In this document: in pieces, positions 1 through 64,000 of the stretch
Position numbering within the stretch: position 1 is the first letter of the stretch
Layout: each line of letters begins with the position of its first letter
Origin: Cyanophora paradoxa CCMP329
Lineage: Eukaryota > Plantae > Glaucophyta
Length of the DNA: 64,000 nt
Direction of reading: 5' to 3'
Assembly (NCBI GenBank): GCA_004431415.1
Contig: QPMI01000102.1
Location: 1 to 64,000 of the forward strand
Translations under genes and position numbers: made by a program
The notes under the pieces: generated by a model
What the model was told of the DNA's origin: nothing
Seen by the model: the letters and a program-made list of their open reading frames with translations, nothing else
Databases searched by the model: none

Positions 1-1843
1 TTGTACTGGACCTGTCCGGATTCGAACCTACGTCCTTAGGGGGGGGGGTACAACGGCGAATGACGAACCATGACGCCCTCGGGGGCGGCCGCGCCGGCGT
101 CGGACCAGAGGGGTACTCGGACCTGCGGGGGAGGAGGCGGGGGGGGAGGTTCGAAGAAGAAGATAAAGGAGGAAGAGGCGGGTACGGGTTGTTCGGGGGA
201 GGTGGAGAGCAGGGCGAGCTGGACGGACGCCGCCGCCGCCTGCGGGAGGGGGGTACGGAGATCACTCGCCCGCGAGGGGTACGGGAAGGCGGGTACTAAG
301 ACGGGTACCTCGTGCGCGGACTCGTCGTCGTCCCGCCCCTGCGGATCGAATTTGTAAAAATTCGAAATTCGCAGGTTCGAGTCCGGCCGGGAGCGCGGCG
401 CACCGCCTGGGATAGCTTGCCGCGGACGAACGCCAGCGCGGCCCTGCGGGCGAGGGGGTACTTCGCGCCCTGGACACGAGGCGGAGGCGGGGGTACGCGA
501 TTGCTCCGCACCGGTAGGCGGCAATCGCGTCCCCCGCGTCGCAGCGGGCCGGGCCGCAGAGGACGGCGGCGGGGCGGGCGGGGGAAGAGAGGAGCTTGAG
601 GGCGAGGCCCAGGGAGGGGGGGAGGAGCTGGTCCGCCTGCCCCACGTACACGTACGCCTCCGACTGCGCCGAAAATCTAAGAATGCATCGAGCGGGTCGG
701 GCCAGCCGGAGGGCGGGGGGGGGGGGGGGGGGGGGGGGCTTCGTGCGCACGGGCCCGAGGGAGTGGAGGAGGCCTAGGAGGCGGGCGGAGTGGCTGGGGG
801 CCCCGTCGGGGCCGGCGAGCCTCAGGCGGGGGAACGGTCGTACCAGGCCCTGGGGGTACGGCTTCAGCGGGGGGGTGGGGGGTACGGGGAACCGGCAGGG
901 GGGTACGGGGCGCACGGCGGGGGGGCCGAGGGCGCCGGCCTCTAGGGCGGCCTCAAGGTCCAGTTCGAGGCCGTACCCCCCCTCCAGGGCGTACGGACAG
1001 GCGCGGAGGGCGCGGAGGACCTGCGCGGAGTCAAGGGGGGTACGGGCGTGGTGCGGAGGGTTACGAGGACCTCGGCGGTCGCCTCTGGGCACTCCCGCCG
1101 CTCGCACTCGATCCGAAAAATCGATTCGAACTCGCTGCGGCGAAACGGTCAAGGACGCGGCGGGGAGGGGTAGGGGGGTGGGGAGCAAGGGGGGCAGCGC
1201 ACAGGTCAGCGGGCGGGGGCGGAAGGGCGTCGGGGGCCCAGCGCAGGAGCGAGATGGGGCGGCTGGGCCGCGCGGTCCTCAGGAGGCCGCAGTGCAGGCG
1301 CGCCCACAGGAGCCGCCGCTGCTCGGACGCGTCTCCGCGCGCGGGCCCCGCCTCGCTCACCACAATGACGGTGGCCGCCATATGCATGCCTCCGTCCATA
1401 TCTGCAGCTGGCGCACCCGAAGGCGGTGGCGGCGGCTGCGAAGCGAGAGAGCGCTGCAGGAAGGCTCCGCGGTGCAGCCGCAGGTTGAGGTAGCCCCGGT
1501 CGAGCGACGCCGAGGCCAGCAGACGCTGCGCGGCCGAATTCGAATCTCGAGCCCAAGCGCGTGCGGGGGCGGGCGCCGAGCGGCACTGCGGCACCTCGCG
1601 CGCGCGGTCGGCTTCGAGCAGGCGCTCCGCGACGTCTCCCGCGGCCGCTCCGACGCGCGTGCACAGGTCGCTTGAAGCGGACTGCGCGCGCGGCTCGCGC
1701 ATGAGCGGAGCGCGCGGCGTGTGTGCGCATGGGCCGACACGGCGCGGTAGTACAGTAGTGCACACCGGCGGCGGCAGCTCCAGGTGATCGGGCGCGATGC
1801 CTGCGCCTTCGAGGAGCGCCCGCAAGGCGGACAGCGGGTCCAT
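1..1843 (-). CDS. DALR anticodon-binding domain protein (DALRD3-like / degenerate ArgRS-like), multi-exon, 3' end outside the window
   Basis: Exons join to give DRGYLNLRLHRGAFL (ArgRS N-terminal GFINF-like) and AAASVQLALLSTSPEQP-VRVPLWSDAGAAAPEGVM-VQYN, which resembles the DALRD3 segment leading into the DALR 'F/YxxYNxAR' motif. Confidence 0.55.
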
Positions 1844-1900
1844 TGGAGAAATCGTCGCCGCAGCCTAGCTATAGCTGCAATACATGGCCTGGCAAGTCCA

Positions 1901-3264
1901 ATGCTATACCCGGGGATGGTAAGTTGCTGTGTCTCTCGCACTTCTCGACGGACGCATGGCCACGGCCGATCTCCCGGCGAGACTTCCGCAGCGTGGGACG
2001 CATGCGCACTACGAATTCGAGAGCAAGCGGCAGTGTCTGGTAAGCTTAAGGCTGGCGAGCCGACCTGGTAAGTGTCTCTTGGAAGAAGCCCGGGACACAC
2101 CGACTGATCGGCATCCCTGCGGGGCGCAGATATGCGTCCTTTTATCGTCCAAGTGGCGCCTGCATCCAGGTTGTCCCTGCGGCCCGCCACCGCATGCGCA
2201 AGCGCCACGGATCTGCCGCCCGAACTTCTCGCACTGGTCTTTGCGAGCCTCTCGTCGCGGGAACGGACATCTGTCGCTGCTCTGGTTTGTCTCCATCTCG
2301 AGCAGCAGTCAACAGCTCGATTGGCTTTCCTCCGCCGGCCCGCGGCGCCCAATCGACCCGGCCCGGCCCCGCAGGTCTGTAGAACGTGGGCCGCCGTCGC
2401 GCTGGATCCGACTCTCAATCCCGAGTTCGGGACCATCTGGCTTCGTCTCCCTGAGCGGTGGCACGATTCCGACGACCTTGAGCAGGTGCGCGTGCGGCCG
2501 CCGGCGAAGCGGCCGGACGAGCATGCGAATTGCGACTGTTCGCGAGCCGCACCGGCAGGGCGAGTACCTGACCGCTCTCGAGCGCCTCGTGCGCGTGAGG
2601 CACCGCGGCGCGACGAGAACGCTGCACGTGACCCGCTGGGAGCTGCGCGGGGACGGCGAGCAGGAGGTCCAGGTCTTCTCCGGCCTCCTCTCCCTCTTCG
2701 CCAAGATCGAGCGGTGCGCCCCGCAATCAAATCTATCAAATCAAATCAAGGCAGAGTCTTGGCTCTAGATCTTGCAATTGAGCCCGCGGGCGCCGGCCGT
2801 GGGTCCTCCCTCGCGCCGTAACCCGGCCCTGACCATGACGTCACGCGGGAACCGCCGCAGCCTGTACCTCTACAAGTGCTTCAAGGCGTACAAGAAGCAG
2901 GACCGCGTCCTACAGCTCGTCTCCTGCTACTGCCCGGCCCTGAAATACCTCCAGGTACGATTTGATCCAATTTGATCCGGGCCTCCCCACATCCTAATTT
3001 GATCCGGGGCGCCCCGGCCCGGCCCGCAGTGGAGCGTCCTGCTCTACGACCCGAAGAACCTCCCGCGGGGCGCCGTCCTCCCGACCGTCAAGGAGGTCCG
3101 CCTAGGCCTGCCGAACAGAAGGCGCGGCGCCGGCCTGAGCCGTGGAGGGGTCGGCCGCGGCGCAGGTGCGGACGAGCCAGCTGCTCTCGCCGTGCGTGGC
3201 GGGAGAGACGACCCTGCGGGAGCTCCTCGAGGTCTTCCCCGGCCTCGCCCTCCTCAAGTCGTGA
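1901..3264 (+). CDS. F-box protein, multi-exon; start uncertain
   Basis: TDLPPELLALVFASLSSRERTSVAALVC|RTWAAVALDP is a classic F-box. Later exons are LRR-like (QLVSCYCPALKYLQ; LLEVFPGLALLKS*). Confidence 0.65.
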
Positions 3265-3833
3265 TCGCGAGCCCGCGATCGAGGTTCCGGAGAGGATGCG
3301 CATGCGCCGGCCCCCCTGCTCCCGATTGATCGCGAATCACTATGACGTAGTGTTGCGGCTGATCAGTAGAGCCGCGCCCTAGCTCTCTATCTGTTTATAG
3401 CTAGCTCCTCGGCTTCTATTCCGATCGCCGCGGCGCGCGATCGCGCCCGGCGGCCTAGTAGATTGATCGTTGACTTCCTTTGCTTGGTCATTGCGATAAA
3501 TTATGAATTATCTTGCTTATTTGTAGCCGTCGTCTAATGACGCATTCGATTTTCTGGAAACTCTGCACTCGACCTTCGCCGAGTCTTGCTATTGAGCGTA
3601 GCTGTTCGGTATTATACGTGAGATTGAAAGATCAAGACAGGGTTTCTGTCACACACTAGGACTAGAGTAAAAGGAGTCGGGCTGTCGCCCCTGTGGTATA
3701 CGGTTACGAGCTGGCAAGAGTCGGCATCGATATCGATACAGGCTCTGAAGTTTTAACGACTTTTCACGTTGGAGGCCGGCGGCTGGGAGCGGGAGCGGCC
3801 GGCCGGGAGGGCGGAGCGTGCCGGCGGCGGGGC

Positions 3834-6800
3834 TCACGAGTAGGTGCGGGAGGCGATCGAGACGAGGGCCTCCCATGCGGGGGGGATGGAGACGATGATC
3901 ACCGAGAGCACCGCGATCAGCGCGAAGGTCACCTGAGGGGGGGGGGGGGGAAGGGGAGTGTGTGGGGGGGTACAGGGGCCGAAGGAACGCACAGCGGCGA
4001 TGCCGGCGGCGGTGGGCGAGTCGGCCATCAGCGCGCTCGTTCCGAGGCCTGCGCGGGAGAGGGCGCCGGCTCGTCGGGGGCCGGCCTAGACTGTACCCCC
4101 GGGAGGGGAGGGCTGTATGTACCCTGGCAGGCGACGCCGACGGCGACCCCGCGGGCGACGACGTTGTTGATGCGGAGAAGGTTGAAGATCTTCAGGTTCA
4201 CCGCCGCCCCGATGATCCTGCGGCCGAGGTGCGCGCGCGCGGCCCGCTCGCCGGGCGGCCACGGAGGGCGGAGAGGGGGGGGGGAGAGGGGGGGGGGGGG
4301 GGGGAGGGGGCACCCGTTGACGACGATGAGGGTGGAGGTGATGGAGACGTCGAGGCCGAGCGTGCGCGCCGTCGGGATGGCCGCGGGCGCCGCGATCACG
4401 CGCAGAATGCTGCGCGAGGGCGCCTAAGAGGGGGGAGGGGGAGGGGGGGGGTAGGGCCGCACATCGGCTTGCCGAACTGGGGCCCTATGGAGAAGAGCGC
4501 CGCGATGGCCGCCGAGTAGAAGAGGCCGCACACCGACGCCAGCACGATCATCAGGCCCTGCCCCGGCGTGAGCGGGGGCCGCGGGAGCGCTCCAGCGCGC
4601 GCGCGTTGGAGGGGGTACCATGTCCATCCAGTGCTGGCGGAGGAGCATGCGGGAGGAGAAGAGCTGGGTGGGAGGAGTCGGCCGGGGGCTAGAGGGAGCA
4701 AGGGGGAAGCGGGGACGGGTACTTTGAAAGAAAGGGACATGATGGCGGGGGCGAGCAGCTCCTGCGACCGCGGTTCGAATCCGGACGACGCCGAAGCGTG
4801 AAGAGGGGGGGAGGGAGGAAGAGGGGTACCTGTGCGAGGTCGCCGGCGCCCGGGGAGCGCGGATTGTTCCAGCCGAGCGTCTCCAGTACCCGGTACCGCT
4901 TCAGGGCCTCCTCGTTGAATCGCCCGTTCGTCCCGGGGAAGCTAGGGGGGTACGGTATTAGGAGCCGGAAAGGGGGAGGAGCGGTTTGAAACGCACGTGA
5001 AGCCGATGATGATGCACGTCATGGTGCTCGCCGTCGCGAGAGGGTGCTGCGGAGGGGGAACGTACGTCGGAGAGAGAGAGGGGGGGGGGGGGGAGAGAGA
5101 GAGAGGAGAGGGAGAGAGAGGGGGAGAGAGAGATGGGGGTACGCACCATGACCTGGATGACGTCGCTCCAGGGGGGGCGCTTCGTGCAGGTCCAGAACAT
5201 CTGGGGGGTACAGGGTTGCGGGAAAATCAAACAACATCAGGGAAAGTAAGACGGGCGCGCACGAAGCCGAGGCAGTACATGCAGCAGAGGACGCAGAGGT
5301 GGTAGAAGCAGAGCATGCGCGCGCCGTACTCCCCGTTGATGTCCATGCTCTACCCGGGAGCGTTATCGGTAGCTGGGAGGCGTGGCGGGGTACGGGTCGC
5401 ACCTGGACGGCGAGGCCGCTGATGAGGGCGCCGACGCCCCAGAGGATGGGGTACATGGGGTCCACTTTGGGAGAGCCCGACGCGGAAAGGTTCGAGGGCA
5501 TCGGGAGCTTCAATATCTTCCAGGGGGAAAGGGAGGTTAGGAAAAGGCGCCCGGCTGGATTCGAATCCCGGACCTTGTTCATCCATATGACGAGGTAGGC
5601 GGACCCGAGGAGGGCCGTGATCCAACCTGCGCTTCCCGCGTTCGGATCCCGCCCGGGGCCTTGTGATGTAAAATTCGAAGCCTCGTACCCAGAAGGTTGT
5701 TGAAGATGACTTTGGCGAACTCGGCGCCCTGCACCGTAGCCCGTGAGAGGGGATATGGGATAGGCCGCCACCGGAGGGGGGAGGGGGGGGGGAGGAGGGG
5801 GAGGGGCTACGCGCGCATACCTGGGGGATGGCGGAGAGGGGGAGGCGGACGACGGGGGTAGTGTAGAAGAACGGGAACCACTTGCCTGCGGGGAGGGGTG
5901 CGCTCTCAGCCGCCGAGCGTGGGGTACAGCGTCCGAGGGGGTACGGCTCCGAGGCGCACCGAGGAAGGCGAGGGCGGGGGTCATGAATTTTACGATGTGC
6001 GCTGTGGGGGTGCACCGCCCGATCAGTCGAAAGCCGGGCGACGAGGGCCCGATGAGGGGTACGGCGGAGGCGCACTGTCGAGAGTGCGCCAGCCCGCGGC
6101 TTGCGCGGCGGAAGCCGCAGCGGCTTGGGTGGAGGCGGTTCTCCGCAGAGCCGCGCCGGCGGCCGCCCCGCCCGGCGCCCCGCTCGCCAGCTGCTCCTTA
6201 CCGTTGCCGTCGGCGGCAACCGCTACGGCGCCCGGCGGGTCCGCGATACCCCCCGTCTTCATCTCCACGGCCGGCGGCAGCGCGAGTGGCGGCGGGGCCT
6301 TCGGTTCGACCTGCGCGCCCCGTCCGTCAGAAACGAAGGGGGAAAGGGAGGGGGTGGTGGTGGTGGTGGTGGTGGTGGGGGGGGGGGGGGGGGGGGGGGG
6401 GCGGGGGGGCGGCGACGGGCGGGCACCTTGTCCATCTTGCCGAGCTTGAACAGCGCGAACTCACGCTCCTCCTCCTCCTCGTCCGCGGCCTGCGGGGGGT
6501 ACTCAGCGCTGTAGAGGGGGGGGGAAGCGGAAGGGGGTAGTGCCTTCATGGGGTCCTTGGCCATCTGGACCTTGATCGTGACTGCGGGGGGCGCGGCTCG
6601 GGACCGGAGAACGAGGGAAGCAAGGAAAGGCGGAGGCGCACTCTTGATCGGCCTTAGGCGGAGAAAGGAGATTCCGATGAGGAAAATGAAAATGGCGAGG
6701 AGGGCCGCTACGTTCGACGGAAACTTGATCCCGATCTGACGGCCGACGGACCGCAGGTCGGCGGGAACAGCCGGGACAAACCGCACGCCCGCTAGAGTAG

Positions 6801-9800
6801 CTAGTCCGCACGCCCGCTAGAGTAGCTAGGGTCGGCAGGAGCGCCCGGGGTACAGCGGGCAGGGGCGCACGGCGTTGAAGACGGCGTCGATGGCCTTGTC
6901 GATGGCGATCAGCGCCCCGATCCCCGCGCACGTCTGCGCGGCCTCTGTCGTGCGGGGCGCGGCGGAGCGGGCGGCGGGGCGGCGCTCAGGACGGGGGGCA
7001 CCTGCAGGAGCCACTTTGTGTAGCCGACCACCATCTTCTTCGTCGGCTGCGGGGGAGAAGAGCGGCGGCGCGTCTGGCCCCCCTTGCCGCGGGCCCGGGT
7101 GGGCGGCGGGTTTCAAGTTCTTCTCACCCTGTACTCCTCCAGGGCGTCGATGACGTCGTCCTTCCTGCGGGCCCCCGCGGGTTCGAATCCGGCGGGGGGA
7201 GGCGGCGGGGGGGTACGGGACGCCGCACCAGGAGCGGTCCCGGAAGTGCTTGCGCAGGCGGCTCTGCGGGCCCGCCTCGTTCATCAGGCCGGGCTTGGGA
7301 AAGAGGCGGCGGGGTGCACGGCACCGCGTCCGACATGCCGAGCTGGACGTCGGCGGGGCGGACGGCCGCCGCCGCCTCGGGCGCCGGCTCCTCCGTCGGG
7401 TCGGTCTGGGGGCCGCGTGAGCCGCGGGCGGGCGGAGGCGGCCCGGGCGGCGGGGGGCGGGGCGGGGCGGGCCTTGTCGATCGCGACGCCGAGGCGCCCG
7501 GCGATGCGGTCGCGCTGCGTGCGGAACATGCCGCCGGCGCTGAGGCGCTCGGCCCACGAGCGCCGCCCCAGGCCCTCCTCCGCCGCCCCGTAGTCCGCTG
7601 CCGGCCCCTCAGACGAGGCGGGCGGCGCGGGGCCCCCGCAGCAGGTGCGAGGAGGGGCGCACGGGAGCCCATCGCGACCATCGAGAAGTACCCGCCGCAG
7701 GCGACCGTCTGCACCGAGACCGTCGCGAAGTGCGACGGCCGCGTCGGCCGCCGGTACCGCTTCGCGTCCGCGTCGCCCAGCTGCCCGCCGAGCCGCGGAT
7801 CAGATGCGGGCCGGGCCGGGCCAGGCGGGGCCGGGCCGGGCGGGGCACCTGGCCGTGCTCGTTCTCGCCCCAGACCCACAGGCCGCCTTTCTCGTCCACG
7901 GCCATCGCGTGCTCCAGCCCGAACGAGAGGTACCTGCACCCCCGTGAGGCGGCGGAGGGGTGGGGTGGGGGTACCGCCCCGCACCGCACGGGCGCCTCGC
8001 CCGGGCCGCCGACGGCGACGCGCACGGGCCGCAGCTCGTCGTGGCTCGTGCCCGTGCCTGCCGGGGGCGCGCCGTCAAGAGGCGCCCCGGGGTACGGCGC
8101 GGGACCGGGTCGGGAGACGTACCCAGGACGAAGGACGAGCCGGAGCCCGTCATGAACAAGCTCCCGTCGTCTGCGGGCACGTGACGGGGGGGGGGGGGGG
8201 GCGGGGCGGCGGGTGGGCGGGGGCGGACCGGAGAGGAGGCCGGTGCAGAGCGTGCCGCACTTGACGTACGCGACGGAGACGCCCTCAAGGCCCACCATCT
8301 CCGCCGGCAGGCGCTGCGGCGCCGTTTCGGCGCGTGGCGCCGGCGCGGGGGCGGGGCCGGGGGCACACGGCCCGCCGGGCCGCACCTGCAGGCTGCGGCT
8401 CCCGATGCCGAGCTGCCCCCGCGAGTTGTCCCCCTGGGCGGCGCGCGTGAGGGGTGGCTCGGGGGCGGGGCAAGCGCCGCCGCGCACCCACGCGTAGACC
8501 ACCGTGCCCGTGGCGCGCCGCGCCAGCGCCGCCGAGTGCTCGAACCCGCAGCTGATGTCGAGAACCTGCCCGGCGCCGGCAGATCGGCGCCGCCCCCAAG
8601 GGTTGCCCTCCTGCGCGGGAGGGGGTACCTTGATCCCGGAGAGGGCCTCGACGAGCGTCGGCTCCTCGACGTTCTTCCGGTCGCCGTGCCCCAGCTGCGC
8701 CCCGGCCGGGGCGCGTCGGTGCCGCCCCGGCGCGCCGCCCTCCCCCGGGGTCGCCTCGGCCGCGCACCTGGCCCGTGCCGCCGGAACCCCACGAGTAGAC
8801 CTCACCCCGCGCTGCAGCGCGCGTCGGATGGAACAGACGAGAGCACGCGGCGCAGTGCGGAAAGGACGGTCGTCACCGGTGAGGGCGAGGCAGTGGACGG
8901 AGCCGACGGCGTCTCCGGGGCGCTTGCTGCAGGAAATCTTGACGACGCCCTTGCCCGTGAGCTTCGGCACGATCTGCGGCGCCCACTGGTTGCCCGACTT
9001 GTCCGAACCGAGCCCGAGCTGGTGCTGGTCGCTGCGCGGCCGCTCAGCGTGTCCAGATCAAATTTGACCGACCCGCTCACTTGGCGCCGAAGGCCCACAC
9101 GCAACCGGAGAGGCTGATGCACATCGTGAAGAAGGAGCCTGCCTGGATGTAGCAGACGCGGTCGTGCGCTAGGCCCGCCACGCGCCGCGGCGACGAGTAG
9201 TTCAGCGAGATAGAGGCCCCCTGGTGGCCGCTGCGGGAGCTCGCGTCGGGCGCAGCGGCAAGGGCGCACGCGTCTGCACGCCTTACCATTGTCCCTGAGC
9301 GCTGTCTCCCCATGTGAAGACCGACCCTTCCTCGGTCAGGGCGACCGCGTGCTAAGATATATGAGCCACGCGGGGGAGCGCGCGCGCGCAGGCAGGCGGT
9401 TTCACCAGCGTTCCGGCCGTGACATGAACAATGCGTCGCGTGGCCAGCACCGGGATCACGTAGGGAACTGGCACCGAGTGCTGGTGACCCAAACCTGCGA
9501 GAAAGCTCGTCCATGAGATCAACAGTTCGTGCTGGAGCGAGCTGCCGCGCGCACCGAGCTGGCTGAAAGTATTGGCTGCGCGAGCGAACGCAAAAAAGCA
9601 GCGGCGTCAGCGAAAGGCTCACGGCGCTCACACGAATCGACATCGCACCTCCAAAGGAGACCACATCTGCGGGAATGGCGAGTGAGCGAACTGCATCCAA
9701 CGGGGAAAGCTAGCTCGCACCTCCAGGCTCGGCGAGATTCACGTCGATGAGCTGCGCGCCGTCGCTCGTCCGAGATTTCGCCTTCTCTTCGTTCGCCGAG

Positions 9801-9934
9801 AAGCGGCGCAGACCTGCGGCCGGGCTGCCAGGAGAACTTAAACCAGGTGTTGCTGAGCTTCGAGTTCTGCCGAGGCTGCCGGCGTGGCTGTGGGCTTGGT
9901 TGATGCTCGGATCGGCGGAAGGTGTTCCTGACAT
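3834..9934 (-). CDS. RCC1-repeat + LrgA/LrgB (PLGG1-like) membrane transporter fusion
   Basis: RCC1 motifs: IQAGSFFT, KISC..GSVHCLALT, GQLGHGD, DISCGFEHSAAL, GDNSRGQLGIG, SFGLEHAMAVDEKGGLWVWGENEHGQ-LG, VACGGYFS. In-frame linker exons lead to PLGG1-like motifs: IAIDKAI..GIKFPS, KFMTPALAFLG-KWFPFFYTTPVVRLPL, PGAGDL, IIGAAVNLKIFNLLRINNVVARGVAVGVACQG, VTFALIAVLSVIIVSIPP. Confidence 0.75.
6781..6829. repeat. Tandem duplication (25-bp period) in an intron
   Basis: CCGCACGCCCGCTAGAGTAGCTAG occurs twice in direct succession. Confidence 0.85.
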
Positions 9935-10253
9935 GGTCAGTAGCTAGAAAAGAGCTGCGCTACGCACATCATTCAGCTTCGCGTTTGGCGCCGCTTCGCG
10001 CGCGGCGGGCCGGTCGTTGGACTGGGGTACAGCGGTATTGCTGGAAGCCCTTCCCGACAAAGCTCGAACGCACAATGATTCGCTTTAGCCTCTAGCCTGC
10101 AACCGGGAACAGCGGCTTGATGCGCGACCTTCCCGTTCTTTCCGCATCCTTGCAGTCAAACGCTGTGGACGTTGGCGACGCCGCCCGTGGCCGCCCGCGC
10201 ACGTGCCCCGGATCGAGCTCGCCGCGAAATGCGCATGCGCTGATCATAAGGGT

Positions 10254-12822
10254 GCCGCGCGGCGACCAGCACTAACTCGGACTCGGGCCGGACAAGTCGG
10301 GCAACCAGTGGGCGCCGCAGATCGTGCCGAAGCTCACGGGCAAGGGCAACGTCAAGATTTCCTGCAGCAAGCGCCCCGGAGACGCCGTCGGCTCCGTCCA
10401 CTGCCTCGCCCTCACCGGTGACGACCGTCCTTTCCGCACTGCGCCGCGTGCTCTCGTCTGTTCCATCCGACGCGCGCTGCAGCGCGGGGTGAGGTCTACT
10501 CGTGGGGTTCCGGCGGCACGGGCCAGGTGCGCGGCCGAGGCGACCCCGGGGGAGGGCGGCGCGCCGGGGCGGCACCGACGCGCCCCGGCCGGGGCGCAGC
10601 TGGGGCACGGCGACCGGAAGAACGTCGAGGAGCCGACGCTCGTCGAGGCCCTCTCCGGGATCAAGGTACCCCCTCCCGCGCAGGAGGGCAACCCTTGGGG
10701 CCGGCGCCGATCTGCCGGCGCCGGGCAGGTTCTCGACATCAGCTGCGGGTTCGAGCACTCGGCGGCGCTGGCGCGGCGCGCCACGGGCACGGTGGTCTAC
10801 GCGTGGGTGCGCGGCGGCGCTTGCCCCGCCCCCGAGCCACCCCTCACGCGCGCCGCCCAGGGGGACAACTCGCGGGGGCAGCTCGGCATCGGGAGCCGCA
10901 GCCTGCAGGTGCGGCCCGGCGGCCGTGTGCCCCCGGCCCCGCCCCGCGCCGGCGCCACGCGCCGAAACGGCGCCGCAGCGCCTGCCGGCGGAGATGGTGG
11001 GCCTTGAGGGCGTCTCCGTCGCGTACGTCAAGTGCGGCACGCTCTGCACCGGCCTCCTCTCCGGTCCGCCCCCGCCCACCCGCCGCCCCGCCCCCCCCCC
11101 CCACCCGTCACGTGCCCGCAGACGACGGGAGCTTGTTCATGACGGGCTCCGGCTCGTCCTTCGTCCTGGGTACGTCTCCCGACCCGGTCCCGCGCCGTAC
11201 CCCGGGGCGCCTCTTGACGGCGCGCCCCCGGCAGGCACGGGCACGAGCCACGACGAGCTGCGGCCCGTGCGCGTCGCCGTCGGCGGCCCCGGCGAGGCGC
11301 CCGTGCGGTGCGGGGCGGTACCCCCCTCACCTCCGCCGCCTCACGGGGGTGCAGGTACCTCTCGTTCGGGCTGGAGCACGCGATGGCCGTGGACGAGAAA
11401 GGCGGCCTGTGGGTCTGGGGCGAGAACGAGCACGGCCAGGTGCCCATCCCACTGCTCGGCCCGCCCGGGCCCGGCCCGCATCTGATCCGCGGCGCGCGGC
11501 GGGCAGCTGGGCGACGCGGACGCGAAGCGGTACCGGCGGCCGACGCGGCCGTCGCACTTCGCGACGGTCTCGGTGCAGACGGTCGCCTGCGGCGGGTACT
11601 TCTCGATGGTCGCGATGGGCTCCCGTGCGCCCCTCCTCGCACCTGCTGCGGGGGCCCCGCGCCGCCCGCCTCGTCTGAGGGGCCGGCAGCGGACTACGGG
11701 GCGGCGGAGGAGGGCCTGGGGCGGCGCTCGTGGGCCGAGCGCCTCAGCGCCGGCGGCATGTTCCGCACGCAGCGCGACCGCATCGCCGGGCGCCTCGGCG
11801 TCGCGATCGACAAGGCCCGCCCCGCCCCGCCCCCCGCCGCCCGGGCCGCCTCCGCCCGCCCGCGGCTCACGCGGCCCCCCAGACCGACCCGACGGAGGAG
11901 CCGGCGCCCGAGGCGGCGGCCGCCGTCCGCCCCGCCGACGTCCAGCTCGGCATGTCGGACGCGGTGCCGTGCACCCCGCCGCCTCTTTCCCAAGCCCGGC
12001 CTGATGAACGAGGCGGGCCCGCAGAGCCGCCTGCGCAAGCACTTCCGGGACCGCTCCTGGTGCGGCGTCCCGTACCCCCCCGCCGCCTCCCCCCGCCGGA
12101 TTCGAACCCGCGGGGGCCCGCAGGAAGGACGACGTCATCGACGCCCTGGAGGAGTACAGGGTGAGAAGAACTTGAAACCCGCCGCCCACCCGGGCCCGCG
12201 GCAAGGGGGCCAGACGCGCCGCCGCTCTTCTCCCCCGCAGCCGACGAAGAAGATGGTGGTCGGTTACGTCGAGTGGCTCCTGCAGGTGCCTGCCGGCCCG
12301 CCTCCACTCGCCCCGCCCCGCCCCGCCCCGCCCTGCCCACCGGTCGAGGAGCGCGCAGACGTGCGTGGGGATCGGGGCGCCGATCGCCATCGACAAGACC
12401 ATGTACCCGGCCGACCCCTCCGCGGTACGGCCCGCCCCCGCAGGATCATCGGGGCGGCGATGAACCTGAAGATCTTCAACCTGCTCCGCATCAACAACGT
12501 CGTCGCCCGCGGCGTCGCCGTCGGGGTCGCCTGCCAGGGTACAACCCTCCCCTCCCGGGGGTACAGTCTAGGCCGGGCCGGACCGAGCCGACGCCCTCGC
12601 TCGCGCAGGCCTCGGGACGAGCGCGCTGATGGCCGACTCGCCCACCGCCGCCGGCATCGCCGCCGTGCGTTCCTTCGGCCCCTGTACCCCCTCCACACAC
12701 TCCCCCTTACCCCCCCCCCTCAGGTGACCTTCGCGCTGATCGCGGTGCTCTCGGTCATCATCGTCTCCATCCCCCCCGCCTGGGAGGCCCTCGTCTCCAT
12801 CGCCTCCCGCACCTACTCGTGA
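10254..12822 (+). pseudogene. Inverted, 5'-truncated and internally deleted copy of the RCC1-LrgAB gene
   Basis: 10254-~12398 is a near-identical reverse complement of ~9040-6893, introns included. ~12440-12830 matches ~4222-3825. The ~2.7 kb carrying most transmembrane exons is absent. Confidence 0.75.
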
Positions 12823-13497
12823 GCCCCGCCGCCCGCCGGGCCTGGGCCGCCAGCCCGCTGTTCTCCCTCTATCAGTCGCCGATCTCGACTCCTCTTCCGG
12901 CTGATCATGAATATAACTGAGCTCGAGTCATATGCATGGAATATGCATGCGACTCCGATCACGATACAGTAGCAATCATGATCAGCAAGAAAACCGTTAC
13001 TGGTCGCATCATTGCGGAATCAAAGACAGAAGCGCCGCTCAACTCGCGATCGCAACTCAAATTGACGTCGCGACGATCGACGGCGGCAGCTTGCACGCAC
13101 GCGACGCGTCGGAATCCTCTGCAACCGTCACGGACAGCTGCGGCATGTCACCAGTGGCGTGCCCACGCCCCGGGCGTCTGCATTTGATTTTGCTGTAATC
13201 TGGTGTTCAAACGACAATGAAAGCTACAAGAATCTCAGCTTGGATCGACATGCAAAAGGTAAGCAACGCACCGGCATCCACTGAACCTGATTATGCCAAA
13301 AAAGAGCTGCACGACATTGAAAAAAAAGCAAAGCTAAAGACCGCGATGGCCCACGTGCCCAGCTCCAACCGGAGCGACTTATATGGGGGCCCAGTTGACG
13401 TCATAGTCGAACGTCTCGTAAAACGTGACCGTCTTCTGGTTGGTCTGTGCGCGGGAACAATAAGTGGCCGTGTCATATCGGGAAACTCGAATCATAA

Positions 13498-16267
13498 TTA
13501 TTTAAGACGCACCGCCCAGACGGCCGGGGAGTAGCCGACGTACGCGAAGATGAACGCGGCGGACATGCCCGCGCAGGGCAGCGTGAGCATCCACGAGAAG
13601 ACGGCGCGCGCGAAGAGCTTCCAGTTTACTGCCTGGCCGATGGCTGCCTTGTCCTTCGCGCCGACGACGCCGACTGCGGCCGTCGCGCCCTGCAAATTCA
13701 ACTCGAGTCAGAAGGAGTTCTAGAAGGCAACTGGATAAGTTCTGCGAGCGCTCGACAACGAACCGTGATGCACTGGGTGGTGGATACGGGCCAGCCCATG
13801 GCCGACGCGAAGATGACAGCAATGGACGAGCCGAGCTCCATCGCGTAACCGCGGGACGGCGTGACTGTGGTCATGTGGTTGCCGAGCGATTTCATCTGAG
13901 ATCGAGCAGCGAGCGATGAGCAGATGATCATGAAACTGCTGCAAAAAAACCCGAAGTGCTCACGATGTTGTAGCCGTAGGTGAGCAGGCCGATGACAATC
14001 GCGGAACCACCGTACGCGAGAATCCAGGGCTCGATCTCGGTCACGGGCTTGGCCACGGCCCAGCAGCGCCCGTCGCGCGCGCCGTCGCACATGTAGTTGC
14101 TGCCCGCCTGCCAGATCACGAAGATAGTCGAGAACTGCCAGGATCCGGAGGTCAGATGCATAAACAATTAAAGCACTAGCAGAATTAAATATTGATGCCG
14201 CGCTGACCGGCCCCATGGCGTTGGCGACGTCGTTGGCGCCGTGCGCGAACGAGTTGAACGTGCACGTGATGACCTGGCACAGCTTGAACAGGTCCTCAGT
14301 CTTGGGGTCGTACTCGGTCACGGAGCTCTGCAGGTGAGCGAGGTCCTCACCGACGGACACGACGTCGACGTCGACGCCGCGGAGGGCCGCCTTCTTGGCC
14401 TTGGAGAACGAGTTGCGGATGACGTCCTTGAACGTCGAGGTGCCCTTGGCGCGCTGCGCGATCGTGCCCTCCATCGCCTCGCTCTCGCCGTGCTTTAGGA
14501 CGCCGCCGCCGTCGCCAGAATAGAGGTCGGGCGAGACCTTCGCCGACGCCTCCACCTTCGCCGCCGCCTTGGCCTTCATCTCGTCGGCCTTGGCCTGGAT
14601 GGCCGCGACGTAGTCCGGGTTGAGGACGTGGCGGCCGTGCTCGCCCATGACGTACTTCTTGTCCAGGGTCGACTTGCCCCAGTAGATGACGCCGGCGCCG
14701 AAAATGCAGCCCGCACCGATGGCCACGGCCCACGCAATGCCTGAGCCGCAGCATGCTCAGCGCTCGAATCGCCCGGGACTGCGCAAGGCACAGGGCGAGC
14801 ACACCGGCGATCTGTCCCTCCGTGTACATGCCGGAGCCGACGAGGTCCAGCTTGGGCTGAGCGAAGATCAGATGCTTCAGGTTGGAAGAGATGCCCATTG
14901 CAAGCAGGACCTACCATGCCCTTGGTCATGATGAAGTACAGGTTAACGAAGAGCGTCACCGAGACTGCGCGCGCGCGACTGTGAGAACGAGGCCACACGT
15001 GGGGGGGCGGGTTTGCGGGATGACGCATGCGCACTGAAGATGGGGATCTGGATGAGCCCGAAGCGGAAGCTGTTCTTGCGCTCGAGGACGGCGTACTTGG
15101 TTATGATGAAGACGGCCATCGCGATAACGCCGGCGATCGCAGGCGAGATGAACCACGAGGCCACGATCTGGCCGACGCCCTTGTTGTCCCAGCCCCTGTG
15201 CACGCGCCGCGATCAACGCGGCTCGCGCGAGGTCGCTAGCTATAGCGCGGATCATCATCAGCGCACCAGTTGACGGCGTCACCGCCGAAGGCCGCGACAC
15301 CGGTGCCGATGATAGCGCCGACAATGGCGTGCGTCGTGGACACGGGCATGCCGAAGTACGTGGCAATCACTGCGCAGCAATATGAGCTCGAGCTTGAGGT
15401 CTAAAGGAGGCGGGAAGGAGCCGGCTGCAATTGCAAGTGGAGGCGGCGAGGCGTGCGCACTGATGAAGACGGACGAGCCGATCAGGGAGCATTGCATCGC
15501 AAGCATGAGGATCGGCTGGTCGTCGGCGAAGCGGATGGGCTTCACCAGGCCGCCCTTCAAAGTTTCGCCTGTAGCTTTACCCAGCTGCGCGTGCGCGTGC
15601 GCGGGCGCGCGCGTGAGCTTGAACCCCTGTGGCAAATACAGGCCAGAGCGGGCGCAGGGCGCACCAAGAAGGCCCCCAAGAACTCTGCAAAGACGGCAAT
15701 CACACTGGCCGTACGAAGGGAGATGGTCTTGGCAGCGACAGCGTTGGCGAACGAGTTGGCGACGTCGTTGGCGCCCTGCGGAAGGGGAGGACTCGATCGG
15801 TGCGCGCGGAAGAACGCTCGCCACTGGCACGCCCAGCCGGACGCACAATCGCATAGGCGTCGATGAAAGACAATATCACTCCTATAGCCATGATGTATGT
15901 CTGCGCGGCACAAGTCATCGGTCAGCCCGATCGCGACCAGACAAGCTCTGTGGCCCAGCGCTGGGCGCGCGGCGCCCTTGGGCGGAGTTCCACTCACATA
16001 ATCGCCGGGCATCATGTACTGCGAGCACAGAAACGCCACAGTCAGCGCCAAACATCAAACGGCCGCGATGAGCCGATGGAGGGCGGGGAGGAGCGGGTGA
16101 CGCGGTGGGCGCCCGCATTCGGCGGGAGCTCTAAGCTCTAGATCAACATGTCCGTGCGAAACCCCGCATTGCCACGCTCTGATGCCGTGCTTGCTGACGT
16201 ATATTGCGCAATCGCGGCTTGGGCAGCAGCGCTAGCTCAAGGGGAGGGACGGGCGCACGATAGCCAT
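13498..16267 (-). CDS. PiT/PHO4 (SLC20, PHO89/PTB-type) Na+/H+-phosphate symporter, paralogue 1
   Basis: Both PiT signatures are present ([13 protein letters not shown]; [15 protein letters not shown]), plus [65 protein letters not shown]. Confidence 0.93.
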
Positions 16268-17779
16268 CTTGCCGGGCTATACTTGCGCCTGTCTGGGCGC
16301 TCTACCGGCAGAAGTTAGGGCTGCTGGACAGCAGCTGCGCAGCTTCTCGCTGAGAGATCTAGACTCCGCGCCTGACGACACGACGACGGGCCGGCCGGCA
16401 CCCTTTTTTCGCCGGGAATCTTGCTGGTGGTTGGGGTACGAGGAGGAATCTGTGAAGGTGCGACCAGCCGCCTGGGATGTTGCGAATTGGACGACTTGTT
16501 CAACCTCTGTACCCATGGCCAGACCTCGTAAGTTGAGTCGTAACGGTCCTCGTTCGAACTTCGAACACTGAGAGCTCACTGAGTGCCTGTGACTGAGGGA
16601 GTGACCGTCGGACTGAGCTGTGCGCATGCCACCGTTGCCACGGTGAGCTGCTATCAGGGACTGACCAGCGCATTCTACCCCCTTTCAGTAACTGATGGCG
16701 AACTTCGGAGCGACACGGGCCCCGGCGGGGCGCGCGCCACTGACCCAAAATTTGAGACAGTGGCTCTGAAGACCGTGGCAGAAGCCGACGGCGCCTTCGC
16801 AGCGCTCGTCGGCGGTGCCGGCCGCCGCGAGCCGGCCGCGGAGCAACCCGCGGCCGCGAAGCTGGCGCAGGCGCTGCGGTGCAGCGTGCCAGATCCCTCC
16901 GAAGCGGTCGGCCGCGGCGCGAACAGATCCGGTGAGTCCTTGCTCGCGCGGCGTTCCCGCGCTTTTGACGGCTGCGGCGAAAACCGCAGGCGCCGACGTA
17001 CGGCTGCGGTGCACGTGCGCGCGTGCTGCAGCGTTTTCGATCTTGTCTACATCCTTCGAAACAGCCGCTGAGCGCGCCCGCGCGGCCCGCCTGCCGAGCG
17101 GCGTGCTCTGGAAGTTGCGGCAGTCCTAACGTGCTTCGCACAGGAATGTGAGATGCTAGAAGTGTTCAGAGATGGTCGGCCTCGTCGCCTGCGCACGACG
17201 GTGAGCTCCGCCCGCTTCACCCGCCCGCGCGCGGCCGGCGCCCGCTCGCCCGCTGCAATTGTGACCCCCGCTCGTCGCCTGCAGCACACCGCTTGCATCA
17301 GCTACATCTTTAGCTTGGCGGCTCCGCCGCGCGGTGCTGCGCAGGTCCCCGCCGCTCCGCTCCGCATCCCCGCCGGGCGCCCGCCGCACCACCGGCTGCC
17401 TCAGCTTCGTCTGCTCCAGGTTCGCCCCGCCGCTGCTGCTGCGCACCTGACCCGGCCGCCCCCGCTGGGCCCCGCCTGCGCCCCTGCACGGCCGCTGTCC
17501 GGGGCGAGCTGACGCCTCGGCTCTCCGCATGCGCAGGCTATGCAGAGGGCCCGGCGCCACCTTCCTCTCCTCCCGCATCCTCGCCCGCCGCCTCACCGGC
17601 TGCCCGCCAGCCTGGTGCCGCCACCCGCCTCGCCACCCCACCCGTCTGCCTCGCCACCCCGCCCGCCTCGCCCGGCGGCCCGCCTTGTCCCCCCCCCCCC
17701 TCCCCCTCCCCCTCCCCCTCCCCCCTCCCCCCCTCCCTCCCCTCCTCCGGATCCCCCTCCGGGATCCCCCTCCCTGCAA

Positions 17780-19760
17780 TGTGTACAAGTACCCCCCCCC
17801 TTGCCTCTCCGCGCGCGGCCCGCACTTGCCGCACTTGCACAGAGCCGGGCCGGGCGCGGTCTGCTAGTATACTGGAGACGCCGCGGTATACTGCGGCGCT
17901 GCTCGCGGCGGCCCGGCCGCCCGGGCGGGGATCCTGCGCCGCTGCGCGCGGGACGACGCGATCCTTGCCCGTGCCGCCAGGCCACGGGCTACGCAGTACA
18001 CTGGCCGGAAACGGACCTCAGAACTGGCGCAAGCCTGCACCCGCCGGGTATCCTCACGGACTTCTTTGCCCGGCTCCGGGGCCTGCAGGAGATCAACAAG
18101 GCGGAACTCCAGGCGGCGCTTATGGCTGACCTGCTCTCGCCTTTCGGAGCGGTTCTACACGTCGACAACATGAACGCGATCCGCTGGTACTCCGATTTCG
18201 TCCAGCACGCGAGCTGCCGCAGCCCGCGGGAATACATCCGGCACGCCTGCTCCGCGGAACTGTACGCATGGAGCAAGCTCAGGACAATGCTAGAGGAGCG
18301 CGGGCGGCCGCTCAAACTCGTCAAAGTCAAAGCGCACGCAAAGGGCGACGCCCGCGACCCCCACAACGACGTCGCGGACGCCGGAGCGAACGTGGCGGCC
18401 GACCTGGAGCTGGCGGACGAACACCGGCATGAGCCTCTCTTTCTGCCGCCGGCCTTCAGCATGCCTGCGGTGCTCACCATCAGCGACCCCGACGGGCGCA
18501 CACGACGGGTGGAAGGGGACCCCAAGGCACACATGGACGCACTTCACGAACACCAGACGCACTTTGCCTGGACCCAACAACCGCTGGCTGGCGCGCTCCT
18601 GCGCCGAGGCGCCGACGGCGCAGACATAGCAGGGCTATATGCGGAAACGAGCGTAGGTTCCCGATTCCAAGGCGCCAATGGAGCCCGCAACGCGCTATTC
18701 AAGTTTCGGACGCAGCTGCTCTGTAGCTCGCTACCAGCGAACGAAGTCCGGGTACGTGACCAGAAGGAACTCTACGCCGCCTGCAACCCTGGGGACGCTG
18801 TGCGGGCTGCGCCACCAGAACGCCGCTCCCTCGTGCAGAGACTAGCGGCCCGACAGCCTCACAGAACAGCCAGACTGCAACAGAGGCCTCGCATGCTCAA
18901 CCAGCAGCGGGCGCCAGCCGCCCGATCCGGGCACCGACGGCTCTCACCGCAGGCCCGACTGAAACTTTCCCGCACGTCTTCCTGTGCCCGGGTCCGCATG
19001 CGGTCGCGCACCGCGCGGAGACTGCTCGCGAACTGAACCGACTTCTGCTCTGCGCATACAGAGAGGCCCACGGCCTCACAGCGCCGCCAGCAGGAGCCCT
19101 CCTTGCTCCCGACCTGGTCCCAATCTTCCTCCGCGTCGCGGACGACGACACCGAGGCGCGCAGCTACGATGGTAGGCCGTACGCGTATCCGCGCCTCTGG
19201 GTGCTCCAGGGCCTTGCTCCGCAGAGTCTAGAAAGCGCCCTCACACGCTGCCTGAACCTTGCACCCCGGTACGCGGCACGCGCAGCTAAACGCGTTCGGC
19301 AAACGCTTCTGGAACGGGCCCGACGCCTCTGGTCACGTCGCTGCGAAATCAACGCGGAGTGGGAACGCGACTGCCGCGTCTCCCAGGCCTCAAAGAAGCG
19401 ACCGCGCCCGCCCCGCACGGCGCCCGCGCCCGAGAGCGGGCCCGCGGCCCCCGGACCTGTAAGGAAGTCTGCGCCGCCTGCGACGGGCCGATTCGCCTTC
19501 ACAATCTACTCAACGCCGCTCGGAACGCAGACTGCCCACCGGAGTACGCGGGCTGGAAGGCGGCGCTCCGCGCCCAAGAGCTCTACGATTGCGTCAAGGT
19601 ACGCCCTTGGGAGTCACATCCTAGCCCGCTCTAAACGGTACCCCGAGCCGCGCGAAAGGGGGGGGGGGGGGGGGGGCTACGTCGGGAGGAGACTCTCGAC
19701 ACCACCTACCTACTACTTCACCATACCTAGTCCTCGAGAAACTTACCTGATCTACTCTTA
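17780..19760 (+). mobile_element. 5'-truncated non-LTR retrotransposon remnant (RNase H + C-terminal CCHC region), frameshifted
   Basis: Intronless ORF with RNase H motifs GYAVHW, QEINKAELQA, LHVDN, LVKVKAH, HNDVADAGAN. After a frameshift near 18790 comes C-x2-C...ETFPHVFLCP and LWSRRCEINAEWE. No RT domain in the window. Confidence 0.8.
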
Positions 19761-20699
19761 GCCTCGCACACACTAGATATAGCCGCCCCGACCGACTCGC
19801 TGGGCCCCGCCCAAGCGAGCGCCTGCCTTGCCTCCCTCTCCCGCTCTGCCCTCCCGCTCGCTCTCTTGGCCCTGCCTCCCATTCACGACCTCGCCCGCGC
19901 TCCTCGCGCCTCGACAGGGAGGGAACGATGGATCGGAAGGCTTGGCGGAAGGCTTCGGCTGGTCGTTGCACCCACCAGATACCCGGCCATCGTGCCAGGA
20001 CCGTGGGTTGAAGGACCGCCGCGGAGGGGGGCTCGCAATTGCCCGCGGCGGGGTGCGGCGGCTGGTTCGAGGCTGGAAGCCCTGCTGACCGAGAAATCCG
20101 ACCCTCCCCTCCCCGCCACGGCCGGCGCCGACCTTCTCCGTCCCGCCCCACTTCTTCCCCGCAACGTCCCCCCTCGCCTCATTCCCCTCGGCCCCTCTAC
20201 GCCGACGTGCTTCCACCCGCGCTTCGGGCGAGCGGCCCCTCGACGCGGAGCCCGCCGCGCTAGCTGTAGTCGCGGCCGCGTCGAGAGTAGGCAGATTAGA
20301 CCGCGGGTCCGTCCTGGCTTTCCTACCGTACAGTAGAACAGCCCGCGAGCTCCGGACGTCCCGACGGTCCCTAGGCAGGCAGCACTAGCAGTAGTAGTGT
20401 TTTAATTTACCTCCCTCTCGTAGACCCTGGGTAGTCCTCTCGGTAGCCTAGTCCTAAGCTAGGCTAGATGTATAGGTAGTAGCTCTCTGCTCTGGGTTAG
20501 CTTTGCTTTAGTTTACGTCTCCTTGACTAGCTCCACCCTGTCCGATGGCTGATAGGTTCCCTACCCGGCGTAACCAGTAGGCTCATCTTTCGACTTGACA
20601 CTTTACGGACTCCTCAGTTCTATCATTAGCCGTATTGTCTCGGTGTGTGCGAATTCACTAATGATGCGGCGGTTCCGATATGCGCTGCGCGGTACATAT

Positions 20700-20990
20700 T
20701 GGAACCGCCGCGGCGCCTTCATGTAACGCCACGTGAGACGCTTTCATGATCATGTACCGCCGCGGCGCCCACATGTACCGCCGCAGCGCCCTCGTGTACC
20801 GCCACGCGAGGCGCTTTCATGTACCGCCGCGGCGCCCACATGTACCGCCGCGGCGCCTATATGTACCGCCGCGGCGCTTTCATGTACCGCCGCGGCGCCT
20901 ACATGAACCGCCGCGGCGCTTTCATGTACCGCCGCGGCGCTTTCATGTACCGCCGCGGCGCTTTCAAGTTTCATGTACCGCCGCGGCCCT
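20700..20990. repeat. 21-bp minisatellite, about 11-13 units, consensus CATGTACCGCCGCGGCGC(TTT/CCA/CTA)
   Basis: Directly visible; translates as HVPPRRF repeats in the ORF track. Confidence 0.95.
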
Positions 20991-21199
20991 AGCCTAGTAG
21001 GCTTCGGTGCACGTGCCCTCCGGTTATATTATCACGGCGTACCGCCGCGGCGCCGGCGGCGGTCGGGCCGCGGACCTTACGGCACGATTTGCATTAGCAC
21101 ATCCATACGTATACAACAATGAAGTCGTAACGTCGACCATACCCTCACTGAAAACAGTATCCAGGAAGAGAATATGAGGACTCTCGCGTGCTGTGCCTA

Positions 21200-21935
21200 A
21201 TTATATACATATAAACATGTTATTCTAATTACAACTGCATTTCTACTTTTCCTGTGACGTCTACTTTGCTGCATTTCTAAGTCCTACGGAAGCCTAATTA
21301 TATTTCCAAAGATCCTAATCCCTGCTGGCAATGCCCTATAGGTACTCCATCCTCGTAGCATGCCGCAGATAGATAAAGAAGAGGTGTGAAAGAGAAAAGT
21401 TGCGGGCCAGCCCCTGTTTAGTGGTCTACTGGCTCCCGCTCCACTGTTTGCGTCCTCCTCGTGTTGTTGTCCCCGCCGTGCCCCCCAAGCCCCCCCCAGA
21501 AAGCACCCCCTCTCAACGTTTAGCGTGGTCTGGTCCTTGCTGTCCCCACGCCCCATGCATACCTGTTGGTGTGGTCGTACACCTGCATTGCAATTGCCTC
21601 CGCCGCCCGGACCCAGCCGTGATCGTCTGGGGGGCAGCTCAGTGAGGATAGGGCCAGGGCGTCCCCACCCCGGTGCCTGGACATAAGCGCATGGCATTCA
21701 GCGCAGCGCTCGCGCGGCTGTACCGGCTCGTCGATTGCGAGTTTCCTGCGCTTGCGGCGGTGCCCGCCAGGTTTCGCGGCCGTCTCTCGGGGGCGCGGCT
21801 CGGCGCGTGGGGGCTTCGCGCGTCGCTCTTTCATCATCTTCGTGATCCCGCACGCCTTCTCCCAGTCTGCGTACGCTTTGCACCGTGCTGCCCAGGTTTT
21901 GTGCGCCTGTGCGCCCGTGGTCAGGACCAGTGTAT
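21200..21935 (-). mobile_element. Second, diverged non-LTR retrotransposon 3' remnant
   Basis: Minus-strand translation HKTWAARCKAYADWEKACGITKMMKERRAKPPR...CAECHALMSRH...SCPPDDHGWVRAAEAIAMQVYD aligns by eye to the first element's RRLWSRRCEINAEWERDCRVSQASKKRPRPPR...CAACDGPIRLH...DCPPEYAGWKAALRAQELYD. Confidence 0.7.
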
Positions 21936-22633
21936 ATACTACGTACGGGTCCAGTAGTACGGGAGCTTTTCTTTTGCGATCGATTGGAACATACTGTGAT
22001 ATATGTGCAGATATAGCGCTCAGCGGCTAGCTAGCGCTGTATACGTAGTGCTGCCTCGAGCTCTAGATCTAGCTCGGTCTAGATCTCAGCGCCCTTCAAT
22101 TTCGCCCCCGGCCAGCGCGACTCGGCGAGCGTCGCGTTTTATCTTGCCGCAGTACATGCGCAATTAATATTGAACATGCCATTTGACTCGGCGAAATTAA
22201 ATATAAATCATCCCCGGGCCCCAGGGCCAGCTGCAGCCTGGCAGGCGCCGGCCATGCGCATGCACTGCGGCATCCGTTTTCTTCGCCTCTCCGCCAAGTA
22301 GGCCGTGCTTTTGCCCCCCGCATCCAGCGCGCGGGCAAAAGACAGTCATCATTAAAAATAGCAAGCTTACGAATTTAAAATATGGTTCGAATTGAAATTG
22401 GTTTCACGGTTCTGACGCTGGAACAAAACGAAGGGCGGGATTCGAATGCTTGCCTCTATTCACTGCGTTTCAAAGTTTTAAGCTGAAGTATATATTATGA
22501 TGAACTTTAATATTAATGCTCAGCGCGCGGCTGGCATTAATATTGCAGCCGGCCTACACATGCAGTGCCGATTGGCGCTGAAGCTTGATCTTAAGTCGCA
22601 CCCCACTGAGAGGCAATCGCGGTATAATCAATA

Positions 22634-25600
22634 TTACGCCAGCAGACGGATTGCAGGCGGATACGCGGAGGCACTCACGTTCACGTTCGTGTTGGGGAAG
22701 AAGACGACAGACTGCTGCTCGGTCGCCCACGCGGCCGGAGTGTACGAAACGTACGCAAAGCTGCGGTGTACAAATCAGATCAGCCTATTGGCAGGTTCGA
22801 ATGTGGTGATCATGATTATTGCGAGGGCGCACATGAGGGCGGCGGTGAGGCCGGCGCATGGGAGGGTGACGACCCAGCCGAGGAAGGTCTTGGCGAAGAG
22901 GCGCCAGTTGACGGTCTTGCCCGCGCCCTTGAACGAGCGCGCGGCAACAGCGCCAACGCCGGTCGTGGCGCCGACGGCGCAGTGGGTCGTGGAGACGGGC
23001 CAGCCCTGCGAGGAGGCGAAGACGACTGTGGTGGCGGCGCCGAGCTCGATGCAGAATCCGCGGGCCGGCGACAGCTTCGTCAGGTGGTTGCCGAGCGTGC
23101 GCATGATGTTGTATCCGTAGGTGGAGAGGCCGATGACGATGCCAGCGCCTCCGAACGCGAGGATCCAGATGTCTGCGCCGCGCAACCATGCATATGTGAG
23201 TGCTAGTGGCATGGCCTGCCACGAATCTCTGCTCACGAAACAGCTTCGATTAAACGCACCGATCTCCGAGACCGGCTTGGCAATTGCCCAGCAGCGGCCA
23301 TCACGGGATCCATCGCACATGTAGTTCGAGCCAGACTGCCAGACGGCGTAGACTGTGGCAAGCGGACCGACGGCGTTGGCGACGTCGTTGGAGCCGTGGG
23401 CGAAGCTGTTCATCGTGCTGGAGACGATCTGGAGGAACTTGAAGAGGTCCTCGGTCTTGGGATCGAAGTCCTCGCCGGCCTCGTGCATCTCTTCCAGCTT
23501 CGCGTCGCCCGCAACCGACACCACGTCCACGTTGACGCCGTGGAGAGCCGCCTGCGCCCGAGCTCGCGTGAGCCTACGCACGAGCTTGCAGCGCACGATG
23601 TACGCGCATGCGCATGCGCACCTTCTTTGCCTTCATGAACGAGCGGGACTGGAGGCGAAAGGCGTGCACGCGGTCACGGTCACGGACAAACTGTGTACCG
23701 ATATCGATTGCGCCGGCGGCGCACCAGGTAGTCCTTGAAGGTGGACTGCTTGCCGGCACGGCCCGCCACCTTCTCGTCACCGTCGACGTCCAGGTCGCGA
23801 TCGTCGGTTCCCGTTGCAGGAGAGACCTTGCCCTCCTTGGAAGCCATCTTGGCGCTTGCCGCCTCGACGGAGGCGACGTACTCGGGGGAAAGGACGTTCC
23901 GTCCGTCCGGGCCCAGCACGTACTTCTTGTCCAGGACGCGCTTGGCCCAGAAGATGACGATGGTGCTGAGGATGGCGGAGGCGCCGATGGCGACGGCCCA
24001 CGAGACGCCGACGAGCTGGACTTCGGTGAACTGGCCGCTGCCGACCAGGTCCATCTTCGGCATGCCCTTGGTCGTCACCAGGAACGTGTCTGTGCATTGA
24101 AGTGAAAATTATAATTAGTATTCCGGGTTAATCACAGTACACGTTAAATTCTCAAAGCGCACTGATGAAGAGGGCGAAGGCGAAGAAGACGGGGACCTCG
24201 ACGAGGCCCCAGAAGAACGAGTTCTTGCGGCGCAGGACGAGGAACTTGGTGAGGAGGAACATGATGGCGCCCAGCGAGAACTGCCGAGCAACTCAAACAT
24301 TAATCACCGAGCCATACACGTACAGCTTTCGGACTAAAGCTAGGAATGGGTAGAGCAAACCGCGAGAGCCGGCGAGATGAACCACGAGGCAATCTGCATA
24401 CAATGTATATATTAGAATTGATACTCAGTGCTAGCTATATATAGCGCTCCGGACAGTCACGATTAGGAACGGACGCACAATCTGAGCGACGCCCTTGCCC
24501 TCCCAGTTCCAGTTGACGGCCTCGCCGCCAAACGCAGCAACCGACGTGCCGATGACAGCGCCGACGATGGCGTGCGTGGTGGAGACTGCGGAAGGGACAT
24601 CAACTGAAGCCACGTTCGCCGAGTTCAAAACTCGACCAGCAACCGCACCAGCCATGCCGAATCTGGTGGCGATAAGAATGAAGCTCGAGGAGCCGATGAG
24701 GGCGCATTGCATCGCAAGCATGAGCAACGTGGGGTGGTCCGCGTAGCGAGAAACCTTACTGCGCGTGGGGGTCGTAAGTAGTAATAGCGATATAGCTATA
24801 GCTTTATATTATTAGTTTCGGACTAGCTTTCGAACACTTACATCAGCCCCCCTCGAATAGTTTCTCCGGTCGTCTTTCCGAGCAAGAGCGCTCCGAGAAA
24901 TTCGGCGAAGGAAGCTGTTATGATGAAGCTCAAGTTAGAATCTTGAAGTTGCATGCACGCTAATGCCACGAGGCCAAAGAAATACGAACCGAGGATGCAG
25001 GCATTGCGAAGAGAGATCGTTTTCTGCATGCGCAGGCAGGACGGCAGAATCTACAGGTCAGCGGACACGTGGCCGGCACTGGACCATAATCGACGGAAAA
25101 AGGGCACCGCGCCGACAGCATTAGCTTCGTAGATGGAGGGCGCATGCGCATCATTTCATCAGAAAGGGCAGAGCGCGGCGCTGCGAGAGCGCGTGGGCAC
25201 CGAAGTTGTTAGCTGCGAACGCGGAAGCGGAAGCACGTGCACGTCAGCAATGAGTACGCGGCAGATAAGCGTATGCAGTGATCATGACTAACCGACATCA
25301 TTCGCGCCCTGTCAATAGTCCATGGCCAGATGCAATCGGCGAGGCAGCAGGTCAGCGCATGTGCAGCAGCAGATCCACGTGCACTAGATCTAGACTTGGC
25401 CGCTTGGCCGCTCGAAGTAGCCATGGCGAGGAACGCACGATTCCGTATGCCTGCAAAGGTGCGCTTGCGCAGGTGAGATGGGCATGAAATGATTGATATC
25501 GATTCTAGCCGATCTCGAAGGAGTGAGGGGCGCACGTCGAGGAAGGCGAGGATCACTGCAAAGGCTAGGACGACTGTGTAGTCGCCGGGCATCTGCGCGC

Positions 25601-25811
25601 GCATCCACGATCGTCGGATGACAAACTGGTACTCAAGCGCGGCGCCAGCTGCGCATGCAGCCGTTCAGGCTCACGCACCGCGTACTACAAGGAAGAAGGC
25701 ATCGCCGCACGGCAGCAATCGCGAGTCAGCGACACTAAGAGCGGCGGCCGCGAGCGGCGCGCCGGCCGCGGCCGGGCGCGGGCGGCCGCGGGGACGACGC
25801 ACGACGGCCAT
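22634..25811 (-). CDS. PiT/PHO4 (SLC20) phosphate symporter, paralogue 2; last exon uncertain
   Basis: GANDV-ANNF-ANAVGA rebuilt from micro-exons; [76 protein letters not shown]. Confidence 0.92.
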
Positions 25812-26824
25812 GGTTGGAGCGGCTGCGGCGGGACTCCACGCACGCTCACTACGAACACCGCGCTATAGCTACCGGCCTGGCAGCTAGCCTAGGAAACGAC
25901 TGCGGCTAAGACCGAGATTGAGGATAGGATCAGAGATCTCTCGAGAAGCGCGCGCGCGCGGCGGGATCGATATCCCGGATCATTCGGATCCGGGGCGAAT
26001 CTTGGCGGCCGGCGCCGCGGCCGGGGCGAATATCAAAGGTTGCGCCCTTCGAGTAAGTTTTTGTTTTTCCAGTTTACAGAGATTGAGCGTCGATTTACAA
26101 ATGCAAGCGTCAAATTTCGCCGAACGCAGACTTACGCAGTTACGCAGATCGATGTAGACTTTTTTAATCGCATTCGTGATTTTGATCCCTAGCGCCAGCA
26201 GCGCTAGCGCTAGCTAGCTAGCTAGCTATAGCCGGTCTGCTGGGCCGGCGCCGGCGGGCCGGGCCCCGGCCCCCGGGGCCGCGCGCCGGGCCGGCCGGGC
26301 GCCGGCGCGCGGGCGCCGCTAATTATAACCGTTGAACGCTGGCGCGCGGGCCGGCGCGGCACTGCGGCAGCCTGGCCGGCCCCCGGCCCCCAGGCCCCGG
26401 CCCCATGGCCAGCTGCAGGCGCCGGCCGCCGGCCGCGCCCCCGGGCCCGGCGGCCCGGCCCCGGGGGGCCCCGGGTGGTCCTGCATGGCCCGCGGCCGCG
26501 CGCGGCCGCAGCACAACACGTGCACGGACCCCGATCGAGACGTACTACATACCCGAACGTCGACGACTCGACGTTGAAACGCGCGCGAGCTCGAGTGCTA
26601 TACTGACTCAGTAAGTAGCCTAGAAATAGTAGCCGCTGCCGCGGATAATTATAAGCTTTTTTAAAAGGGGAGCCTCTAGCTAGCTATAAGCAGCCTATAG
26701 CTATATAGCTGTGTAGTAGCTTGTGGAGCAGTGAATTGTATTATATTTCACATTTTTCATACACGAGAAGCGAGCTGAAATATGCACGCCGATGTGCCAT
26801 GAAATTTAATATAGGCCTACTAGG

Positions 26825-29333
26825 CTAGCTATAGGCAGGGCCCTCGAAACAGGTGCTGGCGAAGTCTCCTGGCCCCTCAGGGCCCTCGCACCGGAGGTCG
26901 GGGTCGAGTACCTCGTCCATCTCAAAGTCGGCGTCGCCGAACTGCGCGCGCCGGCGCCAACGTCGGATCAGAACGCTTCATATGATCGCGCGCCCTCAGC
27001 AGGGGTACACGCACGTCGGAGTACACGAGGTCGTCCGAGGGCTCGGACTCGTACCGGCCCGGCGCGCGGGCGGGCTGCGCGCGTCCGGGGTTCGTCAAAG
27101 TGCCGAGAGACGGACGGACGCGTACCGACGTACCCGTTTCGACCCCACGTCATCTTCCACTTCGTCGTCGTCTGAGGGCGGCCGCTCGTACGGGTCCTCG
27201 ATCCACTCGGCGCCGGCCCCCTCCTCGGGCTCCTCCCCCCCTTCGAGGACGAGTACCCCCTCCTCGTCCGGCCGCTCGGGGTGCAGCCGGCCGGCCTCCT
27301 CCTCCTCCTCCTCCTCGCGGTCGTCGTCTCTGCCTTTCCGGAGCAAGTCCCGCCACCCGTACCGCCGCGGGGGCGCCGCCTCTTCCTCCTCATCTTCGCG
27401 CACCGCCCGGCGGCCGGCGCCGCTCCCGTCGGGCTGCACGAAGCCGGTCAGCCGCCCGCAGCTCGCGCCGCCGCTCGGGGACGGAATCGCGCGTACCCCG
27501 GAGAGATCGCCCTCCTCTCCGGGATCGTGGGCGGCCAGCTCGGTACCCCCCACGACCGCGAACGAAGCGCCGCCGTACTCCTCCTGCCCGTACTCTTCGT
27601 CGGGGATTCGAACCACGTTCCCGCGCGCGTCGGTGACGATGACGTCATCCTCGGGGGTAAAGGAGAAGCCAGCGCGCGTCAGGCACGTGTCGAGGCTGCC
27701 CGTGGGGAGCCGGCAGCCCTCCGTGCAGATCGGCGGCTTCGGCGGCGGCGGTGGAGGCGGCGGCGGTGGAGGAGGAGGAGGAGGGGGCAGGGGAGGGAGT
27801 GGTGGCGGGGGAGGGGGAGGGGGAGGGGGAGGGGTGGAGGCGGAGGGGCGAGGGCGGAGGGGCAGGGGCGGGAGCTCACGGGGCTGAGGCGGCGGCGGTG
27901 GTGGAGGGTCCGGAGGGGCTCAGGGGCGGGGAGGGGAAGGGGAGGGGGATGGGAGGGGAGGGGAGGGGGAGGGGGAGGCGGGGGCGGAGGTGGAGGGGGC
28001 GGAGGGGGCGGCGGCGGGGGCTTCGGGGGACACTTTGAGCTGCTGCACTCGGCCCATATCTCCTGCCTGATGACAGCCTGCACCCGGCAGTCCCCGACCT
28101 GCGAACGTAGGCCCGCTCGCCGGGGGTACGGCAATCTCAACGACCCGGGGGTACAGCGGCACCTCGTGCTCCTCGACGACGTCGAAGTCGTAGTCTGCCT
28201 CGAAGAGCTCAGCGGCGGAGACGCCGCCCTCCCGCAGGGCCTCACGCAGCGCCGCCGGCAGGCTCTCCGCGCTCCCCTTCGAATCCGTTCGGGTCAGAGG
28301 GCGCGGGGGGCGGGCCGGGGGGCGGGCGTGGGGCGGGAGGGGTACCAGCTGCGACAGGTTCGCCTCGCCCTCGACGTGCAGGGGCGTCGCCTGCAGCTCG
28401 CGGACGAGGATCGCCTGCGGCCGCCCGATGCTCACCTGCGCCCGGACTCGCGGCTCAGCGGCTGAGAGGCTGGCCCGGCGTCCTCGGCGCGGGCGGGCCG
28501 GCACCTGCGCGTGTGGCTCCTCTTCGCAGGCGGCATCGGCGCCCTGCGCGCCGCGCTCCCCGCCGCCGCCGCCGCCGCCGCCTGCCGAACTCGGCGTCAG
28601 CCCCTGCGCGGCCTCCTGCGCTTCTCACGCGCTCGCGGACCGGCGGAGGGAGTCTCCTTCGGGGTCCCCGTCATAGCGCCAGCCGGGCGCGCCCTACGCG
28701 GCGCACCGCGGGCCTCGAAGGCGCCTGGCGGGCCGGCACTGGTCAGCGGCGCCTCGGAGGAGCGGCGCACTGGGCGCGCACTCTTCCGCTGGCTCCGTTG
28801 CTCCTGGATGTGTGCATTGCACGAGCGGGCCGCTGGCGCTCACGACCGGAACGCTGGTGCCGGCGCCGCGAGGCGCCCGAGTCGCTCCGCCGCCACTCCG
28901 GCCGGGCTTCTAGGCCACGATTTCGCGAGCTTAAGTGCTTCTACAGCAGACTGCAGCACGGCCGTACACGTCCGCGGGTGCGGAGGCTCCGAGGCAGCGG
29001 ATGCGGGACCGGACCGGGCCTGGCGCGCGCTGCGGCACCACCTGTGCGTGCTCCTAGCGGCTAGCAGGCCAAAGCTCTAGCCGATGCCGAGAACGCGTCG
29101 CGACGAGCCTCCTTGCACCTCGGTGGAACAGTTGTACCCCCAGAAGAAAGCATCCCACCGGCCAATTTGCTCCCGGGTCGGGGGAAAACGGCCCTTCTCC
29201 CCCCGTCTCGCAGTAACGTCCTCGTCGAGGACTCCCAGCGTCGTCGTAGCCCTCCCGAGCTTCGGCTTTGGCTAGGTTCGGTTTTCCGCTCGAACTCCGC
29301 CTTCGGGATTTCAAACAGCCGACGGCCAGCCAT
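26825..29333 (-). CDS. Hypothetical protein with poly-Pro, Cys-containing and acidic segments; 5' part uncertain
   Basis: Splice-bounded exons: QAILVRELQATPLHVEGEANLSQL, ELFEADYDFDVVEEHEVPLYPRVVEIA, IWAECSSSKCPPKPPPP, PICTEGCRLPTGSLDTC, EMDEVLDPDLRCEG...AYS*. No family recognised. Confidence 0.45.
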
Positions 29334-29389
29334 CTTTCGCCCTCTCCGGCCTGCTTCCTGAGTCGAGCAATCACACAAACTGTGACGCA

Positions 29390-32300
29390 ATGGCGACCCT
29401 ATCACTCACCGATTTGCCTCGTGCGCCTGTTTCCGCGCTGCGGCGAACCCGCACGCCCCTGACCAGCGGCCCGCCACCACGTCCTCCGTTGCGCAGCGGA
29501 CGTGCTGCAGAGAATCCTCATTCAGGCCAGCGAGTATTCCGTCACGGACATCATGGGAGCGCGGGATTCGTGCCGCATGCTTGCGCACATCTTCGAAACC
29601 CTGCCGCCCCAGATAATCGGCTCGCCCAAATTCGACGTGCGCGCCTCAATCGCTCGGCGCTGCGTCGGCTCAGACGGGCGATGTGCAGGCGTACGATAAC
29701 CACAAGTTGGTCGTCGCCTTCATGAAGCGCTATGGGAAGCGGGTCCAGAGCCTCAACCTGTCGCCGGTGCGCCTTCGAACTTTCGTGTTGGACCTCGTCG
29801 CGGATTCGAAATCGAGCAGGTCATGAGTCTCCGCGACGAGGACTTCGGCTCCTGCCTGCGCTCGACCTCGGGCGGCATCCTCCACTACATGTCCATCGCG
29901 CACTTCCGCTGCTCGGGCTGGGGCATCATGGCGGAGTACTCGAAGGTTTGCCCGAGGGCGCCGCGCGCGCATCGGGGCGCGTCGCGCGCGCCGACGGCCG
30001 CCGCGCAGGACTCGTCGTGGGCGATGGCCCAGAGCGCGTTGCACTCGTGGCCCCGGGGCCTCTCCGGCCTTCGCATCCTCAACCTCTCGGACGCGCACAT
30101 CCGCCCCACCGCCCTGCGCACCCTGCTCCGCGCCAACCGCAGCACCCTCGAGATCCTCCTCCTCGCGTGCGCCCCGCCGGCCCCGGCCGGCCCGTCGCGT
30201 CCCGCTGATCCGCGCGCAGGGGCACGCACGTGTACAAGCCGCAGACGATGCTCGAGGAGCACCGCGTCAAGGGCCAGGCGACCCGCGAGCGCAACTCGAA
30301 GAAGCGGCTGCTGGAGGGCGGCACGCCCTCGGGCAGGCGCAAGGGCAACCGCGCCTCGGAGGACGGCAGCGACGGCATGGACGAGGCGCGGCGCAGCCGC
30401 GGCGGCCAGGAGATGATGGTCGGGCTCCCGGGCGTGCAGGCCGACGACGGCTCGGGGCTGCAGCCGGGCCAGCTGCTCACGGCCGACGGCATGCAGGCGT
30501 ACGCCCACCAGCACGCGGGGATGGCGCACCCGGGCACGCAGACGCTCGTGCACCCGGTCTCCGTCGAGGCGCTGCCGGGCTCGCAGACCGTGGAGGCGAT
30601 CCAGCCCGTCGACGCCGGCGTGCCCGTCCCGTGGGCCTCCGCCCCGATGCCCGGCGCCCCGCAGCCGCAGGTCACGGCCTGGGGCCACGCTGCCGCCGCC
30701 GGCGTCGCCGTGCCCCGCGGCTCGACCGAGTGGGCCACCTCGCCCGCCCCGGCCTCGGCCTCCTCGCGCTACTCCGGGCCCCAGGAGGTGCGCCCCCCTT
30801 CCCCCGAAGAAGAAGAAGGAGCTGAGCGAGCCGAACAGCTGAACGAGGACGAGGACTGCATCACGTCGGCCATGCGGAGCCTGGCGTTCCCGCGGCTGCG
30901 CACGCTGGACCTCTCCGGCTGCCGCGTCACGAAGCAGGGCCTCGTGGACGTCCTCCGCTCCAACCTCAACCTCACGATCCTCTACATCGTGCGCTCCCGC
31001 TCGCCCGCTCGCTCGTCGGCCGTGGCTTGCTTACGCGCCCGCCCGTCTGCAGCACGGCCTCCAGGAGTTTGCCCACGACCCCGAGCACGGGACCACGACC
31101 GTCCGCGCCTGGTCCGCCCGCCCGCGCCCGCGCCCGCCCAACCCGACTCGACTCGACTCGCGCGGGCGAGAGCCGACGGCCCGCCGGCCCCGCAGGAACA
31201 ACCAAGAGCTGCAGGCCCTGCGCACCCAGTTCCCTACCCTGAACATCGTCGGCGGGTCCCTCTTCGGCGGGGTGCGCGGCCGACCGCCTCCCGGCTGCCC
31301 TCGCGCCCCTGCCGACGCCGCCTGGCGCGCAGCTGCAGGGCATGGCGTCCGTCCTCTTCGAGTCCAACGAGGTCTTCGGGCGCCACGCGCCCTGCGTCGC
31401 CCACAACAGCCCGGGCGAGGCCATGCCCCCCGAGACCCCCGAGGCGCCTTGCCTTCCCCGCCCTCCTCCGCCGCCTTCGCCGCCCGGCTTCTCACTCACG
31501 GGGCGCGCGCGCAGGGAACGTACGTGCACCTCCCGCCGGAGCTGGTCGAGCCGGCGATCCCGCGGGGCCTGCACGCCGGCCGCGCCCGCGACGGCCTCGG
31601 CATGACCCTCGTCCAGGGCGAGTCCTCCTCTCCCGCCCCCGGCCCCGCCCCTTCTTCTTCTTCTGATTCCTCGCCGCCGCGCGCGCGAGAGCAGAGGCCG
31701 TGTTCGTCCTCAGCTGCGGCCTGGCGGACCCGGGCGACTCGGTCCAGTTCCTCCAGCGCCTCGTCGACGAGGTGCGCGTACCCCCCCCCCGGGCTCAGCC
31801 GCACCTGTACCCCGCTTCCTGCTCACCCGGGCCGCTCGCCCGCAGAGCGGCGCCGACGCAACGGGCCCCGTGCTGCGCGTCTCGCCCCGCCGCGCCGCCG
31901 AGGACCGCAACTGGGACCCGTACGCGACGCAGTACCCCTCCGAGACGCAGCGCTGGGCGCTCCCGGTCGGCCGGTGGCGCTGCACGGAGCACTTCAACGC
32001 GTTCCTCCCGAGTCCGCCCGCCCGCCCGCCCACCGATTCTGCGCGCCCCGCCCCGCGCCGCCGCCGTCCGACGCCGCGCCCGCCCGCCCGCCAGTGCCCG
32101 GCTGCAACGCCATGCACATCGCTGCCCAGAACGACGCGCCGCTGGCCATCTTCCAGGCCCGCCCCCCCGCCAGCCTTCGCGCCCGCTCGCCCGCTCACTT
32201 TCGCCGCAGTGGCTCTACCAGAACGGGGTCTCGCCCGCGGAGCCCGACTCGATCGGCAACTCGATCCCCCTGAGCGAGGGCGTCCTCTTCCGCCTCAACC

Positions 32301-33674
32301 GCCCCGCGCTGGACTTTCTCATCGGTGCGAACGAACGTTCCCCGGGAAAGAAGGGGAGGAAGGGAAGGGCTCGTCTGAAGCGCCTGCAGAGGTGACGCCC
32401 CCCGCGGCGCTCGCGGAGTGGGTCGAGCGGCGGCACGCCGTGCCGGGCGCCTGGCGCCGCACCACGACCCTCCACGAGGTCTCCCGCGCCGCCGGCGAGA
32501 TCGCGCCCGCCCTCGGTGCCGGCCCGCGTCCCGCCCTGGCCCGCCCCAGCCGGTGCCGGCGGCTGAGCGTTCGGGGCGCAGCGTTTGAGACGGGGGCGAC
32601 GGCGGCGCGAGAGATGCTGGAGTCGGCGGCGGTCATGAACGCGCGGAGCGTCGTCGCGCGGCGCAACCCGGTCGACACGTCGGCGCTGCTGGCGCTGGCC
32701 GCCCGCTGGCCGGCCGGCCTCGTCACGCCCGACATCCACTTCGTCAAGCACCAGACCAACGTCGTCACCTCGGCGCGCCCACTCTCTCCGGCACACTGTA
32801 GACGGCTGAGTGGCTGACGCGCCCCGCAGACGCTGTCGGAGTACCCCCTGGAGCTGGCGGTGCAGCGCCCCTCTATCTCGCTGGCCGTAGTGGAGGCGCT
32901 CCTGCGCCTGGCCTCTCCCTACCTAAACGATCCCGCCGCCTGCGGCCGCCAGGTCGCCTCGTTCTCCTTCCCGTCCGCCAGCTAGCTGGCTGGCCGCCTG
33001 ATCCCCCTCCGCAGGCCCGCGAGGCGCACCTGAAGACGAGGCACACCGACAACGCCGCCGTGCTGCGGCGCCCCGGGGGCCAGGCCCCGCGGCCCGTCCC
33101 GCCGCAGCCGCAGCACACGGTGCAGCGCGGCTCGGTGCCGCCTCCCGAGCCCAGCGACGCAGAGGCTCACGCGCGTTTGCTGGACCGCCTCCTCAACGCC
33201 GCGGCGCGGCGCGCCCGCGTGAGCCCGCGCAAGTCGTCCGTGCCCGTCCCGGGCTCCGGGCTCTCCCGTGTCGCCTGGGTCTTCGGCGACCGCCCAGGCG
33301 ACGGCGCCGACCCGGAGGCGTGGGCCGTCCTCAGCGCCGTCCGCGTGGCCGCCGAGTCGGCCTGCAACGCCTCCATGGCCGCGGTGGCGCCGGCGTACCC
33401 CGGCCTACCCTCCCCCTACGGCCTGCAGGCGGCCGGCCTCTGGCCCGACGCGGCCGGCGTGGCGCTCGGGCAGCCTATCGCGGCCGGCTCGCCGGCCCCG
33501 GGCGACCCGATGGCGATCGCCTCGCTCTCCGCCGAGCTCCTCGTGACCGACCGCTGGGCCCCGGAGGCCACCATCGACGTGCAGGCCGCTGTTCCGGCCG
33601 CCAACCGCCTCAGCGCTGCCGCCGCCGCCGCCGCCGCCGGCCGCCCCCGCCGCGACGGCCGCACCAGCAAGTAG
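29390..33674 (+). CDS. F-box-like / LRR / ankyrin-repeat protein, multi-exon
   Basis: N-terminal SLTDLP..DVLQRIL (F-box-like); LRRs LRILNLSDAHI and LRTLDLSGCRVTKQGL; ankyrin-like GCNAMHIAAQNDAPLAIFQ-WLYQNGVSP and YPLELAVQRPSISLAVVEALL. Confidence 0.6.
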
Positions 33675-33837
33675 TAGGCAGGCAGGCCAGCTTCGCGCGT
33701 TCTGCTGTCTGCTGCTAGAGCTAGCTTGTGTGCCCCGCCCCTCCCCGTCCCGCTTTCGCGCCCAGCTTTAAGGTATGCTTTCATCGCGTGTGTGTTTGTG
33801 TCAAGGCTCTTCGCTTTCAACAAGACAGTGTGCGCTA

Positions 33838-35228
33838 CTACTCCGAGGCCTCGCCGCCGCTGCCCTCGTCGGCCTCCTCCTCCGCCCCCGCCTCGAGCTC
33901 GCCGCCATCGCTGCCCGCCTGCGCCGGGCCCGCCCCCGCCTTTGCCTTCCTCCTCCTCTTTCGCTTCCGCTTCGGCTTGTCCGCCTCCGCCTTCGAGGCC
34001 CCCTCCCCGCCATCCCCCTCCGCCTCGCTCGCCGACGCCGCCGCCGCCGCCGAAGCCTGCGCCACAGCCCTCTGAGCACGGGCCTCTTAAACGGATAGGG
34101 ACTCCGGGAGAGACGCGCCTGCTTCGGGTCGGGCTTGGCGTCCGCCTTCGCCTTCTTCTTGCACGAGAGCGGGTTGGGCCCCTTCGCACGCTTCCGCTTC
34201 CCGGGCTTGGGCTTCGTCCCGCTGCCGGCGGCGGCGGGCGCCGCGGCCGCCGCCTCGGCTGGCGCCTCTCCGCCCTCCGCGCCCGCCTCCGCCCCCCCCT
34301 CCGCCGCGGGCGCCACAGCCGCGGCCGCCGGTGCGGGCACAGGCGCCTTCTGCATGCGCTCCCACGCGGCCTTCTCGTGCTTCGCGGGCAGCCCCTTCGC
34401 CTTCTCCATCTGCGGCCGCTCGGACCGGAAGCCTTAGCTTAGCTTGGCTGCGAACCTTCGAGTGCATGTCGCGGGACTCGTTCGAGGGCTTCTCCACCAC
34501 GAGCGTGTGGTTCGAGATGCGGATGAGGGGCACGCCGCCCACCTTCCGCACGCGCCGCTGCATCTCCTCCTCCTGCGACCCGACCATGTACTTCTCCCCC
34601 GCGCGGTCCTCTGCGTGCGCGCGCGCTGGTTTCTCAGCAGAGCAGCGCGGGGCGGCGCGGCCGGACTGGCAGCGCGTCCGCACCGATCAGGCTCGCGATG
34701 CACTCGGCGCCGCTAACGGGAGCGGCGTGCGAGCACTTGATTGAGGTGAAGTTCTTTGCGATCACAGCGGCGCCGCCTGAGGACGGAGCGTGAGGACTGG
34801 CGTGGCGACGCGCCGCGCACGGGCGCGGGCACCGAACGCCTCGCCCCGCTTCCGGATGTCCTGCAGGATGCATCTTGTGACAAGTGGGACGCCAGAGCGG
34901 TCAAGGCGCGCCGCGCGTATTTCGCAGTCGCGGGCGGCGCCAGAGCTTCGGACAGAAGGATATCAGGATAGGCGCGGTCCTCGCATAGCTTCGGAAGCTG
35001 CTCCTTGAGGAAGATCTTTCCCTTGAGCGCCGCTTGGATGAACGGCCCGTCGACTGAAGCCGGGCGGCGGCGGGCGGCGCGATCAGCGCTCGTACGCGCG
35101 CGGTGGACTGGGGCCTCGGCGGGCCACAGTACGCGCTTACCGAGGATGTTGAAAGGCGCCTCAAAGCCGAACGAGATGCGGTACCACTGCAGGATCTTCC
35201 GTATGTGCTTCCGCCGGTCGACACGCAT
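33838..35228 (-). CDS. UTP23: rRNA-processing protein UTP23 (PIN/Fcf1 family)
   Basis: MRVDRRKHIRKILQWYRISFGFEAPFNIL-VDGPFIQAAL, IKCSH, AECIASLIG, KYMVGSQ..VGGVPLI, and the C-terminal KRAKGPNPLSCKKK motif. Confidence 0.92.
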
Positions 35229-35397
35229 CGTGCGCGCGGGGCTGAGCGTCTGCCCAACAAGGAGCGGTAGCTAACGCCACTGATGCGTGCGATGCGATGC
35301 GGGCCACTGCCAGGTGCTCCGGCGACCGAGCGCACTTCGACTCCCGTACCCCTCAAACTAGCCGGCCGAAGCTGCTGGGACAGAGCAGCAGGCCGAA

Positions 35398-38269
35398 ATG
35401 GCGAAGGTGCAGGCGAGCAACGCGATGCCGGACGTGCTGTGCTACTTTTGGTGCGTCTACGAGCTCCGCCCTCCGGCGGGCCGCGCTAGCTCTGCCGAGC
35501 GCCGGCTGACTTCCGCCGGCCTTTAGCTATGACCGGCTGCGAGAACCACGGATATTGGACTGCTGTCACAGCTTCTGCACGAGCTGCCTTTCGCGGTTCG
35601 CGACCCGCGCTGCTGGCCGGCGCTGCTGGCCGAGTTTCGACCCGGCGAGATCCGCACGCGCAGGGCGGCGAAGGACGGCGCCGTATCATGCCCTACCTGC
35701 ACGCTTTCGACTACCGTCCCGCCAACGGGAATCACCGCGCTCCCGAGGAACTACATTCTCGAGGAGCTCATTGAGCAGGCCGTGCCCCCGGACTGCGGTT
35801 CGCACCGCGCCCGCCCGCCGCAGATCCAACGCTTACATGCCCGCAGACAACTGCAGGACGAATCCGCCGGCCCAGGCGCAGCTGTATTGCCACCAGTGCA
35901 CCGCGAACTTCTGTCACCAATGCGGCATGGCCGTCCACGCGGAAAAGTGGGCCGCTTTGCATGCCTCGTTTGCAGCGGCGCCGGCTGATCGCTCGCAGGC
36001 TGTTCCGCTCGCATCAGCTAGTCTCGATCAGCGAGAAGCCGTCGAGCCGTGGCGCGGTGCGCCTTTGCGCCGCCCTGGCCCGCGGCCGCGCTGGAGCCCC
36101 GCGCGCAGGACCAAATGTGCCTCATCCACAAAACGGAAAGGCTCAAGCTGTACTGCGAGACCTGCGAGACCGTGATCTGCTCGTGCGCGGCCCTGCCAAC
36201 CCCCACTCCTCCCGTCCAGCTCGCTGGCTCCGCCCGGCGTCACTCACGCGCGCCCCACCCCGCCTCACCCGGCGCGCAGCGACTGCGTCTTCTCCCCACA
36301 GCACCACGAGCACATCACGACGTACACCCTGGACGCGCACGAGAGCGCGAAGGTAAAGGGCGCATCGTGTCACGCTCGCCGGCCGCGCCTGATGGCCCGC
36401 CCGCAGCGGGAGCTCACCGCGCTCCTGAAGCGCTCCCAGCTCATCGCCGCCTCGCTCTCCTCCGACATGAAGGCGCCCCTACCCCTCCTGCGCCCCTGTA
36501 CCCCTCCCCTCCACTCCACCCTGAACCCCCCTGGCGCAGCTCCTGGACCACAACGTGCAGACGTCCGTCGGGGTACGGCTCTCTCGCCGCATCTCTCGGT
36601 CCGTCCCTCAGACCCGCCCCGCAGGAGCACGAGCGCATCTCCAAGCTCGTCAACGACGCTTTCGACAAGGCACGCTCTGCTGAGGGGAGGGGGAGAAGGC
36701 CGCTCACCTGAGCTGACCCTCGGCCCGGCCCGCCGGCGCAGGTCGTCGCGAGCCTGAACAGGCGGAGGAACGAGCTCCTGGACGTCCTGGACGTGGCCCT
36801 CGAGCGGAGACGTGCGCGGGACCGGAGGGGGGGTACCGCGCGCGGCGGGCGGGGTACCGAGCTGGTTCGGGCGCAGTGATCCGGCTGGACAGCGTCCGGA
36901 AGACGACGCAGAAGTTCCGCGGCAACGTCGACGACGCGAACGTGCGTACCCCTGTACCCCCCTTCGCTCCTCGTACCCCGCCGCTCTGACTTTCGGCGCA
37001 GCTGATCGCGTCGCGGACGATCGAGCGGGGGGACCCCATCGAGACGCTGGCCCTCAAGAACCGATTCGCGCGCCGCGTCGCCGTGCGCTTGTACCCCCCT
37101 CCCCTCAACCTTCCTGTCCTTCTTCTTCTTCCGCCGACCCCGCCCCCCGCCCGGCAGGACTTCGAGGGGACGGACGTGAGCGGGCGCTCGCGGGACCCCT
37201 TCGAGTTCGCCGTGCAGCTGCAGGACGTCGAGGCCGCCGCCGCTGCCTCCCGCAGGCCCGCACGTACCCCCTCCTCTCGATCCCCTCCCCCCCCCCTCCT
37301 CCCAACGCACTCCTGCAGGCTGGGCTTCGTTCGGTGGAAGCCGACGGGCATGATGGTGCGGCGAGGGCGGGCGGGCGGGCGGGCGGGAACGAGAGGCGTC
37401 GCTGAGGTCAAAGGGGGCCGCAGGTGCCGCCGCCCATGGCGGGGGACCCGGAGTACAGCCGCCCCGGGGTGATCCACTGGCTCGGGACGAACCGGGGCAA
37501 GGCGAAGTGGCAGAACCCCGCCGTCTACAAGATCGTGCGTACCCCGCCCGCCCCCCCGCTCGCTCGAAGATCGTCCTCGACGGTGCCCCTCCTCGCGCTC
37601 TGACCTTCCCCCGCCCCTCAGGTGAACGTCGCGGCGTCGAGCGTATACGTTGGCATGGTCGAGATGTTCGTGGACAACAAGGCGTGTACCCCCCCTCTCC
37701 CCCTCTCCTCTTGTTCCTCCTCTGACGCCCCCCACCTACCCAGGTCGGCCGCTTCTGCACGCAGGACGAGCCGAGTGCGCGCCGCGCAGCCGTGCCCCCA
37801 CTGCAGCCGGCCCGCTCCGGCCTCACGCCGCCCCGCAGACGCGTGGGTCTCCGTCGCGCTCCCGAAGACGGTGCTGGTCTACGTAACTCACTACACGCTG
37901 GGCTTCTGCCAGGGCGGCGACCGCGCCGTACCCCGCAACTGGGACCTGCAGGGATCCCGCAACGGCCGCGACTGGGTCACGCTCTCCTCGCACAGGCGCG
38001 CGCATACTGCTGTCGTACCCCCTCTTCTGTGCCTGTACCCGGGCCGATGCCCCGCGCGCGCGCGCAGGAACGACAAGACCTTCTCCTCGAAACTTATCTC
38101 GAGCACGTGGCGCGTCGAGGAGCGAGACGAGGCGTTCAGCCAGTTCCGCGTGCTGCAGACGGGCCCGAGCGGGCAGGGCAACTTCCTCTGCGTCAGCGGT
38201 TTCGAGGTGTACGGCATGGTGCTGGACGACGAGATCCCGTCGCTTATGGGCACCGCCACCGCAAAGTGA
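35398..38269 (+). CDS. TRIM/RBCC-like E3 ligase: RING + two B-boxes + coiled coil + C-terminal discoidin-like (HECTD1/BTB-associated) domain
   Basis: RING CENPRILDCCHSFCTSC..VSCPTC; B-box1 LYCHQCTANFCHQCGMAVH; B-box2 CLIHKTERLKLYCETCETVICS-DCVFSPQHHEH; coiled coil VVASLNRRRNELLDVLD; C-terminal GVIHWLGTN..WQNP..THYTL..PRNWDLQGSRNGRDWVTL..FRVLQTG..LCVSGFEVYG. Confidence 0.8.
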
Positions 38270-38385
38270 CGCCCGCGCGACCCGGAGGTCTTAGCTAGAT
38301 AGAGAGGCAGCGCCCGCGCCGTGTCCCACGCAGAAGAGAGACGAGTCCTTGCATTCAAGAAAGCCATCGCTAAGCTGAGTGTCGT

Positions 38386-39117
38386 TAAGGGCCGTGCGCG
38401 TGGCCTGCACGGTAGCCATGGCGCCGGGTTGCGATTGGCTTGTGCGCGGCGACCAGCCGCTGCGATTGCTCTGTGACGCTGGTCGGCCCGTGCGGTCTGA
38501 TGTTCGGCTCCGGCCGAGCTGAGTGCCGGTGCCGGGGTTGGCCGCGTTGGTCGCTGAGTCGACTGTGTGCCGGGACTGGGGCTGCGACGCGCTGCTCACG
38601 TCGGTTGGCCGCCCGAGATCACCTGTTGAAGCCGTCCGCTGCCGAGCGGCGTGAGCAGCGGCGAAGGGGACAGAGCGCGCGCGGCGCGAGCGCACATTTG
38701 TAGATCTGGTCCGAAAGCTCCGGCTTGAGGTCTGCGAGGATCGTGAGGGTCACGAGGTCGTGCCGGCCCATGTCGACGAGCTGCGTGATCTTCGCCGGGT
38801 CCTTCTCGTCCATGTAGAAGCGGAACATCTCCTTGATATTCGCGACCGCCTTCGCGCGCGGCCGCTGCACGGGAACGCGCTGGGCGGTCCGCAGGAAGCT
38901 CTTGTACAGCCCGAGCACCTGTGGCGGGCGCGACCCGGTATCAGCCCGACTCCACGAGGCCGGCGTCGCCACGGCAAACCTGGGCGCGCTGCATCGAGGG
39001 AGCGAAGAAGCTTGGTGCGGGGGTTACACTCGCGCCGGGTACAGTCAGTTCGTGGTTCGTGGTGGCGCGCATGGACGCGTTCAGCTTCTCCGTGATCCCT
39101 GCCCGTGGCGGCAACAT
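38386..39117 (-). CDS. LYR-motif (Complex1_LYR) mitochondrial protein; terminal exons uncertain
   Basis: QVLGLYKSFLRTAQRVP....AVANIKEMFRFYMDEKDPAKITQLVDMGRHDL. Confidence 0.8.
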
Positions 39118-39337
39118 GCTGGTCAGTAGCGCGCTACTCGCTCCTCACGGCCGCGTAGCCGATTGGCACCGATCCACCCCAGCCTCCCGCAGCGTTATCC
39201 AGCCTCGGGGCTGCTCTAGAGCCTAGCAAAGCTCACATCTTTCGCCCGGCCTGCCTCGCGACCCCGATCAGCTAGATCCGATTCAGTTCGCTGCCCACCC
39301 GCGGCTGACATTCTGCCGCGCGCTCGGCCTTCGCAGG

Positions 39338-40970
39338 TTACCAGCCATGTCGCGCGGACACGTGCGCTCATTCGTGGCGCGGTGGCCGCCCGCAGCCACG
39401 CGGTCGTGCCGCGCGCCCAGTTCTCGACCACGCGCATGGAGGCGTCGGGCTTCAGCGGCAAGCGCGTCTTCCGCGCGGGCATCTGGCGGCGCACGTTCTC
39501 TTCTGAGTCCAACGGCGACTTCGGCACGTCGGGCGGCAGCGGCGGCGGCAAGAACGGCGGCAAGACCCGCACTGGCGGCAGCGGCAACGAGGGCGGGGAC
39601 AACAACGGCGGCGACGACGAGGAGGCCAACTTCTTCAAGCGCCTCTGGCGCCAGTATGAGCGGCTGCTCATCGAGAAGCCGATGGTACGATCCCGCGCGA
39701 CCCGCCCCGCCCCGCCCGGCGCCCTGCGCCCCGCTCGCTCGCCCCGCCGCGGCTCACCCGAGCGCCGCTCCGCAGCTCACGAAGTCCGTCACCTCGGGCA
39801 TCATCCAGGGCCTCGGCGACCTCGTCTCCCAGGTGACCCGTACCCCCCAGCCCCGGCCGGACCCCCGCAGCCCCCGCCGAGCCCCGTACCCCGCCAGCTG
39901 GGCGAGGGCGCGCTGAGCGCGCACCGCCTCGCGGTCATGACCGTCACCGGCGGAGCCTTCGTGGGTCCCGTCCTCGCCGCCTGGTCCGCAGTCCGCTCCC
40001 GTTGCGCGGCGCGGGCCTGACGCGCGCGCGCGCGCCCTCGCCAGGTACTCGGTGCTCTTCCGCCTGCTCCCGGGTACCGGCACCGGCGGCGTCCTCGGCC
40101 GCGTCGCCATGGACCAGCTCGTGTGCGCAGCGTACCCCCCACCTCCCCCCCCGGCCGCGCCGCGCCGCGGGAGGCGGTACCCCCCTGACGCGGGGCGCCG
40201 TCAGCTTCGCGCCCATCTTCACCGCCGCCATCTTCACCGTGATCGGCCTTCTCGAGGGCAAGTCCCTCGGCGATTGCAAGGAGAAGGTACCCGGGGGAGG
40301 GGGTACCCTTTCTTCTTTCGGAAACCGCTGAGCGAGTACCCCCCAGCTCGACCGGGACTGGTGGACGGCGCTCAAGGCGAACTGGAAGGTTTGGCCCCTG
40401 GCGCAGCTCATCAACATGAAGCGCGTACCCCCCCACCTCCCCCCGCCCACCCGCTTCCCCCCCCACCCCCCCACCCCCTAACCTTCCCCTACCCCTCGGC
40501 AGGTTCGTGCCGCAGCAGTTCAACGTCCTCTTCGTCAACCTCGTCGCCGTCGGTCCGTACCCCCCCCTCCGCCCCCCCACCCCCCGCCCCCTCGACCTCC
40601 CCCGTCGACGCGTTCCCCTCCCCTCGCCTTCGTCTTTCGCTCTCGCCCCCTTTCGCTCACCTTGTCCGCCCCAGGCTGGAACGCGTACATCTCGAACCTC
40701 GCCCACAAGGACGACGGCCCCGCCGCCCCCGAGGTGCGCCCTTCCAGGGCGAGGCGCTCGAAGGCGAGGCGGTCCTGCGAGGGCTGTTGGGGGCCGGGGC
40801 CGAGCCGCCCGGCCGCCCGGCCGGCGCTCGCTAGGCGCAGTCTGGCCGAGCCGAGCCGTCTCTGACGCCCCTCCCCGCCCCCGCACGCGCAGGCCGGCGC
40901 CAACGAGGAGGCCGAAGGCGGCCACGTCAACCCGCCCCCGGCGCCCGCCGCCGCCCCCGCGAAGCCTTAA
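39338..40970 (+). CDS. Mpv17/PMP22 family membrane protein with presequence-like N-terminus; start codon not located
   Basis: WRQYERLLIEKPM-LTKSVTSGIIQGLGDLVSQ, MDQLV-FAPIF, LKANWKVWPLAQLINM-FVPQQFNVLFVNLVAV-GWNAYIS. Confidence 0.9.
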
Positions 40971-41156
40971 GCCAAGGACCCGGTCCCATCGGGTCGGTCG
41001 AGGGCAGTTAGGGGTGCGACTCCGGCAGCGCGGGGTCTGCGGTAGCAAGTACGGCCAGTTTCTCTCGTAATATAATGCAGGATCTTTGAATGCACAGATC
41101 CGGAAGGCAGGGAGCAGAAGGCTGCGCGTGCGTGTGTGCACGGGTACGGGTGCGGC

Positions 41157-42640
41157 CTACGTCGCCGCGTCTCCTCCGGCCCCGCCCGCCTCGGGATCCG
41201 CCTCGGACTTCTGGGCCGGCGCCGGTGCCGGCCTGGGCCGCTCCGGCGGGCCGATGGGCCCGATCATCTCCCCCTCGCCCTCGCCCGCCGCGCCCTCCTC
41301 CTCCTCGGCCGCCGCCGCCGCCGCGGAGACCGACGGGACCGCCTGCTTCTTCTTGGCACTAGGGCCCTCCGCCCCGTCGGCGTCGCTTCCCTGCGAGTAG
41401 TAGGATCAGATTCGGATCGAGGTGGGAGGGGCGAAGCAAGGCATGGCGCACCTCGCCCCCCGCATCGCCCTCGCCCTCGCCCTCGCCGCCGGCGGCCGCC
41501 GCCTTTCGCTTCGCCGCGTTCGCGCCGCCGTCCGGCCGTTTCTGCGGTCATCCGGCTAAGCGAGCGGATCCGGCTGAGCTCGCCCCGCTCGCCCCCGCAG
41601 CAGCCGTCCAGGCTCAGCCATGCAGCGGATCCAGCTAAGCTCGGCACGCCCGCGCGCCCCGCCCCGCCCCGCCCGGCGCGCGCACGCTCTGCTTGGGCTT
41701 GGCAGCCTCCTCCAGCACGTGCCTGACGTCCGCCGCCTTCGCCACGTCCACCGGTCGCTTCCCGTGCTTGTCCTGCGCGACAGTGCGGGCCGGTGAGCGG
41801 CCTGGGAGGGAGGAGGGGCCCGGGCGCCGCGCGCCTTGTAAGTCAGGTTCGCGCGGTGCTTGAGCAGGATCTGCGGACGGCGGCGTAAGAGGAAGAAGGA
41901 TTCGATGGATTGGAAATACAAGGCGCGCCTGGATGACTTCTAGGTGGCCTTTCATAGCCGCCAGGTGGAGCGCAGTTTGCTGCCGGCGGGAGCTGAGACG
42001 GGGCGGGGCGGGGCGGAGCGGCGAGAGAGGGCGGAGGCGGCGAGCCGAGCCGCGCGCCTTCGTCTTCGAGTTCTGCGCGTTGATCTGCGACCGCTTGTCG
42101 TCCGCGATCGCCGCCACGGCGCCCGCGTGCCCGCCTTGGCTGCGGCGCGCGGGCCTCGTTTCGGCCAGCCGCGCTCTCCTGCGATGGCGCGCGGGAACGT
42201 ACCTCGCGAACATGAGCGGAGTGACGTCGTCGGCCGCCTTTGCGTTCACGTCTGCCCCCGCCTGCGCAGCTGGCCTCAGCGGCCGTGCCAAACCAGCTGC
42301 AGCAGCGCGGCCCGCTCGCCTGCAGGAGGGCCTTCACGGCTTCAGCCTTGCCAGCCCACGCAGCCATGTGCAGAGCAGTGCGCTGCGAGGTTCGCACGCG
42401 TCTGCGATGAGCGCGGGGGCCTCGAGGATGCTCGGCGCGGCACGTACATTCAGCTTGTCGCGTGCGTTGATCTCCGCTGCGCTCGGAAGCGTCATTCGTG
42501 CGTCGCGGGATGCGGCGAAGCTGGCAGGGGCCCGTACTGTTCTCGTCCGTAACGAGCTCCTTGATCCGGTCCACGTCGCCCGCCCGCGCCGCTCCGTGCA
42601 GATCCAGCCCGCCGGCCGGTGCCGCCGCTTCCTCGGACAT
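41157..42640 (-). CDS. Ankyrin-repeat protein
   Basis: LHGAARAGDVDRIKELV, RTALHMAAWAGKAEAVKALLQAGADVNAK, VTPLMFAS-QGGH, QTALHLAAMKGHLEVIQ-ILLKHRAN, DKHGKRPVDVA, then a low-complexity charged tail. Confidence 0.9.
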
Positions 42641-42826
42641 CGCAGAAGGCTCGCGAGGCTGGCGTTGACGAGTTCGTGCCGCTCCGGGGGGGTTCACCAA
42701 ACTTGGGCTTCAAGCCGAACGGCCCTCGCCGAAATGTAGCTAGCGCCCAGCTCGGCCAGCTGACCATCTCCGGGCTTCAGGATGCTGAAGATAAACGTTA
42801 GCTAACGTCAGGGAGTGCGGGGCGAG

Positions 42827-45800
42827 ATGCGGGGATCGGCCGCGCTGGTGCTGCTCGCCGCAGCGGTGCTGCTGTGGCTGGCTGGCGTGGCCAGCGGCCA
42901 GACACCAACAGCCGCATCCTCGACGGATCGATACAGCTACGCCACCGACCGCGCGTGCGGATCCCTCTTGAACTCGACCGCGAGGACGTGCGGGAAAGCG
43001 GGCTGGCGCTGCGTCGAGACCTCCGGCGGGCCCGCCTGCGTGGATTTCTCGTGCGCACGCTCCCCGCGGTCGTCTTCCCCCGCCTCCGCCGCGCCGACCC
43101 CTGCGCGCCGCCGCAGCTGCGCGTCGTTCACCGCCGGCCGCATCTACACCGCCCCAGCCTCCCTAGGCTCCCTCGTTGCGGTGCGCGGCCCACAGGCGAC
43201 AAGCGTAGATCGAATCCGCCGAGCGGCGGGGCGCCGGCGTGCGGGCGCAGGTGCAGTTCACGGTCCAGAGCTCCTGCACCGGGGGCGGCCTCTCCGGCCT
43301 CTCTCTCGGCCAGGTCTGCTTTGCGGCCGCCCAGGCTCCCCTAATCCTCTACCCCCTTCCATCTTCTCTCTCACGCGCAGATCGCCGCGTGGGAGGGCAG
43401 CGACGACCCGTCTCCCCTCCCCTCCTTCGGGGCCGCCCTCTCCGGATACGGCGCGCCTCTCGCCTTCCCGTACCCCCCTGCATCCTCTTACCCCCCCCCC
43501 CATTCCAGGATACGGCTTCCTCTGGGAAGTCCTGCTGCTGGTGGACGCGAGCGCGAACTCGGCGGGGGCGGCGCCGCGCCTGGCCGAGGCGTCCCGCCGC
43601 TTCCTCGCCGCCGCCCGCGCCGGCGACTCCCTCGCCTCCCTCGCCATTGGGACCTTCGCGTCCGGACCGGTGCGAATTTGATCTGATCTCGAATCCGAAC
43701 CGCGAATTTGATCTCTGATTAACCCGGTACCCCCGCAGGCCGTGAACCTCCTGGCCGACTTTTCCGCGCCCTCCTCCCCCTCCCTCCAGATCGCCGCGGA
43801 CCGTATACCCTCCCTCATCTCGTGCGCGGCCCTCAGTCTGGGCTCTGTTCGATGGTTAATGAAGCCGTACCCCTCGTTACAGGAACGACTCCGCTCTGAA
43901 CCTCTACGGCGGTCCGCGCTGCGCCGTACCCCCTTCCCGCATCTCCTAACCCCGCTCCCGATCTCACCACTGTACCCCCCTCCAGGCGTCCTCCGCGGCC
44001 TCGCGCTCCTCCAGGACCGCCTCGCTTCCAGCGTTCGTCGTACCCCCGCGGGATGCATGTACCCCCTCCGACGCCTTCCCGCTCGCAGGCCCGATCCAGC
44101 CTCTCCCGGAGGGGCCTTTTGGTGGTGTACGCCTCTCAGGCGCGCATTCTGTAAAACCCTATCACCGTTTCTTGCTTCCGTTGATCCTGTACCCCCGCAG
44201 GACGACGGGGCGGGCTGGGCGGACCGGGCGGCCGCTGTGGAGGCCGCCCGCGCCGCTCGCGTCGCGAGGTTCGCCGTACCCCCCTTGGCTCACCCCCCCT
44301 TTCGAAGTCCCGAGCGCCGCGCACCCGCAGCCCCGCGGTCGACGTCTACACGGTGGGGCTCTACCCCCCTCGGCGCCGCAGGAGGCGCGGCGCACGCCGC
44401 GGGGCCCTCTCCGCTGTACGCCCCGCCGCCTCCCGTCCCTCTACCCCGCCCCAACTCGGCGGCAGGCGTCGTACCCCGGGATCCTCTCCTCCCTGGGCTT
44501 TGGGGGTAGCACAGTCGCCCCCGACGCCGCCACCCTCCCCGCAGCCTTCCTCGAGGTGGGTACCGCATTTCTCTCCTGAAAGGGCCCCGCCCGGATTCGA
44601 ACCCGGGATCTGCAGGCGGCCTCCGCGGTCTCGGCCAACGCGTCGTCCACGTACGTGTTGACGTACTGCTCTCCCAAGCGCGCCCCGCGCGCGGTACCCC
44701 TCTCCGTACGCACGCCCCGCTCCAAGCATCTCGTACCCCCCAATGCCTAATCCCCCTCGCAGATCGGCCTCGCCCCGGCCTCAGGGACCGGCCGGCCCCC
44801 CGCCCCGCCCGCCTCAGTCGCGCTCTCCTTCAACTCTACCCTCTTCTCGTGCGCTGCGTCGACGCCGTACCCCCCACCCTCTCTTCTAAGAATAGCATCG
44901 CCCCCAGGCCGGCGTGTAACGCGGGGACGGACGCGTGCGCTGTGTGCGCGGCGGCGGGCTGGCGGTGCCCTGCCTGCGGCCTGGCGCTCGCCGTGCGGCT
45001 GGCCAGCAACGCATCCTCCAGCGGCGGGGGCGGCACCTCTTCCGGTACCTCCCCCCTTCCTTCGTACATCGCTGGCCGGCAGCGCCGCGCTGACTTTTAT
45101 CTGTCTGTCCGTCTTCTTCGGGGCGGCAGCCGGGGGCTCGACAGCCGGCGGGAGCGGCGGCTCGACCGGCGCGTCGGTCGCGCCCTCCGGCAGCGGCGAG
45201 GTCTGCCGGCCTCCCCAAGAGCTCCTCCCCCCTCGACCCCCCGCTCGCCCTCGCTCACGCCCCCCCCTCCCCCCCCCTCCCCCCAGGTCTGCCGCTCGAC
45301 GGAGAACCTCCTCTCCTCGGGCGAGTGCGCCCCGCGCTGGGCCGTCGCCCTCGCCGTGCGCGCACCCCGTGTACCCCCACCTCCTCCTCCCCCCCCCAGG
45401 GCCTGCCAGGCTCAGCCTCCTCCCCCCCTCTCCAGGTCCTGTTCCCGCTGCTGGCGGTGGGGACGTGCTGCTGCGGGGCGCTCCTCTGGTACCGGAGCCG
45501 CCGCCTGCGGCAGGAGGCGCGCCGCGAGGGCAAGGCTCCCGGCCCGCCGCAGCAGCCGCCGCCGCCGCGCAGGCGCCTCCGCAGGGGGCGGCGCCGGCCA
45601 CCGGCTCAGAAGGACAGCCTCAGCCTCAGCCTCAGCCTCAGGCCCAGGCCCAGACGCAGGCGCAGGCGCAGGGCGGCAGCCCTTCGCGGAAGGACGCCAG
45701 CTTTGCGAAGCTGCTTCGGGAGGACGCGAGGGGGCTCGCCCGGGCCGCCCTCAAGCTGGCAACCCTCGAGCCGCCCCCGCCCCGCCCCAGCCCCAGCCGA

Positions 45801-46405
45801 CTGCGCCGCCCGAGGCGGCGCCGGCCTCGCCTCCGCACGACGAGGCGGAGCCGCTGGCTGAGCGGAGCGGCGGCGGCGCCGGCGGCCGCGTCGCCCGCGC
45901 CCTCGCGCCGTTCCCCGCCTCGGCCCTCCCGCGCGCGCCGCCCGAGAGGGGGGAGGAGGGCGAAGGGGGGTACAACGACGTCGACGACGACGGGCCGACG
46001 GAGGCGGAGATCGCGTCGCTGGACCTGCGGAGGGGTAGCCCCCCGCGGGGCCCGGCCCCCGTCGCCCCCCGGGACCTTCCCCCCGGCCCCTCCTCCGAGG
46101 AGCCTCCGAGCCTCGGCCTCTTCGACGATCCGTGGGGGCACGGCGCCGGTCGCAACGACGCGTACCCCCCGCCCGGCGAGAACGGGTACCGGGGCTTCGG
46201 CGTGGGGTACGACCCCGAGCACGCGCCGGTCCGGTACCCCCCGGCGCGGCGGGCGACGCAGCTCCCGCCCCTCATCTCGCCCAACTGGCGGCCGGGCCCG
46301 CGCTCCTCGCCGCACCGGCTGCGGCGGAGCGGGCAGTGGGACCGGGAGCGCGGGACGGGCGGCCCGCGCAGCGACCCCAGCCTGGCGAGGAACCCTTACA
46401 TCTGA
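42827..46405 (+). CDS. Type I membrane protein: signal peptide, Cys-rich segments, vWA-like domain, TM helix, Pro-rich tail
   Basis: Signal peptide MRGSAALVLLAAAVLLWLAGVASG; vWA-like EVLLLVDASANS..LAIGTFAS..LYG..GVLRGLALL; TM PRWAVALA-VLFPLLAVGTCCCGALLWYRSRR. Confidence 0.6.
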
Positions 46406-47113
46406 TCAGCCTTGAATTGCGGCTCCCGCGCTCTTCACATCAGCAGTTGCATTCCGCCCCTGAGGCTCATATGGTGTGAATGACTGACTCATGATCTGTG
46501 AGACAATGTAAAAGTATGCAGAATTGATCATCGTAGTCATTCATTGAATATGCTTAAGCCCTTCGATCATGATCACGAGTCACGATCCGATGATGCCGCC
46601 GGCCGGGCGAGGGGGCTCCGCCCATCATGGCATGGCCAGCCTCCCACCTCCGATCCCCGAGCCGCCGAGCGTCCGTACCCCCGCCCCGAAGGCCCCGTAC
46701 CCCTCTCCCTCCATCCCTACCCCCCGGGCCTCAAACTCCTCGAGCTCCCCCCCCACCCACCCACCCACCCACCCACCCCACTCCCCGAGCTCGAGGCCGC
46801 GGCCGCCCGCGCGCCCCGCGCCGAACCGCTACGTTTGTGTCATTGTAATTACCGCATTCGGAATGATTTCGTTACAATTCTTTGTTACTAAGTTAATCGA
46901 ATAGAAAGAGAGTTCACTGCTGCTGCTGCTGCCAGCTACTAGGCTAGCTATGCCGAGAAGGCCCGCACGCGGCTGCAACAGTGACTGGGTACCGGTATAT
47001 CGTCTTATTTAGATAAGCTATAAGCTTTCTAGAACCAAGCTAAAACCTTCCGTGCAAAACGAAGAACAGGAAGCTTTTAACTAGCAAGCTTTTTTTAGCG
47101 ATAGCTGGTGGGC

Positions 47114-49284
47114 TCACATAATGAGGCAGGCCGCGCTGCGCTTGGCGCCCCCCTTGGCCGGGGCTGGAGCCTTGCCGCCCGCGGGGGCCGGCGCCGGCCC
47201 CGGGGCCGGGGGCACCAAAGCAGCAGCGGCAGAGGACGCGGGCCGAAGGAAGGCGCGCAGGCCGGCGACGAGCTCGCCGGCCGCCGCGTCCACTGCCGCC
47301 GCCCCCTCCCCGCGCTGCATCGTCCAGTTCACCGACGCCAGCATCATCTGATGAGGATGAACATAAGTCAGGCCGGGCGAGAGCGCGGCAGGACGCAGAG
47401 GCGGGGGCGGGCGTGCCTCGTAGTCCACCGGCAGCTTGGCCGTCTTCGGGTCGACGAGCCACACTGCCAGCAGCCCGAGGGTGAGGTGGGGTACAAGGTG
47501 CGGGATAGGCGCGGCGGGCAGGCGCGCACCGGGGAACTTGGGGATGCGCAGCTTGTGGTGGGCGAACTGCATCTGCGGGGGAGGTCAGGCGCGCAGCCTG
47601 GCCCTGGCACGGCCCTATGCACCTCGTCGTCGCAGTTTTGGGAGCCGATGTATGCCGGCGAGAGGAAGCAGAGGAAGGTGCGGCAGCGCTGCATCGCCTC
47701 CTGCGCCCGCCGCGCGCCCCGCAGCTCAGCTCAAGGGGAGGCTGGTACAGGGTAAAAAAGGGGGGGGAGGCTGCGCGGGCGAGCGCACCCCGATCTTGGC
47801 CATCCATTTCTGGCCCGCCATGAGCTCGCGGTCGACCCTGGGCGGGTGCGTGAGCGGAGGGCGTGAACGGAGGGGCCCCGGAGGGGCGGGGGCGGGAGGG
47901 GGGGAGGGGGGGGAGGGGGAGAGGGGGCGGGGGGGAAGGCGGACCAGATCGCAAGGCCGGCGGCCTCGAGGGCGTCGCAGTAGCGCAGGACGAGCGCCGC
48001 GTCCACGTGGGCGTAGCTGCGCGGAGGCGTGAGCGCCGGCTCGGGCAACAAGCGACAGGTGCGGCACCTCACGAAGCAGTCCCAGGCCTTGCCGTCGGCC
48101 GCCGGCTGCAGCGGGGGCGGGTGCTGCGGGACCGCAGCTGCGGAACGGGCTCACGCTCAGAGGCCGGCGGCGGAGCGCTCGTTTGGACGGAAGGACGGAC
48201 CGGGGGCCGGCGGGGCCGAGGCGGCGGGGGCGGGCTGCGGCAGGAGGTGCTGCGGGGCTGCAGCTGCGGGGCCTGCAGTGGGCGCCGCCGCGGGGCGGGC
48301 TCGCGTCGGGAGGCCGGAGAAAGGCTTCAGGGGTGCGGGCGGGGGTACACGGACCGGGAGCTGGCTCGGCCAAGGCAGCGGCGGGGGCCGGGGCGGGCGG
48401 GGCGGCGGGGGCGGGCTGCGGCGGGGGGGTGAAATGCGGGGCGCGGGGGGCGGCGGGGGCGGGGCGGCGCGGCGCACCGCGGGGGAGGGGACGGAAAGGG
48501 AGCGGAGGTAGGACACGACGGCGGCGCACTGGGCTACAGGGTTGGCAATGTTCTCGTTGACGGCGCGGCGGACGGGCTCGGGCCACGAGTCCACGACTGG
48601 GTTGCCTTCCACGAACAGCCGCCCCAGGGCGGCGAGGTGGCCGATCTCCGGCGGCAGCGCCGTCAGCTGGTTCTTGTTCAGCCACAGGTCCTTCAGGGCG
48701 ACGAGACGGCCTATCTCCGGTGGCAGCGCCGTCAGCTGGTTGTCCTGCACGCCCAGCACCTCCAGTGCGCCGAGGCGGCCTATCTCCGACGGCAGCGCCG
48801 CCAGCTGGTTCTCGTGCAAGTACAGCTCCTTCAGGGCGCCGAGGCAGCCGATCTCCGGCGGCAGCGCCGCCAGCTGGTTGTTCGCCACGGTCAGCGACCG
48901 CAGGGCGGCGAGGCTGCCGATCTCCGGCGGCAGCGCCGTCAGCCGGTTGCTGGTCATGAACAGCTGATGCAGGGCGGCGAGGCGGCCGATCTCCGGCGGC
49001 AGCGCCGTCAGCTGGTTGTGGGCCACGCCCAGCTCTTTCAGGGCGGCGAGGCGGCCGATCTCCGGCGGCAGCGCCGTCAGCTCGTTGCAGCTTACGTCCA
49101 GCTTCTCCAGGTTCTTCAGCTTGGCGAGCTCGGCCCCCGGGATGCTCGTGAACTTGTTCTGGGAGAGGTCGAGCTCGCGGATGTTCTCGGGCCCGGCCGC
49201 CGCGATCTTCGCCGCCGGCCATTCCGCCCGCCCCTCCTTCTCCAGGAGCAGCCTCCCCGTCTCCGGCATCCATCCAGAGCCCAT
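47114..49284 (-). CDS. Soluble LRR + Pro-rich linker + TIR (TIR_2-type) protein
   Basis: Nine 23-aa LRRs in one exon. Spliced C-terminus AWDCFVS-YAHVDAALVLRYCDALEAAGLAIW-VDRELMAGQKWMAKI..EAMQRCRTFLCFLSPAYIGSQNCDDE-MQFA matches the TIR consensus. Confidence 0.85.
48600..49180 (-). repeat. 69-bp coding tandem repeat (LRR array)
   Basis: CCGATCTCCGGCGGCAGCGCCGTCAGC recurs on the + strand with 69-nt periodicity. Confidence 0.9.
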
Positions 49285-50998
49285 GGCCTGCAGCGGACGG
49301 TCAGCTGCAGAAGCGCGCGCGCCGCGGGCTTCTGCAGGTAATCCTTATCCTAGTCGCGCGCGCACCCTCGATGAATCGCTGCCCGCTCAGACTCCGAACT
49401 TCCTCGTGCCAGCTGCAGCTGCAGGTTGCTGCCGCACGCGGGTTCTACCGGCCGGACGCGTCACACAGCGTCAGCGCACGGAGCTGAGCCGGATCGCCTT
49501 GCCGCACGGGCCGCACCAGAGCCGAGCTTTCGAAATCGACCAAGCCAGCACGGTCGACGCGTTCCCTGGAGCTACGGAGCTACGCTGTACGGAGCACGGA
49601 GCTACGATTGAGCTGTTAGCGAGCTAGAGGCGGGCGCACGATGCTTGAAAACCACCCGGGACCGGCTTCGCACCTGCCGCGACCACGATGCTGCGAACGA
49701 AGCGCTGGGGTACGGTCCCACTGATGCCATCGCTTGGATTGCACGCGGAGCGCCGGCGGCAACAATACGTAATTGTCGTTGCAGTCTTTACACTTGCAGA
49801 GGCACCCGTGACCGGCCCGCGACCTGCTTCTTTCTGAAGCGGCCATCCTTCGCGCAGCTTAGCAAGCGCTCCTGTAGGCTACAGCTGCGCTCCTGCTGCA
49901 GGCCTGCAGCTGCGCATTATGCATCGCCCGTCGTCGCCCGGTCCGCGGCGGCGTCAAATCCCGTGCCGTGCGCGTCGAGCGCGGCCCCTCCTACGATTGC
50001 CTTAATCGTCCGCGTCGGCCGCGGCTCTCTATCCTGGCGCGTCTGCAGGTGCCGCAGTGCTGCGCCCTGGGCAGCTCGCCAGCCACGCCCGCGCCGCCCC
50101 AGCGCCCTCTCACGCTCCTCCCGCCCGCGCTTCTTCTCTGCAGCTGCCCTCTGCGTCCCTCTTCGCGGGACAAGGCGAGGAGGCCTAGGCTGGGCGCCGA
50201 CGGCCGACGCCCTCTCGTTTCCCGGCCCGGCCCGCTCGCGTCCTCTCGTTTCCCGCGGCTCGAGCTCGCGTCGACGCCGGCCCTCCGATGTCCACGGAGC
50301 TCCCGCCGGTCCCCGGCCTTCCGCAGAGCGCTCGCCGGTCCCGGGTGCGGCCCAGCCGCGCTTCCACCCCCTCCTCGGCCGTCAAATCTCGTAACCGTGC
50401 CCCCGCCCCACAGGCGCCCACCTACTTTCACCGTGTACCCCCATCATCTCCCCGTTGTTTCCCTTAGGCGTCATCTCGAGCTTCGTCCCCCCGCGAGCGG
50501 GCGCTCAGTTCTTCCTGGGCTCCCTTAGAGGTGGGGTACGCTCGTCTGAGGGAGGGGAGGGGACGCGGCCCGCCACCGTACCCCTCTCGCCCGTCCGCTT
50601 CGCTCCGCCAAGGGCCGCCCGCCCCTCCCCCTTCCCCCCCTCTCGGATCTAGACGAGCGAATTGATGAGCAAACGAGGCGCACATTACTGAAGCCTTGAA
50701 TCATATTATTCTACTAGTACTAGTACACAATACTATGATATAAACATGGAGAAAAAACAGCAAAAAGCGAAGAAGGAGGATTGGGGGTAAAGGAGGAGGG
50801 GGGTACAGGCACGTGTCCGGGTCAGACCCCCGAGGGCCCCTGAGTCGAAGGCGGAGAAAAAAAACACCCAGCAGGGACTACAAACTAGGAAAAAGAAGCG
50901 GACGGCTCGATGGCCTATCAGATCCTCAGGGAGGGGTATGCCGGCGGCTGGAGCGGAGCGGACGACGGGTATGAGAAAAAGGAGAGGAATAGGCGTCG

Positions 50999-53900
50999 CT
51001 AGTCTGTTTCCTGAGAGAGGACGAGGGGGTAGTACGGGTACATGTGTACGTGGGCCGGAGGGGGCGGAGGGGGGAGGGGAAGGGGGTGTAGGGGGATGTA
51101 GACCGTGGGCGGCGGGGGCGGGGGCGGGGCGGGGGCCATGGCCAGAAGCGGGGGGTGGCTGCTGGTGCTGTAGAAGGCGGGGGCGGGCCGGGCCCGCGCG
51201 GCCACGAGAGCGGCCTGCGCCACGCCAACGTGGTGGTCGACGCCGTAGGCGCCGTAGAGGGCGGAGCCAGGCGCCAGCTGCGCCGGCGCCGGCGCCGCGA
51301 GCTCCACGCCGCCGCCGTCCTCCTCCTCCTCCGCCGCCCATTCCCCCGCCCACTCCTCTTCTTCCTCCTCCTCCTGCCACTCCTCCTCCTCCTCCTCCTC
51401 GTCGTACGGGGCCCGGGCGAGGACCGGCGGGGGCCCTCCCGCCCCCCCCTCCTCCTCCTCCTCCACGTGGACGTACTGCCCGACGAAGACCTGCAATGAT
51501 GCTCAGGCGACGGGCAGCTACGGCCGCCGGGGGGGGGGGAAGAGGCGGGGGGGAAGAGAAGAGAGACCTGCTGTACGCCGCGGGGCCGCTTGGCGGGCCG
51601 AAGGGAGGAGGAGGAGGAGCCGCTGGCGGCCTGGTGTACCCCTCCGGCGTCCCGCTCCCTCCGTCCCCGCGCTGCGGGAAAGCTTAGAAACGCGCAGGGC
51701 GGCGGCGGGAGAGGCGGGGGCGGGGGGCGGGGGCGGGTCTGGAGGAGACGCACGGGCGGGGGCGATGATGGTGAGGCCGCCGCCTCCTCCGCTCTGAATC
51801 GCGTTCATCCGGTTGCGAACGCCCCCGCGCTTGGTGCGGCGCTCTGGGAAGGTGGGGTACGGTAGTCAGGGGAGGCAGAGGTACAGTGGGAAAGACTGAC
51901 CCTTGCGCGGCTGGGGCTGGGGCGAAGGCGAAGGCAGAGCGGCGTCCGCCGGGGGCGAGGTCCGGCGGGGACAGCCGCGCAGGTGCTCCTGGTGGAGGCT
52001 CAGGAGGCCGCGGACGCGCACGGCGAGGCCGCCGGATCCGTCCGCGACGATCTCCACACAGTCGCCGAGCAGCCGCGGCAGCAGCGCGGCCATGTCGTCC
52101 GCCGACAGCGGCTCGCCGGGAGCCTTGCGCAGCCGCTCGCCGCCACAGAGGCGGCGCATCCACTGGAGCGCACGCGGGCGGTGCAGGTTCGTGTAGTTCC
52201 ACGCTCGGGCGACGTCTTCCAGAGAACTCGTCGCGCCGGGCCGCGCCGAGCCCGTCGCGTCCGTCAGGACGTCGTAGAGCCCCAGGGCGCCCCACTGCGC
52301 TTCGCTCATCTGCGAGCCGGCGGGCCCGTTGAGGCGGCGCCACTCCATCGCGGCGGCCAGGCCGGCCTCAAGCGCTGTGTTGAGGTCGCCTTGAACCGCG
52401 ACAGCGACGGGGCCAGGGCCCAACCGCGCCAAACCTGCTGCATCCAACGCCGCAGCCACATTGACGGCTCCATCGAAGAAGAGACGGAGGGACGTGCGCA
52501 GGAGGGGCAGGTTCGCGTTGCGCAGGGCGTAGACGATCGAAGCGCCGTCGATGGGCTCGACGAGCTCTTTGAACGCCGAGATCCGCACGCTGTTCTGCAG
52601 GGAGCTGAGTGCCCGCAGGAGCGCGTGGCCGATCTCCAGTACATCCCCGTCGACGCCGCTGCGGCTCGCCGGCGCCACTGCGCGTGCGCGCGCGAGCGTC
52701 AACGCCGGGCGCTACGAGAGATGGGGCATCGGGCAGAGATCGCACCCTGTGCCCGCAACGGCCCCGCCTCGACCTCGGCGCCATCGCTCCCTCCTGCTCG
52801 GGGCGCGCGTGAGAGCGCGCCGAAGGGGCGAGGGCGAGGCTCGGATCGCACCGGGGGCGGCGGCGGCGGCGGCGGCGGCGGCGGGGCCGAGGCCGCGCAG
52901 GTGCTCCTGGTTCAGGTCCAGGAGGCCGCGGATGCGCACGGCGGCGCCGTGGACGTCGTCGGGCACGATCTCCACGCAGCCGCCGAGCAGCCGCGGCAGC
53001 AGCGCGGCCATGTCGCCGGCCGAGCTAGGCTCGTCCGAGATGTTGCGCAGCCACTGAGAGGTGCGCGGCGAGCAACGTCGCATGCGGGTCCACGCGTAGA
53101 CAACGAAGCTGAGAGGACCCGTCGCGCCGGCCTTCAAGGAGCCCGTGGCGTCTGTCAAAGCGTCATAGAGCTCCAGGGCGAATCGCTGCCCGTCGCTCCG
53201 CTGTGAATTGGCGCCGTTCAGGCGGCGCCACTGCATCGCAGTCTGCAGACCGGCTGCAAACGACGCCTTCACATCGCCCTTGGCGCTGACCGAGACCGGG
53301 TCCGAGCCCGATCGCAACGCTGGCGCGCCACTCGCTGGGGCCACCCGCACCGCCGTGTTGAAGAACATGCGAAGCGACGTGCGCAGCAGGGGCAGGTTCG
53401 CCTTGCGGAGCGCCTCGTCGATGGTGCTGCTGCCGATGAGGCCGACGGTGTCCTTATAGACCGAGATCGACTCGGTCCTCCGGGGCGATCTAAGTCCCCG
53501 CAGAAGCGCGCTCCCGATCACCAAGATGTCCTTGTCGACTTCGATGCGGCATTTAACCGCGTCTTCGTCGCCGCTGCCGGGGCCGGGGCCGGGGCCTTCA
53601 ACAGTGTGTTCATCCGTGCCCTCGTAGTAGACCTCGCGGGGCTCTTGCTCCGCGGGATCCTCATCCACATCCTCGTCGAAATCGCCGTCCGCGACGAATT
53701 CGTCATCGACGTCGCCACCTGTACACGGGCGTGGAAAGTGAGCAGGAGTGGCGCAACTGCGACCAAATACCGCACCTGCTGCTGTAGATGGCCCCGCCTC
53801 GTACGCAGCGACCGCGGCCTCCCCCGGCTTGGCGCTGAAGAGACCCGTGATGCGAACCAAGACCGTGTTGTTCTCAGTCGTGTACACGGTCGCGCAGTGG

Positions 53901-56900
53901 GACAGGTGCGTGCGGATGAAATGCGTGGGCTGCTTGAAATCTGGGACCTTGAACCGGCGCTGCATGAATAACAGCGCGTTCTTGACGTTGTCCACGCGTC
54001 CCTCCGCCCCGGCCTTCACCGATCCGGTCGAGTCGATCACAGCGTCATAGAGATGGTAGGCGTCCGCCTGCGTCTGGTCGAGCTCGAGGTTCTTGCGTTG
54101 AAGGTTGTGCCCGTTGAGGTCTCGCCACTGCGACGCGAGCCGCAGGCCTTGCACCAGGGCTGCCTCCGCGTCGCCGACAATCGTCACGTCGATCGCTGTC
54201 GAGGGCGACCGGAGAGCGTGCATCCACAACGGGCCGGTTGGAGGTTGCACCGTCACAGCGTCAGGGAAGAACATCCGGATCGCCGTTCGAAGCCGCGGAA
54301 GCCCAGCATTGTCGAGCACATTGTCGACGGAGTCTTCTGTTCGGAAGTGCGTCTGGAACCGCGCCTTGAATTTTGAGATGCTTATGTGTCCTCGCTGTGC
54401 ACGTGGCAGTGCCCGAAGCATGGCCTGCCCGATGCGCCATATGTCGTCATACTTCACGTCCCGCGTCGGCCCGGGCAGCCCGTCGCCTCCATCCGTTCCC
54501 GTCCCGTCCACGTCGGCACCCGCCGCCGCGCCGCTTCCGCCCAGAAGCTCGTCCAGACCCTCCATCAACTCGCCCCCGTCCTCCGCGCCACCAGTTGCGC
54601 TCGCTGCCTCCTTGCGTGCGAGCGATGCCGGCTGTGCTGCGCTGTCACGTCCCATGTGCAGCGCCGCGACGTCTCCGGCGCCACTGTGCGCCGACTGCGT
54701 CTCCATGAAGTCTGCCGCGCAGGGCCGCTTGTCCCGTGCCCCTCCCTCCTCCCGTATCTCTCCGTCCTCCAGCTCAGGTTCGTCATACCCGCCAGAAAGC
54801 GGGTTGGGCATATGCCCTTCCAGGCCCAGCGTCGACGCCCCAGCCGTAGCGTGAAGCATTGTTAGTGTCGTGTGTGTCTGGTAAGTGGCCGAAGTGCCGC
54901 TTGCTACGTCAGCGGCGGCTGGTGCTCGCTTCAACTTGTGAAGCGATTGCGGCGGATCAACTGCGCCAAACTTGGCCTGCCGCTGTGCAAGCAACACCGA
55001 AGTTGTTGCTGCTGGCTGCACAATTGACGTTGCGGCTGCTGGTAATGTGGAGCTAGTGAGCACCGCTGCCTTGAGAATGGGCTGTGCTGGCGTCTCTTCG
55101 GCGTCGGTCCCGTCGCCGAAGTCGTTGTCGCAGTCATGCCCGGCGCCGCCGTCGGAGTCCGCTCCGCCGGACGCTACGCGCCAAGCTTTAACGGCCGCGG
55201 CGCCGATTCCCGCCTGCAGCTCGACCTTGCGCGTCCTCGCGTTGGCCCTGGCGCCGATGTGCTGCAGCGCCTTGAGGAGCGCCATCTCCGCGCGCTGCTC
55301 CGGCTGCCCGACCAGCGCGGCGCAGGCGCCGGCGAGGCTCTGCGGGCCGAACCACGCCTGCCACGCCTCCCGCAGCGCCTCCACCGACGCCACCCCGCGG
55401 GGCCCGCCGCCCGCCGCCTCCCGCAGCGCGCGCAGCACGGCCACCAGGCGGGGAGGAGCCACCGCTCGGCCTCCTGCTTGCTGCCGCCGGGCGGGAATCC
55501 GCTCTCGTCGCCCGCGACGGGCCCCGTGGTCGCCGGCTCCGCTGCCTCCGCCATCGCCACGTCGCCGGCGCCGCCCGCCGTCTGCACGAGCCGCGCCACG
55601 AGCCGCCCGCGCCAGACGCCGGCCGGGACCGCCCGCCACGCGCCCCGCTCCGGCAGGCCCGCCACCGCCGCCAGCGCGCCCGGCAGCGTCCGCGCGTCGC
55701 CGGCGCCCTCCGGCAGCAGCCTCCGCGCCTTGTCCGCGCCGGCGTGCCGCGCCCGCCACGCCCTCGCCACGTCCCGGAACGGGATCGTCGCCGGCCCGCC
55801 GCGCGCGGCGGCGAGCTCGCCCGCGATGGACTCGAGGTCGCGCTGCGCCTCTTCCACGGACGCATAGTGGCTCTTGGCGGGCGGCCGCGCGGCGGCCGGC
55901 GGCGTCGCGGCGGTTGAGGACCGTGCCGCCGCGCTCTGATCAACGCGGCGGGGGTGAGAGGAGGTGGGTGGAAATAAATGGGACGCGGCCGGCCGGGCCG
56001 ACGGTCCGGCCACGTCTGAGGCCGAACGGGGAGCGACGGGGTTCGCGGCTGCGGTGGTACGGGGAGGGGCGGCGGGGGCGGGCGCTGGCGTGGGCTCCGG
56101 CGGGTCCTCAAAATCGCTCTCCCCCAGATCGGGCCCGGCCGCGCCCGGGTCAACGTAGCCGGCACGCACGGCGCCCGCCCACGCGCGCGCCGCGGACGCC
56201 CGCAGCGAGCCCCGGGCCGGCCTCCACTGGCCGTTGGCGACGACTACGCCGCCCAGCAGCTTCTTGAGCACGAGGTGCGGCTGCCACGCCTTGGGCGCAG
56301 CGTTCGAGAACTCCCGCAGGGACGCCCGTGCCAAGACCTCGAAGGACTCGCCGCCCCAGGCCTCCCACGCCGCCGCAAGTCGCGCCAGCGGCACTCGCGG
56401 CCCGTCCGCCCGCCGGAGCTCCCGCAGAAGCGCCACCAAGCGCCGGACGAACGCCGCCCGGTCCGCCACGGGCCCGCGAGCGCCCGCGCCGTCCTCGCCG
56501 AAGCGAGCCTGGAGGCGGCCGCCCGCGTCGCCGGCGGGAACGAGGCCGCGCCCGAGCGCGGCCGCGACAGCGCCCCAGCGGCCCTCCGCCTCCGCCTTGG
56601 AGGCGGCCGGCAAGCGCTGCGCCACCAAGTCCACGGCCTCGCGGAGCGCGAAGGCCGCTTCGCCGTGCCGCCCCCGCAGCTCGGCGAGCACCGAATCCAC
56701 CGCCGCATCCCGTTCCGCCCGCGCGGCCGCCTCGTCGGCGCCGGCCGCAGCCTTCGCCTTGGCAGCAGCGGCAGCAGCAGCTTGAGCCCGTTGGGCGCTG
56801 GCGATGGGCGCGGAAGACGGCAAGGCGGATGCAGATAGCTGCAAATGATGCCGATATTGAGCGCTAGCGCTGGCGCCGACGTTTGGCGCGACGAGCGCCG

Positions 56901-57417
56901 AGTCGGAGCCGGAAGGCGAGTGCTGCTGCTGTTGCTGCTGCTGGCACTGAGCGATCAGAGCTTCAGCCTCGTCCAGAATGCCCGAATTGCCCGCAGATAG
57001 CTGTTCAGAAAACTGCACTGAAAGCGCCACAATTCTTTGCGGCAGGTTGGCCTGGCCGCTAGCCGAAGTTGGTGGGCCCGCCGGCGGCCGGCCCGCTGCC
57101 GCCGCAGGAAGCTGCTGTAGCAGGGCTTGCAGCAGCGGGGCTGCGAGTTCCTCCAGCTGCTTGTTCTCGGATAGCTTTGCCGAGAACGCAGCAATCGTTT
57201 GCGCGAGATTCACCGGCTGTGGCGCCGGGGAGCCGCTGGCCGCAGGCGAGGCTGCAGCAACCATCGGCTGCTGCGGCGCGTGGGCGCCCTCATCGCCTTT
57301 CCGCTGCTCTCCAGTGTCGTCGCCGGCGGTCTCCTCCGCGCCAGCGCCCTCCGCCTCATCGCCGTCCCCCAGCAGCTCGCCCCGCGGGCTCGGCGGGTTG
57401 TCATCGTCCAGTTCCAT
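50999..57417 (-). CDS. Large intron-poor protein A: LOTUS/wHTH-like N-terminal modules + three copies of an unrecognised ~210-aa domain; apparent frameshift near 55450
   Basis: Long ORFs 55174-57459, 52712-55759 and 51866-52702. Repeated motifs D.L.IG.ALL..L, LP.LRTS/AL/IR.FF..AV.V, WR.LNG, LYD...D.TGS...GA, C..I/V......VRI.GL. The C-terminal exon is uncertain. Confidence 0.7.
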
Positions 57418-58328
57418 CGAGTCGCGCCTGAGTGGGTCGCTGTCAGCGCGCGCGGGCACGCCGCCGCGGGACGGTGCTGACCGTGCTGACTCAATCGCCC
57501 CGCATCAGCGGTGACCGCTTAGAAGGCACCATCTGGCGGCATCTTTCACAAACTGCGCGCCAATCTGCAGTAAGCACAGGCCGTGCACACGTTCGACACG
57601 GCGAACGGACAGACGGAAACGCACGCAAGCGGTTCGTCCTCCACCGCGCAGTCCGATCGTGCTCGCGTGCGTCGTGTACTCTCGCTGTTGCACGCTGTAA
57701 TTCATCGTGAGCTCGGCGGCATGCAAAGCTTCAGGGCGGGCAACGTACTGGACGCTAACTTTGCGAGCTCCCACGCACTTTTCACGCCGTTTGCCTGAGT
57801 GCGAGCCGCCTAGGCCTGGCTGCACGGGCCCTTGTTGAGCTCCTTCGTGCAGGGCTGCGAACGAAGTGGTAACAGTATCCCCCTGACCGACCCGTCAGAC
57901 CCGCCGCCAGAGCAAAAGCCCGACAAAAGGCGCACAAGCAGAAGGCGCGGACAGTGCACGTGAGCTCAAGGAACGAACACCCGGTACGTTGGCTTCGCAC
58001 ATTGCGGCGTCCGCCGAGCTCACGATCAGCGTCGCTTGACAGTGAAAGAAAGACCCGGGCGCGACCTCGCGCATACTGCGCACAACAGGGAGCCGCCACT
58101 TGGTGCGCTCCCTTCATGCCGCTCGCCGTGTCCTGCCGCCGAACCATGCGCGGCTTATGCGCATGCTTACGAGGATAAGCTTGCAGGAACGTGTGAAAGA
58201 TGCAACGAAAGGGCTCGTCCTGAGCAACCACTTTCGACGGGACAGCGAAGAACGAGTGCGGTGAGCGGCGCTGTGCGCTATGCCGCGTGTCCCCGCGCGC
58301 TGACAGCGAGCCCCTCAGACGCGAAACG

Positions 58329-61300
58329 ATGGATTCAGACGATGACAACCCGCCGAGCCCGCGGGGCGAGCTGCTGGGGGACGGCGATGAGGCGGAGGGC
58401 GCTGGCGTGGAGGAGACCGCCGGCGACGACACTGGAGAGCAGCGGAAAGGCGATGAGGGCGCCCACGCGCCGCAGCAGCCGATGGTTGCTGCAGCCTCGC
58501 CTGCGGCCAGCGGCTCCCCGGCGCCACAGCCGGTGAATCTCGCGCAAACGATTGCTGCGTTCTCGGCAAAGCTATCCGAGAACAAGCAGCTGGAGGAACT
58601 CGCAGCCCCGCTGCTGCAAGCCCTGCTACAGCAGCTTCCTGCGGCGGCAACACCCGCTCCCGACTCGTCGCTGTCCGCGCCTGTCGCCTCGCCTTCCTCG
58701 TCTCCCTCGGCAAAATCTGTACGGGGCCGCGGCTTTCCAGTGTACAGGCCACCCTCTCGTCGCGAGGAGGATAACGAGGCCGCGCGGGCCGCCCCCGCCG
58801 CCTCCTCGCCCCGGCCGGCCGCGGCCCGTTCCTTTCCCACCGCCTCCCAGGGCCTCCGCCGCGTCGATCAGAGCGCGGCGGCGCGGTCCCCGCCGGCCGC
58901 GGCGCCGCCAGCCGCCGCGCGGGCGCCCGCCAAGAGCCACTATGCGTCCGTGGAAGAGGCGCAGCGCGACCTCGAGTCCATCGCGGGCGAGCTCGCCGCC
59001 GCGCGCGGCGGGCCGGCGACGATCCCGTTCCGGGACGTGGCGAGGGCGTGGCGGGCGCGGCACGCCGGCGCGGACAAGGCGCGGAGGCTGCTGCCGGAGG
59101 GCGCCGGCGACGCGCGGACGCTGCCGGGCGCGCTGGCGGCGGTGGCGGGCCTGCCGGAGCGGGGCGCGTGGCGGGCGGTCCCGGCCGGCGTCTGGCGCGG
59201 GCGGCTCGTGGCGCGGCTCGTGCAGACGGCGGGCGGCGCCGGCGACGTGGCGATGGCGGAGGCAGCGGAGCCGGCGACCACGGGGCCCGTCGCGGGCGAC
59301 GAGAGCGATTTCCGCCCGGCGGTAGCAAGCAGGAGGCCGAGCGGTGGCTCCTCCCCCGCCTGGTGGCCGTGCTGCGCGCGCTGCGGGAGGCGGCGGGCGG
59401 CGGGCCCCGCGGGGTGGCGTCGGTGGAGGCGCTGCGGGAGGCGTGGCAGGCGTGGTTCGGCCCGCAGAGCCTCGCCGGCGCCTGCGCCGCGCTGGTCGGG
59501 CAGCCGGAGCAGCGCGCGGAGATGGCGCTCCTCAAGGCGCTGCAGCACATCGGCGCCAGGGCCAACGCGAGGACGCGCAAGGTCGAGCTGCAGGCTGGAA
59601 TCGGCGCCGCGGCCGCCAGAGTTCGGCGCGTAGCGTCCGGTGGAGCGGACTCCGACGGCGGCGCCGGGCACGACTGTGACATCGATTTCGGCGACGGCAC
59701 CGACGCCGAGGACGCAGCGGCTGCTCCGCAAAACGAGAAAAGGGTGCGCCTCGCGCGCTCACGGCAGGCCAAGTCGGGCGCGGCTGACCCGCCCATGCCT
59801 CAGGCCGCGGCGAAGAAGCTGACTGTGGCAGTCGGCACGTCGTCCCCGCGAGAGTCTGGCAGCACTCTGCCCGACACGCCCAGCGGACAGGACGGAGAGA
59901 CGCGGCGCTGCGCAGCCGCCGACTTTATGGAGACGCGTTCGGACGACGACGACGGAGGCAGCGCAGCCACGCCGCACACGGGGCGCGACAGCGCAACGCG
60001 GGAGACAAAGGCGGCGGCGTCGATGGACGGCCTGGAGGGGACGGGGGCGGACGGGGCGGAGGGGGGCCCGTCGGCGCGGGGCGAGACGACGCCCGCGGAC
60101 ATACGGCGCATCGGGCAGGCAATGCTGCGGGCGCTGCCGCGGCGGGGCGAGCGGAAGCCGATCTCCGGCTTCAAGCGCGACTTCCGGGCGTGCTACCACG
60201 AGGACAGGGCCGTCGAGGCCGTGCTCGACGAAGCTGGGCTTCCGCGGCTGCGGACGGCGATCCGCATGTTCTTCCCGGGCGCCGTGACCGTGCAGCCCCC
60301 GACGGGCCCGCTCTGGTACAAGGCCCTCCGGGCGAAAAACACGGCGATCGACGTGACGACCGTCGGCGACGCGAGGGCGGCGCTGGCGCGCGGCCTGCGG
60401 CTCGCGTCGCAGTGGCGGGAGCTCAACGGGCTCCGCCTGCGCCAGTCGAGCCTGCACGGCGAGGAGGCGGACGTCTACCACCTCTACGACGCCGTCGTCG
60501 ACGCGACGGGCTCCGTGGAGGTCGGGGCCACGGGCCGCCTCGACAACGTCCAGACGGCGTGCCAGTTCGTGAAGAACATCTACCCGGAGGTACCGATCCT
60601 GAAGCCGCTGCAAGAGTGGATCCGCAAGCACCTCTCCGACTGCGTGGATGTGTACAGGCACGAGAAGACCACGTTTATGGTCCGCATCACGGCGCTCTTC
60701 GGCGGGAAGCCGGAGGACCGCGCGGCGCCCGCTCCCGTGCACAACAAGGCCGAGGCGGTGGGGCCGCCCCGGGCGCCGGGTACGGCCTTCGTTTGGCAAC
60801 GCCTGATCTCTTGCGTCGCCCCGCGCTCACGCGCGCGCGCGCGCATGCGCAGCGGCGAGCCGCAGCGACGTCGACGAGGACCTTTTGGAGATCGGGCAGG
60901 CGCTCCTGCAGGCGCTCCAGTCGATCCGGGGGGGCGCCTCCATCTCGAAGCTGAAAGGGCGCGTGGGGCGCCTGGGCGACGACTACTCGATCGTCTTCGC
61001 GCTCCGCGTGGCGAACCTGCCGCTGCTCCGGACGTCCCTCCGCCTTTTCTTCGACGGGGCGGTGCGGGTCGGGCCGCCGGGCGGCGCCTCGGCCTCGGCG
61101 CCGCGCAAGAGCCCCGGCCGCGTATCGGTCACGGTCCGCGGCGACCTGGAGTCGGCGCTGGGGGCCGGCCTGGCCGCTGCGATGGAGTGGCGGCGGCTGA
61201 ACGGCCCCGCCGGCACTCAGCTGAGCGAAGGGCGGCGGGCCGCCCTCGAGGTCTACGACGTCCTGACGGACGCGACGGGCTCGACGCGGCCCGGCGCGGC

Positions 61301-63122
61301 GGCGCCCCTGGACGACGTCGCGCGCCTCTGGAGCTACATGAACGCCCAGCCGCGGCGCGCCCTGCAGCGCGTCTGCGGGGCGGCGGCCGGCGAGGGGATC
61401 TCGCCGGGCGACGTCGGCGCGCTGCTGCCGCGGCTGCTCGGCGGCTGCGTGGAGATCGTGCCCGACGACGTCCACGGCGCCGCCGTGCGCATCCACGGCC
61501 TCCTGGACCTCAACCAGGAGCACCTGCGCGGCCCTGGCCCCGCCGCCGCCGCCGCCGCCGCCGTCCCTGGTGCGATCCGAGCCTCGCGCCGCCGCGCTCG
61601 ATCTCACGGCGGCGTCGCCGTCGTGGGGAGCAGGCGCGAGCGACGAAGTCGAGGAAGACGAAGAGGAGGAGATCGAGGAGGAGGAGGAGGAGGAGGGGGA
61701 GGAGGTGGACGAGGACGTGCTTGCGATCGGGGCGGCGCTGCTGGAGGCCCTCGCCTCGCCCCGCGACAACGACTCTATTTCGGCGCTCAAGGACGCCGTC
61801 GGCGCCGTCGACGGACGCGCGGTCTCCCACGCGCTCCTCCACGCGCACCTCCCGATGCTCCGCACCGCCCTCCGCCTCTTCTTCGACGCGGCCGTCGTCG
61901 TCGCGCCCCCGGGGCCCGGCGGCTGGTCCGCGTGCGAGGCCCCGCGCGAGGGCGGGCGCGCCCCCGTCCTCGTCAAAGTGCAGGGCGACCTCGAGGCGGC
62001 CTTCGACGAGGGCCTGCGGGCCGCGATGGCGTGGCGCCGCCTCAACCACTTCGCCCCCGGCGAGGAGTTCAGCGAGGGCCAGCTGGCCGCCCTCGAGGTG
62101 TACGACCTCGTGACGGACGCGACGGGCTCGGCGCGGCCCGGCGCGGCTGGGCCCCTGGACGACGTCGCGCGCGCCTGGCGCTACAAGAACGTGAACCACT
62201 CGCGCTTCTTCGGGTGGCTGCGCCGGAACTTCGGCGAGGCGGCCTCGGCGGAGGGCGTCGGGGCGCTCCTGCCGCGGCTGCTGGGCGGCTGCGTCGAGGT
62301 CCTCCTCAACGAGGGGGCGCCGGGCTGCGCCACCGTGCGGATACGGGGCCTCCTGGACCTCAACCAGGAGCACCTTCTGGGGGGCAGCCCGCGCGCCTCC
62401 CTTGCCGCCGTCGCCGCCGCCGCTTCCGCCCCCGGTGCCATCGATCGAGCGCGCCCTCTCTTCGGCGCCCTGACGCGCGCGCGCGCGCGCGCCCGCAGCG
62501 ACGACGGCCGCCGGGCGGGGTCGCTCCAGCTCCTTTCTGTTCTCGTCTCGAGGTTCGCCGCCCGGTCTCTCTCGCCGGGGGCCGAGCCCCCTGCCGCCGC
62601 CTCCAGCCATCCGGCGTCCTCCCGACCGCGTCCCGCCCAGGGCGCGGGGGCCGCCGGGCCCTGGACAACGTGGTCCGGATCGGCAGCGTCACGGTCGCAA
62701 GCGGCCGTGCGCCCCGCCCCGCCGCTCCCGGCCCGGCCCGGCCCGCCCCGCCCCGCCTGCTGCTCACCGCGCGCTCCGCTCGCCTTTCCCGCCCGCCGGC
62801 CCGACCGCAGCCGGGGGCCGGAGAAGGCTCTTCGACGGCGCTGGCCCCTCCCGCCCCGCCAAGCGGGCCCGCCGCGGAGGAGGAGGACTGCAGGTCCCCT
62901 CGCGCCCCCGCCCCCGCCCGCCCTCCCGCCCCTCGCCTTAAAGCGGCCCCGCAGCACTACGAGCTCGAGGAGGACACGGGAGCTTCGGCGGCGGCGGTGG
63001 CGGCGGCGCCCCTGCCCGCCCCCCTCCTCCACGTCGTCCCGGCGTCGTCGTCTGGCCTCCCCGTCCTCGTTCCTATCGTCCGGGCCGCGCAGCCGCTGCC
63101 GTACCCCTACCTCGGGCTCTGA
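58329..63122 (+). CDS. Large intron-poor protein B, inverted paralogue of A; apparent frameshift near 59308
   Basis: 58290-58650 and 58860-59710 are near-identical reverse complements of 57460-57100 and 55945-55095. Three copies of the same ~210-aa domain at about 60100-60700, 60875-61530 and 61710-62380. Confidence 0.7.
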
Positions 63123-63594
63123 CGGGCCGTCGCCCGCCTCGGCCCCGTTTTTTCCCACGGGGCGTAGCCCCCTAGTTCGCTTTTTCTCCTACCCCTTTCC
63201 GATTCGCATCCATAGCCCCGTGGCCATCACCTTTCCGATCCTCTGCCCCTCCGGACCCTTGTTTCATGCGCCAAGCCTCTGTCCGCTAGTGCCCCAGGAC
63301 AGCCCCCCGGCCCGAAGCCTTCAAGGCCGAAATATGCCGTAGCCCTGCTCCTCTGCTGCTTTTTCCCACCTCTTTCGGTACGATATCGATTCTCAGCTTA
63401 GTAACTAGTAATTCTGGCCCTAGGCCTTGGATCGTGTATAGTTCATGCAGCTTCAGTCCTAGTCCTAGTTTCCTTTCGTGGCGTTCTTAAGCTAAGCTTG
63501 CACTGTAATTGACTCGCCTGTACTAGTTTATCTGCATCTAAGAACTACTAGGTATAGTCTGGCTACCCAAACGTACTGTCTGGTCTGATTGGAC

Positions 63595-64000
63595 CTAGGC
63601 CTGCCCCCCGTGGCCAGGGCCGGCGCCGCCCCACCGGACGAGGTGCTCGTGGAACCGGCGGGCGAGCTCCTGCCCCACGCGCGCCGTCTCCGCGAGGGGC
63701 GGCCCCCAGACCCCACCGTCGTCGGCTTCCCCCTCCTCCAGCAGAGCCGAGAGGGGCCGCGCGAGCCGCCGCTGCGCGAGCGCCGCGTGGAAGCGGTTGA
63801 GCTTCGAGTACTCGCGGCACTCCTGGCGAAAGCGCTCAGATCAAATTTGAGATTCGAAGCGAGATCAAATGTTCGAAGGAAGTCACCTCCGCTCCGGCGA
63901 CGTACAGCCGCCGCCCCGAGGCCGCCGCCTCCGTCGCCATGTTCACGCTGTCCGCCGTCACCTGTACCCCCGCGGCCCCGTGAGGGGGATACAGCCGCGC
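63595..64000 (-). CDS. ELM1: Mitochondrial fission protein ELM1-like, 3' end only
   Basis: VTADSVNMATEAAASGRRLYV, KLNRFH and PPLAETARVG match the Mito_fiss_Elm1 C-terminus. Confidence 0.75.

Follow-up and report, generated by a model that had tools for sequence, protein, structure and literature searches.

An apparently intact LRR-TIR gene of Cyanophora paradoxa, ending in a candidate farnesylation signal, is one member of a large receptor family

The minus strand of the 64-kb window (the whole stretch of Cyanophora paradoxa DNA that was analyzed) carries what appears to be an intact protein-coding gene of eight exons and 558 codons, whose predicted product joins an LRR cassette to a TIR domain through a Pro/Ala-rich linker and ends in a CaaX box. 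The gene is one more member of a large Cyanophora receptor family and is not unique. The explanation that we favor, with a confidence somewhat above even, is that the locus encodes an intact soluble 558-residue LRR-linker-TIR-CaaX protein, which would work by the sensor-TIR mechanism proposed below.

The gene runs from 49284 to 47114, with a start ATG at 49284 and a stop TGA at 47116-47114, so that the original prediction had placed it exactly (47114-49284, minus strand). Its exons total 1677 nt with the frame kept throughout, and the introns measure 50-107 nt each, six of them with GT-AG borders and one with GC-AG. An in-frame stop lies 20 codons 5' of the ATG, and an AT-rich stretch is found only 3' of the final TGA. 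Exon 1 ends at a donor GT at 48200, and exons 2-8, which encode the TIR domain, hold 14-26 full codons each, except for the last with 77. The exons and the parts of the predicted protein are as follows.

48201..49284, minus strand: exon 1 (1084 nt, 361 codons + 1 base), opening with the start codon and coding for both caps, the LRR array and the Pro/Ala linker
48068..48137, minus strand: exon 2 (70 nt), the linker end and TIR strand beta-A
47945..48016, minus strand: exon 3 (72 nt), TIR helix alpha-A to strand beta-B; 20/23 residues identical to P0003
47789..47837, minus strand: exon 4 (49 nt), the BB loop with its conserved Gly; 15/16 residues identical to P0003
47623..47700, minus strand: exon 5 (78 nt), carrying helix alpha-B and strand beta-C together with the catalytic-type motif
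47530..47572, minus strand: exon 6 (43 nt), the remainder of helix alpha-C, with GT-AG borders; 13/14 residues identical to P0003
47417..47463, minus strand: exon 7 (47 nt), the strand beta-D region, followed by the GC-AG intron (donor GC)
47114..47347, minus strand: exon 8 (234 nt), TIR helix alpha-E and an Ala/Pro tail that includes basic residues and ends with the CaaX box and stop
49177..49284, minus strand: N-terminal LRR cap, residues 1-36, a beta hairpin and a helix (AlphaFold pLDDT 83-97)
48601..49182, minus strand: LRR array of nine strands, with seven near-identical 23-residue (69-nt) units and flanking repeats
48499..48600, minus strand: C-terminal LRR cap, residues 229-262, three helices
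48201..48498, minus strand: Pro/Ala-rich linker, residues 263-361 (about 98 residues), predicted to be disordered
47117..47128, minus strand: CaaX box Cys-Leu-Ile-Met (CLIM) at the exact C terminus, a candidate farnesylation signal

Comparisons were run exon by exon against Cyanophora paralogues from the EukProt EP00741 models (P0003 is tig00000841_g4736.t1, P0075 is g4730 and P0006 is tig00000600_g2261), and P0003, whose TIR is 89% identical, served as the proxy for the TIR in the Pfam, PDB and AlphaFold analyses. None of the eight exons is interrupted by a stop or out of phase, and 11 of 11 conserved TIR columns are present. The N terminus encoded by exon 1 aligns from Met1 with P0002, P0003, P0020 and P0075. 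Exon 2, flanked by intron 1 (63 nt, GT-AG) and intron 2 (51 nt, GT-AG), is identical to P0003 and P0002 at 22 of 22 residues. Each of the small exons stands in the correct order relative to P0003 and P0006, with 134 of 151 residues identical to P0003 in total; exon 7 shares 14/15 residues with P0006 and 11/15 with P0003, and 31-33 of the first 35 residues of exon 8 are identical to P0003 and P0075. The exon 1-exon 2 junction and the expression of this copy we infer from the paralogue models.

A Pfam search of exon 1 returned LRR_8 (E 2.9e-40), and in the AlphaFold model of the exon 1 product residues 1-262 are well folded (pLDDT about 94-99), with nine beta strands at residues 37-39, 61-63 and onward to 222-224. 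The C-cap helices (residues 229-233, 236-244 and 249-262) were predicted with a pLDDT of 94-97. The linker, 41% Pro and 19% Ala, was modeled with low confidence (block-mean pLDDT of 49-75 over residues 263-361), and a Pfam search of it found no domain remnant. Tandem Repeats Finder resolved the array into 7.1 copies with a period of 69. Scaffold codons are identical between these units, synonymous sites included, whereas positions 2, 3, 5, 7 and 8 of the LxxLxLxxN motif, on the concave face, differ by 1.5-1.95 nt per codon pair and show an entropy of 1.8-2.8 bits. The concave-face positions of the LRR are hypervariable on a homogenized scaffold. Among the Foldseek matches listed (ranks 1-49), the nearest solved LRR folds were Leptospira LIC proteins, SHOC2 and Rsu1 (35-44% identity, rmsd of 1.4-3.3 Å), SHOC2 superposing on the cassette with an rmsd of 1.4 Å at 36% identity. 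SHOC2 and Rsu1 are cytosolic adaptors in small-GTPase or adhesion pathways. Within the best 120 LRR matches, the only proteins to match the N-cap are 17 from Cyanophora, at 56-85% identity, and the C-cap is 54-72% identical to 14 proteins, again from Cyanophora only, with no Roc-COR match.

Searched as single open reading frames, the TIR portion of the gene gave sub-threshold matches to Pfam TIR_2 (0.29 and 0.0038), in the correct order along the profile. A family profile was built on an alignment of 62 related TIRs (A1), from which the window gene was left out and in which identity goes down to 20%. This profile matched 3 of 1,498 six-frame fragments of the window, all in the LRR-TIR gene and in the correct order: exon 3 (E 1.5e-6, positions 11-35), exon 5 (3.5e-10, positions 51-81) and exon 8 (0.038, positions 102-132). 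Exon 5 corresponds to positions 49-76 of the Pfam TIR_2 profile. The proxy P0003 matched TIR_2 with an E of 1.7e-19 (70.9 bits, the cut-off being 28), and the AlphaFold model of its TIR (P0003:286-425) had a pLDDT of 94; in Foldseek this model matched TLR15, RUN1, TLR1, AbTir, TRR-2 and SARM1 with a probability of 1.0 and TM scores of 0.67-0.75. By way of this proxy, the domain is assigned to the TIR superfamily (TIR_2 PF13676 / TIR PF01582) with a predicted flavodoxin-like alpha/beta fold of strands beta-A to beta-E. The original claim of a single gene combining LRR, Pro-rich linker and a TIR that keeps its Glu agrees with the LRR_8 match, the family TIR profile and the exon order, and both the profile and the AlphaFold checks came out in its favor.

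The SQNCDDE motif stands at the end of exon 5, with the Glu codon at 47625-47623. This Glu, the counterpart of the one in helix alpha-C that points into the pocket of catalytic TIRs, is the sole invariant column (E77) across the 62 TIRs of A1, and the PDB alignments pair it with the Glu of TLR15 and of BtTir. The BB-loop Gly of exon 4 falls on A1 column G43, and conservation reaches at least 90% both for this Gly and for the box-1 residues; in SARM1 and plant TIRs the BB-loop Gly is required for active-site assembly. Four residues before the Glu the gene has Asn, which is also the A1 majority consensus (SxNCxDE). A Trp in this pocket is frequent in active TIRs and is not a strict criterion. 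In SARM1 the same position is held by a Trp (W71 in PMC7075850) that binds ligand. The same Glu is >90% conserved in TLR1, 2, 6 and 10, which were long held to be non-enzymatic (PMC7075850), so that the Glu by itself is no proof of catalysis. In every catalytic TIR tested this Glu is essential, and a 2026 preprint reports that TIRs of several unicellular eukaryotes are active NADases and that even some TLR TIRs make cADPR (10.64898/2026.04.20.719644). The best sequence matches among solved structures were TLR15/TLR2, Hydra TRR-2, TLR1/6 and MyD88 (E 2.4e-6 to 6e-3). Assignment to the SARM1 type was rejected, as the SARM1 TIR matched only with an E of 0.08-0.15 by sequence and by fold was no better than TLR, RUN1 or AbTir. 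An NAD-cleaving or signaling role for the LRR-TIR protein is plausible, and the earlier inference of a sensor coupled to a TIR enzyme remains reasonable given the Glu invariant in 62 TIRs and the hypervariable concave face on an identical scaffold.

The last four residues of the protein, CLIM, form a canonical CaaX box, and P0003 and P0006 both finish in CSVQ (Cys-Ser-Val-Gln) despite divergent tails, the CLIM following basic residues and the CSVQ an acidic stretch. A Cys at position -4 was found in 8 of 291 compared proteins. Within the same clade, three of six LRR-TIR copies have a CaaX end; the remaining models end sooner, perhaps as shortened predictions. A CaaX box has Cys at position -4, then two mostly aliphatic residues, and its last residue decides the prenyl type; a final Met or Gln favors farnesylation, and CaaX tails are typical among membrane signaling proteins. 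The CLIM end, together with CSVQ in P0003 and P0006, makes a farnesyl membrane tether likely, and the protein, which had at first been called cytosolic, is probably held at the membrane in this way and not free in the cytosol. N-Myristoylation was considered and set aside: the family begins Met-Gly, but residue 6 is Met here, off the usual consensus.

No TM helix was found in the LRR-TIR protein (Kyte-Doolittle 19-residue maximum of 1.17-1.30), nor a hydrophobic N terminus that could serve as a signal peptide, nor a match to the P-loop pattern GxxxxGK[ST], and the Pfam search of the gene gave no match to NB-ARC, Roc, COR or another NTPase. The original statement that TM helix, P-loop, NB-ARC and Roc-COR are missing holds on each of these counts. 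We rejected membership of the TLRs, the TM helix and signal peptide being absent, and of the NLR/STAND class (plant TNLs), NTPase and P-loop being absent. Pfam likewise found no SAM or ARM domain in this copy, which has LRR and TIR only.

Besides the gene described here, at least 13 EukProt models of Cyanophora paradoxa combine LRR and TIR, which does not support the earlier description of the architecture as minimal and, by implication, unusual. The gene itself is not in the EukProt models; its best match there shares 89% of the TIR residues and about 65% of those in the LRR. P0003, P0075 and P0006 share with it the N-cap, the 23-residue repeats, the C-cap, the Pro/Ala linker and the TIR clade, and the TIRs of the Cyanophora LRR-TIR models are 77-89% identical to its own exon by exon, whereas it differs from its paralogues in its concave-face residues and its longer linker. 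The same LRR cassette is fused also to SAM, RING and F-box domains, and the same TIR clade to myosin-LRR, beta-helix, SAM and RING-IBR domains. The clade further includes TIR-only proteins (P0122, P0127) and SAM-TIR proteins (P0124, P0128, P0139), and P0028, P0095 and P0132 are LRR-SAM-TIR sister genes. Paralogues of the LRR cassette lie in tandem clusters on single contigs, with adjacent gene numbers. A stringent tblastn of five paralogues against the 64-kb window turned up no further copies, and Pfam gave no match for ten long ORFs at 36-57 kb. Judged by these comparisons, the gene is a member of a lineage-specific expanded family in which an LRR cassette is coupled to alternative outputs, and there is evidence that the TIR clade is private to Cyanophora. 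The next-best organism-named TIRs outside Cyanophora were prokaryotic multi-TIR proteins (Parabeggiatoa, Methanobrevibacter, Sigynarchaeota) at 23-35% identity, and transfer from a prokaryote as the origin of the TIR was not adopted, these being too distant to call. Of the condition set originally for refutation, that the architecture prove common and already described in the lineage, half holds: it is common in the lineage, and no description of the family was found in the papers searched on Cyanophora TIR/LRR proteins, including the 2019 genome paper (PMC6704402).

In the mechanism that we propose, the farnesylated LRR-TIR protein would sit on the cytosolic face of a membrane, and a ligand would bind the hypervariable concave face of the LRR. 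Binding would free or cluster the TIR domains; the assembled TIRs, with their invariant Glu, could then cleave NAD+ and/or make an ADP-ribose-type signal, which might set off cell death or an immune-like response. That the protein is prenylated, senses a ligand, works as an enzyme and has a part in immunity is in each case inferred. The TIR might instead be a scaffold, as in TLR/MyD88, that recruits the TIR-only and SAM-TIR paralogues by TIR-TIR contacts with no NAD+ cleavage. The best solved sequence matches (TLR15/TLR2, TRR-2, TLR1/6, MyD88, with SARM1 only at 0.08-0.15) point in this direction, as do the Asn in place of the ligand-contacting Trp, the clade's own candidate adaptors (P0122 and P0127; P0124, P0128 and P0139) and the conservation of the Glu in TLR1/2/6/10 too (PMC7075850). 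However, that the single invariant residue of 62 TIRs is this Glu is hard to account for in a pure scaffold, some TLR TIRs make cADPR and several protist TIRs are active (10.64898/2026.04.20.719644), and the fold matches to RUN1, AbTir and SARM1 equal those to TLRs; we regard the scaffold as rather unlikely. Less probable still is a role outside immunity, in which a SHOC2/Rsu1-like LRR adaptor takes the TIR to a membrane partner in housekeeping signaling, NAD+ homeostasis or regulated cell death. The closeness of the cassette to SHOC2 (rmsd 1.4 Å, 36% identity) and Rsu1 among the matches listed, the CaaX tail typical of membrane signaling proteins and the joining of the same cassette to RING, F-box and SAM would all suit such an adaptor, but a hypervariable concave face on a homogenized scaffold, together with the many paralogues and the tandem clusters, is what recognition repertoires usually show and single-partner adaptors do not, and the invariant catalytic-type Glu speaks against a passive role.

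The locus could also fail to be one working gene, being split into separate LRR and TIR transcripts or being a silent or decaying paralogue. With intron 1 unspliced, the LRR reading frame closes at the TGA at 48159-48157; one donor is GC; and no identical protein, spliced or unspliced, was found among 5.8 billion clustered proteins. Against this, 8 of 8 exons are open and in phase with all 11 conserved TIR columns kept, the 22 residues of exon 2 are identical to a segment joined to the LRR in the RNA-seq-trained models P0002 and P0003, and the AT-rich stretch follows the final stop codon only. A search for an ATG between the stop at 48157 and TIR strand beta-A found none, so that a TIR-only transcript would be without a start, and we consider a broken or divided gene very improbable. 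Hardly any weight is left to the view, put forward originally from a likeness of the LRR cap to the segment preceding Roc, that the protein is ROCO-derived, having lost Roc-COR so that the LRR gates the TIR directly. Many LRR matches of the 23-residue class do carry Roc and COR (e.g. P0017, P0029, P0046, P0060 and P0100), and abbreviations in the legend of Figure 3 of the preprint 10.64898/2026.04.20.719644, on tested eukaryotic TIR architectures, include LRR, Roc and COR. Yet both caps match only Cyanophora proteins, with 0 Roc-COR matches at E <1e-3 among the best 120 LRR matches, no ROCO structure appears among the Foldseek matches listed (ranks 1-49), the linker has no Pfam remnant, and the cassette is common to SAM, RING and F-box fusions, which marks it as a mobile module and not a ROCO stump. 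Membership of the ROCO proteins themselves was rejected on the same caps and folds and on the absence of Roc and COR.

Bacteria, plants, animals and several protists use TIR domains as immune enzymes, and these are switched in different ways: by a membrane-spanning dimer in TLRs, by an NTPase-driven resistosome in plant TNLs and by release of ARM inhibition in SARM1. A large family in which a hypervariable cytosolic LRR is fused directly to a TIR, with a lipid anchor and no NTPase, would offer a simple natural system in which to ask whether membrane clustering suffices for TIR activation, and it would show an independent origin, outside plants and animals, of recognition repertoires made of LRR and TIR. 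To this the present copy contributes one apparently intact member, the CaaX observation and evidence of a Cyanophora-private TIR clade. More tentatively, and we offer it as a possibility only, the protein may be a unit of glaucophyte innate immunity that represents a third coupling of LRR to TIR beside TLRs and NLRs, in which, with neither TM helix nor NTPase, farnesylation would concentrate the receptors on a membrane, ligand clustering alone would assemble the TIR site and the clade, bearing Asn for the pocket Trp, would make a nucleotide signal of its own.

Among known systems, the closest LRR fold and repeat class are those of SHOC2, Rsu1 and the Leptospira LIC proteins, which, unlike the LRR-TIR protein, are without a TIR or other enzymatic output domain. 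Three metagenomic, probably bacterial proteins, P0032 and P0066 (LRR-TIR) and P0093 (TIR-LRR), fuse the same LRR class directly with TIR_2 and have no NTPase or TM helix, but the E<=1e-30 tier of the TIR search does not include their TIRs, which are of a different clade; 0 of 3 end in CaaX, and neither Cyanophora cap matched them. SARM1 (ARM-SAM-SAM-TIR) resembles the protein in its C-terminal TIR, the equivalent Glu and the BB-loop Gly, and in an N-terminal repeat domain that could autoinhibit the TIR, whereas the copy described here is without SAM and ARM, has replaced the ligand-contacting Trp (PMC7075850) and is only a weak sequence match. With the plant TNLs (RUN1, RPP1, ROQ1) it has in common an intracellular LRR sensor, a TIR with a catalytic-type Glu and large, clustered, variable families, and RUN1 ranks with the best fold matches (TM 0.73); it differs in having no NB-ARC/STAND NTPase for oligomerization, in its reversed domain order (LRR to TIR) and in the Asn at the Trp of WCxxE. 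The TLRs share the N-terminal LRR, the C-terminal TIR, the best solved-TIR sequence match (TLR15/TLR2, 2.4e-6) and membrane association, which in the LRR-TIR protein would come from the predicted lipid tail. Unlike them, the LRR-TIR protein is without signal peptide and TM helix, and its 23-residue SHOC2-type LRR would be cytosolic, on the same side of the membrane as the TIR.

The gene lies on the minus strand, where an ATG at 49284, with an in-frame stop 20 codons upstream, opens a reading frame of 375 codons that Pfam assigned to LRR (LRR_8, 2.9e-40). Three minus-strand frames downstream gave weak TIR_2 matches in the correct profile order, the frame matching profile positions 4-28 scoring 0.29 and the one matching 49-76 scoring 0.0038. 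Using tblastn, all parts of the paralogue TIRs were placed in the correct order on short minus-strand segments, and exon borders were then read off the sequence.

Exons of the gene, placed by paralogue tblastn with borders read from the sequence
49284-48201, minus strand, exon 1
48137-48068, minus strand, exon 2
48016-47945, minus strand, exon 3
47837-47789, minus strand, exon 4
47700-47623, minus strand, exon 5
47572-47530, minus strand, exon 6
47463-47417, minus strand, exon 7
47347-47114, minus strand, exon 8

The exons total 1677 nt (558 codons plus stop), and the seven introns (50-107 nt; six GT-AG and one GC-AG) have CAG at every acceptor, in a window of 57-76% G+C. Compared exon by exon, the TIR region shares 134/151 residues with P0003 (paralogue tig00000841_g4736.t1) and 133/151 with P0075 (g4730); exon 2 is identical to P0002 and P0003 at 22/22 residues. 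Between strand beta-A and the stop at 48159-48157, which ends the frame of exon 1, there is no ATG from which a separate TIR gene could start. The Cyanophora paralogue models, which are RNA-seq-trained BRAKER1/Augustus predictions (PMC6704402), join the matching exon 2 segment to their own LRR, and P0003 and P0006 (tig00000600_g2261) have an exon junction at the protein position of intron 7. A profile of 62 related TIRs (alignment A1, window gene excluded) was run against the whole window translated in six frames (1,498 fragments); matches were confined to this gene, in the correct order (exon 3, 1.5e-6; exon 5, 3.5e-10; exon 8, 0.038). The gene was searched exon by exon, with P0003 as proxy for the full-length protein; P0003 matched TIR_2 at 1.7e-19 (70.9 bits; cut-off 28). 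Pfam found no Roc, COR or NB-ARC domain in the gene, and it contains no P-loop motif or TM segment. Judged from sequence, then, the LRR-linker-TIR gene is real, with a conserved Glu and without an NTPase, as originally predicted.

Some features of the non-coding sequence are also apparent. Intron 2 (48017-48067, minus strand) has a length divisible by three (51 nt) and no stop codon; if retained, it would add 17 residues to the TIR, after strand beta-A and before helix alpha-A, without truncation. Within intron 3, the plus strand at 47880-47936 has a tract rich in purines and dominated by G; the coding strand is correspondingly C-rich, and the tract translates as a poly-Pro run that could mislead ORF-based reading. 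Intron 7 (47348-47416, minus strand) has a GC donor instead of GT. Directly past the stop codon, 46950-47113 is visibly AT-rich against the ~70% G+C of the window, consistent with a 3' UTR marking the true gene end.

AlphaFold modelled residues 1-262 of exon 1 with pLDDT 94-99 as an N-cap, nine strands and a three-helix C-cap, followed by a low-confidence linker (residues 263-361; 41% Pro, 19% Ala). The array holds seven near-identical 69-nt units. Positions 2, 3, 5, 7 and 8 of LxxLxLxxN, in and beside the modelled strands, vary strongly (entropy 1.8-2.8 bits; 1.5-1.95 nucleotide differences per codon pair). They sit on scaffold codons that are mostly identical, synonymous sites included, and position-specific in codon choice (GCG at 13 versus GCC at 23; CTC at 21 versus CTG at most Leu positions), a pattern indicating that units were recently duplicated or converted while the concave face diversified. 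Derivation from ROCO proteins, part of the original prediction, could not be demonstrated. Among the 120 best LRR matches, which do contain Roc-COR proteins, the caps matched 14-17 Cyanophora proteins only and none of the Roc-COR type; the closest solved folds among the matches listed were Leptospira LIC11098 and LIC10831, SHOC2 (rmsd 1.4 Å) and Rsu1, with no ROCO structure in ranks 1-49.

The proxy TIR (P0003, residues 286-425) was modelled with pLDDT 94 and matched solved TIRs of all kinds about equally (TM 0.67-0.75; TLR15, RUN1, TLR1, AbTir, Hydra TRR-2 and SARM1). By sequence, TLR15/TLR2 scored best (2.4e-6), then BtTir (3.6e-5), and SARM1 only 0.08-0.15; we therefore rejected a SARM1-type assignment for this copy, its fold match being no better than the others, and regard the predicted domain as a generic TIR. 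The Glu of the NCDDE motif (codon 47625-47623, the last of exon 5) corresponds to E77, the sole invariant column of A1; in TLR15 and BtTir the aligned residue is likewise Glu. The window exons also keep all ten columns that are nearly invariant, among them box 1, the Trp-x-Asp in strand beta-B, the Gly of the BB loop and a Ser seven residues before the Glu. Catalytic TIRs tested so far are all reported to require this Glu, and active TIRs are reported from a choanoflagellate, an amoebozoan, a cryptophyte, an oomycete and Chlamydomonas (preprint 10.64898/2026.04.20.719644). Two cautions apply to reading it as catalytic: the Glu occurs in >70% of all TIRs, TLR1/2/6/10 included (PMC7075850 for the latter), and the ligand-binding Trp of SARM1, four residues before the Glu (PMC7075850), is Asn here and in the A1 majority consensus (SxNCxDE).

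The original prediction of a cytosolic protein needs qualifying: the C-terminus is a CaaX box, Cys-Leu-Ile-Met, with three Lys and one Arg upstream of it in the last 23 residues, and hence a candidate membrane tether. P0003 and P0006 end in Cys-Ser-Val-Gln on tails otherwise unlike this one; Cys at position -4 occurs in only 8 of 291 proteins compared, and the remaining three LRR-TIR models of the TIR clade end before this point, perhaps because the predictions are truncated. A farnesyl tether is therefore likely, and the protein is probably lipid-anchored. Two unrelated double-TIR proteins (P0192 and P0209; ~33% identity) likewise have canonical CaaX boxes at their ends (Cys-Val-Ile-Leu and Cys-Val-Val-Met), so lipid-anchored TIR proteins may be more widespread.

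We consider most likely a membrane-tethered LRR sensor, held by the putative farnesyl anchor, that would switch on a putative Glu-dependent TIR activity. The invariant Glu fits such an enzyme, while its presence in TLR1/2/6/10 and the Asn in place of Trp leave room for the rival reading of the TIR as a scaffold; a further rival is that the protein is a non-immune adaptor.

Far from unique, the gene appears from its sequence to be one of many LRR-TIR genes in Cyanophora paradoxa, an assignment based on the fact that all its close relatives come from this species. With exon 1 as query, a word search retrieved numerous proteins whose names have the form tig..._g....t1, identified by exact look-up as EukProt EP00741, Cyanophora paradoxa; P0002, P0003, P0006, P0020 and P0075 have LRR then TIR as here. 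At least 13 EukProt models combine the two by Pfam, run or precomputed (P0001, P0002, P0003, P0005, P0006, P0009, P0020, P0028, P0075, P0092, P0095, P0130 and P0132), with at least two unrelated TIR types, and the LRR cassette is elsewhere fused to SAM (P0010), RING (P0040, P0114) or F-box (P0107). We found no description of LRR-TIR genes of Cyanophora in a collection of about 8.4 million papers and preprints, the genome paper (PMC6704402) included. No EukProt model matches the window copy at 100%; it is thus either missing from that annotation or from another assembly or strain. Paralogue tblastn found no further copy in the 64 kb, where this gene is solitary, and ten long flanking ORFs (36000-58000), including one of 1015 codons at 52712-55759, had no Pfam match at E<=0.001. 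By gene numbering, family members form tandem clusters on other contigs.

Clusters on other contigs
tig00000841: g4721, g4726, g4730, g4736 (LRR matches)
tig00000042: g15426, g15427, g15431, g15459 (LRR matches)
tig00000532: g1888, g1893 (LRR matches)
tig00020902: g15004, g15006, g15010 (TIR relatives)

When 1.84 billion representatives were searched exhaustively by HMMER with the TIR as query, 17 proteins reached E<=1e-30. Fourteen of these, with P0139 and P0153 just below, share 44-94% identity over a single or dominant stretch and are all from Cyanophora paradoxa; P0133, P0135 and P0136, which complete the 17, are multi-TIR proteins of 23-35% identity, as are those of the next tier, prokaryotic wherever the source record names an organism. 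Architectures in the Cyanophora clade are LRR-TIR, myosin-LRR-TIR, TIR-beta-helix, SAM-TIR, RING-SAM-TIR-IBR, LRR-SAM-TIR and TIR-only. Fusion of one TIR clade to a myosin motor and LRR (P0130), right-handed beta-helix/NosD repeats (P0125, P0126) and RING-SAM and IBR domains (P0129) suggests that domains have been shuffled extensively around a single type of TIR. Direct LRR-TIR fusion without an NTPase also occurs in metagenomic P0032 and P0066, although their TIRs are of other types, and the Cyanophora paradoxa sister genes P0028, P0095 and P0132, which share the LRR cassette as LRR-SAM-TIR, resemble SARM1 in their SAM-TIR output module.
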